This document shows, in pieces, positions 1 through 64,000 of a DNA stretch of 64,000 bases (positions are counted from its first letter, which is position 1; the number at the start of each line of letters is the position of its first letter). The DNA is from Nitrospirota bacterium (lineage in GTDB: Bacteria; Nitrospirota; UBA9217), in NCBI GenBank assembly GCA_963751455.1, contig CAVVUN010000003.1, positions 96,001 through 160,000 of the forward strand, in the 5' to 3' direction. The notes under the pieces were generated by a model. It did no database searches. It was not told the origin of the DNA and saw only the letters and a list, made by a program, of their open reading frames with translations. Position numbers and translations under genes: made by a program.

Positions 1-394
1 GTATGAGCGAAGGGACAGCCCGGCGGTCCCTGATGTCGCCCAGGATGTCCACAATGAATTTGCACACATCGGAATCGGGTGTGTCGAGCGAAGACAGCAG
101 CGGATTTACGGCTGCGGAGCCGATAAGAATGAGCGCCTCGATTGCGGAGTTGCGGGCGCCCGCATTGTCATGTGACGAAAGGGCTTGGATCAGATCCCGC
201 AGTATGCCTTCGCCTGCCATGGATACAAGCGCCTCCACTGCGGTCTTCCGCACACGCCAATCCGTATCGCCGAGCGCATGCAAAAGGAGCGGCACGCCTT
301 CTTTTCCGGCTAAACCCAGGTCAACGGCCGCTTCCCTGCGCGCTTCGGAATCCCGGCTCTGCAGTTTTTTTGCGAGTAATTCAATAGTCGGCAT
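1..394 (-). CDS. HEAT-repeat (PBS lyase-like) protein, truncated by window edge
   Basis: Not in the ORF track. Translated by hand from ATG at 394: [27 protein letters not shown]...LGDTDWRVRKTAVEAL...DNAGARNSAIEAL...DSDVCKFIVDILGDIRD. Overlaps the cheW end. Confidence 0.85.
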   Translation of the reverse strand, partial: MPTIELLAKKLQSRDSEARREAAVDLGLAGKEGVPLLLHALGDTDWRVRKTAVEALVSMAGEGILRDLIQALSSHDNAGARNSAIEALILIGSAAVNPLLSSLDTPDSDVCKFIVDILGDIRDRRAVPSLI

Positions 395-899
395 TGCCTG
401 CCTCCACCAGGGCCGTCCGTTCCTGCTGGTTTAAAATCCGGCCTAAATCGAAAAGAATGATAAGACGGTCTGCCACCTTGCCCATGCCCTTGATAAAATC
501 AGCGTTTCTGCCCGTCGCCCCGTGGGGTGCCTGCTCGATGTCTTTTTTCGGGATATGGATGACCTCGTCAACCCTGTCCACGACCAGGCCGAGGAGTCCG
601 TGCTGTCCCTTGCTTGCCTGAAGCGCGCCGCGCGTGATAATCATCCGCCTCTTTCTCGGATCCTGGTCGGTCGCACTCCGTTCAAAGCGGTTTCTGAGAT
701 CCACGACCGGAATAATAACGCCGCGAAGATTGACGACACCCTCGATGAAGGCAGGCATTTTCGGAAGCGCCGTTATTTTAAGCGGCCGTATTACCTCGGT
801 TATGCAATTTATATCGAGTCCGTATTCCTCGGTGCCTACCTGGAACGTAACCAGCTGTACGGTGTCTTCAATCGTTGTCTTTTTTTCCTTTGTCTTCAT
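381..899 (-). CDS. cheW: Chemotaxis adaptor CheW
   Basis: [37 protein letters not shown] and [10 protein letters not shown] motifs; ATGA overlap with the upstream MCP. Confidence 0.95.
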
Positions 900-3061
900 G
901 CCTCACGCACCTGCCCGGTCGGCGCTGGAGCGGCCTTTGTCCTGAATTTATCTATTTCCTTCTTGAGCGTGCCGGATTGAGTCGTCATGACCTCCATGGA
1001 TATGGTGAGACCGGCGCCCAGGTCCGCATTGTCTTTTGCAATTTGCTTGATCCGGTCGATTGCCTTAACGATGTGATCGCTGCCCGCCTGCACCTCCTCG
1101 CTGGCCCTGTTTACCATGCCGATTTTGGTGCTGATATTTTCGACCGCGTGAGTAATATCCCTGCTTGCCCGCTCCTGTTCCTCGGTGGAGGTTTTGACAA
1201 AGCGGGTCAAGTCGCGCATTTTTTCCGCGGCCCGGATAATCTGCTCGCTTCCGGTCTTTTGCTCGCTGGTCGCACGGGCGATTTTGTGCGCCAAATCGTT
1301 TATCTGTGTCATTGCCTCGCTTACCTGCTTGATCCCGCGGGCCTGTTCGATCGCGGCCTTATTGATACTCTTGCTCATGTCACGGGACGTTTCGGCCCGT
1401 TCCAGGATCTTCTTCAAGGCAGTTCGCGCGTCGCCCGCAAGGCCCACTCCTTCTGCTACGATGGAGACACCCTCCTTCATGGCCTCGACGGCTTCACGGG
1501 ATTCCGTCTGGACGCTCGTTATGAGCGTTCCGATCTCTTTCGTTGACGCGGCCGTTCGGTTTGCGAGTTCACGGATCTCAGATGCGACCACGGCAAAACC
1601 CTTGCCGTGTTCGCCGGCCTGTGCCGCAAGGATTGCGGCGTTCAGGGCCAGCAGCCCGGTCTGGTCCGTAATATCTTCGATAACCGTCAGGATGCCGCCG
1701 ATGCTCTCCGCCCGCTCGCCGAGACGGTTGACCACCTCGGCGGTCCGACGGGCGTTCATGTCGATGCGGCCCATCCCTTCTATCGTTTTTTCAATCGAAC
1801 CCATGCCGATCATGCGCGCATCCGCAGCAACAGCCTCCGCGACGGACGCGGACTGGCCGGCCGTTGCTTCCACTTCTTTTACCGAAGCGCTGATCTCGAT
1901 CGACGACGACGAGGTCTGTTCGGCCGCGGCTGAGAGAACTTCCACATTATCGGCGATCTGTCGGATGGCAGCAGACATCTGGCTGATGGCGCTTGACGTC
2001 TCCTCGATCGAGGCGGCCAGCTCCGACATCGTCTTGGCGACTTCACTGACCGACGCGGCCATTTGAATCACGGACGATGATGTACGCTCGGATGTCACGG
2101 TGAGGTCTTCCATATTGCCGCCGATTTCCTTCAGCGAAAAATGCATTTCGTTGACCGATGACGCCGCTTCATCCACCGACTCGGATTGGACCCGGCTGCC
2201 CGAGCTGATTTTTGAAGATATCTCCCTGACCTCGTTCCAGACCGACTCTGCATTCAGTGCAGCCGTCGATACGTTGCCGACCATGCCCTTGAGGCCTATA
2301 ATCATGCGGTTCAGCCCGCGTCCCAGCATCCCAAGCTCATCCACGGTCTTTACCCTCACGCTCTGAGTGAGGTCTCCGCCGGCAATGTTCAAAACGATAT
2401 GGACTGCTTCGTTGGTCGGGGCAATGATCATCCAGCGTACCATCAGGTGAATGACACCCGACAGGATCACCACCATAACAACGCTTCCGCCGACGAGCAG
2501 CAGCGCCTGCTTCCATGCCTCTCGTCTCGCACCCGCTTTCGAAAAACCTATGGTGACCAACCCTATCTTCCTGTTATCGATGACAATGTCCGACTTCGTC
2601 TCAATAATATCCAGTTTATCCTTCGCCGTCCCTGCAACAACGGCGACATCTTCCTGGTTTATCACGTTCAGGAGAGCGGCCATTGCCGTATCAGACCGGT
2701 TGAAGCTGACGGCTGCCGTATTCAGGACTCTGTTTCCATCGTCCGCAATATAGGCGTACAGTATGTCGGGTGACTTTCCGGCTTCGGCAACGAGACCATC
2801 AAGGATCAGTATCTCCTTCATTAAAAGAGCGTCCGTCCCCGCTTTTCCCAGAAAAAGACCCAGTTCTCTTCCCCGTGTTTCTATAGCCTGGTATTGACGT
2901 TCAATCAGCATGTTGGCGAAAAACAGGGTCCCCAGCACCATGAAACCGGAAATCACGGCAGTCAGCGCAAAGACGAATTTGAGCCCCATGCTGGCTTCGA
3001 TCTTTTTCTTAAGCGGCAATGCCGCTATCATTTCCTTGATCCTTCTCATTCCCTGCTCCAT
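896..3061 (-). CDS. Methyl-accepting chemotaxis protein (2 TM, HAMP, long signalling domain)
   Basis: [34 protein letters not shown] hairpin tip; HAMP ([13 protein letters not shown]). Confidence 0.95.
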
Positions 3062-3102
3062 TTAACGTGAAACAAACCATACGACCCGGATGCGGCAGCC
3101 GC

Positions 3103-5118
3103 TTAGCCGTTGAAGGCTGACCCGTTTCCGCCTGTTATCCCGGCAATCTCGCTGTTCAGCAGGGCCACCTGCTCTGCGAGCGTCTTGGCTGCGGCTGCCA
3201 TTACTTCCGCCCGCTTCTCGTTTTGCCGGGGCAGCTCCTGGAGACGCTGCACGGACTCAACCATCTCCACGCTTACTGCTCGCTGCTCCCCGGTGGCGGC
3301 GGCTATCGTGCCGGCTCGTGCCGTAACATTCTCGGCTGCCTCTGCGATTTGCTTGCCGCCCACCCCCTGTTCCGATATGGCCTTACTGACACCCCTTGCG
3401 ATATCGCGCATTGCTTCCCCCGCGTTCAGGATCATCTCGGTTCCTTTGATCTGGGCCTGCGTGGCCTGCGCAATCTGGTTCATCATCTGCTTGACGTTGA
3501 CGATTGACTCGCTTACCTGCTTTACCCCCCGGGACTGCTCGATCATTGCGCGCTCAATCCTGTTTGCTGTTTCGGCCGAGCGATCGGAACTTGCCACGAT
3601 CTTGCCGATCGCACCGGCCGCTTCCTGCGATCGCGAGACGCCGTCTTCAACCGCGACCATACTCTCGTTCATGGCCTCTACCGCTTCCCTTGTCTCTTTC
3701 TGCACCGAGGCAATGAGTTTCGCGATGTCCTGGGCCGAACCTGCTGTCCGGTCCGCGAGCGCCTTGATCTCTTCCGCGACGACAGCAAATCCTCTCCCGT
3801 GTTCGCCCGCCTGGGCTGCAAGAATGGAGGCGTTGAGCGCGAGCAGGTTCGTCCTTTCGGTCACCTCTACGATTACTCCCAGAATCTTGCCTATCTCCTC
3901 CGACCGTTTGCCGAGTCCAGCCATGACGCCCGAGTAGCGTGCGACGGAGTCCCTGATCCTCTGGACGGCGCCGGTGATTTTCTCGATTGATCCGACGCCG
4001 ATTTCGCGCGCGTCGATCGACACTTGCTGCGACAGCTTTGCCGATTCCTTTGCTGCCTGCTCCACCTCCCGCACGGTAGCCTCGATTTCAATCGCGGAAG
4101 AGGAAGTCTCCTCGGCCGCGGATGAAAGGGTGTCGACATAGCCCGCGACTTCCCGTATGGATGCAATCATTTCCGTAACCGAGGTGGTCACGTCTTCAAC
4201 CGAGGAAGTAAGCTCCTCCGTTTGGCGGCTGACCTCCATGTTCGAGGCATTCATCTGAAGGATAGCGGATGAGGTCTTCTCGGCCGACACGGACAGGCTT
4301 TCCGCGCTCTCGGCCGCGGACCGGAGGGAGGACGTTATTTTCCCGGCTGAAGACGATACGCCGGCCATAGTGTTTGCATGTGACCGGGTGTTTTGCCTGA
4401 GCCCGTCCGTTTCTTCTGTGATACAGGGGCCCACCTGATTTATGCGGCCCGCGATTGCGCCCATGCCGGAAACAAACCTCTCGAGGCGTTCTATCAGGAG
4501 ATTAACTCCCTTTGCAAGGGCGCCGATTTCATCCTGTGTTCGCGTCGGCAGGCGCCGGGCGAATTCCCTTCGCTCGAGAATGTCGCCGAGAGTCGCTTCC
4601 AGTTCCCGGAGAGGTCCCGTTACTGTTTTTGAAACCGCGACCGAGAGAATGACTGCAAGGATCAGGAAAATAAAAAAGTGCTCGATTACCGTGTTTACCA
4701 GTGCGGACCTGAGCGCCGCTTCAAGACCGGCGGGGTAGACCGAGACGCGAATTTCACCGAGCTTTGCCTGGTTGGAAAGGATCGGGAACGCAGCCGCGAC
4801 AACGCGCTCCTGCTCCAGCGCCGGCTTTGCGGCCCGTGCCACTTCTCTTCCGGCGCTGTCGCTGATCGTTACTTCCTGCAGATCGGACAGGTTTATGAGA
4901 TTTCCGGCTAGATTCTGGAGGCCGCTCACGTCCGAGGTCATCAGAAGAGGCGCGGCAAGTTCCGAAGCGATTTTGCAAAGTTCATCGCCGCGTAATCCGG
5001 CGCCTTCATGAATTGCCCGTTTTTCGAGGATATAACGGCAAGCGCCGAGAACGGTCACGGTGGCAAACAGCCCCAAGAAAATGAAAATGAGCAGCCGCTG
5101 TTTCACGCCGATTTGCAT
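3103..5118 (-). CDS. Methyl-accepting chemotaxis protein
   Basis: [30 protein letters not shown]; start moved to MQIGVKQR (ATG at 5118, preceded by AGGAGA). Confidence 0.93.
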
Positions 5119-5266
5119 GTATTCTCCTGAGTGGAGCCCCCTCGGGCAGGAGCCGGAGGCTCCTTTAATAACGCGACCTCCCGCCTGCACCCAGCGTTAG
5201 CGGGAGTGCAGGGCGCGGGATTCAGCGCCGGAAACGGCAAGCGGTCACTCTTATCGACGCGGATCG

Positions 5267-7360
5267 TCAAATTTTAAATCCTTCGAGGTCCGCTCGAAGC
5301 GCATCTGCCTGTGCCTTGAGCGACTGGACCGCCATATCCATTTCAATGGACACGTCGACCACCTCTTGAGTGATTGTTTGAATCTTTCCGACAGCGTCGC
5401 TGATATGCTGCGTTCCGATGCTCTGCTCGGCCGTAGATTTGGCTATCCTGGCCGCCTGTCCTTTTACTGATTCAACCGCATTCGCTATCTGTCTTCCGCC
5501 CTTGGTCTGCTCCTGGGTCGCCGATTTCACCTGCCGGGTGATCTCAAGCATTCGTTCAGCAGCCTGCCCGATCCGTTCGCTGCCGCTGCGCTGTTCCTGC
5601 ATTGCACGGGCGATCTGCTCGATCTCACTCGCTATACTTGACGAAGACTCCGTGATCTGCGCCACACCCCGCGCCTGTTCCGCGGTGGTTTTTTCGATGG
5701 ACCTCGCCATCTCGGCTGACTGGCGTGAGCTGTCGGCCACCTGCTGCAGTACGTCGTTGGTTACATTCACCAGGGTAAAACCTTCTTCGACTGCCTTAAT
5801 TCCGCGCGCCATGGCCTGCACGCTCTGGGAGGTCTCTTCCCTGACCGTGTTGATCAGTCCTGATATTTCCTGGGTGGAGGCTGCCGTTCGCTCGGCCAGT
5901 TCCTTGATTTCCTCGGCCACGACGGCAAATCCTTTGCCGTGCTCGCCAGCCTGCGCAGCCAGTATTGCAGCATTGAGCGCAAGCAGGCTGGTCTGGTCGG
6001 TTACTTCATCAATCACCTTCAGGATCTGGCCGATCTCCTGCGACCGCTTGCCCAGCCTGTTCACCACGTCCGCAGTTGCTTCAACAGTTTCCTTGATGTT
6101 CTTCATGCCTTTGATTGCGGCGCTTGCGGCGGTGATTCCGCGATTGGACGCCTCAGAGGAAACTTTTTCTGCCAGCTGGGCCGCTTCGAGCGCCCGCTGT
6201 TCCACTTCCTTGACCGATGAACTCATTTCGGTGATCGACGCTGAAGTCTGCTCTGCGGATGCCGAAAGTGTTTCCGTGTTCTCGGATACCTGCTTGATCG
6301 AAGCAAGCATTTGCTCGATGGATGCAGCAGTGTCTTCAGCTGCGGTCGAAAGGGCAACTGCATTTCGCGCGACCTCTTCTATCGACGATGCCATTTCTGC
6401 GGCAGAGGAGGAGGCGTCCGTGGCCGCACGCGACATCTCTTCCGCATTCTCGGCCACGCCTTTGATCGAAGCGGTCATCTCACTTACCGTCATGGCTGTC
6501 TGTTCGGTTGCCTCCTGCTGCACCCGGGCGCCCTGGCTCATCTTGAGAGTGGCGTTGCCCATCATCGTCGTGGCTTCCGCGAGGCTGGCTCCGGTCTGCT
6601 TGATCTTACCGAGCATCTCACGGAGATTTGACGACATGGTATTGATTGCGGCGCCAAGGGCTGCAATTTCGGTTTCTCCCCTGGCAGCGATGTCGCGGGA
6701 CAGATCTCCCGCCGCCATCCCCGCCGCCGTGGTTGACATTTCAGTGATAGGACGCGATATTCCCCGGTCGACGAAAATGTAGACGAGTACGGTCGCCACC
6801 AGGAAACTTATGAGCGAAACCAGCAGCGACGAAACCAGCAGGCTGCGAACATGCGCGTTAACGGCGCTTTCCTTCAGTGCTATCCGGAAAACACCCAGTT
6901 GTTTGCCGTCAACGCTCATGAGCGGAATCACTTTTTCATAATGTCCGCCGGACTGATCGGAATAGGAATGGACGATCGGGCCCCGCGCGGCAAGTGATAT
7001 TTTCGTTGCGCCGTCAGTCAGCACGGTCGTTTCAAGGCCCTTGTTGCTCGAATAGAGCACCCGGCCCTCCATATCTACGACCATGATCCGCGAAATGTCC
7101 TTGTCTTCTTCGACCAGGGCCTGCAGCTTTTCGCTCATGCCTTCGAGGGCGTTCAAGGGAAGGCCGAACCCTATTGCCTTGTTGATATCCTTCTTGATTC
7201 CTTCAGCCAGCGCGGCTGTCCGTGCGATGAGCGCTTCCCGGTATTTGCTGGTGGTGGCATAGATATTGGTCAGCGTATTGAAAACAAACACGAGAAAAAG
7301 AATCGCCGCCGTCGCCATTACGGCACGGGTCTTCAGGTTCATTCTCGAGAGAATATTCAT
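5267..7360 (-). CDS. Methyl-accepting chemotaxis protein
   Basis: [31 protein letters not shown]; start at MNILSRM (7360) overlaps the solute-binding protein stop as ATGA. Confidence 0.93.
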
Positions 7361-8286
7361 TTGATCACCCTCGTGGCGTCCGTGATCAGGTCCATCGGCA
7401 CTTTCATGCCGAGCGAGTTCGCCTCTTTGAGATTGAGCACGAGCTCGACCATTTTGGGGACCTCGCATGGAATGCTTGCCGCGCTTTCTCCTCTGAGGAG
7501 CCGGGCTGCGAACCGGGCTGCCGTCTCCCCCTGTTCCGTGGGGCTCGGCGCGAGACTGAGGATGACGCCTTTGTCCGAGGTGCCGCCGGTCTGGCTTATC
7601 GTCGGGATCTTCGCAGCATGCGCGGCTTTTACGATGATGTCGAGAGATTCATTTACTGCGGAGCTGGCTGAAATGAAGACCGCGTCGGCCTTTCCCGAAA
7701 ACACCAGTTTGCGGACATCGTCCGACTTTCTGATCGGCATGCGAACCGCCTGGAACCCGTATTGTCCTTCGAGCTGGGTGAGCTCTTCCGCCTGCCGTAC
7801 CGAGTCGCTCTCTGATTCATTGTAGATCACCGCAAGCCTGCTGAACTGCATCAGCTTGCGCAGGTACTTGAGCAGGCTGCTCATGGGCACCTTGGAACTG
7901 ATGCCGGTGAGGTTCCGGGCTGATACGCCGATGGATCCCGGATCGTACACTCCAGCGTATACGATCGGAATATTCCTGGTTTCCTTGATTGCAGACAATG
8001 CGGAAGGGGCTCCGTAGGTGACCAGGACGTTTACCTCGGCCACCGTCAGTTTTCGGGCGGCATTCGTCCAGGAAAGCGTATCGGGTGACGGCATCTGCAG
8101 CAACGTGTCCACCTTGCGGTGGTCAAACCCCTCTTTGACGAGGGACGTCGCAAAAGCCTTGTGTATTTCCTGGTAATACCCGATATTTCCGGACATGATA
8201 ACGCCCACCGTCTTGTCCGCGGCCGCAGCAGCAGAGGCGTAGAGAACCAGAACGGCGGCTACTATCCAGCTTGATCGTCTCATCAT
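7357..8286 (-). CDS. Periplasmic solute-binding protein (ABC_sub_bind-like); no permease or ATPase adjacent
   Basis: Signal peptide (AAAAA-D); [18 protein letters not shown] and [17 protein letters not shown] motifs typical of this family. Confidence 0.85.
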
Positions 8287-8293
8287 TCCTCCC

Positions 8294-10228
8294 CTACCAC
8301 TTCATGGACAGAGTGGCTAGCACCGTTCTCACCATGCCGTCCTGTGTATTGTCCGACTGATCGTCGAATTTGCGGTACTGGTACCTGATTTCGCTCGCAA
8401 TATCTGCGGCATGCTGCACTGCAAGCCCCGCGGTATAAACCGTATCGATGGCCTTCATATTCGATAATTGCGCAATGCCTGCCGTGTTCGGTACCGAACC
8501 GGAAATATCGAGGTCACCCCGCAGGGAGCTCCGGTCGGCCGAAGCGGTGAAATTGACTGCCTGCATCGGCGCCACGGTCACGGACACCGAACCCGTGTGT
8601 GCGACATCGGCATACGGAACTCCCGGCTCAAACAGAATACCGTTTGTTGCCGCATCCCGGTAATTGATCGTTTGTTCTACTTTGTTTTTCAGCAGCGAGT
8701 AGGCGAGCGTGATCGAGGAGTTGCTGCCTGCAAGCATCGTGAAGCTCGCAAACGCCTGGTCGCGCTCGGCCTCTCTGCTCCCGCCCGCGAGGGGAGCGCT
8801 CAATTCATCGCGTGATTCACGAACAGCGCTGTAGTTCAGCAGGGTATTGAACCGGGATGAGGCGATCCAGTTTATGGACGCCGCGGCGCGGTTGCCTTTG
8901 TCGGGGTCCGTATTGTAAGCCGGGTTCTCCACGGTCGTTTGACTGTACTCCGCCCGCACGTTCACCCTGTTCATGGCCCGGTATGTCAGACTCAGCTTGC
9001 CGGTCGCTTTTGTCGTGCTCTCGGGCAGGTCCCAGAAGGCTTGAGCATTCGCAGGCGGCGCTGAAAGCAAGGAGCCGAGGTCGCCCCTTTCGCGTTCCGT
9101 CGTATCGGTCGAGTATTCGCCCCTGGCCGTCAGGCGGTCCGTTATCCGGTACCGGACGGTTCCGCTTACAATGTCCCTTGTCGAATTAATCGCATGACGG
9201 ACATTGACCAGCGTGGACCCTCCGGGAGTAATATTGAATACGGTTGCAGGGCCGGCCGTATCGATGACGAAGTTCCTGTATTTAACGATTACGGCCAGGC
9301 TGTTAAACGGCATATAGAAAAGATCTCCGCCGCCGTTTCTGAAGTTTACCGTGGCTCCGCTGTCCTCATTCTTTTTATCGCCGCCGGTATAAGTGCCTGC
9401 CAGCACCACCCTGCCCTCGTAGGAGGTATGCAGCTTTACCGTGTCCGACGAGGACCGAAGTTCGGGAACCAGATTATGCGGAACAGGCGTTGTGGAAGGA
9501 GGATATACGTTCTCGAGCACCTTGTCGGACTTGGCTTCAAATATCTTTTCCATATGGCTGTAATCGACTTCAATCGGTCCCAGGTGGCTGTTTGCGCCGA
9601 CGCGGACCTCCTGCGTATTCCAGTCTATGTCTCGCGATTGCGAAATCTTGCTGAGGCCGCCGTTTGAAGCCAGGAACCGCTGCTGGATCGTTCCTTCGCG
9701 TTCAACTGTCCTGACCTCCGCATATATATGGAACGGAAAATCCGGAGTTTTAAAACGGACAAATACCCTGCGTAGCCGGTTTTCCGCGCCGTACAAATCC
9801 TCCGGATTGAGGTCCGTAAAGCTGGGAGATCCGGTGGCGGGGTCGTCGGTGCCGAAGCTGTAGTGGTTCAGGTTATGGAACAAGGCCCGCGTGTACAAGT
9901 TGATGAGTACAACGTCCCTGAACGCGTAATCGAATTCCCCAAAATAGTCCTTGGAATTCAGAAAGTAGGATTCCAACACGAAGCGCTGCGGCAGCGGATC
10001 CCATTCCACATCAAACACGCCCATCGGCGCCGACTTGATGAAATCATACTCGCCCGCGATAGGGTTGCCGTCCTGACTGATGGAGCGGTACCCCAGGCCG
10101 ATGCGGCCGTCGAATTTCTCGGAGTCCGTCGCTTTCGGCTCCGCGGTCTTAACGCCGGAGTCCTGTTGTGCAATGGCCGGGGAGACCCAAAGCATGAGCA
10201 CAATCAATAAAAGCGTAACTTTTTTCAT
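8294..10228 (-). CDS. MtrB/PioB-family outer-membrane beta-barrel porin
   Basis: Signal peptide, alternating beta-strand pattern, C-terminal aromatic residue (LSMKW), directly after a decaheme cytochrome. Confidence 0.8.
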   Translation of the reverse strand: MKKVTLLLIVLMLWVSPAIAQQDSGVKTAEPKATDSEKFDGRIGLGYRSISQDGNPIAGEYDFIKSAPMGVFDVEWDPLPQRFVLESYFLNSKDYFGEFDYAFRDVVLINLYTRALFHNLNHYSFGTDDPATGSPSFTDLNPEDLYGAENRLRRVFVRFKTPDFPFHIYAEVRTVEREGTIQQRFLASNGGLSKISQSRDIDWNTQEVRVGANSHLGPIEVDYSHMEKIFEAKSDKVLENVYPPSTTPVPHNLVPELRSSSDTVKLHTSYEGRVVLAGTYTGGDKKNEDSGATVNFRNGGGDLFYMPFNSLAVIVKYRNFVIDTAGPATVFNITPGGSTLVNVRHAINSTRDIVSGTVRYRITDRLTARGEYSTDTTERERGDLGSLLSAPPANAQAFWDLPESTTKATGKLSLTYRAMNRVNVRAEYSQTTVENPAYNTDPDKGNRAAASINWIASSRFNTLLNYSAVRESRDELSAPLAGGSREAERDQAFASFTMLAGSNSSITLAYSLLKNKVEQTINYRDAATNGILFEPGVPYADVAHTGSVSVTVAPMQAVNFTASADRSSLRGDLDISGSVPNTAGIAQLSNMKAIDTVYTAGLAVQHAADIASEIRYQYRKFDDQSDNTQDGMVRTVLATLSMKW

Positions 10229-10241
10229 ATTCGAGCCTCCT

Positions 10242-11255
10242 CTATTTGATAAAGTTGCCCTTGCCGCTTGGCGAGGGCAGGTCCGAACCGTGAATTTGTG
10301 AATGACAATCCGTGCATCGGGTGTAGAAGGCCTGCTTGACTTCGGCCGTCGTAGTACCGTTGATCGCGTGGGACGGATGGCACTGCAGGCAAAGGAACGG
10401 CTCCCGCGCGATCAGCAGATTATTGTTCACCGAACCGTGCGCCGCATGACATACCCGGCAGTCTTCATTGAGGTCCGCATGCTCATACAGGAAAGGCCCT
10501 TCCTTTTCAGCGTGACACTGGGCGCAGGTGGCCTTGATTGTTTCCCGCCTCAGCAGCCCCTTGTCCGCCGACCCGCCATGCGGATCGTGGCAGTCCGTGC
10601 AGAAGACCTTTCGTTCCGGCACCGGGTGATGATTCGGCAGGTTGAAGTCCGCCTTCACCTCCTGGTGGCAGCGTTCGCACATTTCGGCCGTGTCTCTCAA
10701 CCTGACTTTGAGGTTGTGAGAACCGTGGATACGATGGCAGTCGGAGCAGGAAACGTCTGCGATGCTGTGTGTGTTTGCATTCCAGTTATGGAGGTTGAAC
10801 GTCGCGTTGGCCGTATGGCACTTGAGACAGATGAGCGAGCGTGCCTGGGCAGGCAGGTTCTTGATGTCGATGAACGTTTTGTAGTCGCAGGCGGAACGCT
10901 TCCCGGCCTTTGCGTCCGCTTGCATTTTCTGCGGCGTAAGCTGATCGATCGCGAGGCTTCCGGGTCCATGGCAGCTCTCGCAGTTTACAAGCGGCAGTCC
11001 GGATTCTCTCGAAAGCTGCGCGCCCATGGTGGAAAGATCGAAATCGCGCCGGATTTTGTCATGCACGTGGCATGCCCTCAGGCAGTTGTCGGTCCCGATA
11101 TAGTCGGCGTCGAGACGCCCCACGATCATTTTCTCGTACTCCTTGATGGGCAGAATCGGTCGTGACTCCTTGAGCGCAGCACAACCCACGATAAAAAAGG
11201 CGCTCAGGGTGGTACCGATTACCAGCCATGTTTTCCATTTCGAAAAGCGTTCCAT
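10242..11255 (-). CDS. MtrA/DmsE-family decaheme cytochrome c
   Basis: 9 CxxCH plus one CxxxCH (CLRACH); HHPVPE..CTDCHDPHG, CHAEKEGPFLYEH and CTDCHSQIHGSD motifs of DmsE/MtrA; lipobox-like IVGC. Confidence 0.9.
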   Translation of the reverse strand: MERFSKWKTWLVIGTTLSAFFIVGCAALKESRPILPIKEYEKMIVGRLDADYIGTDNCLRACHVHDKIRRDFDLSTMGAQLSRESGLPLVNCESCHGPGSLAIDQLTPQKMQADAKAGKRSACDYKTFIDIKNLPAQARSLICLKCHTANATFNLHNWNANTHSIADVSCSDCHRIHGSHNLKVRLRDTAEMCERCHQEVKADFNLPNHHPVPERKVFCTDCHDPHGGSADKGLLRRETIKATCAQCHAEKEGPFLYEHADLNEDCRVCHAAHGSVNNNLLIAREPFLCLQCHPSHAINGTTTAEVKQAFYTRCTDCHSQIHGSDLPSPSGKGNFIK

Positions 11256-11285
11256 GTATCGTCAACCTCCTTTACTGAGTGTGGG

Positions 11286-13235
11286 TTAAGGCCGCTCGGA
11301 CGGATCGGAAATTATCGTACCGTTCACATCGTAATAAACTTGATTCAGGAGATACTTCATCGCCCCTTCTTTAGATGAAGCCGGAAGAGAGCCCGTATTT
11401 AAAGTATTTCCCACGGAATAATCCAGCTGATTGTTATCGATCCAGTCAATCGAGTCGTAGATTATCCGTTTTACATATCTACTGTTATGGACATAAGCGC
11501 CCGGCTCGTGATGAAGCATGCTGAAGTTATAGGCGGCGCCGATGTTCTTCTTGCCGGTTGTATTTCCCGTTATATCGGAATCTCCTGGTGACAGATGATA
11601 TGTCTGGGCGAAGTACGGATAACTGGTGATGAATGAATAAGTTGGGGAGCTTATTACGAGCTGGTGTTCGAACGCCTGAAGGGCATATTCGTAGTCCTCA
11701 CGTTCGCGCTCTGTGACTTCTGCCAGCGATGAGCCGGAACCCGCGTGGCAATTAAAGCAGATTTCACTCGAAACGTTTGTTATTTTGCCCGCCGCATCTT
11801 TGCTTATTGGCTGGAAACGATGATTTCCGGATAGGCCCGGCCTTTCCATGTGGCACCCGATACAGGGGCCGCCGTTCCCCGTGTTCGGCACAGCACTTGT
11901 TCCGATCTTGCTGTGTTTGAACGAGGCAGGGTCGCCGTAGCTTCTGCCGGCATATTCATAGGCAGTGCCTTTAAACATGGTGCCCCCCGCCGTGAGGTAA
12001 TGCCCATCAGGCAGACTCATCTTGCTGAAACCCCAGGTGTCCGTGGAGGCTGTTTTTAGACTGGAAATCGCTCTTCCGCTGCCTCGCCCGGTATGGCATG
12101 GCATGCAAATATTGGAAGCGCCGATGTCCGGGTACTGATAAGGCACGTTGGCCAAGGTGGGCGAAATGGCCGGCGGAGGGAATCCGCCCACAGGAATCAT
12201 ATAAGCTGCTTTATACGCGCCGGGATTTCTGAGTGTTCCTCTGTTGTTGGTATGGCAGCCCTTGCAGGTAAGCATTTCTGGCTTGAAACCCGCACTATAT
12301 GCCACGGCGCGCTGGCTTCCAATCCAGAGTTCATCCGCAAAACCGGTATTGCCCTCCTCCAGTGCGTCTATATATGCGGCAAATCCGGTTGTTGTATGAC
12401 AGCGCTGACAAGTCGCCCTGTCTCCGAACGCCCCGCCGCAGTTGGTTGAGTCACAAGACCAGTTATAATGAGCCCATGCATACCAGGCTCCTTTTTCCGC
12501 ATGAGCCGAATTCGCCCATTCCTTGTTTATATCAGCTGTCTTATGCGGATTATGGCAGTCTGTGCAGGCAGTTTCGCTTCCGTAATCCACTGCATAACCA
12601 GTTATGTCCTGACTGTTTGCACCTGCTGACCAGTTTCCAGCCGTTGCAAAGTGAGTATCTGCGATGGTGAATTGTTTACCCGTCGGCGATACAGAGCTGG
12701 CTACGGCATGAGTTGCCGTGACCGTTCCTGTCCCCAATGAATCGAGCAGTTCGTGACAGCTGGTGCACATCGCGAACTGGCCGGAGACCGCAACGGAGCC
12801 GATGGTCTTGGCGGCCGTATTCGAGAGGCGCGATATCGGACCGACGCCGTCGTGGAGACTGCCGCCCCCGTGGCATGCTTCACAACCCACTACCGGTCGT
12901 GCGACCGTTCCGATATAGCTGACCAGGGATACTTTGGCGCTGTCAAAGTTCGGGTCGTGGCAATTTGTGGCACATGACGCCACATCTGTAGTCTTCGGAG
13001 TTCCTGCGCTCTGGACGCCTTCTTCGGCATTTGCATGCTTGCTGGTCATCCAGGCAGCGACAACGTCAGAATGACAACCTGCACAGCCGTCGATGCCGAT
13101 CGTTGCCGCCGATCCGCTCGATCCCAACTGTATCGGCGCCTCCTTTTCGCTTGAGCCGCATCCGCCGAGCAGGGCCGGGGACAGCAGTACAGCGAGTAGA
13201 AGTAACAGCCATCCGCTTTTCCTTCCGTAGTCCAT
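11286..13235 (-). CDS. Outer-surface multiheme cytochrome c lipoprotein, OmcB-like
   Basis: Lipobox LLGGC; 9 CxxCH plus CATNCH; C-terminal HEPGAYVHNSRYVKRIIYDSIDWID resembles Geobacter OmcB-type proteins (from memory). Confidence 0.8.
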   Translation of the reverse strand: MDYGRKSGWLLLLLAVLLSPALLGGCGSSEKEAPIQLGSSGSAATIGIDGCAGCHSDVVAAWMTSKHANAEEGVQSAGTPKTTDVASCATNCHDPNFDSAKVSLVSYIGTVARPVVGCEACHGGGSLHDGVGPISRLSNTAAKTIGSVAVSGQFAMCTSCHELLDSLGTGTVTATHAVASSVSPTGKQFTIADTHFATAGNWSAGANSQDITGYAVDYGSETACTDCHNPHKTADINKEWANSAHAEKGAWYAWAHYNWSCDSTNCGGAFGDRATCQRCHTTTGFAAYIDALEEGNTGFADELWIGSQRAVAYSAGFKPEMLTCKGCHTNNRGTLRNPGAYKAAYMIPVGGFPPPAISPTLANVPYQYPDIGASNICMPCHTGRGSGRAISSLKTASTDTWGFSKMSLPDGHYLTAGGTMFKGTAYEYAGRSYGDPASFKHSKIGTSAVPNTGNGGPCIGCHMERPGLSGNHRFQPISKDAAGKITNVSSEICFNCHAGSGSSLAEVTEREREDYEYALQAFEHQLVISSPTYSFITSYPYFAQTYHLSPGDSDITGNTTGKKNIGAAYNFSMLHHEPGAYVHNSRYVKRIIYDSIDWIDNNQLDYSVGNTLNTGSLPASSKEGAMKYLLNQVYYDVNGTIISDPSERP

Positions 13236-13316
13236 GTTCCTACCTCCCCTTGTTTAATACGATGGATGACGTCGTTATTGCCTCATCCCTCGTCTGTTTA
13301 TCGCTGGTATGTGGCA

Positions 13317-13982
13317 CTATGCTCCTATCGCCTTTTTTAGATCAAGCAAAATGAATAGCCTTTCGCCTTTGCGCGCTATGCCCTTAAGGAATTCGGCGCC
13401 GTGTTCGATCGTCTCCGGCGCCGGCTTTATTGTGTCCGGGGATATCCGTACGACGCCCGTTACCCGGTCCACCATGATCCCGGCCTCGTCGTCGTCGACG
13501 CTTACAACGACGATTCGCGACTTGTCGTCCCGTGTTCCGGGCGGCAGCCCCAGTCTCCTGCACAGGTCCATGATCGGAAGAATAGGACCTCGGAGCGCCG
13601 TGACGCCCAGGATGTAATCCGGCGCATTCGGCACCGGCGTAAGATCGCGTATCTGGAGCACTTCCTTTACGTCATCAACCAGGACAGCGTATTCTTCCGC
13701 ACCGAGACGGAACGAAAGCATTTCTACTTCCGGAATGTCTTGTATCGGCGCGGCTGCCTCTTCCGCTTCAGCATCCGGCGTTAACGCCGTTTCAGAAAGG
13801 GCTGTTGACGTTTCAATAACAGTCTGCTCTGCGGCATCAGCTGAACCCGCAGTCTTGACCGGCGCCTGCGGAGCCTCGGAGAATTGCCGCTCCACACCCG
13901 GAGATTTCTGCTCTTCAGTCTGATTGTCTTTTCGGGCCTGTGCCCGTTCAGCCGCCTTTTTCCGTGCAGCAAGGATATCCAT
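13317..13982 (-). CDS. cheW: CheW with acidic, low-complexity N-terminal extension
   Basis: MLSFRLGAEEYAV, GVTALRGPILPIMDL, GIMVDRV. Confidence 0.92.
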   Translation of the reverse strand: MDILAARKKAAERAQARKDNQTEEQKSPGVERQFSEAPQAPVKTAGSADAAEQTVIETSTALSETALTPDAEAEEAAAPIQDIPEVEMLSFRLGAEEYAVLVDDVKEVLQIRDLTPVPNAPDYILGVTALRGPILPIMDLCRRLGLPPGTRDDKSRIVVVSVDDDEAGIMVDRVTGVVRISPDTIKPAPETIEHGAEFLKGIARKGERLFILLDLKKAIGA

Positions 13983-13991
13983 AAATGCACT

Positions 13992-14078
13992 TCCTGGTTT
14001 ATCTGGTTTTTCTGGTTCTCTGGTTTATCTGGTTTGAAACCCAAGAACCAAATAAACCGAATGAACCGAACAAACCTG
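13992..14078. repeat. Palindromic element built of 9-bp-period repeats (TGGTTTATC-like, then AACCAAATA-like)
   Basis: ctggtttatctggtttttctggttctctggtttatctggtttg followed by aaccaaataaaccgaatgaaccgaacaaacc; similar element at about 41602-41690. Confidence 0.7.
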
Positions 14079-14086
14079 TCTTAATA

Positions 14087-14881
14087 CTATGCATCTCTTA
14101 CCACGCTCTCGATGATATCCGGCCCGATCACGGCCGCTCCCTTGCCGAAACCCTCGAGGAGCGCATTGCCGGCAATAATATTGATCCTCCGCGGCACGCC
14201 GCCCGAGTGTTCGAACACGAGCACGAGCGCATCATCGTCAAAGAGCGGGAGTTGTCTGCCCGCCACGCTCAGCCGGTGTCTTATATATTCCTTCACCTCG
14301 TCCGCATTCAACGGACCGAGATGGTACTGCATTCCGATGCGCTGCCGCAGCGCGCCGTATTGGCGTCGATTGAGACGCTCTTTGAGCTCGCTTTGCCCGA
14401 TAAGCACCAGCGCGATCAGGTTCCGGTCATCGAGCTGGAAATTCGTGAGGAGCCTGAGTTCCTCAAAAGTGGCACGCCCCGGTATGAGCTGCGCCTCGTC
14501 GATAATAAGCACCGGCCGCTTGCCCGCCTCGAACAGCTCGTACAGTTTCGCATTGATGCCCTCCAGCATACCGTGCCGGTAACGGCTCGTATCGTCCATC
14601 CCGAGCCGTAAAGCCACCGTCCTCAGGAGCTGCGACGGCGACAGGCGCGGATTGATTACGAGCGCCGGATGATAGCTGTCGTCGAGCGAATCGATGAGCG
14701 CCCTCGACAGCGTGGTCTTGCCTGAACCGATTTCGCCGGTCAGGAGCACGATATCCTGCTCGTCCACAGCGTGCTGAAGCCTGGCCAGCGCTTCCGCGTG
14801 TTTTGCGCTATGGTACAGGAACCGGGGATCAGGCGTTTTGTTGAACGGTTTTTCCGTTAATCCGTAAAATTCTTCGTACAT
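14087..14881 (-). CDS. ExeA/GspA-family AAA ATPase
   Basis: MYEEFYGLTEKPFNKTPDPRFLY start; Walker A GEIGSGKT; Walker B LIIDEAQ; LIGQSEL; SGGVPRRIN. Confidence 0.92.
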   Translation of the reverse strand: MYEEFYGLTEKPFNKTPDPRFLYHSAKHAEALARLQHAVDEQDIVLLTGEIGSGKTTLSRALIDSLDDSYHPALVINPRLSPSQLLRTVALRLGMDDTSRYRHGMLEGINAKLYELFEAGKRPVLIIDEAQLIPGRATFEELRLLTNFQLDDRNLIALVLIGQSELKERLNRRQYGALRQRIGMQYHLGPLNADEVKEYIRHRLSVAGRQLPLFDDDALVLVFEHSGGVPRRINIIAGNALLEGFGKGAAVIGPDIIESVVRDA

Positions 14882-14884
14882 AAC

Positions 14885-15045
14885 CCTTGATTCCCGTCCC
14901 TGATTCCCTCTGCCGCTTTTGGAGCAGAGGTACAACAAAGGGTCTACGTCTTACCCGCTCCCCAGGGAGAGGGTACTATAACGGGTCTAAGCCTCACCTT
15001 GATTCCCGTCCCTGATTCCCTCTGCCGCTCATCAGGCAGAGATAC
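14885..15045. repeat. Intergenic structured repeat array (CCTTGATTCCCGT plus hairpin), copy 1
   Basis: 33-bp identical repeat at 14885-14917 and 14997-15029, each leading into a ctctgc..gcagag hairpin; same motif at 17118, 17176 and 17197. Confidence 0.8.
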
Positions 15046-15108
15046 ATAAGCGAACTAGCAAACCGGAAGATCAGCGTAGTTTGAGTTTGATATTTGGAAT
15101 TTACGCTC

Positions 15109-17112
15109 CTATGCCCGCACGGTCTGCGTCCGCTTGATTGCTCCTTCTATTAATGACTCGACGTCAAGGACAAGAACCACGCCGCGCTTGTCCCCGAGTT
15201 CGGTTGCACCTGCGATCCCGGGCAAGTCCGAGAGCCGCTTGCCGAGCGGTTTTATGACGATTTCCTGCTGGTCGCGCAGACCCTCGACGACAATCCCGAG
15301 GCGGCGTTCCGCCAACCCGACCAGGATGATATAAACCGCTGACTTCGCGGTATCACGGGGGATTTTGAATACGTGCGTGAGCCTGATGAGCGGCACCGTC
15401 TCTTCCCGGAGTGCTATGACCTCGCGCGTTTCGACGGTCTCTATCCGGTCGTCGGTCGTCTGCAGAATCTCAAGCACGGAGCTGAGCGGGACCGCAAACA
15501 CCTGTCCGCCGGCCTCAACGATAAGCGCCTTTATGATTGCAAGCGTAATGGGCAGCGTCAAAGTAAACGCCGTTCCGCTGCCGGACTCCGTTTCTATGTC
15601 GATCATGCCCGAAAGCTTGGACAGATTTTTCTTCACCACGTCCATGCCGACGCCGCGTCCCGATATCTCAGTCACCGTCTCTCGCGTCGTAAATCCCGGG
15701 ACAAAAATGAGATCGAGTATCTCCTTGCGGTCCGTCTCGGCATTCAGTCCGTTGTCCGGATCAAGCACTCCTTTTTCGACTGCCTTTGCCAGAATGGTGC
15801 GCGGATCCATGCCGGCGCCGTCGTCTTCAACCGTTATTACGACGTGATTTCCTTTCGGATGAGCTGAGAGCTTTACAATTCCCTGCTCGGCCTTTCCGCT
15901 TTGCTTCCGCACTTCAGGCGGCTCGATGCCGTGATCGATCGCGTTCCTGATAAGATGCATGAGCGGGTCGGCCAGATCTTCGATCATCAGCTTGTCCAGC
16001 TCGGTCTCCTCGCCGGAGAGCTGAAGATCGATCTCTTTTCCGGAGTCTTTCGCATATTTTCTCACCATCTGCGCCAGCCGTGTAAATATCTGTCCGATGG
16101 GAACCATCCGTACTTCGAGAATTCCTTCCTGCAGCTCGTTCAGCTTTCTTTCGAGGTTGCGGTGCGCCTTCTGAAGGTCGGCCGAAACAGCTGCGCAGCC
16201 CTCGATGTTCCTCAGCTCTTTCGCGATACGGACAATCATCGTCTTGGTCAAGTGCATCTCTCCGACAGTGTTCATGAGGCTGTCCAGCTTGTATATATCA
16301 ACCCTGACGGTATTGCTCACGGACCGAAGCTGTCCTGCCTCCGGCCTCAATTCATCGGTCCGGCGCTCATCGAGATAGGACACCTGGCTGATTTTCGCAT
16401 TCGGGAGATCCATGGACGCGGAAATATCCTCGAGCGTCTTTCCGGACCCGGCCATGATCGTAAATCCGATCCCTCCCCCTGCGCTGCCCGCAGTCGGCAG
16501 GGTGCAGATTATTTCGGCGTTTTTCTTCAGCCTCTCGTTCAGCGTTTTAATACCCGCTTCAAACTCGGAAAGGTCGAAGGTCGCCTTGATCGTGAACAGG
16601 TTTTTGCGTTCCCGTATGTTTTCTTTGAGCCGGTACTCCTCATATTCGGTCAGCACCTGAAGAAGTCCCCGCTCGATATCGATCATTTCGAGAAGGGAGC
16701 GGTCGGTGCCGCCGGCTGGTTTCGCCTTCATGATGCTGTCGATCCGGTCGAGAGCGGACGATATGTCCTCGGGTTCGCGTTTCCGGGAGACCTGCTGCAC
16801 CATTCGGCCGAGCAGCGCCACGGTTTCAAAAAGCATATCGAGCATGGCCCGGGAAAGCCCGATCTTTCCAAGGCGCATTTCGTCCAGCAGGAATTCCAGC
16901 TTGTGGGACAAGTCGGAGTGCGCTTTGAGCTCGAACATTCCGGCAAGGCCCTTGAACGAATGGATCGCCCGAAAGAGCGCGTTCACGAGTTCGGGCGCGG
17001 ATCGACCGGCCGCCTGCTCGGCCTCAAGGGCGAGGAGCGTCTGGGTTGCTGTCTCGAGAATGTCCTCGGCCTCTGCGAGAAAGTCTTTTATGGAACGGTC
17101 TGGTTTTGCCAT
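15109..17112 (-). CDS. cheA: Chemotaxis histidine kinase CheA
   Basis: Hpt FRAIHSFKG; HLIRNAIDHGIE; DDGAG; GFTT..SGRGVGMDVV; C-terminal CheW-like domain. Confidence 0.97.
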   Translation of the reverse strand: MAKPDRSIKDFLAEAEDILETATQTLLALEAEQAAGRSAPELVNALFRAIHSFKGLAGMFELKAHSDLSHKLEFLLDEMRLGKIGLSRAMLDMLFETVALLGRMVQQVSRKREPEDISSALDRIDSIMKAKPAGGTDRSLLEMIDIERGLLQVLTEYEEYRLKENIRERKNLFTIKATFDLSEFEAGIKTLNERLKKNAEIICTLPTAGSAGGGIGFTIMAGSGKTLEDISASMDLPNAKISQVSYLDERRTDELRPEAGQLRSVSNTVRVDIYKLDSLMNTVGEMHLTKTMIVRIAKELRNIEGCAAVSADLQKAHRNLERKLNELQEGILEVRMVPIGQIFTRLAQMVRKYAKDSGKEIDLQLSGEETELDKLMIEDLADPLMHLIRNAIDHGIEPPEVRKQSGKAEQGIVKLSAHPKGNHVVITVEDDGAGMDPRTILAKAVEKGVLDPDNGLNAETDRKEILDLIFVPGFTTRETVTEISGRGVGMDVVKKNLSKLSGMIDIETESGSGTAFTLTLPITLAIIKALIVEAGGQVFAVPLSSVLEILQTTDDRIETVETREVIALREETVPLIRLTHVFKIPRDTAKSAVYIILVGLAERRLGIVVEGLRDQQEIVIKPLGKRLSDLPGIAGATELGDKRGVVLVLDVESLIEGAIKRTQTVRA

Positions 17113-17117
17113 AATAC

Positions 17118-17250
17118 CCTTGATTCCCGTCTCGCGATTCTAAGCGAGATGGTACGACAATGAGTCTAAGCTTTACCTTGATTCCCGTCTTGCGGTCCTT
17201 GATTCCCGTTGCACGTTTCTCAGTGCGATCAAAGGGTCTACGCCTTTCTC
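17118..17250. repeat. Intergenic structured repeat array (CCTTGATTCCCGT plus hairpin), copy 2
   Basis: CCTTGATTCCCGT at 17118, 17176 and 17197; shares gtctaagc..accttg and caaagggtctacg segments with the 14.9-kb array. Confidence 0.8.
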
Positions 17251-17289
17251 AGCGAATCGGCAGTCAATGCCGGATGCATTCCGTAATTG

Positions 17290-17661
17290 TTATGCTTCTG
17301 CCAGCACCCGCTTCACCATCGTCATCAACTCTTGTTTCGTAAACGGCTTGATGACATAACCTGATGCGCCGAGCGCCAGGCCGCGTTTTTTGTCCTCTTC
17401 GCTCTTTTCCGTGCTTACAATGACCAGGGGAATATTCTTATACGCCGGATTTGACTTCACGAACCCGATCAGCTCCAGCCCATTGATGTCCGGCATATTG
17501 ATATCGGTAATGATAAGGTCGAAGGCGCGGGTCGGGAGCGTTTTCAGCGCCTCAAACCCGTTTCCTGCTTCGACCGCGTAGAATTCACCCGCCTCTTCCA
17601 GAGAGACCCGAATCATCGAGCGTATGGCCTTTGAGTCCTCGACGATCAGAACGTTCTTCAT
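17290..17661 (-). CDS. cheY: CheY-like single-domain response regulator
   Basis: LIVEDS, ITDINMP, VST, YVIKPF. Confidence 0.9.
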   Translation of the reverse strand: MKNVLIVEDSKAIRSMIRVSLEEAGEFYAVEAGNGFEALKTLPTRAFDLIITDINMPDINGLELIGFVKSNPAYKNIPLVIVSTEKSEEDKKRGLALGASGYVIKPFTKQELMTMVKRVLAEA

Positions 17662-18803
17662 TTTCTCTCCTTCTGAAGCTCCGCCAGTCTCTTTTCCAGA
17701 AGGGCTTTTTCCAGGGCCATACCGGCCTGGTTCATGAATATCTCCAGCGTGTCCATTCCCTTAATGGCCTTTCGGTCCGGCAGATTGTCCCCATAGACAA
17801 CGAGTGCCACCTTGCCGTCGACAACGAGGGGGATGGCAATCACGGCCTCGGGCATCATCCCGCCGAGTTCGTTCAACAGATACTTGTTGCTCTCGTTCTG
17901 CTCAATCGGGCCCAGGTAGCTCCGGCGGCTCTCGATAACTTTAAAAAAAAGCGACGGCTGATTCATGGGAATCTTAATATTGCGCACAACCTGGTCCGCG
18001 GACTGATCTTTAAGCTCGATGCCGAACTGGCCGAGACCGCGCACTTCATCTTTCTTTACCATGAAGAGGACCGCGCGGTTTACAACCTCGCTCGCATACC
18101 GCAGAATGAGGAGCGTGACCTCTGCTGTCGCAGTCGGAAACCGCAGCTCATCAAACATGGACTTGAGCGTGCTGAGCTCTCTTTGAGGCTCTTCTGTTTC
18201 GATGCGCGTTCGAAATTCTTCTTTTGCGGGTTCATAGCTGAGATGGTGGTGTGCAGGGGGTGTTTTTGCGGGCTGGGCAGGCCGCGGCATCCCTTTTCGT
18301 TTTTCATCAAGGATGCGCGTGCCTTCCATCAGCAGATATTCCGCGCTGATTCCGGATTTAAGAAGGAATTCCTGAGTATCGATCTCGATCTTGTCCTTCG
18401 GCGCAATCTCGCCGAGTTCGAAATTAAAAAAGCCTTCTTCCCAGGAAAGAAGGTCGTAGATTATCTCCTCGATCTGCTTGCGTACGACGCTTTCGAGCGT
18501 CTGGGGCGGCACTGCGCCCATCTTCACAAGAATCATTCCGAGGGGTTTGTCAATCTCACGTTTCTGGATCGACAGCGCTTCCGATAAGAGAGATTCCGTG
18601 ACCATGCCCTGGGATACGAGAATATTCCCAAGCGAGTCCCTGATGCTGTCGCTGGCGGCCTGTATAACCTGACCGTCTTTAAAGACAACCATCCCGGTAC
18701 CCTTGCGACTGCGAACAATCAGTGTGCCGGTTTTTTTACTCAGACTGATAATCTGGAAGATATCCGGCAGGGCAAGGTCTTCCAGTCTGCCTACAAGGCT
18801 CAT
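17658..18803 (-). CDS. DUF4388 domain protein with C-terminal GAF-like domain
   Basis: MSLVGRLEDLALPDIFQIISLSKKTGTL and LLSWEEGFFNF signature; AIPLVVDGKVALVVYGDN. Confidence 0.85.
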   Translation of the reverse strand: MSLVGRLEDLALPDIFQIISLSKKTGTLIVRSRKGTGMVVFKDGQVIQAASDSIRDSLGNILVSQGMVTESLLSEALSIQKREIDKPLGMILVKMGAVPPQTLESVVRKQIEEIIYDLLSWEEGFFNFELGEIAPKDKIEIDTQEFLLKSGISAEYLLMEGTRILDEKRKGMPRPAQPAKTPPAHHHLSYEPAKEEFRTRIETEEPQRELSTLKSMFDELRFPTATAEVTLLILRYASEVVNRAVLFMVKKDEVRGLGQFGIELKDQSADQVVRNIKIPMNQPSLFFKVIESRRSYLGPIEQNESNKYLLNELGGMMPEAVIAIPLVVDGKVALVVYGDNLPDRKAIKGMDTLEIFMNQAGMALEKALLEKRLAELQKERK

Positions 18804-18832
18804 GAATTCTCCATTTTAAGCATTGTCGACAA

Positions 18833-18860
18833 ATTATAGCAATTTTAGGGAAAAATGCAA
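18833..18860 (-). promoter_or_regulatory. Putative sigma70 promoter of the chemosensory operon
   Basis: Minus strand TTGCAT-N16-TATAAT with extended -10 TG, about 30 bp upstream of the 18803 start. Confidence 0.55.
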
Positions 18861-19034
18861 GATTTAATAATTGGTTAGGGCTAATCCAGAATTTAGAGGG
18901 GAGGCGACTTAGGTTTTATATCATTGAATACTTTGAAATTAGAAAATTATGGCAATAGATTTTATAAAATTACAGTTAAATCCGAAATGCAGACAATAAC
19001 GGTTTACGCAAATAGTTTCTGGTTTTCCATCTGC

Positions 19035-19532
19035 CTACGTACTGCGGTAATTTTCGAATTGAAGTTCGATCCCGAAATCCCTGCCTTTTAAAAGCTGGAT
19101 CGCTGTCTGCAATTCATCCCTGCTTTTGCCGGACACGCGGACCTGGTCTGCCTGGATCGAGGCCTGGACTTTCAGCTTGGCGTCCTTGATCGCCTTCACA
19201 ACCTCTTTGGCCTTCTCCGTGGGGAGACCCTGCTGCAGCGTCACCTTCTGGCGTACAGTCCCGGCTAACGCTGCCTCGACTTTGGCGAAGGAGAGGTTCT
19301 TGAGCGGAACACCGCGCTTTACAAGCTTCGTCTGCAGTATATCTACCACGCTCTTGAGCTTATACTCGTCGTCTGAAATGATCACAAGCGCGTCCTTCTC
19401 CTGCGTAATGTTCGATTTGCTGCCCTTGAAATCGAACCGCTGGCCGATCTCCTTCATCGCCTGACTTACCGCGTTCGTCACTTCCGCCATATCGATCTTC
19501 GAAACCACGTCAAATGAATTTTCAGCAGCCAT
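19035..19532 (-). CDS. yajQ: YajQ-family nucleotide/c-di-GMP-binding protein
   Basis: [50 protein letters not shown]. Confidence 0.95.
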
Positions 19533-19633
19533 GGTGACCTCCTTGAGGCAAGCTTCAAATCATAGCACCAAAATTAAACACGTTTTTAGCAATTTGAAAT
19601 TTACAACTTGAAATTTACAATTTACAATTCGAG

Positions 19634-20302
19634 CTACTGCTCGATGACCTCCGTCCCCTTCGGTATCTTAAAGGTAAAGAACTTGTCTTCGACGCCCGTG
19701 TTCTCCCGCACTTCCTGGAACGCGATCTCCGTAATATTTCCGGATTTATCAAAAATCGTAAGCTCGGAAATTTGACCTGCCTGGTCCGAGACCAGGACAA
19801 GCTTGTTCATGGCAGCGCCCGGCTTTTTCGGAATAAGCTCGAGCTTGCGGGCCGTCTTCGGGTCAGGCTGAAGCACGTCAAAGTCGTCCCGGATATGCCC
19901 AGCACCGAGCAAGAACGCAACCGGGATATTCATGTGCTCGAAATCCGTAAAGGTCTTTTTAATCACCTGCTCGCTTTTCTTAGAATAGAAAAGCGCCTGC
20001 TTGCCGTCGATCACGATCAGTTGCCCGTTTGTGTACTCGAGCCGCAGCTTGCCCGGCTTTCTGATCCAGAGCGACGCGTCGAATTTCTGTGTTTTGTCGA
20101 TTGACTTTAAAAAATTTTTCTGGGTCACCTTCGCAGTCAGGTCCGTGACATCCTGGTAATGCTTCTCGACTGCCATGACCGCTTCATTCACGGTCTGTGC
20201 GAATACGGGCCGCGTCATCGAAAATGCGGACAAAATTATAATCAGAAACAAGCATAGCGCAGGGCGAATAAAGGTTTTGCTTTTTTGGACTCCGCACTTC
20301 AT
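19634..20302 (-). CDS. lolA: Outer-membrane lipoprotein carrier LolA
   Basis: RKPGKLRLEY, LIVIDGK, FTFKIPKGTEVI; downstream of ftsK (conserved synteny); start uncertain. Confidence 0.85.
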   Translation of the reverse strand: MKCGVQKSKTFIRPALCLFLIIILSAFSMTRPVFAQTVNEAVMAVEKHYQDVTDLTAKVTQKNFLKSIDKTQKFDASLWIRKPGKLRLEYTNGQLIVIDGKQALFYSKKSEQVIKKTFTDFEHMNIPVAFLLGAGHIRDDFDVLQPDPKTARKLELIPKKPGAAMNKLVLVSDQAGQISELTIFDKSGNITEIAFQEVRENTGVEDKFFTFKIPKGTEVIEQ

Positions 20303-20390
20303 TGTCAGTCCTCCCACTGCTTCTCTATCATAGATATCGTGAAGAGCTAATAAAGTCAAGCGTTTTTACCGGCAGACTGATTACTCTGTG

Positions 20391-20690
20391 CTACCGCCCG
20401 AACAAAAATTCATAACTCGCAACAGGGAATGTCACAGGAAGAATAACAGTATCCAGGATCAAGCTGAACGGCATGTCGAGGGACGGATATTGTGGAGGCG
20501 TCGCACTAAATTCTTTAAGGCTGGAGTCATTCCCCGTGATCGCGTGAAAATCCAGTCTCGTACCGCTGTAAATTTTAGGAGCATCATAACTAGCCAATGA
20601 CGGCATCGTCCGAATCGTTCCGCAGCCGTCTAATGCTGAAGCCGATATAACGATTATCCATAGAAACACTGTGCGGGTGAATCGAAGCAT
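20391..20690 (-). CDS. YceK/YidQ-family small lipoprotein
   Basis: LDGC lipobox; YSGTRLD; DMPFSLILDTVILP. Confidence 0.85.
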   Translation of the reverse strand: MLRFTRTVFLWIIVISASALDGCGTIRTMPSLASYDAPKIYSGTRLDFHAITGNDSSLKEFSATPPQYPSLDMPFSLILDTVILPVTFPVASYEFLFGR

Positions 20691-20888
20691 ACATTCTCCG
20701 AATTGGGCTGAATCAGTTCTTATCTAGGCCACTCCACAGAATTCTGAAAGCTATTGACTCGATGCCAGGGCTTTTTATTATCGCAATATTCGGGCAATTG
20801 TTTTTTTAATGCGGTAAAACTGCTTCGCCTTTTTTCGTTCCTTCCACAAGAGCACAGGAATAATACTCGCAATCGATGCCGCTTCCGC

Positions 20889-23096
20889 TTAATCATCCAG
20901 GCTTCTGACAGTACCGTCCATGTTCTTGCGCACAAGCACTTCACGGGGTTTCGCGCCGTCAGCCGGGCCGACGATGCCGTCTTCCTGCATCATCTCGATC
21001 ATGCGGGCCGCGCGGTTGTAGCCGACCCGGAGCCTTCGCTGAAGGAACGATGTGGAGGCCTGGCCGTTCAACTGAACTAGCTCCACGGCGCGTGCATAGT
21101 GCTCGTCGCGCTCGCTGTCTTCAACCTCTGCAACCTTGGCCTCAACTATTTCCTTTGCCCGCTGCTGGAGAAGTTCATAGTTCGGTTTGCCCTGTTTTCG
21201 CACGAACTCCACGACGCGTTTGATCTCCGCTTCGGATACGTAGCACCCGTGGGCACGGACAAGGTGGGACGAACCCGGCGGCTGGAACAGCATGTCCCCC
21301 ATGCCGAGAAGGTTCTCGGCGCCGTTTGCATCGAGGATCGTGCGCGAGTCGGTCTTGGAGGAAACCTGGAACGATATTCTCGAAGGGAGGTTCGCCTTGA
21401 TCAGGCCGGTGATCACGTCCACGCTCGGCCGCTGGGTCGCAACGATCAAGTGGATGCCCGCTGCCCTGGCCATCTGCGCCAACCGCATGATCGAGTCCTC
21501 GACCTCGCGCGCCACGGTCATCATGAGGTCAGCGAGTTCGTCGATGATAACCACGATATAAGGGAGCCGCTCGGCCTCGGGCACTGCCTTGTTGTAGGAA
21601 TCGATGTTCTTGTTCCCCTTCTCGGCAAGCGTGCGGTATCTGCGCTCCATCTCCGCAACAATGGCCTTGAGCGTTTCCGCGGCTTTCTTGGGCTGGGTGA
21701 CCACAGGCGAAAGGAGATGCGGAATCCCTTCGTAGACCGACAGCTCAAGCATCTTCGGGTCGACCATCGCAAGCTTGACCTCGCTCGGCCTGGCATTGTA
21801 AAGGATAGCCAGGATGATGGAGTTAATGGCAACGCTCTTGCCTGATCCTGTCGCGCCCGCAACAAGCAGGTGGGGCATCTTGTCGATACTCGTTATCACC
21901 GACGCGCCGAAAATATCCTTGCCCAGCGGCACCTTGAGTTTCGATTTATTGGCGACATACTCAGGCGTCTCGAGGATCTGCCGGAAGTAGACCGTCTCAC
22001 GCGTGTTGTTCGGGACCTCTATGCCCACGGCTGCCTTGCCTGGAAGCGGAGCCACAATGCGCACGCTCGCCGCTTTCATGGCAAGCGCAAGATCATCGGC
22101 AAGATTCACGATCTTGCTTACTTTCACTCCCGGCGCGGGCTCGAACTCGAACATGGTGACGACCGGGCCGGGATACACCTGCGTTATCCGGCCCTGGATG
22201 TCGAAGTCCTGAAGCTTTCTTGCAAGAAGCTCGGACTGGGCAAACATGTCTTCTTTTGAAATCTTTTTCACGACAGGCGGTATGGGATCGAGCAGCTCTG
22301 CGGACGGAAGCTGGTACGCATCCTTGCCGTCCTTGCCGCCTTTCGTTTCCATGAAGTCGAATGTGGCCTGGACCTGTTTCGGTTTCGGCTGCTTCTCGGG
22401 CTTCAGCTCTTTCGCGGCCGCCGGCTGCTTCTGTGTGTCAACAATCTTCGGCGGCTCCTTCGGAAGCACAGGCCTTTGTTTCGCCTCCCGCGCCTTTTCC
22501 CTGCGGCCGCGGTAAATGGTGATGAGCATGCCAAACTGCTCCGACAGGCTTCCGTAAACTTCACGAAACCATGCAATGGCCTTGAGGGGAGAAAACGGCG
22601 TAAGCAGCATGAGAGAAACGGCAACAGCCGTGATCGTGATAATATACGCGCCGGTATCGGAGAATCCCGTGAGCAGAAGATAGGAAATAGCGCCGCCCAG
22701 CATGCCGCCTGACGGAATTTCTTCCTCGAAGAGGCGCACGGTCGTTGACTGGAGTCCGAAAAACGCTGCAGTGGAGAAAAAAAGTATGATGCCGCCGATC
22801 TTCTTCAGATGCGGGTGCACTGCCTCTCTGCCAAGGGCAAGGAAAACGGAGTACCCGAACAGGAAGAACGGCATGCAGTAAGCAGACAGGCCGAAGAGGC
22901 GCAGGAGCGCGTCGGAAAGATAGGCGCCGATAATGCCGATATGGTTCGCGATGCGGACGCCGTTTCCCGCGACGCTGAAGCAAGGGTCTGCCGGACTGTA
23001 CGAGACGAGGCTCAGAACAATCAAAAGCCCTGCCGCAAACAGAAGCAGCGCAACCATCTCGTTCCAGTGTTTATGTTTTTCAGCCGGTGCAGCCAT
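20889..23096 (-). CDS. ftsK: DNA translocase FtsK
   Basis: N-terminal TM domain; PHLLVAGATGSGKS; DPKMLEL; ARAAGIHL.ATQRPSVDVITG; gamma domain LQRRLRVGYNRAAR. Confidence 0.97.
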   Translation of the reverse strand: MAAPAEKHKHWNEMVALLLFAAGLLIVLSLVSYSPADPCFSVAGNGVRIANHIGIIGAYLSDALLRLFGLSAYCMPFFLFGYSVFLALGREAVHPHLKKIGGIILFFSTAAFFGLQSTTVRLFEEEIPSGGMLGGAISYLLLTGFSDTGAYIITITAVAVSLMLLTPFSPLKAIAWFREVYGSLSEQFGMLITIYRGRREKAREAKQRPVLPKEPPKIVDTQKQPAAAKELKPEKQPKPKQVQATFDFMETKGGKDGKDAYQLPSAELLDPIPPVVKKISKEDMFAQSELLARKLQDFDIQGRITQVYPGPVVTMFEFEPAPGVKVSKIVNLADDLALAMKAASVRIVAPLPGKAAVGIEVPNNTRETVYFRQILETPEYVANKSKLKVPLGKDIFGASVITSIDKMPHLLVAGATGSGKSVAINSIILAILYNARPSEVKLAMVDPKMLELSVYEGIPHLLSPVVTQPKKAAETLKAIVAEMERRYRTLAEKGNKNIDSYNKAVPEAERLPYIVVIIDELADLMMTVAREVEDSIMRLAQMARAAGIHLIVATQRPSVDVITGLIKANLPSRISFQVSSKTDSRTILDANGAENLLGMGDMLFQPPGSSHLVRAHGCYVSEAEIKRVVEFVRKQGKPNYELLQQRAKEIVEAKVAEVEDSERDEHYARAVELVQLNGQASTSFLQRRLRVGYNRAARMIEMMQEDGIVGPADGAKPREVLVRKNMDGTVRSLDD

Positions 23097-23097
23097 A

Positions 23098-23913
23098 TCA
23101 GAAACTCCACCCCCTCTGCCAGTAGAACGCAAGCACGAGCAGGCCGAATGCAATCCGGTAATACGCGAACCATGAAAAATCGTGACGTGATACGTACCCG
23201 AGGAATGCCTTAATCACGATCAGCGCCGAAAAGAACGAGGTCACAAATCCCACAAAAAAAAGCGGGATGTCCGAAGATGAAAGCGAGTGCAGGCTCTTAA
23301 GAAAATCGTATGCGGTCGCCGCAAACATTGTGGGAATCGAGAGGAAAAAGGAGAACTCAACCGCAACTCGCCTGTCGAAGCCCATTAAAAGGCCGCCCAT
23401 GATCGTGGCTCCCGAACGCGAAACACCGGGGAAGAGCGAAAGACACTGCGCGATTCCCGTTCCCAGTGCCTGTTTCGCGCTGACGCCTTCGACGTCCTTC
23501 ACGGATACGCGATGATGCATTCTTTCTATCAGCAGAATGGCCACCCCGCCCGCAATGAGCGCGCCTGCAACCGTGACGGGATTGAACAAATACGCCTTTA
23601 TGTACTTGTGGATCAGCAGGCCGAAAACCGCCGCTGGGAAGAATGCGATCATGACATTCACAACGAGCGAGCGCGCCTCTCTGCTGCCCGGAAGCCCCTT
23701 GATTGTTTCACCAAGCTTCGCGCGGTAAAGCCATACGACCGAAAGGATCGCGCCCAGCTGAATAAACACCTCAAAGACCTTTGCCTTCTCGTCGCTGAAC
23801 CCGAGCAGGTCGCCGGCAAGAATCAGGTGCCCTGTCGAGGATACAGGGATGAACTCGGTGATACCTTCCACGATCCCGAGAAAGAGAGCTTTAATCAGAA
23901 GAATTAAATCCAT
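23098..23913 (-). CDS. uppP: Undecaprenyl-diphosphate phosphatase
   Basis: LGIVEGITEFIPVSSTGHL; PGVSRSGATI; FAYYR. Confidence 0.97.
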   Translation of the reverse strand: MDLILLIKALFLGIVEGITEFIPVSSTGHLILAGDLLGFSDEKAKVFEVFIQLGAILSVVWLYRAKLGETIKGLPGSREARSLVVNVMIAFFPAAVFGLLIHKYIKAYLFNPVTVAGALIAGGVAILLIERMHHRVSVKDVEGVSAKQALGTGIAQCLSLFPGVSRSGATIMGGLLMGFDRRVAVEFSFFLSIPTMFAATAYDFLKSLHSLSSSDIPLFFVGFVTSFFSALIVIKAFLGYVSRHDFSWFAYYRIAFGLLVLAFYWQRGWSF

Positions 23914-24114
23914 AAATCCTTACCTTATATAAACGAGAAAAGTTTTTCGCCACAGAGGTCACCGAGAACACAGAGAAAAGCTTCGGTTATGAAACGTCAA
24001 ATGTGAGCTGGCTAACGTTAGCGCCTGTCAGTTTCATTCCGCAATCCGCCTGCGCCCCAGCGCTTACGAGTGCAGAGCGCGAGTGCAGGGGTGAAATCCA
24101 CATTCCGCAATGCG

Positions 24115-24573
24115 TCATCTGTGTCCGAACCATACCCCTGCCGCGACGCCGGAATAGCTTACCGTCAACAGGAACCAGTGCATTGCATTTATCATCCTGA
24201 GCGCCTTGTCCATATCGATCTTCTCCGGGTCTGCGAAGATTCTGGCGAATATCTTTCGCTCCGAAAGGAGGACCGCGGTATAAAGCCCCCATGCAACAAG
24301 CATGATCAGGATGCCTATCCCCCGCTTCTGGAGCAGAATGTCAAAACCGTATTTTGAATAAAGAATAGAGAAGCCGCTCAGGCCTACTATGGCCAGGAGC
24401 CACTTGACCATGCGCACGAACCGGTGCTCCACACCCTGGAACAGGAGAGCCTTTTCGAGTGATCCTTCTGTTCGGTACATCAAAGGGAAGATAACGGTAG
24501 TTACGAAAGTAACGCCGCCGATCCAGATGATGACTCCGGCGACGTGAATGATGAGAAGGAGGGTAAAAAACAT
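24115..24573 (-). CDS. Four-TM membrane protein (CopD/DUF2269-like)
   Basis: IHVAGVIIWIGG first helix; four hydrophobic segments. Confidence 0.6.
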   Translation of the reverse strand: MFFTLLLIIHVAGVIIWIGGVTFVTTVIFPLMYRTEGSLEKALLFQGVEHRFVRMVKWLLAIVGLSGFSILYSKYGFDILLQKRGIGILIMLVAWGLYTAVLLSERKIFARIFADPEKIDMDKALRMINAMHWFLLTVSYSGVAAGVWFGHR

Positions 24574-24675
24574 ATGTAAGCATTATTTCACAAAGCCTTC
24601 AGGATTTCAAGCCATTAATATTTGGCGTTCCGTAATTGACTATTGAACAGCCTGCTTTTATAATGAAGCAATTGT

Positions 24676-25590
24676 ATGCCCCTTTCTCGTTCGCCAAAAT
24701 ACAAGCTTATCGCAAACCCGGCTGCCGGCCGCGGAAGGTCGTCATCCATTATCTCCCGCATCACCGATAATTTTCAAAAAAGAGGCGCTGCGTTCGACCT
24801 TGAATTCACCCGGTCCGCAAAAGATGCAGCGAACATCGCCCGCAGATCGCTGGCCGGGTTCGACGTTATCATTGCCGTGGGCGGCGACGGCACCATCAAC
24901 GAAATTGTGCCCGCAATGCTCGAGTCTTCACGGCCGCTCGGGATCCTTCCCACGGGTTCCGGCAATGATTTTATCAAATCTCTGGGCATACCGAATAATA
25001 TTGAAAAAGCTGTCGATATCCTGTTCAGGGGAAAGACCAGCCGGATCGACGTGGGCCGGATCAACGGCCAATACTTTGCGAACGGCGTCGGAATCGGGTT
25101 CGACGCTGCCGTAAACCGGGCAAGCTACACGATCAATCATTCAAAGCGCGGACTTGCCCTGTACTTTCGCGCGTTGCTCAAGACCCTCGGAAAATTCAAG
25201 CCTGTGCCGATGAAAATAACTCTGAACGGAAAAACACTTCATGAAGAAATTTTTCTTCTGACCGTGGGCAACGGCACGACCGTGGGCGGAGGATTCAAGC
25301 TCACACCCCATGCCCGGATCGATGATGGGCTTCTCGATGTGACCCTCGTGAAACCGCTCGGAATTCCCCGGCTGCTCTGGCACCTCCCGAAGGTGTTTCT
25401 GGGAACGATCGACAGAGTAAAAAAATATGCGACGATGTTCAGGACCGAGAAGCTGCTTATCGAAGCCGAAGGACCCGTTCCTGTGCATATGGACGGCGAG
25501 ATTTTCGAGGAGAGCGGAAACCGGTTCGAGATTGAGATAGTGCCGAAGGCTCTTATGGTAATCGGCAATTTTACGACAGATAATCCTTAA
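24676..25590 (+). CDS. Diacylglycerol-kinase-family lipid kinase (YegS/DgkB-like)
   Basis: NPAAG, GGDGT, PTGSGNDF, GIGFDA, DDGLLDV, HMDGE. Confidence 0.93.
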   Translation: MPLSRSPKYKLIANPAAGRGRSSSIISRITDNFQKRGAAFDLEFTRSAKDAANIARRSLAGFDVIIAVGGDGTINEIVPAMLESSRPLGILPTGSGNDFIKSLGIPNNIEKAVDILFRGKTSRIDVGRINGQYFANGVGIGFDAAVNRASYTINHSKRGLALYFRALLKTLGKFKPVPMKITLNGKTLHEEIFLLTVGNGTTVGGGFKLTPHARIDDGLLDVTLVKPLGIPRLLWHLPKVFLGTIDRVKKYATMFRTEKLLIEAEGPVPVHMDGEIFEESGNRFEIEIVPKALMVIGNFTTDNP

Positions 25591-25600
25591 AAGAGCTGTG

Positions 25601-25729
25601 GGACATGGATAAAATCTGATTAACACGGATTTATCTAAACTTACAAGCTTTATGAGATTCACTCAAAAGGTGTTTTTTTTGTTCTGTGGCATTGTTTTAT
25701 ATCCGCTGTTTCCGTATTTATCCATGTCC
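25601..25729. repeat. 129-bp element bounded by a perfect 13-bp inverted repeat
   Basis: GGACATGGATAAA (25601-25613) and TTTATCCATGTCC (25717-25729), with an inner cggat/atccg pair. Confidence 0.6.
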
Positions 25730-26083
25730 GAAGGCCGTTTTTAGACATAATACGTGATTACCCTTCCCTCATTTTTTTCTCGTGATCTTCGTTACTATCC
25801 GCATTTGCAGCAGTAATTTAACTTATTATTTTTTCCGTTGTCCTCAAATCTCCATCCCGGGCAATTCCACGGTATACACAGTGTCGAAATTTTTACGCTT
25901 CGAGCTCCCCAATGAATTGTTTCCGACTTATTTAACTTGATTAATAAGCAACAAAAATAAATATGCTTGCTTTAACAAGAACTTCGCCTTCTAAATAAGA
26001 ATACGCGTGTGAGGTACTGATATTGCATTACTTTAGCCAGAACGATTCGAGCATGGTCCTGACAGCTCCGGCGAGGTTGGAAC

Positions 26084-28189
26084 ATGGGGGATACAAAAAG
26101 AGCAGTTCTGCTGATCGGATACGACAAAGCCGCCTCAACGCGAGAGATAATGGCGATGCTTGACGGTATGTTCACGGTAATGCAGGCAGATACCGTTGAT
26201 GACGCGGTGCTGCGGTTTGATAAACAACAGATATCTGCGCTCATCGTCGACATGGAGGCTGCAGGCAACGAGCAGGAAATTTTTCAGATAATTGAGAAGG
26301 GGTTCAAATCGATACCGGTGGTTGTGCTTTCAGATGAGAGCAATGAGGACCGCAGGACATCTGCGCTAAAATCAGGGGCATGCGATTATCTCGTAAAAGG
26401 CCGGTTAAATTCCGACCTGCTTCATCGCTCGCTTCTCTATGCTGCTGACCGCAGCCTGCTGGACAAGGCCCTCTCTCAAAGCCGGCGAAGATACAGACAG
26501 CTCCTGAATTCCGTGACGGATTATGTCTATACTGTACAGGTTGAGCACGGCAAGGCCGTTGGGACAACGCATGGTCCCGGCTGCGTCGCCCTTACAGGCT
26601 ATACATGCGATGAATATGCGGCCGACCCTCACTTGTGGTATCGCATGGTCCATGAGGATGACCGGCAGAGCGTGATGCAGCAGGCAGCCGATGTGCTTTC
26701 CGGGAAGGCGGTTGAACCCATTGAGCACAGGATCGTCCATAAGGACGGCAGATTACGATGGATTAAAAACACCGCAGTTCCGAACTGCGATGAATCAGGA
26801 CGGCTTGTATCGTACGATGGGCTGGCATCCGACATCACCGACCGCAAACTTGCGGAGCACAAACTCAGGCATGCCGCGTCGTATGACAGCCTGACGCATT
26901 TACCAAACCGGGAATTGTTCCGTGACCGGCTGCGCCAGGCACTCATTCAGGCCCACCGGCACAACACGCTGCTTTCAGTCATGTTCCTTGACCTTGACCG
27001 CTTTCAGGGCATCAATGACATGCTCGGCCATACCAGGGGCGATCAGGTCCTCAAGGACGTGGCCGACCGGCTGGCTGACTGCATCCGCAAGGGCGACACG
27101 ATCGCCCGCGTAGGGGGAGACGAATTCATCGTGTTGTGCACCGACATGGCGGACGCAAGAAACGCTGCAACACTCGCAAAAAAAATCCAGAACTCACTCT
27201 CCGAAATATTTATGGTTGACGGGCATGAATTTTTTATTACCGCAAGCATCGGTATCAGCATATTCCCGCAGGATGGCGACGACAGCGACACGCTGATCAA
27301 AAATGCCGATGCGGCCATGTACCAGGCCAGGTCGCAGGGAAGTAATTCCTGCCAATTTTATTCCTCAGCGATGAATGCGGAAACCCTCAAAAAACTGATA
27401 CTCGAAACCGACCTGCGAAAGGCTCTGGACCGGGAGGAATTCGTTCTCTACTATCAGCCGCTGATCGAGCTTTCGAGCGGCCGGATTACGGGCGCAGAGG
27501 CGTTGGTCCGCTGGCAACATCCCCGCTACGGCCTGCTGCAGCCGAACGAATTCATTTCCGTGGCCGAGGAAACAGGGCTTATCATCCCGATCGGGGACTG
27601 GACGCTCCGGACAGTCTGCAGCCAGGCCAGGGAATGGCAGAGGGACGACTTTTCAAACCGGCTGCGTCTGTCGGTAAATCTGTCGATGAGGCAATTCAGG
27701 AACAATGCCCTGATGGAAACGGTATTTCATGCACTGGAAGCATCTGATCTCGATCCACGGAATCTCGAACTCGAACTGACGGAAAGCACGATCATGCAGA
27801 ACGCCGAACAAACCATAGCTACGCTGCACCGGTTCAAATCAACCGGCATACAAATAGCGCTCGATGATTTCGGTACGGGGTATTCTTCATTAAGCTATCT
27901 GATAAACCTTCCCCTGAACAAGCTGAAGCTCGACCGGTCTTTCATAAGCGCTTTGTCAAAAGACAAGTCCAACGAGGCGATTTCAAAAGCGATCATCACG
28001 CTGGCGCACAACCTGGACTTGAAAGTGGTGGCGGAAGGGGTCGAAACAATCGAGCAGCTCGAATTGCTGCGTTTGCTGAAATGCGATGAAGTTCAGGGCT
28101 ATCTTTTCTGCAGGCCTGTGCCCCACGAGGAAATAACCAGGCTTTTACGGGAGGACGCGATTGGAACAGCTGACTTCTGCGCGGCATGA
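26084..28189 (+). CDS. REC-PAS-GGDEF-EAL diguanylate cyclase/phosphodiesterase
   Basis: Degenerate REC; PAS (VHEDDR, HKDGRLRWI); RKGD I-site and GGDEF; EAL, DDFGTGYSS, AEGVE. Confidence 0.93.
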   Translation: MGDTKRAVLLIGYDKAASTREIMAMLDGMFTVMQADTVDDAVLRFDKQQISALIVDMEAAGNEQEIFQIIEKGFKSIPVVVLSDESNEDRRTSALKSGACDYLVKGRLNSDLLHRSLLYAADRSLLDKALSQSRRRYRQLLNSVTDYVYTVQVEHGKAVGTTHGPGCVALTGYTCDEYAADPHLWYRMVHEDDRQSVMQQAADVLSGKAVEPIEHRIVHKDGRLRWIKNTAVPNCDESGRLVSYDGLASDITDRKLAEHKLRHAASYDSLTHLPNRELFRDRLRQALIQAHRHNTLLSVMFLDLDRFQGINDMLGHTRGDQVLKDVADRLADCIRKGDTIARVGGDEFIVLCTDMADARNAATLAKKIQNSLSEIFMVDGHEFFITASIGISIFPQDGDDSDTLIKNADAAMYQARSQGSNSCQFYSSAMNAETLKKLILETDLRKALDREEFVLYYQPLIELSSGRITGAEALVRWQHPRYGLLQPNEFISVAEETGLIIPIGDWTLRTVCSQAREWQRDDFSNRLRLSVNLSMRQFRNNALMETVFHALEASDLDPRNLELELTESTIMQNAEQTIATLHRFKSTGIQIALDDFGTGYSSLSYLINLPLNKLKLDRSFISALSKDKSNEAISKAIITLAHNLDLKVVAEGVETIEQLELLRLLKCDEVQGYLFCRPVPHEEITRLLREDAIGTADFCAA

Positions 28190-28480
28190 TGCATGCGCAG
28201 GCTAAAGCGACTCGACTGAGCTCGTCGAAGTCTCGCGCCGAGGTCTCGCCGAAGTCCTGCGGCTACCAAAACGTATAATATAAAATGCATCAAATCATGG
28301 CCAAAGGCCATACCACAAATTTAAAATTTCCACCCTGCACTCGTTTATGGCCGCGTTTTCGCAAGAGCGGGCTACGCTCATGCACAGCCTGCACTCGCGC
28401 TAAATCGCACTTATAAACACTGGCCGCAGGCTCGTAATCGCCGGGTGCAAGCAATTTGCAATCTGCAATTCTTTTCAGTT

Positions 28481-30961
28481 TTACCGTTTTACCGGCTTCA
28501 CCTGCCATATTCGCTCGGCATAATCCCTGACCGAGCGGTCGCTCGAAAATTTCCCCATGCCCGCGACATTCAGGATGGCCCTCCTGGTCCATTCCTCGGC
28601 ATCCCGGTACAGTATGTCGACACGGTCCTGTGACTCGATATAAGAAGCATAATCCGCGAGCAGCATAAAATGGTCTCCATACCCGGTTAGCGCGTCGAAG
28701 ACCGGACGAAAGAGCTGCGGTTCACCCGGAGAAAAATAGCCGTTGCCGATCATGTCAAGCGCCTGCCTGAGACCGGCGTTGCTGTTATAGATCTCCCACG
28801 GGTGGTATCCCCGTGCCCGGGCTGAAGCGACCTGGTCCGCGGTAAGTCCGAAAATAAAAATATTATCGTCCCCCACTTCCTCCTTGATTTCGATATTCGC
28901 ACCATCAAGGGTTCCGATCGTAAGCGCGCCGTTCAACGCAAGCTTCATATTGCCCGTGCCTGACGCCTCGGTGCCGGCAGTCGAGATCTGCTCGGAGAGC
29001 TCGCAGGCAGGGATGATCTTCTCCGCGTTTGAGACGTTGTAATCAGGCAGGAAGGCCACTTTGAGCAGGTTTCCGACAGCGGGATCGTTGTTCACGATAT
29101 CTGCAACGTTGTGGATGAGTTTGATGATGAGCTTGGCCATGGCGTAGCCGGGAGCCGCCTTGCCTGCGAAGATCACGGTCCTGGGGACAGGCTTGGGTCC
29201 CTGTTCCTCGCGGATCCGGTTATAGCGCGTGACGATATGCAGCACATTCAAAAGCTGACGCTTGTATTCATGAATACGCTTGATCTGGACATCGAACAGC
29301 GAGGCTTCATTCACCTCGATCCGGAGCCGCAGCTTTATAATCTCGGCAAGCCGCTCCTTGTTCATGCGCTTGAAAGCGCGGAACTGTTGCCGGAAGGTCG
29401 TATCCTCCGCAAGCGGCGACAGTTTCTTCAAGTCGGACAGCTCGCAGATCCATTCCTTCCCGATCGCGGACGTAATAAGAGACGACAGGCCCGGATTGCA
29501 CAGGTGGAGCCAGCGGCGGGGCGTAACGCCGTTCGTTATATTGATGATCTTGTCCGGGGTGAAGCGGTCGAAATCTTCGAAGATGGTCTTTCTCATGAGC
29601 TCGGTATGGATCATCGAGACCCCGTTCACGGTGTGGCTTCCGACTATCGCGAGGTGGGCCATCCGAAGCCGCCTTATGCCTGACTCGTCCACGATGGACA
29701 TGCGGCGTACGACGTCAGCGTTTCCGGGGTACCGGTGCCGCACCGCTTCAAGATGGCGAAAGTTGATCTCGTAGATTATCTGCAGATGTCTCGGCAGGAT
29801 CTCCTCGAAGAGGCTGACCGGCCATGTTTCGAGCGCTTCGGGCATCAGTGTATGGTTCGTATACGAGAAGGTTCGCCGGGTGATGTCCCAGGCTTCGTCC
29901 CATTCAAGGTGCTGGATATCGAGAAGGACGCGCATGAGCTCCGGTATCGCAATCGCCGGGTGGGTGTCGTTCAGCTGGATTGCCACTTTTTCCGGCAGCT
30001 CCTGGATACGCGGATGATACTTGATGAACCGCCTCAGAATGTCCTGCAGGGATGCGCACACGAAGAAGTACTGCTGCTTGAGCCTGAGCTCTCGGCCCAT
30101 CTCCGTCGTGTCGCTGGGGTACAGGACCTTCGAGAGGTTTTCGGATTCGTTCTTTTCCTCTACTGCCTTGATGTAATTGCCCTCGTTAAAGTATTTCAGG
30201 TTGAAATCGCGGGACGCCTTTGCGGACCAGAGCCTCATATTATTGACTGTGCTCGTATCGTACCCCGGAACCGGCGTGTCATACGCCATGGCCATGACGT
30301 CCTCGGTATCCACCCAGTGAAACCGCGCGCGGCCCGGTTCGTCCGTGACCCGCACCACTCTGCCGCCGAATTTGACGGGAAAGAGCACTTCGGGCCGGGG
30401 AAATTCCCAGGGGTTCCCGTACCTGAGCCAGCTGTCCGGATGCTCTACCTGCCATCCGTTCTCGATTCGCTGGGTGAACATTCCATAATCGTATCTGATG
30501 CCGTACCCGTATCCGGGCAGTGAAAGCGTTGCCATGGAGTCGAGAAAACAGGCGGCCAGCCTTCCAAGCCCGCCGTTTCCGAGCGCCGCGTCCTGCTCGA
30601 GTTCGCGGATACGGTCGAGTTCGAGCTCGAGTTCTCCAAGCGCATCGCTGCACTCGTGGTAGAATCCCATGTTGAGAAGGCTGTTGGCCAGAAGGCGGCC
30701 GGTCAGGAACTCCAGGGACAGATAGTAAACTCGTTTCGCATCGGACCGGTAATAGCTTCTCATGGTCTCCATCCAGCGCTCAATAAGACGTTCGCGGACC
30801 GAATAGGCCGTCGTATGGAACCAGTCGCGATATGTCGCAGTGATAGGATCCTTGCCGAGAGAATAAATAAGGCGGTTCGACAGAGAGCGCCTGAGCGAGG
30901 CTGAATCCTTGCCGAGTACGTCGTATTCAAAGTTTTGCATCTTGCTATGATTATCGGCCAT
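28481..30961 (-). CDS. glgP: Glycogen/starch phosphorylase
   Basis: LGNGGLGRLAACF; QLNDTHP; KRIHEYKRQ; EASGTGNMK PLP motif. Confidence 0.97.
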   Translation of the reverse strand: MADNHSKMQNFEYDVLGKDSASLRRSLSNRLIYSLGKDPITATYRDWFHTTAYSVRERLIERWMETMRSYYRSDAKRVYYLSLEFLTGRLLANSLLNMGFYHECSDALGELELELDRIRELEQDAALGNGGLGRLAACFLDSMATLSLPGYGYGIRYDYGMFTQRIENGWQVEHPDSWLRYGNPWEFPRPEVLFPVKFGGRVVRVTDEPGRARFHWVDTEDVMAMAYDTPVPGYDTSTVNNMRLWSAKASRDFNLKYFNEGNYIKAVEEKNESENLSKVLYPSDTTEMGRELRLKQQYFFVCASLQDILRRFIKYHPRIQELPEKVAIQLNDTHPAIAIPELMRVLLDIQHLEWDEAWDITRRTFSYTNHTLMPEALETWPVSLFEEILPRHLQIIYEINFRHLEAVRHRYPGNADVVRRMSIVDESGIRRLRMAHLAIVGSHTVNGVSMIHTELMRKTIFEDFDRFTPDKIINITNGVTPRRWLHLCNPGLSSLITSAIGKEWICELSDLKKLSPLAEDTTFRQQFRAFKRMNKERLAEIIKLRLRIEVNEASLFDVQIKRIHEYKRQLLNVLHIVTRYNRIREEQGPKPVPRTVIFAGKAAPGYAMAKLIIKLIHNVADIVNNDPAVGNLLKVAFLPDYNVSNAEKIIPACELSEQISTAGTEASGTGNMKLALNGALTIGTLDGANIEIKEEVGDDNIFIFGLTADQVASARARGYHPWEIYNSNAGLRQALDMIGNGYFSPGEPQLFRPVFDALTGYGDHFMLLADYASYIESQDRVDILYRDAEEWTRRAILNVAGMGKFSSDRSVRDYAERIWQVKPVKR

Positions 30962-31215
30962 GCAACCTCCCGGAAAATAACGCTATAAATTTTGGTTTAA
31001 TTGTACATGAAAAATGTCTCAGCGTGGGCTTTTTTTGTCATCAACGGGCTTCGTATCACATCGGAGAGAAGTAGTATTTTGTACATAAGTGTGGTTTTAT
31101 ACTACATTCCATTCTGCCGCGATAATTGCGTATGTACGAGTTTTTTATTCTGCCGGGCGTGAAACATGCGGCTCATATTGAATTGCACTCCCTGCTGTGC
31201 TATAGTGTTCTGTCT

Positions 31216-34200
31216 ATGAAGAACCTGCGTGACGTTATCCTGCCGGTCGTCGACGAGATCCGGGCAGGCAAGAATACAGTTGCCGTGAGTGAACTATGGG
31301 GGGCCTCAAAGGCCCTTTTTTTATTCGGTCTGAGGCAGGCGACAGCCCGTCCCGTCATAGTAGTTACCCCTTCCGAAGATGCAGCCGAAACGCTCGCCGC
31401 GGACCTGAGATTCTTCTCACGAATCATGCATGACGAGGCCGGGGAGCTCAAGCCGGAGATAGCTGTTTTCCCGGCCTGGGGCTTGCTCCCGTTCGAAGCC
31501 GATTCACCCGACAGCCGCACAGTCGGCACGCGCATGCGCTTTCTGTATAATCTCATCTCGGGTCTTCCGGGCATCTTTCTCGTGCCGGTGGTATGCCTGA
31601 TGCAGAAGCTTCCGCCCTGGGACCTGTTTGCCGACTCGGTAAAAACAATTACGATGGCAACCCAAATGGAGCCTGATCATCTTTTCGGCGCGCTCGTATC
31701 GACCGGGTACGAATCAGCCTCCCTGGTCACGCGCGTCGGTGAATGCAGCAGACGGGGAGGCATCATCGACTTCTTCTCTCCCTTCCAGGAAAATCCCGTC
31801 CGGATCGAATTCATGGGCGACACTATCGAATCGATGCGTGAATTCGACCCAGAAACCCAGCGCTCGGTCCGCGAGATTGCACAGTCGGTTTTGCTGCCGG
31901 TGCGGGAGCTTATTATCAACGACAAGGCTATAGAGACCTTCGAACATCGATTCGGCATCCCCTCGGATGAACGCGGTTTACCTCAGGACACAGACGGGGC
32001 CGCTCGTTCTCATAGCGCCGAAGCTCGCAGTGACAGCAGGAAACTGCTTGAGCATATTAAGCACGGAGTCCTTCCCCCGGGCGCTGATTTTCTTGCGCCG
32101 TTTTTTTATTCCATGGAAGGCCTGTTCCGGTATTTGCCGGATACCGCCCTCTTTTCGCTCATCGAACCGGACGACATCGAGCGGGAAGTCGCAGCATTCG
32201 CGGAAAAAATAGAGCTCGGAAGACAGGAGGAGATCAACGAGGGGCGACTGCTGCCCGAGACCACGGAGTTCTACCTCGGCATAGAACAGTTAGCGTCGGA
32301 AATCGGCCGTTTTTCTACGATTACTATAGGCCTGCTCGGGACCGCTTCGGATCACCGGATGGATACAAAATCTGCAAGCTGGCTCGGTGTCCGGCTTACC
32401 AGACCCGTTGATCCGCGGTCTGATGAGAAGTACGGGCAGCCGGCCGAAGGCACCATGGCCGGGCTGATTGAAAAACTGAAACGGCTGAGGGACTTTTCCC
32501 GAGTGGTAATCGTTTGCGGGACGGAGGAATCCGCTTCACGGCTGAAGAAATTGCTCCTCGAATACGGCATGGGATCTGCGCTCGTGACCGTATTTACGGA
32601 CGGGCAGGCAGGGCCCTCGCCTGTTACGCTGATGATCGGCCGGATGTCCGAAGGTTTTTCCTGGCAGGATCTCGGCGCGGCATTTATAACAGAAGAAGAA
32701 ATTTTCGGCAGAAAGGTGCATGCGCCCAGAAGCGCCGCACTACGGTCAAAGGTCACGCCCTTTCTTTCTACCTTCAAGGAGCTTAAACCCGGTGACTTCG
32801 TCGTGCATACCGATTACGGGGTCGGTGAATACCAGGGGCTGACGCACATAGGCGTGGATGGTTTCGAGACGGATTTTCTTACGCTTCGCTTCGAACCTGA
32901 CGTAAAACTTCATGTCCCGCTGTACAGCCTTGATAAAGTGCAGAAGTACATCGGGACCGAGGGTTCGACGCCGAAACTCGACAGGCTCGGTGCGCCGGCC
33001 TGGGCAAGGACCAAAGAGAAGGTCAAGAAAGACATCCTTGCGATTGCTCAAGAACTTGTCGCGATCTATGCGGCACGCGAAGCCATGCAGCGGCCATCCT
33101 TCACGCCGCCGGATAACCTGTTCCGCGAGTTCGAGGCCTCCTTTCCGTTCGAGGAAACGGACGATCAGCAGAAGGCCATCGAAGATGTGCTCGCCGACAT
33201 GCGGCGGCCTCGGCCCATGGACCGGCTGATCTGCGGCGACGTCGGTTACGGCAAGACAGAGGTCGCGCTCCGCGGTGCCTTCAAAGCGGTCGAAGACGGG
33301 CTGCAGGCGGCGGTGCTGGTGCCGACAACCCTTCTTGCGGACCAACACTACCGTACGTTTAAAGAACGGCTTGCTTCCTTCTCGATCCGGGTCGATATGC
33401 TTTCCCGGTTCAGGACCAGGGCGGAGCAGCAGGAGACGCTGAAGGGTATCAAGAGCGGGGTCGTGGACGTCGTGATCGGCACCCACCGCCTGCTCCAGCG
33501 GGATATTGCCTTCAAGAACCTGGGCCTTCTGGTGGTGGATGAGGAGCACAAATTCGGCGTTAAACACAAGGAAAGAATCAAGGAGTTCAAGAAGCTTGTG
33601 GACGTCCTCACACTCACGGCCACGCCCATTCCCCGCACGCTCCACATGTCGCTCTCGGGGATCCGCGATCTGTCGATAATCCAGACTCCGCCGCTCGACC
33701 GACAGGCAATCCAGGTAGTGCTTGCCCGGTTCGGCAAGAGGGTGATCCGCGAGGCGATCATTCGGGAGCTGGAGCGCGGCGGCCAGATTTTCTTCGTGCA
33801 TAACCGGGTCCAGGGAATCGAACGCATAGCGGAGTTCATCCGGAACCTGGTCCCCGAGGCCACCGTCGGAATCGCCCACGGGCAGCTCGGCGAGAACGAG
33901 ATCGAGTCCGTGATGACCGAATTCATCAATGGAAAGCTGAAGGTCCTCGTAACCACGACGATCATCGAGTCCGGCATCGACATACCGAATGCGAATACGA
34001 TCATTATCAACCGGGCGGACCGCTTCGGCCTGGCAGACCTGTATCAGATCAAGGGCAGGGTCGGGAGAAGCAGGGATAAAGCGTATGCGTACCTGCTTGC
34101 GCCCGCCGAAGAGACGCTTTCTGAAGTAGCACGCAAGCGGCTGCGCGCCATCCAGGAGCTGTCCGAGCTCGGCGCAGGCTTCCGTATCGCGGCGCAGGAC

Positions 34201-34770
34201 CTCGAAACGAGGGGCGCAGGAAACCTGCTGGGAAAACAGCAGTCGGGCCACATAGCCGCTGTCGGCATAGATCTCTATACGCAGATGATGGAAGAGGCGA
34301 TGGTCGAGCTGCGCGGTGAAGAGCTGCCGCGTCAGGCGGACACCATCATCAATCTTCCGGCCTCGGCGTTTATTCCCGGTGATTATATCAGCGACCCCAG
34401 TCTCCGCTTAGCGGCTTATAAGGAGATTTCAAGCGCGGCCGATGAACTGCAGCTTCGGGACATCGCTGATGAGCTTCGCGACCGCTACGGAATTCTGCCG
34501 GAGCCCGCAGCCAATCTGCTCGATATCATGAGTGTCAAACTTATTGCGCGCAAGGCAATGGTCGGCCGGATTGACGGTTCCGCGAAGGTCGTTAACATCA
34601 CGTTTGCCGAAGACGCCCGTATTTCTCCTGACCGCGTGCTGCTCGTGCTCAAGAAGAGCAAGGGTACGATCAAGCTTGTTTCCGAATATACGCTTCAAAT
34701 GTCGCTCCCCGATAACTGGCTTGAAACAGTCTCCAGAGCGGTTAAAAAGTGCTTGCAGGAACTCGTTTAG
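31216..34770 (+). CDS. mfd: Transcription-repair coupling factor
   Basis: RGGIIDFF; GDFVVH..GVG.Y; GDVGYGKTEVA; DEEH; TATPIPRTL; QIKGRVGRS; TRCF C-terminus; start MKNLRD chosen. Confidence 0.97.
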   Translation: MKNLRDVILPVVDEIRAGKNTVAVSELWGASKALFLFGLRQATARPVIVVTPSEDAAETLAADLRFFSRIMHDEAGELKPEIAVFPAWGLLPFEADSPDSRTVGTRMRFLYNLISGLPGIFLVPVVCLMQKLPPWDLFADSVKTITMATQMEPDHLFGALVSTGYESASLVTRVGECSRRGGIIDFFSPFQENPVRIEFMGDTIESMREFDPETQRSVREIAQSVLLPVRELIINDKAIETFEHRFGIPSDERGLPQDTDGAARSHSAEARSDSRKLLEHIKHGVLPPGADFLAPFFYSMEGLFRYLPDTALFSLIEPDDIEREVAAFAEKIELGRQEEINEGRLLPETTEFYLGIEQLASEIGRFSTITIGLLGTASDHRMDTKSASWLGVRLTRPVDPRSDEKYGQPAEGTMAGLIEKLKRLRDFSRVVIVCGTEESASRLKKLLLEYGMGSALVTVFTDGQAGPSPVTLMIGRMSEGFSWQDLGAAFITEEEIFGRKVHAPRSAALRSKVTPFLSTFKELKPGDFVVHTDYGVGEYQGLTHIGVDGFETDFLTLRFEPDVKLHVPLYSLDKVQKYIGTEGSTPKLDRLGAPAWARTKEKVKKDILAIAQELVAIYAAREAMQRPSFTPPDNLFREFEASFPFEETDDQQKAIEDVLADMRRPRPMDRLICGDVGYGKTEVALRGAFKAVEDGLQAAVLVPTTLLADQHYRTFKERLASFSIRVDMLSRFRTRAEQQETLKGIKSGVVDVVIGTHRLLQRDIAFKNLGLLVVDEEHKFGVKHKERIKEFKKLVDVLTLTATPIPRTLHMSLSGIRDLSIIQTPPLDRQAIQVVLARFGKRVIREAIIRELERGGQIFFVHNRVQGIERIAEFIRNLVPEATVGIAHGQLGENEIESVMTEFINGKLKVLVTTTIIESGIDIPNANTIIINRADRFGLADLYQIKGRVGRSRDKAYAYLLAPAEETLSEVARKRLRAIQELSELGAGFRIAAQDLETRGAGNLLGKQQSGHIAAVGIDLYTQMMEEAMVELRGEELPRQADTIINLPASAFIPGDYISDPSLRLAAYKEISSAADELQLRDIADELRDRYGILPEPAANLLDIMSVKLIARKAMVGRIDGSAKVVNITFAEDARISPDRVLLVLKKSKGTIKLVSEYTLQMSLPDNWLETVSRAVKKCLQELV

Positions 34771-34840
34771 TATGTTATAAAAAGCGAATCTTTTTAAACA
34801 CCCGAATCTCGATTTAAATCCTTTTCCGGAGGAAGCTATC

Positions 34841-35533
34841 ATGAATATTCTGAAATTGACTGCCGTAATCGTGATTGCGCTTTCGATAGCGCTTTCCGGG
34901 TGCGGAAAAAGCAAGGACGGCGCGGTTCTGGCACGGGTGAACCGTTCCACAATAACTGCGGCTGATTTTAAACGCCAGCTTGAGGACCTTCAGCCCCAGA
35001 TGCAGCAGGCAGTAGCGAGCGACCCCAAGGCCCGAAAGGAATTTCTCGACGATCTTATCGGCATCGAGGTGGTGCTTCAGGAGGCCCGGCGGCAGGGGCT
35101 CGACAAGGACGCTGAATTCAAAAAACGGCAGGAGATGCTGAAAAAAGAGTTGGAGCGGCGGATACAGGATGACGCAAAAAATGAACTTTTCAACAACCTC
35201 CTCAAAAAAGAACTGGCTGAGAAGCTCAAGACGGTCCCTGAACCGACGGACAAGGAGCTTCGGGACTATTATGCCAAAAACCAGGACAAGATGTACCGCC
35301 CGGACGGCCGAAAACTGAGCTTTAAGGAAGTTGAACCGCAGCTCAAGAGAAGAATACTGGCTGAAAAACAGCGCGACCTCTATCTTGACTACGCCAAAGG
35401 GCTAAAAGCGAAAGCGAAGATAACTGTCGACGAAAAAGCGCTCGATGCCGCCGCCGCTTCCATAGGGCAGCCCGCGGCGCCGGGAGCACCTGAGCCGCAA
35501 ACGCCGCCGGCAGGAGCCGGGAAGACAAAATAA
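34841..35533 (+). CDS. SurA N-terminal/PrsA-like lipoprotein chaperone (no obvious PPIase core)
   Basis: LSGC lipobox; VLARVN..IT; EARRQGLDKD; LSFKEVEPQLK. Confidence 0.75.
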   Translation: MNILKLTAVIVIALSIALSGCGKSKDGAVLARVNRSTITAADFKRQLEDLQPQMQQAVASDPKARKEFLDDLIGIEVVLQEARRQGLDKDAEFKKRQEMLKKELERRIQDDAKNELFNNLLKKELAEKLKTVPEPTDKELRDYYAKNQDKMYRPDGRKLSFKEVEPQLKRRILAEKQRDLYLDYAKGLKAKAKITVDEKALDAAAASIGQPAAPGAPEPQTPPAGAGKTK

Positions 35534-35621
35534 CACCGCAGCTGTCCAACCCGGGGCAGAAAAGCGGAGTGTATAAGCAGCAAAGTGCCGCTATGACGGA
35601 ACAACCGGAAGGGCTTCTCCG

Positions 35622-36587
35622 ATGAACATATCCAGAATTGCAAAATTCGCAGCTCCAGCATTGTTGCTGGGGCTCGTATTTTTTTCATGCCAAAAAAAGG
35701 AAGAACCGCAGGTCAAAGAACCCGCAGTCCAGGTCTCGGCGGACGTCAGGGTCGTCGCAACCGTCAACGGAGATCCGATCACACTCGCCGATTTCCAGGA
35801 ACGCTTTGCGAGGGCCGGGTTCAAACCGGAGCCCGAAGCCGAGCTGGAGGTAAAAGAGGAGTTTCTGAACCGGCTGATCGAGCGCAAAATGATGCTCAGC
35901 GAGGCGCAGCGGAAACGGATTAAGATCGGCCTTCCCGAGATCACCAAGCGTATCCAGACGCTTCGGACCGAAAACGGAGTTGATGTAAAGGAAACTCTTG
36001 CGGGTATGGGTGTTGATTTTGAGAAGTGGAAAGCTGATGTCTGGGAAGACCTGATGATCGAGCGGCTGCTGAACCGCGAGGTCCATAAGCAAGTCTCCAT
36101 ATCGCCCTCCGAAGTGCGGCGCTATTACCAGGCAAACCCGCAGGAATTTGAAAAACCGGACCAGGTCCGTGTACGCCAGATCGTGGTAGCGTCCGAGGCC
36201 GAGGCGAAGAAGCTGCTGGAAAGGCCGCACTTAAAATCCGACTTCGCAGCAGTAGCGCGAATGCAGTCTACAGCGCCCGAGGCCGACAAGGGCGGCGACC
36301 TCGGCTATTTCGGCATGGGTGACATGCCTGCCGAATTCAACGTGGTTTTCGGACTGCCGAAAGGCGGCATCAGTGGGGTAATCAAGAGCCCCTACGGCTA
36401 TCATATATTCAAGGTTGAAGACCAGCGGAAAGCCGGCAGGATCAGCCTGGACGAAGCGACTGCCCAGATAGCCGAAAAGCTGCGGCAGGGAAAAGAAGAC
36501 AACCGCTACAAGGCGTGGCTTCGGGACCTTCGCTCCCGCACTAAATTCGAGGTCAATTACCAGGTGCTGCGGCCGCAGGCGCCTTAA
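35622..36587 (+). CDS. PpiC-type peptidyl-prolyl isomerase lipoprotein
   Basis: FFSC lipobox; VRVRQIVV; GGDLGYF; IKSPYGYHIFKV. Confidence 0.9.
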   Translation: MNISRIAKFAAPALLLGLVFFSCQKKEEPQVKEPAVQVSADVRVVATVNGDPITLADFQERFARAGFKPEPEAELEVKEEFLNRLIERKMMLSEAQRKRIKIGLPEITKRIQTLRTENGVDVKETLAGMGVDFEKWKADVWEDLMIERLLNREVHKQVSISPSEVRRYYQANPQEFEKPDQVRVRQIVVASEAEAKKLLERPHLKSDFAAVARMQSTAPEADKGGDLGYFGMGDMPAEFNVVFGLPKGGISGVIKSPYGYHIFKVEDQRKAGRISLDEATAQIAEKLRQGKEDNRYKAWLRDLRSRTKFEVNYQVLRPQAP

Positions 36588-37692
36588 CGGGTAAGTGAGA
36601 GCTATCCGTGGTCATCGCGTTGCGCCGCTCTGCTTCCCGAGAAACCGTTTCTCCCGGGACAAGCACGCCCCGGTCGCCGGTTCTTTCCAATCTGGTATTG
36701 AACCGAGCGGAAGCGGTGTTGATGCTGTCGATCACGTCTCCGGCCGCCTTTCCCGTAAGCATTTTGGGCTGATACTTGACCCGGTAGTTGTTCACATCAA
36801 GGGGGACCGCCTCTATTTTGGAAAGAGTGTTGCCCCTGTATGTGAGCAGGAGTATCATGCTGATGTTGGTCCGGTTGCTTTCGGAGCCGAATACGAAATT
36901 GCCCAGGCTGTACGCAATCATGCGGCCCTTGTACAGCTCGATTTCCTGAAGGACGTGCGGATGGTGCCCAAGCACCAGGTCCGCTCCCCAGTCGACGGCC
37001 TGCCTGCCGAGTTCGATCTGGTAATCCTTGGCAGCGGTCATCAGTTCCGCCCCCCAGTGGAAAGAAACAACAACCAGGTCGGCCTGCGGCCGGACCTTTT
37101 CAATGTCTGCCTGAATGAAATCTGAGTATCCGGGCGCTGTTCCCGGACGCCCGGGAGAGGCGAAAAACTCAAGCGGAAATGTAAGGGAATAGGAGAGAAA
37201 AGCGATTCTTTTCCCTTTGACCGCGGCCACAGCCGGAGCACGGGCATCAGCAAGGTCCAGCCCGGCGCCCGTAAAGAGGATCCCGTTCTCTTGCAGCCGC
37301 TCAAGCGTGTCGGCAAGCGCAAGCGGGCCGAAATCCATGGAGTGATTGTTCGCAAGCGATACAACTCGGATACCCGCGCTCTTCAGGGCACGGGCCGCAA
37401 TAGGACCCGCACGCAGCGTAAATTTCTTGTTTTCGACGGGAACCCCGCGCGTGGAGATGGGAGACTCAAGATTGCCGATTACAATGTCTGCCTGGCGGAG
37501 CGCTGATCGGACGTCGCGGAACGGATAATCCGGACCGTATTTTTTTAAAAAAGGCTCGGTTCTTCCGCCGAACATCAAATCGCCGACAGCGGCAATGGTA
37601 ATTTCATCCGTGTGGAGTTCGGCTGCAGCCGCGTGCTGCAGCCACCCGGACAGGAAAAAAAACAGCACGTATGCGCTCATCAATGCTTTCAT
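36553..37692 (-). CDS. CapA-family metallophosphatase-like protein
   Basis: AVGDLM; GNLE; SLANNHSMDFG; SFHWGAE; GHHPHVLQ; YSLGNF. Confidence 0.92.
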   Translation of the reverse strand: MKALMSAYVLFFFLSGWLQHAAAAELHTDEITIAAVGDLMFGGRTEPFLKKYGPDYPFRDVRSALRQADIVIGNLESPISTRGVPVENKKFTLRAGPIAARALKSAGIRVVSLANNHSMDFGPLALADTLERLQENGILFTGAGLDLADARAPAVAAVKGKRIAFLSYSLTFPLEFFASPGRPGTAPGYSDFIQADIEKVRPQADLVVVSFHWGAELMTAAKDYQIELGRQAVDWGADLVLGHHPHVLQEIELYKGRMIAYSLGNFVFGSESNRTNISMILLLTYRGNTLSKIEAVPLDVNNYRVKYQPKMLTGKAAGDVIDSINTASARFNTRLERTGDRGVLVPGETVSREAERRNAMTTDSSHLPVKAPAAAAPGN

Positions 37693-37777
37693 AGGAATGC
37701 ACGAAATAATATGCAACTTCCGATCAAAAGGCAACAGAAAAAAGCGTGTGGTAATATCGAAATAGAGGAGTAGCACT

Positions 37778-38719
37778 ATGAAGAGTCAATTTACGAGGAT
37801 AATCATGGCCTGTTTTGCGCTGCTTTTGGCGTACGGCGTTCGCGGGGCCGAAGCCAGCCCCGTAGTCATTGACCGGGTAGTTGCGGTCGTGAACAACGAC
37901 GTCATCACGTTGAGTGACCTGCAGCGCGAGGCGGCAGTAAAAAAGGTTGATATGAAACGGGACGAACGCCTGCTTCTCGAAGATATGATCGACCGCAGGC
38001 TCCAGATGGCCGAGGCAAAGCGGGGCGGCATGGATGTATCGGACAAGGAGTTGAACGACGCTGTCGCCGATATCATGAAAAGAAACTCTATGGATTCGCG
38101 CCGGTTCGAGGCTGCGCTGGCCGGCGAAGGGCTGACTCTGGGACAGTATAAAGACGAGCTCAGGGAGCAGATGACGCTCTCGCGTATGTTCAACAAATAC
38201 GTCCGTTCCGGGGTGGCCGTTCAAGACGATGAGGTCCGTTCCTATTATGAAAAAAACATGAAGAGCTATGTCCTCCCCGAGGAAATACGCGTACGGCAGA
38301 TATATTTCCGCCTGCCGGAAAAGGCGACTGCGTCGCAGACGGCCGTGGTCAAAGAGAAGGCAGAGGCTGCGCTGGCCCGGATCCGGAAAGGCGAGGACTT
38401 TATCAAGCTGGTTAAAGAACTTTCGGAAAGCGAAAACGCAGCGCTTGGAGGCGACCTGGGCTTCTTGCAGCGCGGCCAGGCCATCCCCGAGATCGAGGAA
38501 GCTGCGAAGACATTGAATCCGGGCGAAGTGGCCGGACCGCTCCTGTTGGCCGGCGGATATAATATCATACGGCTCGAAGAGATTCGCAAGCCTGTCAAGC
38601 CGTTCGAAAGCGTTAAGGACGAGATAACCAAAATGCTGTACGAGCAGAAGGTTGAGAATGCGTACCGGACCTGGCTCCAGGCACTTCGAAGCGACTCCCA
38701 CATCGAAAACCGGTTATAA
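37778..38719 (+). CDS. surA: SurA-like periplasmic chaperone/PPIase
   Basis: IDRVVAVVNNDVITLSDL; parvulin domain with GGDLGF. Confidence 0.8.
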   Translation: MKSQFTRIIMACFALLLAYGVRGAEASPVVIDRVVAVVNNDVITLSDLQREAAVKKVDMKRDERLLLEDMIDRRLQMAEAKRGGMDVSDKELNDAVADIMKRNSMDSRRFEAALAGEGLTLGQYKDELREQMTLSRMFNKYVRSGVAVQDDEVRSYYEKNMKSYVLPEEIRVRQIYFRLPEKATASQTAVVKEKAEAALARIRKGEDFIKLVKELSESENAALGGDLGFLQRGQAIPEIEEAAKTLNPGEVAGPLLLAGGYNIIRLEEIRKPVKPFESVKDEITKMLYEQKVENAYRTWLQALRSDSHIENRL

Positions 38720-38852
38720 TTTGGACCAAGGGAACCGCGTTCCCGTCAGAAAGATACGCCGACATGGTCGGCTCGCTCCAAGATCCCGCACCCGGATCTC
38801 CACTTCCCCTCTTCCCTCCGCTCCTTGATCATGGTAATATAACTGTTTCGCC

Positions 38853-41597
38853 ATGAAAGAAGCTCTTGTTATAGAGGGGGCGCGTCAGAATAATCTCAAG
38901 AACATTACGCTCGCGATTCCCCATGACGCGATTACTGTTATAACCGGCCTCTCCGGCTCCGGAAAGTCCTCCCTCGCATTCGACACCATTTTTGCGGAAG
39001 GCCAGTGGCGCTATATCGAGTCCCTTTCGGCCTATGCCCGCCTGTTCATAGAAAAAATAGACCGCCCCTCAGTCGACGCCATGCGCAACGTCCGGCCCGC
39101 GATTGCGCTTGAGCAAAGAAACCCTGTCAAGACGTCGCGCTCGACAGTCGGCACCATGACCGAGATATACGATTATGTGAGGCTGCTGTTTGCAAAAATC
39201 GGAAAACTGATCTGCCCGAGCTGCGGCAATGAAATCGTGCGGTACGATGCGTCCCTGGTGACCAAAGATATTCTGCGGAAGCATGACGGCAAACGAATTC
39301 ATGTTCTGTTCCCGGTTCCGGTGGCACCGGGAGGAACTCAAACCGTCCTGCATGACCTGCTCGTACGGGGATTTCTCCGGGTCAAGATCGGCGAAGAGCT
39401 CGTCGAGTCCGGGCAGCTCCCAAAGACGATCGGCTCAACAACCGAAGTACTGGTGCTGCTGGATCGTCTTGTAGTTCGAGAACAAGACCGGAGCCGCCTC
39501 GCCGAATCGCTCGAGACCGCGTTTCACGAAGGCGGCGAAGCAGTCGTGGAGCTGCTTGACGGGCAGGCGCTCAGATACAGCAGGTCTTTACGGTGCGGTC
39601 GATGCGAAATCAGCTTCGAGCCGCCCCAACCGCTCCTCTTTTCCTTCAACAATCCCGTCGGCGCCTGCAGGCAATGCAATGGTTTCGGAAATATCCTGTC
39701 GTATGATGAAGACCTGATCGTTCCGGATAAATCGCTGAGCCTCGAACGAGGTGCGATAGCTCCCTGGACAAAGCCTTCGCATCGTCGCTGGATGCGCCGG
39801 ATGCTGACAGGGATAAAGGCGGCCGGCATCAACGTCAAGCTGCCCTATGAGGAATTGACCAAACAGGAGAAGGGCCTCCTTTTCAGCGGAAATGACGATT
39901 TTTACGGCATTAATAGCTTCTTTGAGGAGCTCGAAAAAAAACGATACAAGCTTCACGTCCGCGTCTTTCTGAGCCGTTATCGAAGGGCTTCTCTGTGTCC
40001 GGCGTGCAGCGGCGCCCGCCTGCGGCCCGAAGCCCTGATGTACAGGATCGGCGGGCTGCCCATAGATGCGGTGACGCGCATGCCGATAGAGCAGCTGGCG
40101 CGCTGGTTCGATGATCTTTGGCTTACGGAATTTGAACGAAGCACAGCCGAAGAGATCCTTCGCCAGATCAATGCAAAACTCGCCTTCTTTGTCCGCGTAG
40201 GCCTCGGCTATTTGACTCTCGACCGCCAGACAAGGACACTGTCCGGCGGCGAGGCGCAGCGCGTGAACCTCTCGAACCAGCTCGCTTCAAAGCTCACGGG
40301 CACTCTCTACGTCCTGGACGAACCGAGCATCGGGCTTCATGCGCGGGATACCGGAATACTTGCCGCGATCATACGGGAGCTGTCCGACGGCGGCAACACA
40401 GTCATCATGGTCGAACACGACCGGACGCTTATCGAGTCGGCCGACAACGCGGTCGAGCTGGGACCGGGGGCCGGCGAACGGGGCGGCCGGGTCATGTACA
40501 GCGGGTCGAAAGCCGGGTTCCTGAAAAGCGGCACGCTCACGGCCCGCTACCTGACCGGGCAGGAAACTATCCCTGTCCCGGCAATTCGCCGAAAACAGGA
40601 GCGCAGGTTCATCGAAATACGCGGCGCGCGCGAACATAATTTGAAAGATATCGATCTCCGTATACCGCTCCGCGCATTCACGTGTCTAAGCGGCGTTTCC
40701 GGTTCCGGCAAATCGACTCTTATCGGAAATACGCTGTACCGGGCGCTGAAGCAGAGGTTTCATGAAGGACAGGAGAGGCCAGGTCTTTTTCGGGAGCTTA
40801 CGGGGGCCGACCAGCTCAAAGGCGTAAAGCTCATCGACCAGGAACCGATTGGAAAGAGTCCCCGATCTAACCCCGTGACGTACATAAAGGCCTTCGATGC
40901 CATCCGAAAAATTTTTGCGGGTCTTGGCGACTCGAAAAAGGCCGGTTTTACCGCCAGCGACTTCTCGTTCAACCTGGAGGGCGGCCGGTGCGAGGCCTGC
41001 CAGGGAAGCGGTTATCAAAAGATCGAGATGTATTTTTTTGAAGACCTCCTCATCACGTGCGATCACTGCCGGGGGAAGCGCTATAAGTCTTCGGTCCTTC
41101 GCGCCCGCTACCAGGGTCGGAGCATCGCGGACGTCCTGGAGATGACCGTGGCTGAGGCGATCAACTTTTTTTGCGACTTTCCGCGCTTGACCGGAAAATT
41201 GAAGTCGCTTGCAGAGGTCGGCCTGGGATATCTTCGGCTCGGCCAGCCGGCAACCACGTTCTCAGGCGGCGAAAGCCAGCGGATAAAGATAGCGCACGAG
41301 CTCGGCAACTGGCATATGCGGGACGTGCTCTATATACTTGATGAGCCGACAACAGGGCTTCACTTTGAAGACGTTCGCAGGCTTCTGGAAGTTCTGAACG
41401 CACTGGTGAATGCGGGAAATACGGTAGTGGTTGTCGAGCATAACCTGGACGTCATAAAGAGTGCCGACTGGGTTATCGACCTGGGGCCCGACGGCGGAGC
41501 TGAAGGCGGATATATCGTGGCAGAAGGCACGCCCGAGGATGTGGCCGAAGTTGATGACTCGTATACCGGGCAGTATTTGCGTGAGTATCTTAAGTGA
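38853..41597 (+). CDS. uvrA: Excinuclease ABC subunit A (possibly a second UvrA paralog)
   Basis: GARQNNLKN; GLSGSGKSS; Zn fingers; LSGGEAQR; second ABC domain with GVSGSGKS and FSGGESQR. Confidence 0.93.
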   Translation: MKEALVIEGARQNNLKNITLAIPHDAITVITGLSGSGKSSLAFDTIFAEGQWRYIESLSAYARLFIEKIDRPSVDAMRNVRPAIALEQRNPVKTSRSTVGTMTEIYDYVRLLFAKIGKLICPSCGNEIVRYDASLVTKDILRKHDGKRIHVLFPVPVAPGGTQTVLHDLLVRGFLRVKIGEELVESGQLPKTIGSTTEVLVLLDRLVVREQDRSRLAESLETAFHEGGEAVVELLDGQALRYSRSLRCGRCEISFEPPQPLLFSFNNPVGACRQCNGFGNILSYDEDLIVPDKSLSLERGAIAPWTKPSHRRWMRRMLTGIKAAGINVKLPYEELTKQEKGLLFSGNDDFYGINSFFEELEKKRYKLHVRVFLSRYRRASLCPACSGARLRPEALMYRIGGLPIDAVTRMPIEQLARWFDDLWLTEFERSTAEEILRQINAKLAFFVRVGLGYLTLDRQTRTLSGGEAQRVNLSNQLASKLTGTLYVLDEPSIGLHARDTGILAAIIRELSDGGNTVIMVEHDRTLIESADNAVELGPGAGERGGRVMYSGSKAGFLKSGTLTARYLTGQETIPVPAIRRKQERRFIEIRGAREHNLKDIDLRIPLRAFTCLSGVSGSGKSTLIGNTLYRALKQRFHEGQERPGLFRELTGADQLKGVKLIDQEPIGKSPRSNPVTYIKAFDAIRKIFAGLGDSKKAGFTASDFSFNLEGGRCEACQGSGYQKIEMYFFEDLLITCDHCRGKRYKSSVLRARYQGRSIADVLEMTVAEAINFFCDFPRLTGKLKSLAEVGLGYLRLGQPATTFSGGESQRIKIAHELGNWHMRDVLYILDEPTTGLHFEDVRRLLEVLNALVNAGNTVVVVEHNLDVIKSADWVIDLGPDGGAEGGYIVAEGTPEDVAEVDDSYTGQYLREYLK

Positions 41598-41601
41598 CAA
41601 T

Positions 41602-41690
41602 GTGGTTTATTTGGTTAATCTTGTTCTTCCGGTTTATCCGGTTTAAACCAAACAAACTAAACAAACCAAATGAACCACCAACAAAACGAG
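41602..41690. repeat. Palindromic 9-bp-period repeat element, second copy
   Basis: gtggtttatttggttaatcttgttcttccggtttatccggttt followed by aaaccaaacaaactaaacaaaccaaatgaacc. Confidence 0.65.
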
Positions 41691-41710
41691 ATCTGTGATA
41701 CACTCGCCCT

Positions 41711-42874
41711 ATGCATACACTACGCCTGAAAAATAAAGAAGAGCGCAGAATCATGCGCGGACATCCGTGGGTTTTCAGTAACGAGCTCGAAAAAATGCCG
41801 GCTGATCTTGCGGCCGGGGATCTTGCGGATGTTACCGACCATTCAGGCCGCTTTATCGGGCGCGCCTACGTCAACCCGAATACGCTTATTGCCGCCCGCA
41901 TTCTCACCAGAAGTCGTGATGAGATCAATACGGAGTTCATGGGGAACAGGATTTCAACGGCCCGCCGCTTGCGGGAAATGCTCGGTTTCAGCGATTCATA
42001 CCGGGCTTTTTTCAGCGAAGGCGACGGACTTCCCGGGCTCATCGTCGACAAATATGCAGATGTCCTGGTTGTCCAGTCCTCGACCGCCGGCATAGACCGG
42101 CTGCTCCCGATGATCCTGCCCGCCCTGCAGCAGGAATATTCACCGCGGGCGATCGTGCTCAGAAACGACATGGCCTCGCGCGAGATCGAAGGTATCGCGC
42201 GGGAAACGCGCGTGGTTCACGGATCGCTTTCAGGTCCGGTCACAATCGAGGAGTCGGGGATCAAATACACCGTTGATGTGCTCGAAGGACAGAAGACCGG
42301 ATTCTTTTTTGATCAGCGCGAGAACCGGCTTGCGCTCAAGGGACTCGTAAAGGGCCGCCGAACGCTCGACTGCTTTTGCTATATCGGCGCCTGGTCTCTG
42401 AACGCCGCTCGCTTCGGCGCCAGCGAGGTTATCGGCATTGATTCTTCGCAGGCAGCGGTTGACCTGGCAACAGCGAACGCGGCCCTCAATGGGCTGAATG
42501 CGCAGTTCACGAAAGCCGATGTTTTCGACGAGCTCCGGCGTCTCGAGAAAATCAACGAGAAATTCGGCTGCATCATCCTCGATCCGCCGGCCTTCGTCAA
42601 ATCCCGGGCAAAAGTGCGGGAAGGCCTCAGAGGGTACAAGGAAATCAACGTCAGGGCACTGAAGCTGCTCGAGCCAGGTGGCGTGCTCGTCACATGCTCC
42701 TGTTCGCACCATGTGGATCAGGACCTTTTCCGCGAAATGCTGATCGATGCCGGTCACTCCGCTCGCCGGCAGTTGAGACTTCTCGAGATGCGGTCTCAGG
42801 CGCGGGACCATCCGATTTTGCTTGCTGCCCGCGAGACGCAGTACCTGAAGTGCGCGATATTGATTGTTGATTAA
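41711..42874 (+). CDS. RlmI-like SAM-dependent rRNA methyltransferase with PUA domain
   Basis: GHPWVFSNE; SEGDGLPGLIVD; GQKTGFFFDQRENR; ILDPPAF; TCSCS. Confidence 0.92.
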   Translation: MHTLRLKNKEERRIMRGHPWVFSNELEKMPADLAAGDLADVTDHSGRFIGRAYVNPNTLIAARILTRSRDEINTEFMGNRISTARRLREMLGFSDSYRAFFSEGDGLPGLIVDKYADVLVVQSSTAGIDRLLPMILPALQQEYSPRAIVLRNDMASREIEGIARETRVVHGSLSGPVTIEESGIKYTVDVLEGQKTGFFFDQRENRLALKGLVKGRRTLDCFCYIGAWSLNAARFGASEVIGIDSSQAAVDLATANAALNGLNAQFTKADVFDELRRLEKINEKFGCIILDPPAFVKSRAKVREGLRGYKEINVRALKLLEPGGVLVTCSCSHHVDQDLFREMLIDAGHSARRQLRLLEMRSQARDHPILLAARETQYLKCAILIVD

Positions 42875-43004
42875 AATCCGGTTTCTCTGGACCGAGGCAA
42901 CCATGTTGCCGTTCTTTACGACGGCGCGGTTGCTGGTTTACTCGGCAATGAGGAGAAATATCTTGACTAACCGGCGCACCCTGTGTTAAAAAATAACCGT
43001 TGCC

Positions 43005-43079
43005 GGGCGATTAGCTCAGCGGGAGAGCACTGCCTTCACACGGCAGGGGTCGCTGGTTCAAACCCAGCATCGCCCACCA
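43005..43079 (+). tRNA. tRNA-Val (anticodon CAC), CCA encoded; also the left att of island 1
   Basis: GGGCGAT/ATCGCCC acceptor stem; D arm GCTC..GAGC; anticodon stem CTGCC/GGCAG with loop TTCACAC; T arm GCTGG-TTCAAAC-CCAGC. Confidence 0.98.
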
Positions 43080-43086
43080 TGAATTC

Positions 43087-43119
43087 AAAGGGCTACGGTC
43101 TTCACCGTAGCCCTTTTTT
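43087..43119 (+). terminator. Rho-independent terminator after the tRNA
   Basis: aaagggctacggt-cttc-accgtagccc-tttttt. Confidence 0.9.
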
Positions 43120-43181
43120 GTTGACTGTGCCCCTTTTGTGCCCCCCAGCATCTTTAGCCATTTCAATCACCTTCCTTTCCG

Positions 43182-43222
43182 ATGTTGACAAATACCCAAA
43201 AAATGGTTATATTTGTCAACAT
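43182..43222 (+). promoter_or_regulatory. Sigma70 promoter overlapped by a perfect 13-bp inverted repeat (putative operator)
   Basis: TTGACA (43185-43190)-N17-TATATT (43208-43213); ATGTTGACAAATA-N15-TATTTGTCAACAT. Confidence 0.75.
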
Positions 43223-43297
43223 AAGATAAATGATTGCTCTCCTTGCTAGGAAGTACAGGAGTACTCGGAGTAAATCAGGATTACGGGAGGTAATGGA

Positions 43298-44368
43298 GTG
43301 AAAAAGCAGGAGCCTAAGGAAATATTTGCTCAGCGCCTGGCCCAAGCCCGGAAGATGCGAGGTATGTCGCTCCGAGCTCTGGCGGACGCGACCGGAGGGA
43401 AAATATCCTACAATGCGCTGCATCGCTATGAATTGGGGGAAATGATGCCCGGAGACGAGGTTCTGATGGCAGTGGCTGACGCCCTGGATCAATCCCTGGA
43501 TTTCTTCTTCCGCCCGGCCACCACCAAGCTTCAGGAGGTCAATTTTCGCAAAACAACCAAGGTCGGCGCGAAGACCGTGGAAGCGATCCGGGAACAGTCG
43601 GCCGATTTCTTTGAGCGGTACCTGGAAATCGAAAACATTCTCGGTCTGCCGTCCACCTTCCGGGACCCGCTCGGCAGTTTGCGGCTGCACAAGCCGGTGG
43701 ATGCTGAAACAGCCGCGGAGAAGGTCCGGGCTACATGGAACCTTGGACTCGATCCGCTGCCGAATGTTATCGAAACCCTCGAAGCGAACGGTATCAAGTT
43801 CTTTGAGGTGGAAGCACCCGAGCATTTCGACGGTTTTTCCGGATGGGCAGACGGCCACCCCGTTGTGGTCCTCGCAAAATGGTTGAACAAAGACCCGGCG
43901 CGCAAGCGCTTTACCGCGCTTCACGAAGCCGCGCACCTTCTTATTCACTCGCACGTAGATTCGCGAGGAAAAGAGATTGAGCTGTACTGCAATCGATTTG
44001 CAGGCGCTATGCTGATCCCTCAAAAGATGTTCAAGACCGACTGGGGCGGTTATCGTACCCGAGTCAGCTCAGCGGAACTTGTTGATCTGAAGCGTCGCTA
44101 CGGTATGTCCATAGCAGCTATTATGCACCGTGCAATCGATCTGGGCTTGCTAGATGGTTCTACCTATCGGCGATTCTGCATTATGCGAAGAAAAGAAAAA
44201 TGGGATGAAAAAGAACCTGGAGACTATCCGGGTATCGAAAAGTCCTCTCGTTTCGATCAACTGGTATTTCGCGCGGCCGCACAAGAAATAATCACAGCCA
44301 GTAAGGGAGCTGCGCTGCTGAATCAATCGCTTATCGACTTCCGAGAGAAGTTGAGCGAGGTTGCATGA
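43298..44368 (+). CDS. XRE HTH fused to ImmA/IrrE-family Zn metallopeptidase
   Basis: RLAQARKMRGMSLRALA..LHRYELG HTH; RFTALHEAAH (HExxH); CNRFAGAMLIP; GTG start. Confidence 0.93.
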   Translation: MKKQEPKEIFAQRLAQARKMRGMSLRALADATGGKISYNALHRYELGEMMPGDEVLMAVADALDQSLDFFFRPATTKLQEVNFRKTTKVGAKTVEAIREQSADFFERYLEIENILGLPSTFRDPLGSLRLHKPVDAETAAEKVRATWNLGLDPLPNVIETLEANGIKFFEVEAPEHFDGFSGWADGHPVVVLAKWLNKDPARKRFTALHEAAHLLIHSHVDSRGKEIELYCNRFAGAMLIPQKMFKTDWGGYRTRVSSAELVDLKRRYGMSIAAIMHRAIDLGLLDGSTYRRFCIMRRKEKWDEKEPGDYPGIEKSSRFDQLVFRAAAQEIITASKGAALLNQSLIDFREKLSEVA

Positions 44369-44874
44369 AGGTCATTGTCCACGACGCATCGGTGCTTATT
44401 GACCTTATAGCAGCCGATCTGCTCGAACAGTGGTTGGGCCTCGGAAACGAGACGATTGTTACATCGCTAGTTTGGCGGGAGATAAACCGGAAAAGCGAGA
44501 AAGAAAAATTGCAGCCTTATGTCGAAAGAGGACTGCTGAAAATAGCTCATCTGCCGTCAGAGGATTTCTCGGAAGTTGTAGCGATGAAGATGGATCTATC
44601 GCTCGATCTTTCCCTTGAAGACGTCTCCGCCCTTTATGTGGCTGTTTCCCGTAAAGGCATCCTGCTCACAGGTGAAAAGACTTTGCGGCAAAATGCCGAA
44701 AGGCGCGGCGTCGAAGTGCATGGTCTCCTATGGGTCTTCGATGTTTTGATTGAACGCGGGAAAATGCTGGCGAGCATCGCCGCTGATCGCCTCGAGCATA
44801 TAACAGCAAAGCGGACCAGCCGGCTGCCTAAAGAGGAATGCAGCCACCGAATCAAAAAATGGAGAAGCCAGTAA
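44365..44874 (+). CDS. PIN-domain protein (putative toxin)
   Basis: VHDASVLIDL; WREI; LSLEDVSAL; LLTGEKTLR; ATGA overlap with the HTH-peptidase gene. Confidence 0.85.
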   Translation: MKVIVHDASVLIDLIAADLLEQWLGLGNETIVTSLVWREINRKSEKEKLQPYVERGLLKIAHLPSEDFSEVVAMKMDLSLDLSLEDVSALYVAVSRKGILLTGEKTLRQNAERRGVEVHGLLWVFDVLIERGKMLASIAADRLEHITAKRTSRLPKEECSHRIKKWRSQ

Positions 44875-44944
44875 ATAAAAACGGATTTACTGCACAGACT
44901 TATGAGCAAGGTTAATATATCAAAAATTGCTGAAGATGTCTTAT

Positions 44945-46462
44945 CCTTGTAGTTGCATAAACATTTCTTGAAAATATGCAGAAACCTCTGGAAACAGGCT
45001 TCATTATTGGATATAGTGCTCCTGCGATATCATTATTTCACTCAAGCAGGAGGCCACTGAAAGTGAAGTCCAGTAAAGCACAGGTTCTAAGCCGCGTTCA
45101 CAAAATACCGGAACTGAAGTTCGAGGATCAACAGCTCACTTCCTACGCGGGCCTTGCTATCATTCAGGCATTCTTCACGAAGCTGAATCTGAAAGCCCGC
45201 TTGAAAAGCTGCTTTGATCATCTACCGTCGAGCGCCATCTTCGGCAATCACGTCATTACGCTCGTGCTGATCGTGCATCTGATGCTGGGTTATCGGAAAC
45301 TCCGCGACATCGAATACTATCAGGACGACCTTATGGCGCTTCGTCTTCTGGGCCTCCGAAAAATGCCGGACGTTTCCACGATCAGCCGGGCATTGATGAC
45401 GGTCGACGCAAAGGACATTTTGAATCTTCGTCGGTTCTGCCGGGAAATGTCGCTCTCCCGCATACAGGGTTTGAAGCTTCGTCGCGTGACGCTTGATTTC
45501 GACGGCTCTGTGCTCTCGACCTCCCGATGGGCTGAGGGTGCCGCCGTAGGCTTCAACAAAAAGAAAAAAGGGCAGAGAAGCTATTATCCGCTTTTCTGCA
45601 TGATCGCTCAGTTGGGCATGGTCCTTGACGTCCTGCCCCGTTCGGGTAACGTACATGATTCCAACGGCGCCCGGGCGTTCATCCTTGCGTGCATCGAACA
45701 GGTGCGTGCAACCTGTTCGGATATCGTCATCGAAGTGCGCATGGACAGCGCTTTCTTCAGCGATGAAATCGTCGGCGCGCTGGAGCGCGACGGAATTGAG
45801 TTCACCATCTCGGTCCCCTTTGAGCGGTTCTCCGAACTCAAACACATGATCGAAGCCAAAAAACGCTGGAGGCGTTACGATTCCGTTGTTTCCTATTTCG
45901 ACACACCCTGGAAGCCGAAAAGCTGGGACAGCCGGTTCCGCTTTCTTTTTATTCGTCAAAAAGCCAAAAAGCAGTCAAAAGAGCCGGTGCAGCTTGATAT
46001 GTTCACGCCGCACGAATACGGGTTTGACTTCAAGGTGATCGTTACAAACAAAACAACGACGGTGAAGAAAGTCCTGAACTTCCATCAGGGCCGCGGTTCT
46101 CAGGAAAACATCCTTGGAGAGCTAAAGTCCCAGTGCAATATGGATTACGTGGCTGTGAGAAGATTGCACGGAAATCAGCTATACATGATGTCGGCGATCA
46201 TCTCGCACAATCTCCTGAAGGAACTTCACATGGTCGCGCATGAACCCGACCGGGGCACCACCGAAAAACGGGCCGCTCTTTGGGAGTTCACGGAGCCCAA
46301 TACCCTGCGAAGAACACTTATACAGCGTGCCGGCCGCCTGACACAGCCCGGCGGCAAGCTAACTCTGACAATGAACGCCAATCCACGAGTCAAAAAGGGG
46401 TTGTTGCATTATCTCGACCGATTGCAACGGGCCGCATAGCGATTTTTTATGCAACGTTAAGG
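44945..46462 (+). mobile_element. IS1380-family insertion sequence
   Basis: Terminal IRs CCTTGTAGTTGCATAAA and reverse complement CCTTAACGTTGCATAAA (14/17 match); flanks TTAT and TTAA (imperfect target duplication). Confidence 0.85.
45063..46439 (+). CDS. IS1380-family DDE transposase
   Basis: LTSYAGL; TLDFDGS; YYPL; LPRSGNVH; VRMDSAF; HQGRGSQENILGELK; TLRRTLIQRAGRL; GTG start after AGGAGG. Confidence 0.92.
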   Translation: MKSSKAQVLSRVHKIPELKFEDQQLTSYAGLAIIQAFFTKLNLKARLKSCFDHLPSSAIFGNHVITLVLIVHLMLGYRKLRDIEYYQDDLMALRLLGLRKMPDVSTISRALMTVDAKDILNLRRFCREMSLSRIQGLKLRRVTLDFDGSVLSTSRWAEGAAVGFNKKKKGQRSYYPLFCMIAQLGMVLDVLPRSGNVHDSNGARAFILACIEQVRATCSDIVIEVRMDSAFFSDEIVGALERDGIEFTISVPFERFSELKHMIEAKKRWRRYDSVVSYFDTPWKPKSWDSRFRFLFIRQKAKKQSKEPVQLDMFTPHEYGFDFKVIVTNKTTTVKKVLNFHQGRGSQENILGELKSQCNMDYVAVRRLHGNQLYMMSAIISHNLLKELHMVAHEPDRGTTEKRAALWEFTEPNTLRRTLIQRAGRLTQPGGKLTLTMNANPRVKKGLLHYLDRLQRAA

Positions 46463-46575
46463 TTAAGTGAGGTAATTAGGGTACTTAAATAACCTGTTGC
46501 CTCAGGATATCCTCGTTGGTTCATCTTTGCGCGGAGAAAAAGCCTCCTTTCTTTCGCTGCCTGAGTCAAAAAACT

Positions 46576-47331
46576 TTAAATCGGGCATCTTGATAAGCTT
46601 CTCGCAAAATAATAGTTTAGACAAAATGATATTGCAAGTTGATTTACCTTAACTACCTCACTTCGTGTAATGAAAATGTTTTGAGATTTGCCTAATAAAA
46701 TGATATTTGGAGAAATTGGAATAACCGCGACATCAAAATAAATTTCAGGAACTATAAAATCACCCTCGTTTGACTTTACAACTCCCCACTGCACCTTTCC
46801 TATATCACTTCTCCTTTTATCAATGCTCATCTGTATGTTTAATCCAGTCATAAATCGGCTGGGAACGGAAGGAATCTCTCCCCTAGTGAAAATAACGTGA
46901 TTCTTTTCTAGTCGTTCTTCTTCATCTTTTGTAAAGGGTTTCCCCCCGATTATACCCTTGAGTTGAACATCTGGAAGTGGGCTTAAATTCCGCTCATAGC
47001 GAAGAAGCCAAAGTAAATAAAAGTCTGTTGCAACTCTATTATCTGAATCTCCCAAAATCGAGGTGGGGTTATCGATGATTTTAGAAGTTAATGCCTGAAA
47101 GGAGTCCTCAATGCTTTTTTGATATCCTTCTTCGGCGCGTTGGTCCCAACATCTTTTCGCGCAGAATAGCTGGTCATCGGGAGGCAAACTGATGACCTTG
47201 TTTTGCGAAATCAATTTTACTTCTACCATGCCATTACTATCTGCAAATCGCTCGATGCTTTTAGCAGGGAAAATATGTTGTTTGACAGTTAAACCATAGG
47301 GATTCTGTTTTTGCGGCTTTTCGTAGGTCAT
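46576..47331 (-). CDS. DUF4238-like protein, AT-rich
   Basis: N-terminal KQHIFPAKSIERF resembles the DUF4238 HxxP..L..F motif; IPISPNIIL. Confidence 0.6.
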   Translation of the reverse strand: MTYEKPQKQNPYGLTVKQHIFPAKSIERFADSNGMVEVKLISQNKVISLPPDDQLFCAKRCWDQRAEEGYQKSIEDSFQALTSKIIDNPTSILGDSDNRVATDFYLLWLLRYERNLSPLPDVQLKGIIGGKPFTKDEEERLEKNHVIFTRGEIPSVPSRFMTGLNIQMSIDKRRSDIGKVQWGVVKSNEGDFIVPEIYFDVAVIPISPNIILLGKSQNIFITRSEVVKVNQLAISFCLNYYFARSLSRCPI

Positions 47332-47686
47332 GATTCCTTCCTGCTTAAGATATCTTCTTTTGGTTTTTCCTCGGAATGTTCAAAATTCGAATGCTTATAT
47401 TATATCTCTATGATTCAGACTTTATTCTGTTAACTTATTTTCACCAAAACGACCACCGACGAAAAAGGCTCAAGAAGAAAATATCATAGTGCAGCCAACT
47501 AAGCAAAAGCCACAATTGTAGACAAAAATAATCTTGTATTGTGCCCCTTTTTGTGCCCCCCGGAGGGGAAAATCTTAGAATCATCAGATTAGCTCGAAAT
47601 AATAGAAACGCTGGAAACGCTGAAAATCATTAATTTTTGGGAGACCAGCCACCTTCAATGGTTTACGTGATTTTGGTCTTTTAGCG

Positions 47687-47731
47687 TTCACACGGCAAGG
47701 GTCGCTGGTTCAAACCCAGCATCGCCCACCA
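47687..47731 (+). repeat. tRNA-Val 3'-half copy (junction att between islands 1 and 2)
   Basis: TTCACACGGCAAGGGTCGCTGGTTCAAACCCAGCATCGCCCACCA, 44/45 identical to 43035-43079. Confidence 0.95.
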
Positions 47732-47739
47732 TGTAAATT

Positions 47740-47769
47740 AAGGGGTTAGCTGATATAGGCTAACTCCTT
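47740..47769 (+). terminator. Hairpin after the middle att copy
   Basis: aaggggttagc-tgatatag-gctaactcctt; weak U tract. Confidence 0.65.
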
Positions 47770-47913
47770 CTCTGTTTCTTGTGCAGTAATTGTGCAGTTG
47801 GTTGTGGGTGTGTCGTTCGGGGACGGGTCCAAAAGGTTGTTGAGTATGTTTATCGCCTTCCTGCTGTGTTCTGGGGCAAGGTGAGCATAGTGGAGGGTCA
47901 TTTTAATATCCTT
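47746..47913 (-). pseudogene. C-terminal remnant of a tyrosine integrase
   Basis: Hand translation KDIKMTLHYAHLAPEHSRKAINILNNLLD...ELAYIS* matches the box II (GH)xDxxMTxRYAHL pattern with the catalytic Tyr; oriented toward the left att. Confidence 0.8.
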
Positions 47914-47950
47914 GTAGTACGTTATTTTTATTTCTGCATACCATTATTCA

Positions 47951-48044
47951 TCTTTACTGTTTCAACACAGTATAGCTTCAAGTTATGGTTGCACTTCTTT
48001 ACTGTTTCAACACAGTATAGCTTCAAGTTATGGTTGCACTTCTT
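47951..48044. repeat. Perfect 45-bp tandem duplication containing the palindrome TACTGT-N6-ACAGTA
   Basis: tctttactgtttcaacacagtatagcttcaagttatggttgcact at 47951-47995 and 47996-48040, then tctt. Confidence 0.9.
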
Positions 48045-48090
48045 GAAGCCTTATAAAAATTCAGTCTGAATTCGTTAGCGTATACCCCCG

Positions 48091-48119
48091 TTGACATAGA
48101 ATTGAATAAGGTATATATT
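48091..48119 (+). promoter_or_regulatory. Putative sigma70 promoter for island 2 cargo
   Basis: TTGACA-N17-TATATT, about 100 bp upstream of the ClpP-like gene. Confidence 0.7.
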
Positions 48120-48221
48120 CGACCGGAATACTGTGAATGGTTACATAAGATGCTCGCCAGCCATAAACCCGAACTGTAAGCGGCTCAATATCCAAGAAAA
48201 AGCAAAGGAGAAGACAATATC

Positions 48222-48785
48222 ATGCCGCAAGTGCAACAGAAAATTGTGTACATTAATTTTTTCGATGGCATTGAACCGCAAAGAATTTTCCAATTCATTA
48301 ACTTTTTCTCTCAAATTTTCCAGCAACATCGGCCTGAAATAATTCAGATTAATATATCATCTCCAGGGGGCAATGTATCTGTAGGAATGTTCCTTTACAA
48401 TTACCTCAAATCTCTTCCTTGCAAATTGATTATGCATAATATAGGTTCTGTTGATTCTATTTCCACAATAATATTTCTCGCGGGCGAGGAACGATATGCC
48501 AATCCAAATGCATCATTTCTTTTTCATGGCATCGTAACTAACTTCCCTTCTCAAACCTCCTTAACCCTGTACCAGCTTAAAGAACGACTCGGTGGTCTCG
48601 AAGTAGATCAAAACAAAATATCAAATACAATTACTGAACTTACTAAAATAACGAAGCAAGAGCTTGACGAACTATTTTTACAAGGGGAGGTCAAATCCCC
48701 TGAATTTGCGCTTCAAAAGGGATTTATACATGGGATCAAACCAATGGCACTTCCTAAGGATGCTATCATTTTCACTTTTGCTTAA
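48222..48785 (+). CDS. ClpP-like serine protease (not the housekeeping ClpP)
   Basis: INISSPGGNV; GSVDSIS (nucleophile Ser position); IFLAGEERYA; FLFHG (His); ALQKGFIHGI; AAGGAG upstream. Confidence 0.85.
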   Translation: MPQVQQKIVYINFFDGIEPQRIFQFINFFSQIFQQHRPEIIQINISSPGGNVSVGMFLYNYLKSLPCKLIMHNIGSVDSISTIIFLAGEERYANPNASFLFHGIVTNFPSQTSLTLYQLKERLGGLEVDQNKISNTITELTKITKQELDELFLQGEVKSPEFALQKGFIHGIKPMALPKDAIIFTFA

Positions 48786-48998
48786 AATGCCTTCTCTGTA
48801 ACTCTGCGCTATTCTGTTTTGCACACTAGCGGTGCTATTCCGATTATTCATTTGTGCTTTTAAAACACGAACGATAAAGTCAGCCCATGATTTGAGCGCC
48901 CGTTATGCATTGACAGCCCTAATTAAAACGTTTAATCTAATAACATATACTCTTGACCGTCAGCTAGATTTCCAAAAGAACAAAAGGAGTGAGTCATC

Positions 48999-49760
48999 AT
49001 GCCGATCAACGAAGTATTTCAAAGACCTACGGTGAAGCAAGTGATTTTTCAAATCACATATCCGAATTTATTTTATCTTGAAAGCAAAATTGGAGACCTA
49101 CAACTGGCAATCATGGAGAAGTTTCCGGAATCTTCTTTGTTATTTCAGCGACAGGTTCTCCTCGCTAATTTAGGCCCTGGTGCTAAAACAGAGGATCTAG
49201 AAAAAAAACACACAGATGAAGGTACAAAAAAAATATGGCAATTTACTTCGCCTAAAGGTTATACACTTAACGTTACCACTAGTACGCTCGATATTACCTC
49301 TACGCTACATAAAACGTACAACAACGACGCCTCTGAGAACAAATTTCGTGACATAATTACCTTTGTTGTGGATCATTTTTTAAAGATTACAAAAATTCCA
49401 TTAATATTGAGAATTGGTCTTCGCTATATCGATGATTGTCCAGTGCCGAGTAATATTACGGAAGACTTTGTAAGTTATTATCAAACTTCTTTTCCAGTAA
49501 GTCGTTTTAAACTTGAAGATGCAACCGAAATGAATTTTACGACAATCGTAAAAAGAGATAATTGTTCTTTACGTTACGCCGAGTCATTTAAAAAGTCACT
49601 GGAAAATAATTATACGTTTGTTCTTGATTTTGATGGTTTTGCTATTAATATCCAATCTGATCAAACTTTACGCATTACTGACAAATTACATGACTTAATT
49701 TCCGCAGAATTTGAAGCTACTATAAAGGAACCTGTTTACAAATATATGCGAGGTGAATAA
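48999..49760 (+). CDS. TIGR04255-like uncharacterised protein
   Basis: FQRPTVKQVIFQI.Y N-terminus; RIGLRYID; FVLDFD; typical length of about 250 aa; AAGGAG RBS. Confidence 0.7.
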   Translation: MPINEVFQRPTVKQVIFQITYPNLFYLESKIGDLQLAIMEKFPESSLLFQRQVLLANLGPGAKTEDLEKKHTDEGTKKIWQFTSPKGYTLNVTTSTLDITSTLHKTYNNDASENKFRDIITFVVDHFLKITKIPLILRIGLRYIDDCPVPSNITEDFVSYYQTSFPVSRFKLEDATEMNFTTIVKRDNCSLRYAESFKKSLENNYTFVLDFDGFAINIQSDQTLRITDKLHDLISAEFEATIKEPVYKYMRGE

Positions 49761-49763
49761 ACT

Positions 49764-49991
49764 ATGACTTCCCTAACGCCAGCAGTAACTGGTGCTCAAA
49801 CGGAGACGCAAGCGCACAAAGTTACATATCCTTTTGAAAGGTATGAAATTGAAGTTATCGTTTCTGATACTGGCATGTTTCTCGGAATCTCGGGAATCAA
49901 ATTAAAGACAGATTTTTTAACTCACGCGCAAAAACTGTCTACGGCAAGCTTCCATGACGTTGAGCAATATTATCAAGAGGAAAACAAATAA
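49764..49991 (+). CDS. 75-aa hypothetical protein
   Basis: Starts 3 bp after the upstream stop, with GAGG RBS; stop overlaps the next start (TAATG). Confidence 0.7.
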   Translation: MTSLTPAVTGAQTETQAHKVTYPFERYEIEVIVSDTGMFLGISGIKLKTDFLTHAQKLSTASFHDVEQYYQEENK

Positions 49992-50626
49992 TGTTTTATG
50001 AAGTTCCCGAACGTGTAGATGCCGCTCTTCGTTTCGGTGATGTTCTCAAAGGTTTTGCAGTATGTACGCCAAAAATTAACAATCCACCACTCCCTGATGA
50101 TCTTAATTGTCAAATTGAAATAAGCAAGCCACCGTTTTATGTTATTTTGTCGCCATGCTGCTCTATTCGTGATAAAATTCTTTCTCTCGCACCACTTGTT
50201 CCGATCAAGAATAGTTTATTCGGCAATCCATACTTTGCTGAGGATCCTACCCGTATTAATATTAAAATTGAACCTGCTTATAGTCTGCCACAAGCAGCAT
50301 GGGAAAGGATGGATCCACGTGAAAAAGCTGAAAGACTTGGCAAAGGGCTATCATATTCACTGTTGGAATATTTTGTTTATAAGGCGCATGACTTGTTCCC
50401 TCAATATAAAATTCCAAGGTTACAAGGTGATATCCTGACGAGGCATTACATGATCGATTTTCGTGCCGCCTTCAGAGTCGCTTGCGACCGAATTCAATCT
50501 CCTGAGCAGTCACCGTTAGAATGTAAGTGCCTGCAATTAGATAATGAGACGAGAGGCCTATTGCGAGACAAGATATTATTCTATTTTTCACGAATCACAG
50601 CTGAAGAAATTGCTCTTATAGTTTAA
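49991..50626 (+). CDS. 211-aa hypothetical protein with a (Q/F)GD..VILSxxC(D/S)-type motif
   Basis: LRFGDVL..YVILSPCCSI..LAPL..IDFR..R.LLRDKI..YFSR; translationally coupled to the 75-aa gene. Confidence 0.75.
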   Translation: MFYEVPERVDAALRFGDVLKGFAVCTPKINNPPLPDDLNCQIEISKPPFYVILSPCCSIRDKILSLAPLVPIKNSLFGNPYFAEDPTRINIKIEPAYSLPQAAWERMDPREKAERLGKGLSYSLLEYFVYKAHDLFPQYKIPRLQGDILTRHYMIDFRAAFRVACDRIQSPEQSPLECKCLQLDNETRGLLRDKILFYFSRITAEEIALIV

Positions 50627-50799
50627 AGAGTTTTCCCATTGGCATGTTATCGCCTCTGCCGTGTGCAGTTCGCTGTGCAGTATCGGATGGAATCCGGCGG
50701 AAAATACGAAAAACTGCTTTTCCCTGCTCTAAGCCTAACCATAAGAAAAAGCAAAGAATATGGAAGGAACGATAATCTGTCCCTTCCTTTCGAGACGCT

Positions 50800-50844
50800 T
50801 TCACACGGCAGGGGTCGCTGGTTCAAACCCAGCATCGCCCACCA
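50800..50844 (+). repeat. tRNA-Val 3'-half copy (distal att)
   Basis: 45/45 identical to 43035-43079; identity extends through TGAAT. Confidence 0.95.
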
Positions 50845-50853
50845 TGAATCATC

Positions 50854-50888
50854 AAAGAGTCAGCACAATATGTGCTGACTCTTTTTTT
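50854..50888 (+). terminator. Rho-independent terminator, probably the original tRNA terminator
   Basis: aaagagtcagcaca-ata-tgtgctgactc-ttttttt. Confidence 0.9.
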
Positions 50889-50944
50889 GTTTTACGAGTT
50901 GAGGGCTTGATTAACTGCAACATCATGTGATATGATTTGTCCCG

Positions 50945-52564
50945 ATGTCAAAATATCTCATAATTCTTGCCGCCGCCATTGTAATCGTCATATTAATGGT
51001 CGTCTCCGTATCTGCTGCCGAAACAAAATCTGCCGCCACGAACACCAATAACCAGGCCGTCGTCACAATTGTCGAAGGCAGTGCTTCCGTTTATACTGCG
51101 AATACGCGCACGGGCCGTCCGCTTCAGAAGGGCCAGCGGCTGGCCAAGAATCACGAAGTAAAAGTCGGCGAGAAATCCAGAGTCGAAATCCGCTTTCCGG
51201 ATGGAACCTTCATGCGCCTCTCAGAAGGATCGCGTCTGGCCTTGGGCCAGCTCGAGTTCGACGGAAAAACCCGCCGCACGAACTTTCAGGTCTATCTCGT
51301 CATAGGCAGGCTCTGGGCAAAGGTGAAGAAACTGGCGACGCCTGAATCCCGCGTGGACCTGCATACCCAGACAGCCGTCGTGGGCGTCAGGGGGACAGCG
51401 TACAACGTTGATGTGAAGGCGGACAAGAGCGCCTTGATCAAAGTATACGACGGCGAGGTATCTGTGGCCGGTCCCCGGCCGCGCGGTGCGCCGGCAGGAA
51501 GATTGATCGTCAAGGCAAACCAGCAGGTAGCCGTCTCGAAACAGGGAGTAGTTGCCGAGCCCCAAATGTTCGACCCGAAGGCCGACACCGAGGAATGGCT
51601 TCGCTGGAACCAGCAGCGTGACACAGCTCCCGAAAACGACGGGGACGACTCGGCTGAGGCCGGAAAGTCTATCGACGGTGCGGCTGCACAGGCTCCTTCG
51701 ACGGCGTCAGCGACTGCGGCCGGCGCTTCTGGCCTGGCAGCCACTGCAGCGCTTGGCGCAGGAACAGCGGCGCCAGGTGCCGGAGTTGCCGCAGCCGGAT
51801 CAATCGTTGAAACAGGAGCAACCGCTCATGCCAAGGCAAAACCCGGTGCCGGTTCTCGCAGCGCCCATGATCTCGTCAGCATAATCGTTACGCCGTCACA
51901 AGCTTCAATCACGTCGGGTACAACGGAATCGTTCACGGCCACTGCATTTTTTTTCGACAACAGCAAAAAAGACATTACCTCTTCTGCTATGTGGAAGTCC
52001 TCGGATACGGGTGTTGCCCTCATCAGAAGGGCCGGCTCCGTGACCGGCGGAAAGGCCGGCACCGCAATCATCACGCTCGGGTACAGGAACCAGGAAGTAT
52101 CCGCCTCTGTTACCGTTACGTCTCCGCTTGTTTCGGAGAGCAAGCCCGGCGAGCAGGCATCTGCTCTTTCAAAACAGGGCAAGGGCGGAACTGTCAGATC
52201 CGGTTTCTTTTCTTACACGAGTGTCGCTGCGAAGAGACGCAGGTATTTTGGAAATGAAAATGCGATGATCGTATCGATAGCAGCAGCGAGTAAAATCGGT
52301 GTGGCAGGGTATCTTGTGTCGGAAGAACCGGATAAGCCCAACTCGAGCGATACGCGCTGGGTAAATTTCGATCCGGTCAGAGAATATTCGCGGAATGTGT
52401 TGTATACTGCGGGCGACGGCAGGGGCTCAAAAACGGTGTATGTCTGGTTTAAGGACGCAAACGGCGAAATGTCCGATGTGAAAAGCGATCAGGTTTACTT
52501 CTTTAATTCTTATTATGTAGTGCTGCTCTTCATCCTTGTACAGGGTGCGCTCATTGCTCTTTAG
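50945..52564 (+). CDS. Exported FecR-domain protein with Ala-rich linker, Ig-like (Big_2) domain and C-terminal TM anchor
   Basis: Signal peptide; RVEIRFPDGT.MRLSE; TQTAVVGVRGT; VYDGEVSV; SIIVTP..F.ATA..DIT..WKSSD; hydrophobic C-terminus. Confidence 0.75.
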   Translation: MSKYLIILAAAIVIVILMVVSVSAAETKSAATNTNNQAVVTIVEGSASVYTANTRTGRPLQKGQRLAKNHEVKVGEKSRVEIRFPDGTFMRLSEGSRLALGQLEFDGKTRRTNFQVYLVIGRLWAKVKKLATPESRVDLHTQTAVVGVRGTAYNVDVKADKSALIKVYDGEVSVAGPRPRGAPAGRLIVKANQQVAVSKQGVVAEPQMFDPKADTEEWLRWNQQRDTAPENDGDDSAEAGKSIDGAAAQAPSTASATAAGASGLAATAALGAGTAAPGAGVAAAGSIVETGATAHAKAKPGAGSRSAHDLVSIIVTPSQASITSGTTESFTATAFFFDNSKKDITSSAMWKSSDTGVALIRRAGSVTGGKAGTAIITLGYRNQEVSASVTVTSPLVSESKPGEQASALSKQGKGGTVRSGFFSYTSVAAKRRRYFGNENAMIVSIAAASKIGVAGYLVSEEPDKPNSSDTRWVNFDPVREYSRNVLYTAGDGRGSKTVYVWFKDANGEMSDVKSDQVYFFNSYYVVLLFILVQGALIAL

Positions 52565-52579
52565 CGCAGCAACAAAAAA

Positions 52580-52712
52580 GATGATCTCGTAAAAAGTCGT
52601 CTCCCCGGTGAAAACCGGGGTCCAGTGGTTATCGAACTTATTGAAAAGACTGGATACCGGCGTTCGCCGGTATGACGAAATTGGGTGTTTTCTGACTTCT
52701 TACGAATGCATC
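52580..52712. mobile_element. 133-bp MITE-like element with internal REP-like hairpins
   Basis: TIRs GATGATCTCGTAAAAAGTC and reverse complement GATGCATTCGTAAGAAGTC; AAAAAA on both flanks; internal ccccggtgaaaaccgggg, tccag..ctgga and ataccggcgttcgccggtat. Confidence 0.75.
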
Positions 52713-52762
52713 AAAAAAGGCAAGTCGATAAAACCGACCTTGCCTCGCGTAAGAAGGCTATC

Positions 52763-53125
52763 TTATCCTTCCTGCATTTTTTCTTCCTCTTCCTGGCGTG
52801 TCTTGCATTCTATGCAGAGCGTGGTTACCGGCCGCGCCTCCAGCCGCTTTATGCTGATCTGCTCTCCGCACGACTCGCATACTCCGTAGGTGCCGCCGTC
52901 TATCCGGGCTATCGCTTCTTCGATCTTCTTAAGCAGCTTTTGTTCGCGTCCGCGCAAGCGGAGCAGAAAATTATTATCAAGTTCCGCTACCGCCTGGTCA
53001 GTCGGATCCGGGAAACTTTCCTTCTCGGTGCTGATCTTGCTATTGAGCGTATGTTCGGCTTCGGAGAGAAGGTCCGACCGCTGTTTCATGAGCTTTTTTT
53101 TGATGACTAACAGTTTGTTTTCCAT
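52763..53125 (-). CDS. dksA: RNA polymerase-binding factor DksA
   Basis: FPDPTDQA; IEEAIARI..GTYGVCESCGEQI..RLEARP.TTLCIECK. Confidence 0.93.
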   Translation of the reverse strand: MENKLLVIKKKLMKQRSDLLSEAEHTLNSKISTEKESFPDPTDQAVAELDNNFLLRLRGREQKLLKKIEEAIARIDGGTYGVCESCGEQISIKRLEARPVTTLCIECKTRQEEEEKMQEG

Positions 53126-53292
53126 TCCACATCCTCTGAAGAACAATATAACGCCGGGCGCGCAGGGGAACAAGATCCGAACAGCAGTTTAATAGTGTAC
53201 TATATCAGAAAAGCATAAGTGAGTCAATTGATAAATGCCTGCTTGGCTAATCCTCGATTGACAAATCGACTGCCCGCAGGTAATATTGCTCC

Positions 53293-54525
53293 ATGCTTAC
53301 CGAAAAACAGAAGCTCAACATGATCATGAAACTGGGTGTCGAGCTGACCGAGGTCAAGGACGTCGATGTGCTCCTCGAGCGCATTCTTCGGGAAGCGCGC
53401 AAGCTTGTACATGCGGATGCGGGTTCGATCTATGTCAAGGAAAAAGACAAGCTGAAGTTCAATTATACGCAGAACGAGACCCTGCAAAAGCGTCTGCCCC
53501 CGGGAAAGAAGCTGATCTATTCAACGTTTTCCATACCGATCAACAACCAGTCCATTTCGGGGTATGTAGGAAATACCGGCGAGACACTGAACATTCCCGA
53601 TGTATACCGGTTGAAGTCCGGCAACTCCTTCTCATTCAATAAATCATACGACGACCTGTCCGGATACCGTACGCAGTCGATGCTGACATTTCCGCTCAAA
53701 ACCAGCCGCGGGGAAGCGATCGGAGTACTCCAGCTTATCAATGCAAAGGATTCAAACGGGAAGGTCATTCGCTTTGCAAAAAAGGATGAGCCCCTGATCA
53801 TGCACTTCGCCAACATGGCGGCTGTCGCGATCGAACGGGCACAGATGACGAGGGCCATGATTCTTCGCACCATCAGGATGGCGGAGTTGCGCGACCCGAA
53901 AGAGACCGGGGCCCATGTGAACCGGGTGGCCTCGTACGCCGTAGCCATTTACGAGGTGTGGGCGGCCAAGCAAGGCATGCCTCATGACATTATCGATAAG
54001 AACAGGGACATCCTCCGTATGGCCGCCATGCTGCATGACGTAGGGAAGGTCGCAATTTCCGATGCGATCCTGAAAAAGCCCGGACGGCTCGACGACGCGG
54101 AGCGGGAGATCATGAAGCAGCATACCATCATGGGAGCCCGCCTGTTTGCCGACCGGTATTCTGATTTGGATGAAGCAGCCGCGCTCGTAGCACTGAACCA
54201 TCACGAGAAGTGGGACGGAACCGGGTATCCGGGCTATGTAAATCCCGACGATGGAAAGACAATCCCCGGATACGAAACACCGGACGGCGCTCCAAGGGCA
54301 AAAAAGGGTGCGGAGATTCCGCTGTTCGGCCGTATCGTCGCTCTTGCGGACGTGTACGACGCTCTTGGCTCCCGCAGGGTCTACAAGGAACGATGGGACG
54401 AAGCGCAGGTCCTGGAAGAGCTCAAGTCATCCTCGGGAACACACTTCGATCCGGACATGGTAGAAACCTTTTTTTCCTGCCTCGATACGATCCAAAGCAT
54501 TACGGAGCGGTATCCCGACCATTAG
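53293..54525 (+). CDS. GAF plus HD-GYP c-di-GMP phosphodiesterase
   Basis: GAF (GYRTQSMLTFPL, GVLQLINA); ETGAHVNRV; LHDVGK; HHEKWDGTGYP; ADVYDAL. Confidence 0.92.
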   Translation: MLTEKQKLNMIMKLGVELTEVKDVDVLLERILREARKLVHADAGSIYVKEKDKLKFNYTQNETLQKRLPPGKKLIYSTFSIPINNQSISGYVGNTGETLNIPDVYRLKSGNSFSFNKSYDDLSGYRTQSMLTFPLKTSRGEAIGVLQLINAKDSNGKVIRFAKKDEPLIMHFANMAAVAIERAQMTRAMILRTIRMAELRDPKETGAHVNRVASYAVAIYEVWAAKQGMPHDIIDKNRDILRMAAMLHDVGKVAISDAILKKPGRLDDAEREIMKQHTIMGARLFADRYSDLDEAAALVALNHHEKWDGTGYPGYVNPDDGKTIPGYETPDGAPRAKKGAEIPLFGRIVALADVYDALGSRRVYKERWDEAQVLEELKSSSGTHFDPDMVETFFSCLDTIQSITERYPDH

Positions 54526-54569
54526 CCGGGCAGTTTCTGCACCATACCTTTCTTCAATAATTTTCAGTT

Positions 54570-55247
54570 ATGAAAAAAAACAGGAAAAACCCCGGGCAGA
54601 AGAGTGCCGACTTTCAAAACAAGGCATTCAAACCTCTCAAAGAATACAAAGCCGTTTCCAAGCCCTGCGGAGTTGTAACCAAAAAGAGTGCGCGTCCGGA
54701 GCCGCGGGAAAAGGACGACGGCAAAGAGCTTTTTCTGCGCGCTGTTCAGGGCGTCAAAGCGATCAATGAAACACTTGACGGTCCGAATCCGATATCAGGC
54801 AAGGCTCCTGTTCCTGCAGAGCACCGGCAGGAGAGCGAAGAAAAAACACTTTTTCTTCAGGCAATGCAAAAAATCGGCACGACATTTCAGCCCAGTCTGA
54901 AAGAACACGCGGACGAGCCTGCCGCAGAGCGGCCCTCCTCGAGCAGGATGAAGCAGTTAAAGCGGGGCACAATCCGGATAACCGGACAAGTGGACCTGCA
55001 TGGCCACATCAGGGATGAGGCCCTTGCAAAGCTATCGGGCTTTATAACAGGAGCATTCAACCGGGGGCAGACGGCTGTTCTCGTCATTACCGGCAAAGGG
55101 ATCAACTCGCCTGAAGGACCCGTGCTCCGCGGCGCTGTATCGGAATGGCTCCGGGACAGTGCGAAGGGCATGGTCGCTGAATTCGCCAAGGCGCCCGGGA
55201 ACCTGGGCGGCAGCGGGGCTTTCGTCGTGTTCCTTAAAAACCGGTAG
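54570..55247 (+). CDS. Smr/MutS2 C-terminal domain protein
   Basis: VDLHG; VLVITGKG.NS; LGGSGAFVVFL. Confidence 0.92.
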   Translation: MKKNRKNPGQKSADFQNKAFKPLKEYKAVSKPCGVVTKKSARPEPREKDDGKELFLRAVQGVKAINETLDGPNPISGKAPVPAEHRQESEEKTLFLQAMQKIGTTFQPSLKEHADEPAAERPSSSRMKQLKRGTIRITGQVDLHGHIRDEALAKLSGFITGAFNRGQTAVLVITGKGINSPEGPVLRGAVSEWLRDSAKGMVAEFAKAPGNLGGSGAFVVFLKNR

Positions 55248-55433
55248 AGTCTTGAATCCGTTTAAAGGCTATTCCTCTCGTAACACACCTCCTTCTTTCA
55301 AGCTTGCTTGTCCTGGTCGCAGCACTCCATGCCTCTCGTACTGAATGTTAGTGTTGACATTCTTCGCACGTCCAATTAGAATCGTTCTCCATGATTTGAT
55401 TTAGTGATATCGTGATAGCAAGGAGGGGTCGTT

Positions 55434-56627
55434 GTGGCGATTACCGTAAAGAACCCGATCGTCGAGATGGACGGCGATGAGATGACGCGTATCATCTGGG
55501 AGATGATCAAGAAAAAAATTTTTCTGCCTCACCTTAAAATGGATCTGAAATACTTTGACCTTGGGATCAGGCACCGCGACGAAACGGACGACAAGGTAAC
55601 GATCGAAGCGGCGAACGCCGTTAAAGAATTCGGGGTGGGCGTGAAATGCGCGACTATTACGCCGAACGCCGGCCGGGTCAAAGAGTACGGCCTGAAGCAG
55701 GCGTGGAAAAGCCCGAATGGGACGATACGTTCGATCCTTGACGGCACCGTCTTCCGTAAGCCGATCATCGTAAACAATATTCCGCCGGCGGTCCGGAGCT
55801 GGAAAAAGCCGATCAGCATCGGAAGGCACGCATACGGGGACATCTACAAGTCCGTGGAGTACAGGGTTCCGGGAGCCGGCAAGGCTGAGCTCGTATTCAC
55901 GCCGGCGGGCGGGGACGAAAAGGTGTCACTTCTTGTCCACGAGTTTAAAGGTGCGGGCGTTATCATGGGGATGCACAATACCGAGAAATCGATCAGGAGC
56001 TTTGCCAGGGCCTGCATTAATTATGCACTCAGTGAAAAGTGCGACATCTGGTTCGGAGCAAAGGACACGATATCGAAGACATACCACGGCTTTTTTAAGG
56101 AGATCTTCGATCATGAGGCGGAAGCCTGCAAGGCTGATTTTGATAAGCAGGGAACCAGATACCGCTACATGCTTATAGACGACGCTGTTGCGCAGATCAT
56201 GAAGGCCGAAGGCGGAATGCTGTGGGCGTGCATGAATTACGACGGCGATGTCATGAGCGACATGATTGCGTCAGGCTTCGGCAGCCTAGGGCTCATGACA
56301 TCGGTGCTTGTTTCGCCCGAGGGGAAGTACCTTTACGAAGCTGCCCACGGTACGGTCATGCGCCATTACTACGAGCACCTCAAAGGGAATCCGACGTCGA
56401 CCAATTCGGTCGCCTCGATCTTCGCCTGGACAGGAGCGATCGCCCGTCGAGGGGTAATGGACAGCAGCCCCGACGTTGTCGACTTTGCCCGGAGGGTCGA
56501 AGCGATCGTAATCAAGACCATCGAAAACGGAATCATGACAAAGGATCTCGCCTCAATCGCGCTTCCGAAGCCGGCTCAATATTCCCTTACCGAGGAGTTT
56601 ATTGACAAGGTAGCCGCAGGGTTGTAA
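55434..56627 (+). CDS. icd: NADP-dependent isocitrate dehydrogenase
   Basis: [13 protein letters not shown]; KCATITP; SPNGTIR; NYDGDVMSD; EAAHGTV. Confidence 0.97.
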
Positions 56628-56635
56628 TTTAAGAG

Positions 56636-57412
56636 ATGCAGTTTGTAAAGAACAGGAAGCTTCAAATGTTGCAGGGGGAAAATGTGTCTCGATTCTGGCT
56701 GTATCACTGCCTGGTTCCTCTCGCGTTCTTTGTTTTTCTGGCTACTCTGTTTGAGTTCTCCAATATTGACCTCGCACTCTCGGATCGTTTTTACGACTTC
56801 ACAAACAGCCGCTGGTTTCTGCATGACGCCTGGTGGACAGAGCAGTTGATCCATTCCGGCGGTCGCAAGCTGATTCTGGTAATCGCACTGGCAGCACTCA
56901 CGGCATGGGGCCTTTCTTTCCGGCTCTCTGCTCTGCGCCCCTGGCGGCGGGCGGCGCTTTATTTTGTCCTTTCCATAGGAATCGGCACAGGCCTTGTCGC
57001 GCTCGGCAAAGCAACGACCAATCGCCACTGCCCCTGGGACTATGACCGTTATGGCGGGTCCGTGCCTTATGTCAGACTCTTCGAACAAAACCCTCCGGGG
57101 TGCAGCCGGGGAAATTGTTTTCCCGCCGGCCACGCATCAGGAGGCTTTGCCATGATGAGCGGCTACTTCATTTTTTACAAGCGCAACCGTCGCCTGGCGA
57201 TTGGCATCCTGGTGCTGGGACTGGCACTCGGCTCCCTCTTCGGTTTTGCACAAGTCGCCCGCGGAGCCCATTTCGTTTCCCACAACATCTGGACAGCGGC
57301 AATCTGCTGGTTTGCAGCTCTGCTGCTGTACACCACGCTGTTTCGCGGCCGGTTATGGTCCCAAGGACATCGATCAGACAAAGATTCCGGGGATTTGACG
57401 GGGGTAACTTGA
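56636..57412 (+). CDS. PAP2-family membrane phosphatase
   Basis: K..T.RHCPW; CFPAGHASGG; RGAHFVSH; start may be later. Confidence 0.9.
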   Translation: MQFVKNRKLQMLQGENVSRFWLYHCLVPLAFFVFLATLFEFSNIDLALSDRFYDFTNSRWFLHDAWWTEQLIHSGGRKLILVIALAALTAWGLSFRLSALRPWRRAALYFVLSIGIGTGLVALGKATTNRHCPWDYDRYGGSVPYVRLFEQNPPGCSRGNCFPAGHASGGFAMMSGYFIFYKRNRRLAIGILVLGLALGSLFGFAQVARGAHFVSHNIWTAAICWFAALLLYTTLFRGRLWSQGHRSDKDSGDLTGVT

Positions 57413-57413
57413 A

Positions 57414-58091
57414 ATGAGAATACTCCTTATCGAGGACGATCGGAAAATCGCTCTATTTATCGTTAAGGGGCTGAAGGAAGCCGGGTTCGCGGTCACGCAT
57501 GCATCGGACGGCGAAAACGGCCTCCAGTGGGCTCTTACCGAATCATTCGACGCCGCCATTGTCGACATCATGCTTCCGGGACGGAACGGCCTCTCCGTGA
57601 TAGAGGAACTCAGGCGGCGGAAAAGGAACCTCCCGGTCATCATCCTGAGCGCCAGGAGGTCGGTCGATGACCGCATCAGAGGCCTTCAGACAGGAAGCGA
57701 CGACTACCTTACCAAGCCGTTCTCCTTCTCCGAACTTCTGGCGCGGCTGCAGGCGCTCATCCGGAGAGCCAGCGGCACACCCGAACCTACTCGCCTCAAG
57801 TATGAGGATTTGTGTCTCGATCTGCTTACGCGGGAGGTCAGCCGGCAAGACAGGAGGATAGAGCTTCAGCCGCGCGAGTTTTCCCTTCTCGAATATCTTG
57901 TCCGAAACGCAGGCAAGGTGGTCTCGAGGACCATGATCATGGAGAGAGTGTGGGACTACAACTTCGACCCCCAGACGAATGTCGTCGAAGCGCGAATGAG
58001 CCGGCTGCGGGACAAAATCGACAGGGACTTCGAGATCAAGCTGATTCACACAATACGCGGAGCAGGGTATGTTCTTCGGAAAAATTCTTAA
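57414..58091 (+). CDS. OmpR-family response regulator (CusR/CopR-like)
   Basis: REC plus winged helix; DDYLTKPFSF; TNVVEA; IHTIRGAGY. Confidence 0.95.
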   Translation: MRILLIEDDRKIALFIVKGLKEAGFAVTHASDGENGLQWALTESFDAAIVDIMLPGRNGLSVIEELRRRKRNLPVIILSARRSVDDRIRGLQTGSDDYLTKPFSFSELLARLQALIRRASGTPEPTRLKYEDLCLDLLTREVSRQDRRIELQPREFSLLEYLVRNAGKVVSRTMIMERVWDYNFDPQTNVVEARMSRLRDKIDRDFEIKLIHTIRGAGYVLRKNS

Positions 58092-59469
58092 GCTGGGACA
58101 TACGCTCGCATTCCGGCTCACCCTCTGGTACGCGGGGATTTTCACCCTGTCGTCACTGCTCGCTTTTGTCGCCTTTTATTTTTCAATTGCCTCCCTGGTA
58201 CAGCAACAAACGGACGAAGAACTTACAAAAGAAATAGCAGAGTTCACATCCCTGCTCTCGGTGCAGGGCATGGAGGCAGTCAAGGCCAATCTGAATTTCG
58301 AGGCGGAGTCCAGCGGAGTTGAGAATATATTCTTCCGCATCCTGACGCCTGGAGGGAAGGTTTTAGCGTCATCAAACGTGTCTTCATGGGAAGATGTCAG
58401 CGCCGACAGCGCCCTATTGAAGCAGGCAGCTGGCGGTGCCGGCAGGCTGTTTGAAACGGTGGCTGCTCCTGAACATGACCACAACATCCGTATAGCCTAC
58501 GGTCGGATCGCACCCGGTATAATCATGCAGATAGGGTATTCGCTTATCGATGAAGAGGCGTTCATGGAGATATCCCGCCGCATTTTCGGCATTTCGCTGG
58601 CCGTTCTCATGATTGTCGCTGCGGTCGCAGGCTGGTTCATGGCCCGTCGGGCTCTTCGCGGCGTAGAGGCAGTGACCAAAACTGCCGCGGAGATCGCAAA
58701 AGGCGCACTGGAGCTGCGGGTACCGGTCACGGCAGGGAGCGAGGAGCTCGACCGGCTCGCGCAGACCTTCAACACCATGCTTGACCGCATCCACGCCCTG
58801 ATAAAAGGGATGCGGGAGATGACGGATAACATCGCCCACGATCTGCGCAGTCCCATTACGAGGATCCGCGGTATCGCCGAGATAACTCTGACCACGCAGG
58901 CATCCCCGGCCGACTATGAAGCGATGGCGGCAAACACGATCGAGGAATGCGACCGCTTGCTGGAGATGATCAACACGATGCTGGACATCACGGAAGTCGA
59001 GGCAGGAGCTGTCAGACTCAGGCTGGGAAAAATTGATTTCGGAGGGCTGGTCCGGGATGCATGTGAACTGTTCCGCCCGATTGCGGAAGACAAGGACATC
59101 AGCCTCAGTTGCAGCTTCCTCAAAGGTCATTCGGTCGGGGGAGACGTTCAGCGGCTCCAGCGCATGGTGGCCAACCTGATCGACAATGCCCTGAAGTATA
59201 CGCCGTCCCAGGGAAGGGTGACTGTTTCGCTCGATGAGAAGGAAGGGGGCGTTGAGCTTAGCGTCAGCGACACCGGAGTCGGAATATCGGAGACGGAGCT
59301 GCCCCGTATATTCGAGCGCTTTTATCGGTGCGATCAGAGCAGGTCCCAGCCAGGCACGGGTCTCGGGCTAAGCCTTGTAAGGGCGATAGCCGCGGCGCAC
59401 GGCGGCTCCATTGCTGTTACCAGCTCGCCGGGCAAAGGCAGCATCTTTACGGTCACTTTGCCGCGATAG
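58069..59469 (+). CDS. HAMP sensor histidine kinase (CusS-like)
   Basis: 2 TM; HAMP; IAHDLRSP; NLIDNALKY; DTGVGI; GTGLGLS. Confidence 0.95.
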   Translation: MFFGKILKLGHTLAFRLTLWYAGIFTLSSLLAFVAFYFSIASLVQQQTDEELTKEIAEFTSLLSVQGMEAVKANLNFEAESSGVENIFFRILTPGGKVLASSNVSSWEDVSADSALLKQAAGGAGRLFETVAAPEHDHNIRIAYGRIAPGIIMQIGYSLIDEEAFMEISRRIFGISLAVLMIVAAVAGWFMARRALRGVEAVTKTAAEIAKGALELRVPVTAGSEELDRLAQTFNTMLDRIHALIKGMREMTDNIAHDLRSPITRIRGIAEITLTTQASPADYEAMAANTIEECDRLLEMINTMLDITEVEAGAVRLRLGKIDFGGLVRDACELFRPIAEDKDISLSCSFLKGHSVGGDVQRLQRMVANLIDNALKYTPSQGRVTVSLDEKEGGVELSVSDTGVGISETELPRIFERFYRCDQSRSQPGTGLGLSLVRAIAAAHGGSIAVTSSPGKGSIFTVTLPR

Positions 59470-59573
59470 CGGCTCTTCTTCCTGGTTTTCATTTCCATGT
59501 TTTTTCTCATTTGCAGAATATCCGCGATACGCCGTCCTTAAAAGCCCAGTTGCAATTCTTGTTTTTTTCAAAC

Positions 59574-59611
59574 ATTACCAAAAGATAATATTGCGGCAAT
59601 CTTCAGGTAAA
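59574..59611 (+). promoter_or_regulatory. Possible OmpR-family regulator box upstream of the sulfatase gene
   Basis: ATTACCAAAAGATAAT quasi-palindrome, then GATAAT/GGCAAT/GGTAAA at 11-bp period. Confidence 0.35.
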
Positions 59612-59700
59612 CCCCTTATTGTATCATTCCTTCAATATTTTTTATTGCTATAGTCCAAGCAAGAACACTTCGGCCATTGCGGCATATGTAAAGGGGCAGC

Positions 59701-61620
59701 ATGTTCTCAAAAAACAGGTTCCGTATTCTCTATCTTTTTTCAGCAGTCTTCCTGGCTCTATCCTTTTTCATCAGAACCGCCCTGTTTATCAGGGCACTTC
59801 CCGGAGTGGACCTGAGCCTGCTCCTCTCCCTGAAGATCTACGGAATGGGACTGTTGTACGACTGCGCCGCCCTGACATATTTCACCATTCCCTTTGCTCT
59901 TTATCTTACCGTTGTACCCGTAAAGATTTTTGAGCACAGGCTTCATCGGCCGTTCGTTCATACTGTCTTCGGTCTTGTACTCTACCTTCTCTTGTTCAGC
60001 GCCGTCGCAGAGTATCTGTTCTTTGACGAGTTTGGAACGCGGTTTAATTTCATAGCCATAGACTACCTTGTCTATACCCGCGAAGTTATGGGCAATATCA
60101 GGGAATCATATTCGCTGAACCACATCCTTGCTGGGATTTTTCTGGCGACAATGGCTTTCTACCTGGTCATCCGAAAGCAGATCGACCTCTCTCTCAAAGT
60201 ACAGGCCGACAGCGTGATCCGGAGGCTGAGGTACTGCGCGGCCTTTGTTCTGCTGACCGTAGCTTCATTTGTTTTTGTAGACCAGTCATGGAGAAACATA
60301 TCACATAACAGCTATGCCAATGAGCTTGCGGGAAACGGGATCTATGATCTCTTCGCGGCCTTCAGGAACAGCGATCTTGATTATCAACGATTCTATTCCG
60401 GGACGAACGAGAAAATAGCGCTTGCACATCTCGGCGAACTGCTGCGTGAGAAAAACAACCACAAAGTCACCGGCGACATGCGGGACGTCGCGAGAGAGAT
60501 CTCAAACCCCGGCAAAGAAAAGAAGCTTAACGTGGTCGTTATTGTAGAAGAAAGCCTGAGCGCTGAGTACCTCGGTGTTTTCGGCAGTACCCGCGGCCTT
60601 ACGCCAAATCTCGACAAGCTCGCTAAAAAATCGCTGCTCTTTACCCATATCTACGCGACAGGTACGAGGACCGTGCGAGGTCTTGAGGCAATCACTCTCT
60701 CCCTGCCGCCCCTGCCCGGCACATCCATCATTAAGCGGTCGAAGAATGAAAACTTCTTTTCCTGGGGCTCGCTTATGAAAACAAAGGGGTATGACACGAA
60801 GTTCATCTACGGAGGCTACGGGTATTTCGACAACATGAATTACTTCTTCAGCCATAATGGATTCGATATCGTGGATCGAAGCGACTTTGCTGAGGGCCAG
60901 ACAACCTTTGCCAACGCCTGGGGGGTCTGCGACGAAGACCTGTTCAAAAAAGTCATCCAGGAAGCGGAAAAATCACATAACGCAGGGAAACCTTTTTTCA
61001 GCATGGTCATGACCACGTCGAATCATCGGCCATACACCTATCCGGACGGGAAGATAGAAATCGCATCAGGCACTGGTCGCAGCGGGGGTGTGAAGTATGC
61101 GGACTATGCAATCGGCCGTCTTATCGAAAAAGCCAAACAACAGCCCTGGTTTAAAAATACCGTTTTCGTCATCATCGCCGACCATTGCGCAGCAAGCGCC
61201 GGAAAAACCGATTTGCCGGCAAAACGCTACGAAATTCCGATGCTTGTGTATGCGCCGTCGCACCTGAAGCCGGGAAGGGTCGATAAAATGGCCAGCCAGA
61301 TCGACGTGGCGCCTACGGTCCTTGGACTCCTCAATATGAGCTATCGCACGAAATTTTTCGGGAAAAACGTTTTGAAGATGGAGCCTTTTCAGGAGCGGGC
61401 ATTCATATCGACCTATCAGAAACTCGGATTCCTTAAAGATAATGTCCTGATCATTTTGAGCCCCGGGAAAAGCGAACATGCGTACCGTGTCAATCGGTCA
61501 GATGGCAATATGCGGGAAGTTCAACCTCCCGAGCGTATTTTGAACGATGCCATTGCATACTATCAGGGTGCTGACTTCCTCGTCCGCACGCGGTTAAACA
61601 AAGTCGGCGCCCGGGATTAA
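59701..61620 (+). CDS. LTA-synthase-family membrane sulfatase/phosphoglycerol transferase
   Basis: N-terminal TMs; NVVVIVEESL; TPNLD; GTRTVRGLEA; TTSNHRPY; IADH; SQIDVAPT. Confidence 0.92.
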   Translation: MFSKNRFRILYLFSAVFLALSFFIRTALFIRALPGVDLSLLLSLKIYGMGLLYDCAALTYFTIPFALYLTVVPVKIFEHRLHRPFVHTVFGLVLYLLLFSAVAEYLFFDEFGTRFNFIAIDYLVYTREVMGNIRESYSLNHILAGIFLATMAFYLVIRKQIDLSLKVQADSVIRRLRYCAAFVLLTVASFVFVDQSWRNISHNSYANELAGNGIYDLFAAFRNSDLDYQRFYSGTNEKIALAHLGELLREKNNHKVTGDMRDVAREISNPGKEKKLNVVVIVEESLSAEYLGVFGSTRGLTPNLDKLAKKSLLFTHIYATGTRTVRGLEAITLSLPPLPGTSIIKRSKNENFFSWGSLMKTKGYDTKFIYGGYGYFDNMNYFFSHNGFDIVDRSDFAEGQTTFANAWGVCDEDLFKKVIQEAEKSHNAGKPFFSMVMTTSNHRPYTYPDGKIEIASGTGRSGGVKYADYAIGRLIEKAKQQPWFKNTVFVIIADHCAASAGKTDLPAKRYEIPMLVYAPSHLKPGRVDKMASQIDVAPTVLGLLNMSYRTKFFGKNVLKMEPFQERAFISTYQKLGFLKDNVLIILSPGKSEHAYRVNRSDGNMREVQPPERILNDAIAYYQGADFLVRTRLNKVGARD

Positions 61621-61851
61621 TAATATCGTTTTGCTCTCAAGAAAGCCCTTATTTGCGGAGGGCCAGCGCCTTCTTGTGCCTGCCGGTTAGTTAATCTCTG
61701 ATAGAGGCTGCAGCAAGGATTGACTCTTGCTCAATTCAGCTCCGTTTCCCTCTAATCTGAACAGAAAATGTTTTTATTTCCCATATTTATATTGACTTTG
61801 ACTTTCCCAAAGTGCTAATATTTTTACAACTTTAGTTCTGAAAGGGTCTTC

Positions 61852-63144
61852 GTGGCAGGCGAAAAAATTCTGAACATCGATGACAGTCCGACGGTCCAGA
61901 AATTGATCGAGATGATCCTGTCGTCTCAGGGCTACCAGGTAATTCTTGCCTCCGATGGGGAAGCCGGCATTGCCAAAGCCAAAGCGGAAAAGCCGGCCGT
62001 CATCCTTGTTGACTTCGTCATGCCGAAGATGAACGGCTTTCAGGTCTGCAAGACCCTGAAGGAAGACCCGGATTTCAAGGATACGCCGATCATTCTCGTT
62101 ACCTCCAAGGGTGACACGGTAGGAAGCAAGTTCGTGGACGTCCTCGGCATCACCGAGTATTTTACCAAGCCATTTCAGCCTGAAGAACTGCTCTCGAAAA
62201 TACGTGAAGTAATCGATAAAAAGCAGGCGCCTGCCGTTCAGACTGCCCGAAGCGGGGAAAAGAAAACATCCGCCGCTCCGATAGCGGCGTCAGTGCAACC
62301 CTCATCAACTGTGCCTCAGGGACTTGAGACCATGGTTCGTGAACTCGTCGAAAAGATTCTCGATGAGTTTGTAAAAAAATCCTTGCCCGAGCTGGTACGG
62401 CTTGAACTGGGCAAAACACAAACACAGCAGCACGTAGGGATTCAGGGTGACCTGTCAAGTTTTCGGATTGTTGAAGTCATGCAGATGCTGGGGCTCCAGC
62501 GCCAGACCGGCAGGCTCGCAATCACAAGGACAAGCGACGGGGCCGAAATCTATTTCAGCGAAGGCGCGATTGTCTATGCAACCTCGGTCTGCGACCGGGT
62601 CAAGGGAGGGCTTGAAGGACTGCTGAAAGTCACCTGCAAACTGCAGGAAGACAGCTGGCGGCATGTCGAGCGGATAGCGGAAATGACCGATCAGCCGATA
62701 GATACGATACTGGCCCAGGAAAGGCTGCTCGATCTTCGCACCTTCGCCGACAGCCTGAGGCGTCATACCGAGTCGGCTGTGTACAAAGCGATGGCGTGGC
62801 GCGACGGAGAATTCATTTTCGAGAAGAGCGCGCCGCCGAAGTTTTCGGCACCGCTCCATCTCAAGGTGGATGACCTGCTGCTCGAGGGAGCCCGGCGTGC
62901 CGATGAATGGACGCTTATCCAGCAGAAGATACCGGACTTCAACATGGTTTTCGATCCTATGATCGGCAACGCGGAAGAACTCACAACACGGGGCATGAGC
63001 GATGTGGACTTGAAGGTCTTTTCGCTCATCGACGGCAGACGAACAATCCAGAATATCATAGACCAGTCTTTTATCAGTGAGTTCGATGTCGCAAAAAGCA
63101 CGTTCATACTGCTGTCGGTGAACCTGATAAAGAAAAAAAAATAA
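61852..63144 (+). CDS. Response regulator with REC and DUF4388 domains (PilG/PatA-like)
   Basis: REC (IDDS, VDFVMP, TKPF); IQGDLSSFRIVEVMQML..QTGRL; WRDGEFIF; LLLEGARRADEW. Confidence 0.85.
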   Translation: MAGEKILNIDDSPTVQKLIEMILSSQGYQVILASDGEAGIAKAKAEKPAVILVDFVMPKMNGFQVCKTLKEDPDFKDTPIILVTSKGDTVGSKFVDVLGITEYFTKPFQPEELLSKIREVIDKKQAPAVQTARSGEKKTSAAPIAASVQPSSTVPQGLETMVRELVEKILDEFVKKSLPELVRLELGKTQTQQHVGIQGDLSSFRIVEVMQMLGLQRQTGRLAITRTSDGAEIYFSEGAIVYATSVCDRVKGGLEGLLKVTCKLQEDSWRHVERIAEMTDQPIDTILAQERLLDLRTFADSLRRHTESAVYKAMAWRDGEFIFEKSAPPKFSAPLHLKVDDLLLEGARRADEWTLIQQKIPDFNMVFDPMIGNAEELTTRGMSDVDLKVFSLIDGRRTIQNIIDQSFISEFDVAKSTFILLSVNLIKKKK

Positions 63145-63305
63145 GCCGCTTGAGAGCATGAATGGACTTCACAAATTCGCCGACTCGAGGGGCCCGACAC
63201 GGGGCGCCTGCGAACAGAACCGCCCGTAATAAAAGGAAAACTTGACACAACAAAAGAAATATGTTAGTTTTTGTTTTAATTGCTTCTTGAAAAAGGAGAA
63301 CCAGA

Positions 63306-63665
63306 ATGGCCAAAATACTCATAGCAGACGACAGCTTGGCAGAGCTCCAGATATTTCAGCAGGCGCTCCAGCCTTCAGGCCATACGATTGTTTCCGTCAT
63401 GGATGGTGAAGCGGCGGAACAAAAGGTCAAAACCGAGAAAATCGATCTGATCATTCTTGATGTCATCATGCCCAAAAAAAACGGGTTTCAGGTATGCCGG
63501 GACATCAAGAGCAATGACCAGTTCAAGAACATACCGATCATCATGGTAACTTCAAAAGATCAGGAGAGCGATAAGTTCTGGGGAATGAAACAGGGCGCCG
63601 ATGAGTATTTAACGAAGCCGTTCAAGCCTGAAGACCTGCTCAAGGCCGTTAAAAAATACATCTAG
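63306..63665 (+). CDS. PilH-like single-domain response regulator
   Basis: LDVIMPKKNGFQVCR; TSKDQESDKFWGMKQGADEYLTKPF. Confidence 0.88.
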   Translation: MAKILIADDSLAELQIFQQALQPSGHTIVSVMDGEAAEQKVKTEKIDLIILDVIMPKKNGFQVCRDIKSNDQFKNIPIIMVTSKDQESDKFWGMKQGADEYLTKPFKPEDLLKAVKKYI

Positions 63666-63683
63666 CCCTGGAGGGTGCCCGTT

Positions 63684-64000
63684 TTGGCCGAAATCGACAA
63701 TGGCGTCACCGCCGATGCGATCACTGTTTTGCCGGAGGAGACAATACGGGTTTGCCTCTTCACGATGGGCGAGGACATCTATGCCATCCCGGTCGAGGCG
63801 CTGACCGAAATCATCATCTCCCAGAAAATATTTCCTGTTCCTACCACACCTACCCACGTTCTCGGCGTCATTAACCTGCGGGGCAATATTATTCCGATCG
63901 TCGATATACGGCCCGCGCTTGCTTTGCCGGGGCAGTCTACACCCTCCCAGATAGCGATTTTGAAACAAGGTCCGCTTACGCTCGGCATTGTCGTCGACAA
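63684..64000 (+). CDS. CheW-like protein (PilI-like), truncated by window edge
   Basis: Not in the ORF track. Hand translation from TTG after GGAGG: ...RVCLFTMGEDIYAIPVEALTEII..VPTTPTHVLGVINLRGNIIPIVDIR..LGIVVD. Confidence 0.88.
   Translation, partial: MAEIDNGVTADAITVLPEETIRVCLFTMGEDIYAIPVEALTEIIISQKIFPVPTTPTHVLGVINLRGNIIPIVDIRPALALPGQSTPSQIAILKQGPLTLGIVVD

What the first reader, a model, noticed from the sequence alone, without database searches (positions are those of the whole stretch)
48091..50626. Candidate undescribed defence/TA system: ClpP-like protease plus coupled TIGR04255-like, 75-aa and 211-aa genes
Seen: the whole cargo of cassette 2 is four co-oriented, AT-rich genes behind a near-consensus promoter. 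The last three are tightly coupled (3-bp gap, then TAATG overlap). The ClpP-like protein has Ser and His at catalytic positions but no clear canonical Asp (QGEVKSP where ClpP has RDRFMSA) and no partner ATPase nearby. Established: TIGR04255 is a sporadically distributed family of unknown function; antitoxins of TA and toxin-antitoxin-chaperone systems are released by Clp proteolysis. Inference: the 211-aa protein (GD..VILS..C..AP) may be a PemK/MazF-like toxin, the 75-aa protein an unstable antitoxin, the TIGR04255-like protein a chaperone or sensor, and the ClpP-like protein a dedicated trigger. The ClpP gene is about 210 bp from the triad and may be a separate module.
Basis: partly seen in the sequence, partly recalled or inferred. 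Interest (0 to 1): 0.75.

Follow-up and report, generated by a model that had tools for sequence, protein, structure and literature searches.

The report
TIGR04255-led three-gene MazF-fold toxin module
Three tightly linked genes that travel together through bacteria, archaea and phages end in a protein predicted to fold like the MazF toxin, so they likely form an untested toxin-antitoxin-type anti-virus module, while the protease gene beside them is probably a separate passenger.

Summary
The four genes, gaps and promoter are as described, in an AT-rich islet between copies of a tRNA-Val 3' end. The unit is three genes, not four.

TIGR04255 (T), the 75-aa gene (S) and the 211-aa gene (P) keep their order in 9 of 9 genome loci and 57 of 58 metagenome loci with room. 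The ClpP-like gene lies in 0 of 90 such loci (69 with flank on one side, 31 on both).

P's model (pLDDT 96.5) best matches MazF, CcdB and Kid (Z 9.3), but MazF's catalytic Arg/Thr seem unconserved. T has a TBP-like sheet with no clear match. Distant TIGR04255 genes head the same layout with swapped last genes (MazF-like, HEPN, DUF7689, ART-like). That resembles the weakly validated DS-42.

The ClpP-like protein belongs to a known Asp-less subfamily (PpClpP1, 9UXT), and the host has a canonical clpP. One caveat: its closest relative also adjoins a different MazF-like triad (1 of 26 loci).

Best reading: a TAC-like toxin module, with binding, toxicity and defence all untested. The scan noted TIGR04255 triads before on other DNA.

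The parts
48999..49760 (+). T: TIGR04255-family protein, 253 aa; predicted two-lobed TBP-like antiparallel sheet backed by helices; proposed keeper or sensor
   Evidence: NCBIfam E 2e-19, over cut-off; model pLDDT 87.9; tied structural matches Z 7.9-8.3; Y107 and R142 invariant, R138 and D210 nearly so, in 28 diverse members
49764..49991 (+). S: 75-aa acidic protein (pI 5.2); variable N-terminus holding an invariant Thr9-Gly10, then a conserved core and a C-terminal aromatic/acidic motif; proposed antitoxin
   Evidence: T9 in 61 of 61 and G10 in 60 of 61 aligned relatives; follows T in 74 of 74 metagenome loci with room; no family hit over cut-off
49991..50626 (+). P: 211-aa protein with a predicted MazF/PemK/CcdB fold plus insertions; proposed toxin or effector
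   Evidence: model pLDDT 96.5; VIA top 12 rows all MazF, CcdB, Kid or CptN, best Z 9.3, rmsd 3.3, 112 aligned; 366 cluster representatives at E<=0.001
48222..48785 (+). Asp-less, N-terminally short ClpP-like protease of the PpClpP1 (9UXT) subfamily; probably a separate accessory gene
   Evidence: best PDB hit 9UXT, E 6e-21, against >=5e-7 for canonical ClpPs; S79 and H102 invariant; 0 of 90 close triad loci carry it
48091..48119 (+). sigma-70-like promoter upstream of the clp gene
   Evidence: 11 of 12 consensus; a 79% relative has its own TTGACA-17-TATAAT
48923..48951 (+). weaker promoter-like site upstream of T (possible promoter of the triad alone)
   Evidence: 9 of 12; such matches also arise by chance (19 found against a shuffle mean of 9.4)
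47687..47733 (+). left att-like copy of the tRNA-Val 3' half (anticodon loop to CCA), followed by a terminator-like hairpin at 47740-47769
50800..50846 (+). right att-like copy of the tRNA-Val 3' half, followed by a terminator-like hairpin at 50854-50884
47780..47798 (+). doubled TGTGCAGT repeat near the left end, repeated at 50662-50681 near the right end; inferred integrase arm-type sites
   Evidence: sequence; cassette 1 has an analogous but different repeat at similar distances (43126, 47540)

Best explanation
T, S and P form a conserved, mobile three-gene operon that likely works as a toxin-antitoxin module with a third keeper protein: P is predicted to be a MazF/CcdB-fold toxin, S would neutralise it, and T would hold S stable through S's Thr-Gly N-terminal tail until a phage product or stress displaces it. 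S would then be degraded, probably by the host's own Clp machinery, and P would arrest the cell (abortive defence). The ClpP-like gene is probably an independent accessory gene in the same tRNA-Val islet. Shown: gene order and co-occurrence, the predicted fold of P, exchange of the last gene among TIGR04255 loci, and absence of the clp gene from close loci. Inferred: who binds whom, toxicity, the trigger, proteolysis and phage defence. P's target is open: an RNase with a non-canonical site, or a CcdB-like binder.
For: Co-occurrence: T-S-P in 9 of 9 genome loci from bacteria and archaea found with P, in 1 of 1 viral locus, and S in 74 of 74 and P in 57 of 58 metagenome loci with room, found with T. 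Fold: MazF and CcdB top both Foldseek (E 0.02 and weaker) and VIA (Z 9.3; the top 12 rows are all of this fold, unrelated rows <=3.0). Modularity: among 26 third genes of 30 distant TIGR04255 loci, clusters are 10 ART/RES-like (label recalled from motifs, no family hit in those scanned), 4 short and 4 long QGD-type, 3 HEPN-like (Pfam HEPN E 2e-4 for one), 3 DUF7689 (E 6e-43 for one) and 2 singletons; one short QGD protein hits the P profile independently (E 8e-6). Middle genes have unrelated cores but Ser/Thr-rich first 40 residues (21% against 11.5%, higher in 26 of 28; T shows none, 12 of 23). Context: of 87 nearest neighbours, 46 had a Pfam hit; 12 were restriction-modification, HEPN, HNH or TA genes and 9 integrases, resolvases or transposases (my count, no matched control). 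With T and S intact, P is cut short or missing in 5 loci, against 2 with T or S shortened beside a P. Literature: eight TIGR04255 proteins are listed as predicted novel defence genes, and DS-42 (hypothetical + hypothetical + MBL hydrolase) was validated (PMC13092281 Tables S4, S6-S8). The TAC logic is established for CmdTAC (PMC11618068).
Against: No experiment or expression data. MazF's catalytic Arg and Thr (positions recalled) align to variable P48 and V70 of P, in a weak profile alignment (probability 5%), so MazF-type RNase activity is not implied. T matches no chaperone clearly; its best matches are tied among unrelated folds. Third genes also show some N-terminal Ser/Thr excess (15% against 11%, 18 of 22), and the loci are related, so the tail signal is overstated. 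TAC antitoxins carry their tail at the C-terminus (CmdA); here the candidate tail is N-terminal. DS-42 protection is weak (-log EOP 1.1 on phage Bas1 with smaller plaques), and the family resembling its first protein is not detectably homologous to TIGR04255 (probability 0.4-0.9%). The lesion counts are small and come from metagenome assemblies. Many neighbours are plain housekeeping genes. The closest clp relative examined also adjoins a MazF-like triad.
Confidence: 0.45

Rival explanations
1. Same three-gene toxin module, but T is an enzyme rather than a holder: it would modify S (at the invariant Thr) or P covalently and so switch the toxin off or on, as in kinase- or transferase-controlled TA systems.
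For: T aligns over 182 residues with the McsB arginine-kinase domain (Z 8.2, rmsd 4.6) and with other guanidino kinases and a glutamate-cysteine ligase. Charged residues R138, R142 and D210 are conserved across the family. Thr9 of S is invariant in an otherwise variable stretch.
Against: Z 8.2 is tied with TBP (7.9) and spermine synthase (8.3) and lies in the range expected from a common arrangement; identity is 5%. Only two residues are invariant across 28 diverse members. No sequence match to any solved structure.
Confidence: 0.17
2. The triad is a selfish addiction or growth-control cassette that stabilises the islets carrying it, with no real anti-phage role; P may be a non-catalytic poison like CcdB.
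For: It is inserted at many unrelated sites, often between housekeeping genes or next to integrases. CcdB is tied with MazF as the best fold match (Z 8.6 against 9.3). No MazF catalytic residues are evident.
Against: Exchange of HEPN, ART-like, MazF-like and MBL last genes behind a constant first gene is typical of defence systems. DefensePredictor scores TIGR04255 proteins as defensive, and a same-layout system was validated.
Confidence: 0.2
3. Four-gene system: the Asp-less ClpP is a dedicated or facultative protease that degrades the middle protein and fires the toxin.
For: Here it lies 213 bp upstream, co-oriented, with no terminator found between. Its 79% relative in G220 lies 208 bp downstream of another three-gene operon ending in a MazF-like gene (HMM E 4e-9). 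The subfamily's solved member has a wide pore, low but real peptidase activity and needs only Ser and His (PMC12900304), which could suit an unfolded antitoxin.
Against: 0 of 90 close triad loci carry it (53 with >=1 kb upstream, 47 with >=0.9 kb downstream). 7 of 9 triad genomes have no match to the subfamily, and in the other 2 it sits beside DNA ligase away from the triad. 25 of 26 subfamily loci show no triad. It has its own promoter in both cases, lies on opposite sides of unrelated triads, and in G220 is also followed by a VapBC-like pair, as in a cargo hot spot.
Confidence: 0.12

Closest known systems
Toxin-antitoxin-chaperone (TAC) systems, e.g. CmdTAC (PMC11618068, passages read)
   Same: Three coupled genes: a toxin-fold protein, a small middle protein with a likely unstructured tail, and a constant third protein; effectors are exchangeable; host ClpP is available.
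   Different: T is not detectably SecB-like, the order is T-S-P (keeper first), the candidate tail is N-terminal, and the toxin fold is MazF/CcdB rather than ART, HigB or MqsR.
DS-42 (PRO1) of DefensePredictor (PMC13092281, supplement rows read)
   Same: Three-gene layout: about 240-aa unknown, smaller unknown, effector. A family resembling its first protein (judged by eye) heads triads with MBL, HEPN, ART-like and MazF-like last genes, overlapping the set seen behind TIGR04255.
   Different: The effector is an MBL hydrolase, not a MazF fold; homology of that first-gene family to TIGR04255 was not detected.
MazEF / PemIK / CcdAB type II TA
   Same: P has the predicted toxin fold over residues 11-203, with a small gene directly upstream.
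   Different: P is twice as long, has no PF02452 hit, and the catalytic Arg/Thr appear unconserved; S has no MazE, AbrB or RHH hit; a third gene is always present.
GajC of type II Gabija (PMC13069673, passages read)
   Same: A MazF-like domain split by an insertion, serving as an anti-phage effector outside a classical TA pair.
   Different: Its partner is a UvrD helicase; sequence relation to P was not tested.
PpClpP1 of Pseudomonas plecoglossicida (9UXT; PMC12900304, passages read)
   Same: Short N-terminus, Ser and His kept, no Asp at the third position; best PDB match (E 6e-21).
   Different: The third position is Gly (with Glu next to it) rather than Pro; here the gene lies in a mobile islet, and many relatives lie in phage contigs.

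Membership tests
TIGR04255 family (T) | score over the NCBIfam cut-off across the model | tested here: met
   70.2 bits against 30, residues 7-247
PemK/MazF/CcdB fold (P) | SH3-like barrel with C-terminal helix | tested here: met
   predicted model; Z 9.3, rmsd 3.3, 112 of 115 residues of MazF 4mzm aligned
PemK/MazF family PF02452 (P) | sequence match to the Pfam model | tested here: not met
   0 of 150 family members match PF02452 at E<=0.05
MazF RNases (P) | catalytic Arg and Thr | tested here: inconclusive
   they align to variable P48 and V70, but the profile alignment is weak (probability 5%); residue roles recalled
MazF RNases (P) | toxicity and RNA cleavage, neutralised by the upstream protein | not testable with these tools
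   needs expression and RNA assays
TAC systems | third component is a SecB-like chaperone | tested here: inconclusive
   no SecB Pfam or PDB sequence hit; the listed structural matches are tied among other folds, and a family not listed is not excluded
TAC systems | antitoxin with a C-terminal chaperone-addiction tail or ClpX degron | tested here: inconclusive
   S ends in an acidic conserved motif, not LAA; the low-complexity part is N-terminal
TAC systems | ternary complex and protease-dependent activation | not tested
DS-42 | MBL-fold hydrolase as third gene | tested here: not met
   P has a MazF-type fold and no MBL hit
DS-42 | first gene homologous to DS-42 protein 1 | tested here: inconclusive
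   only a look-alike family from genomes could be compared; profile probability 0.4-0.9%
Canonical ClpP | Ser-His-Asp triad and NCBIfam clpP cut-off | tested here: not met
   Asp position is Gly146; 21 bits against 308.6 for TIGR00493
PpClpP1-like Asp-less ClpP | short N-terminus, Ser and His kept, no Asp | tested here: met
   full-length match to 9UXT; S79 and H102 invariant
Named PADLOC systems | HMM match of any of the four proteins | tested here: not met
   0 hits at E<=0.1 for the four; library dated 2023

The most novel reading that the evidence does not exclude
TIGR04255 proteins are a second, SecB-independent platform for three-part toxin systems. A TBP-like saddle grips or modifies a Ser/Thr-Gly N-terminal tail grafted onto unrelated antitoxins, and so puts exchangeable toxins (MazF-fold, HEPN, ART-like, DUF7689) under one phage-sensing switch across bacteria and archaea. 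This locus is its MazF-fold member, with a toxin that uses a new cysteine-containing site, and Asp-less ClpPs are at times recruited as local triggers.
Probability: 0.25. Interest if true: 0.85.

Novelty: new variant of a known kind. Interest (0 to 1): 0.58.

Why it matters
TIGR04255 is a common orphan family (79 of 401 genomes in this phylum sample), with no paper naming it in the main texts searched. A small three-gene module with a recognisable toxin fold makes its role directly testable by simple toxicity, rescue and phage assays. If T controls many unrelated toxins through a tail on the antitoxin, it would be a widespread counterpart to SecB-based TAC sensing. The MazF-fold protein without MazF's catalytic residues may also have a new activity.

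Tried and rejected
Four-gene unit: rejected on co-occurrence. Match to named defence systems: none in PADLOC for the four proteins; 33 proteins of distant loci gave only weak partial hits. PDB sequence searches with the T and P profiles gave nothing useful. The ESM Atlas gave only unnamed or TIGR04255 clusters. Foldseek for T gave weak AdoMetDC/TBP matches in the PDB and, among viral models, one unnamed hit at TM 0.50 plus TBPs. SecB was not among the 50 listed VIA rows for T, which does not exclude it; a second VIA look could not be run. The complex prediction (T + 2 P + S) could not be run, so there is no verdict on binding. No sequencing run was listed for the cassette, which says nothing on expression or excision. 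T had no match in plasmids; a distant T matched one Ralstonia phage, not followed up. Homology between TIGR04255 and the first-gene family of the G220 triad was not detected, nor between two middle proteins that looked alike. Literature searches found no description of this module. Term searches in PMC13092281 main text and in bioRxiv 2025.09.30.679545 and 2024.01.29.577857 found no MazF, PemK, TIGR or ClpP. The library lacks most subscription papers. The PDF supplement and Table S1 of PMC13092281 could not be read and Table S4 was cut, so a tested TIGR04255 system could have been missed.

Full report
Observation. The four ORFs, the 213-bp and 3-bp gaps, the TAATG overlap and the 11-of-12 promoter are in the sequence. 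They lie in a 3.1-kb islet of 38.6% GC (genome 51.4%) between two 47-bp copies of the 3' half of tRNA-Val(CAC). A first islet (43082-47686) precedes it. Neither islet encodes an integrase. Each carries its own doubled repeat about 45 bp from the left att copy and about 120 bp from the right one. I read these as arm-type sites of two different integrases; this is inference.

The unit is three genes. A P profile found 9 genome loci in bacteria and archaea; all 9 have T-S-P in order. A T profile returned the best 80 of 247 metagenome loci. S follows T in 74 of 74 loci with room, and P in 57 of 58. One viral contig has the triad too, and L020 and L021 look like prophage DNA. The ClpP-like gene is in 0 of these 90 loci; 53 have at least 1 kb upstream and 47 at least 0.9 kb downstream. 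Of 92 nearest-neighbour ORFs I scanned 87 (five looked spurious and were dropped). Of these, 46 had a Pfam hit: 12 restriction-modification, HEPN, HNH or TA genes, 9 recombinases or transposases, and the rest mostly housekeeping. There is no matched control.

P. The family has 366 representatives at 50% clustering and no real Pfam match in 150 members. The model is confident (pLDDT 96.5). Foldseek ranks MazF and CcdB first but only at E 0.02 or weaker. VIA gives Z 9.3 to S. aureus MazF over 112 residues; the top 12 rows are MazF, CcdB, Kid or CptN, and unrelated rows score 3.0 or less. Invariant residues are G16, D17, C57, N90 and K194, with R14, R188, R192 and R201 nearly so. In a weak profile alignment to 26 PemK-family proteins, the positions of MazF's catalytic Arg and Thr (recalled) fall on variable P48 and V70. 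P therefore has the fold, but RNase activity of the MazF type is not implied.

S and T. S is acidic, with Thr9 in 61 of 61 and Gly10 in 60 of 61 relatives inside a variable N-terminus. T passes the TIGR04255 cut-off. Its model (pLDDT 87.9) is a curved sheet backed by helices, with tied matches to spermine synthase (Z 8.3), McsB kinase (8.2) and TBP (7.9). None of these assigns a function.

The wider family. TIGR04255 occurs in 79 of 401 genomes of this phylum sample. In the 30 best loci it is followed by a middle gene and usually a third. I clustered 26 third genes; one duplicate locus and three without a visible third gene were left out. The clusters are 10 ART/RES-like (label recalled), 8 QGD-type, 3 HEPN-like, 3 DUF7689 and 2 singletons. 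One QGD protein hits the P profile at E 8e-6; the hits of four others to the broader profile are circular, as they were in its alignment. Middle proteins differ in core but are Ser/Thr-rich in their first 40 residues (26 of 28). Third genes show a weaker excess (18 of 22) and T none (12 of 23). Related loci inflate these counts. A second first-gene family, found in 12 of 401 genomes, heads triads ending in MazF-like (3), ART-like (3), HEPN-like (2) or MBL-like (3) genes, with one unclear (labels other than MazF-like read from motifs). By eye it resembles protein 1 of DS-42, but profile homology to TIGR04255 was not detected.

The ClpP-like gene. It matches PpClpP1 (9UXT) far better than canonical ClpPs. 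That protein lacks the Asp, has a wide pore and low activity, needs Ser and His, and does not bind ClpX alone (PMC12900304, passages). So the missing Asp is a known subfamily trait. The host has a canonical clpP elsewhere. I examined 26 subfamily loci: 9 from genomes and the best 17 of 49 viral loci. Of these, 25 show no triad and varied neighbours. The exception is the closest one (79%, G220), 208 bp downstream of a different triad ending in a MazF-like gene and followed by a VapBC-like pair, with its own promoter. Of 9 triad genomes, 2 hold a subfamily member, unlinked. A shared cargo hot spot explains this most simply, but facultative coupling is not excluded.

Mechanism. Most likely (0.45): P is a toxin, S its antitoxin, and T keeps S stable through the Thr-Gly tail until a phage product or stress displaces it. 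This follows the logic shown for CmdTAC, where capsid displaces the antitoxin from the chaperone and host ClpP degrades it (PMC11618068, passages). All binding and activity steps are inferred. Rivals: T as a modifying enzyme (0.17), addiction without defence (0.2), and the four-gene protease-triggered system (0.12).

Prior art. No main text searched names TIGR04255. DefensePredictor lists eight TIGR04255 proteins as predicted novel defence genes (Table S4 rows). It also validated the three-gene DS-42, with -log EOP 1.1 on Bas1, marked replicated (Tables S6-S8 rows). A split MazF-like effector is known in type II Gabija (PMC13069673, passages). Other papers in the search calls were seen as listings only. 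Three earlier notes of this scan describe TIGR04255-type triads on other DNA; one gave the DS-42 lead.

Verdict. A real, undescribed MazF-fold member of a modular three-gene conflict architecture: a new variant of a known kind, interest 0.58. The dedicated-protease element that raised the first score is probably not part of it.

Noticed in passing
window 43005-50846: Two integrase-less islets in tandem at tRNA-Val(CAC), each with its own pair of doubled end repeats at matching distances from the att copies (43126/47540 and 47780/50662); they look like remnants or passengers of two different integrases.
   Followed up: partly
window 43298-44874: Cassette 1 carries an HTH + M78 peptidase gene (PADLOC RmrA E 2e-56, NCBIfam spr1629-like) coupled to a 169-aa PIN-like gene (PADLOC PDC-S70 E 2.5e-7): a likely TA or defence pair.
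   Followed up: partly
window 44976-47331: IS1380-family transposase (E 3e-67) and an opposite-strand 251-aa gene with a weak DUF4238 hit (E 0.03) in cassette 1.
   Followed up: no
window 47951-48040: Perfect 45-bp tandem duplication upstream of the clp promoter.
   Followed up: no
L130:4086-7406 (G220:C18): Three-gene operon (214 aa, 112 aa, MazF-like 197 aa), then the 79% Clp relative, then a VapBC-like pair, in an AT-rich patch next to ftsZ.
   Followed up: yes
L143-L159: Asp-less ClpP-like genes stand alone in phage contigs, several next to repressor-like or M78 peptidase genes or among structural genes; possibly an accessory or defence gene in its own right.
   Followed up: partly
L222-L233: A second first-gene family heads triads with MazF-like, ART-like, HEPN-like or MBL-like last genes, overlapping the effector set behind TIGR04255.
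   Followed up: partly
L021:3126-4139: T and S intact in phage-like DNA with P absent; the only close locus with room that lacks P entirely.
   Followed up: partly
L035:3236-3284: A tRNA 3'-end-like repeat similar to the window's att copy lies about 0.9 kb downstream of another triad.
   Followed up: no
H2 (ON170239.1:35529-36266): A TIGR04255-like gene in Ralstonia phage YO139_2.
   Followed up: no
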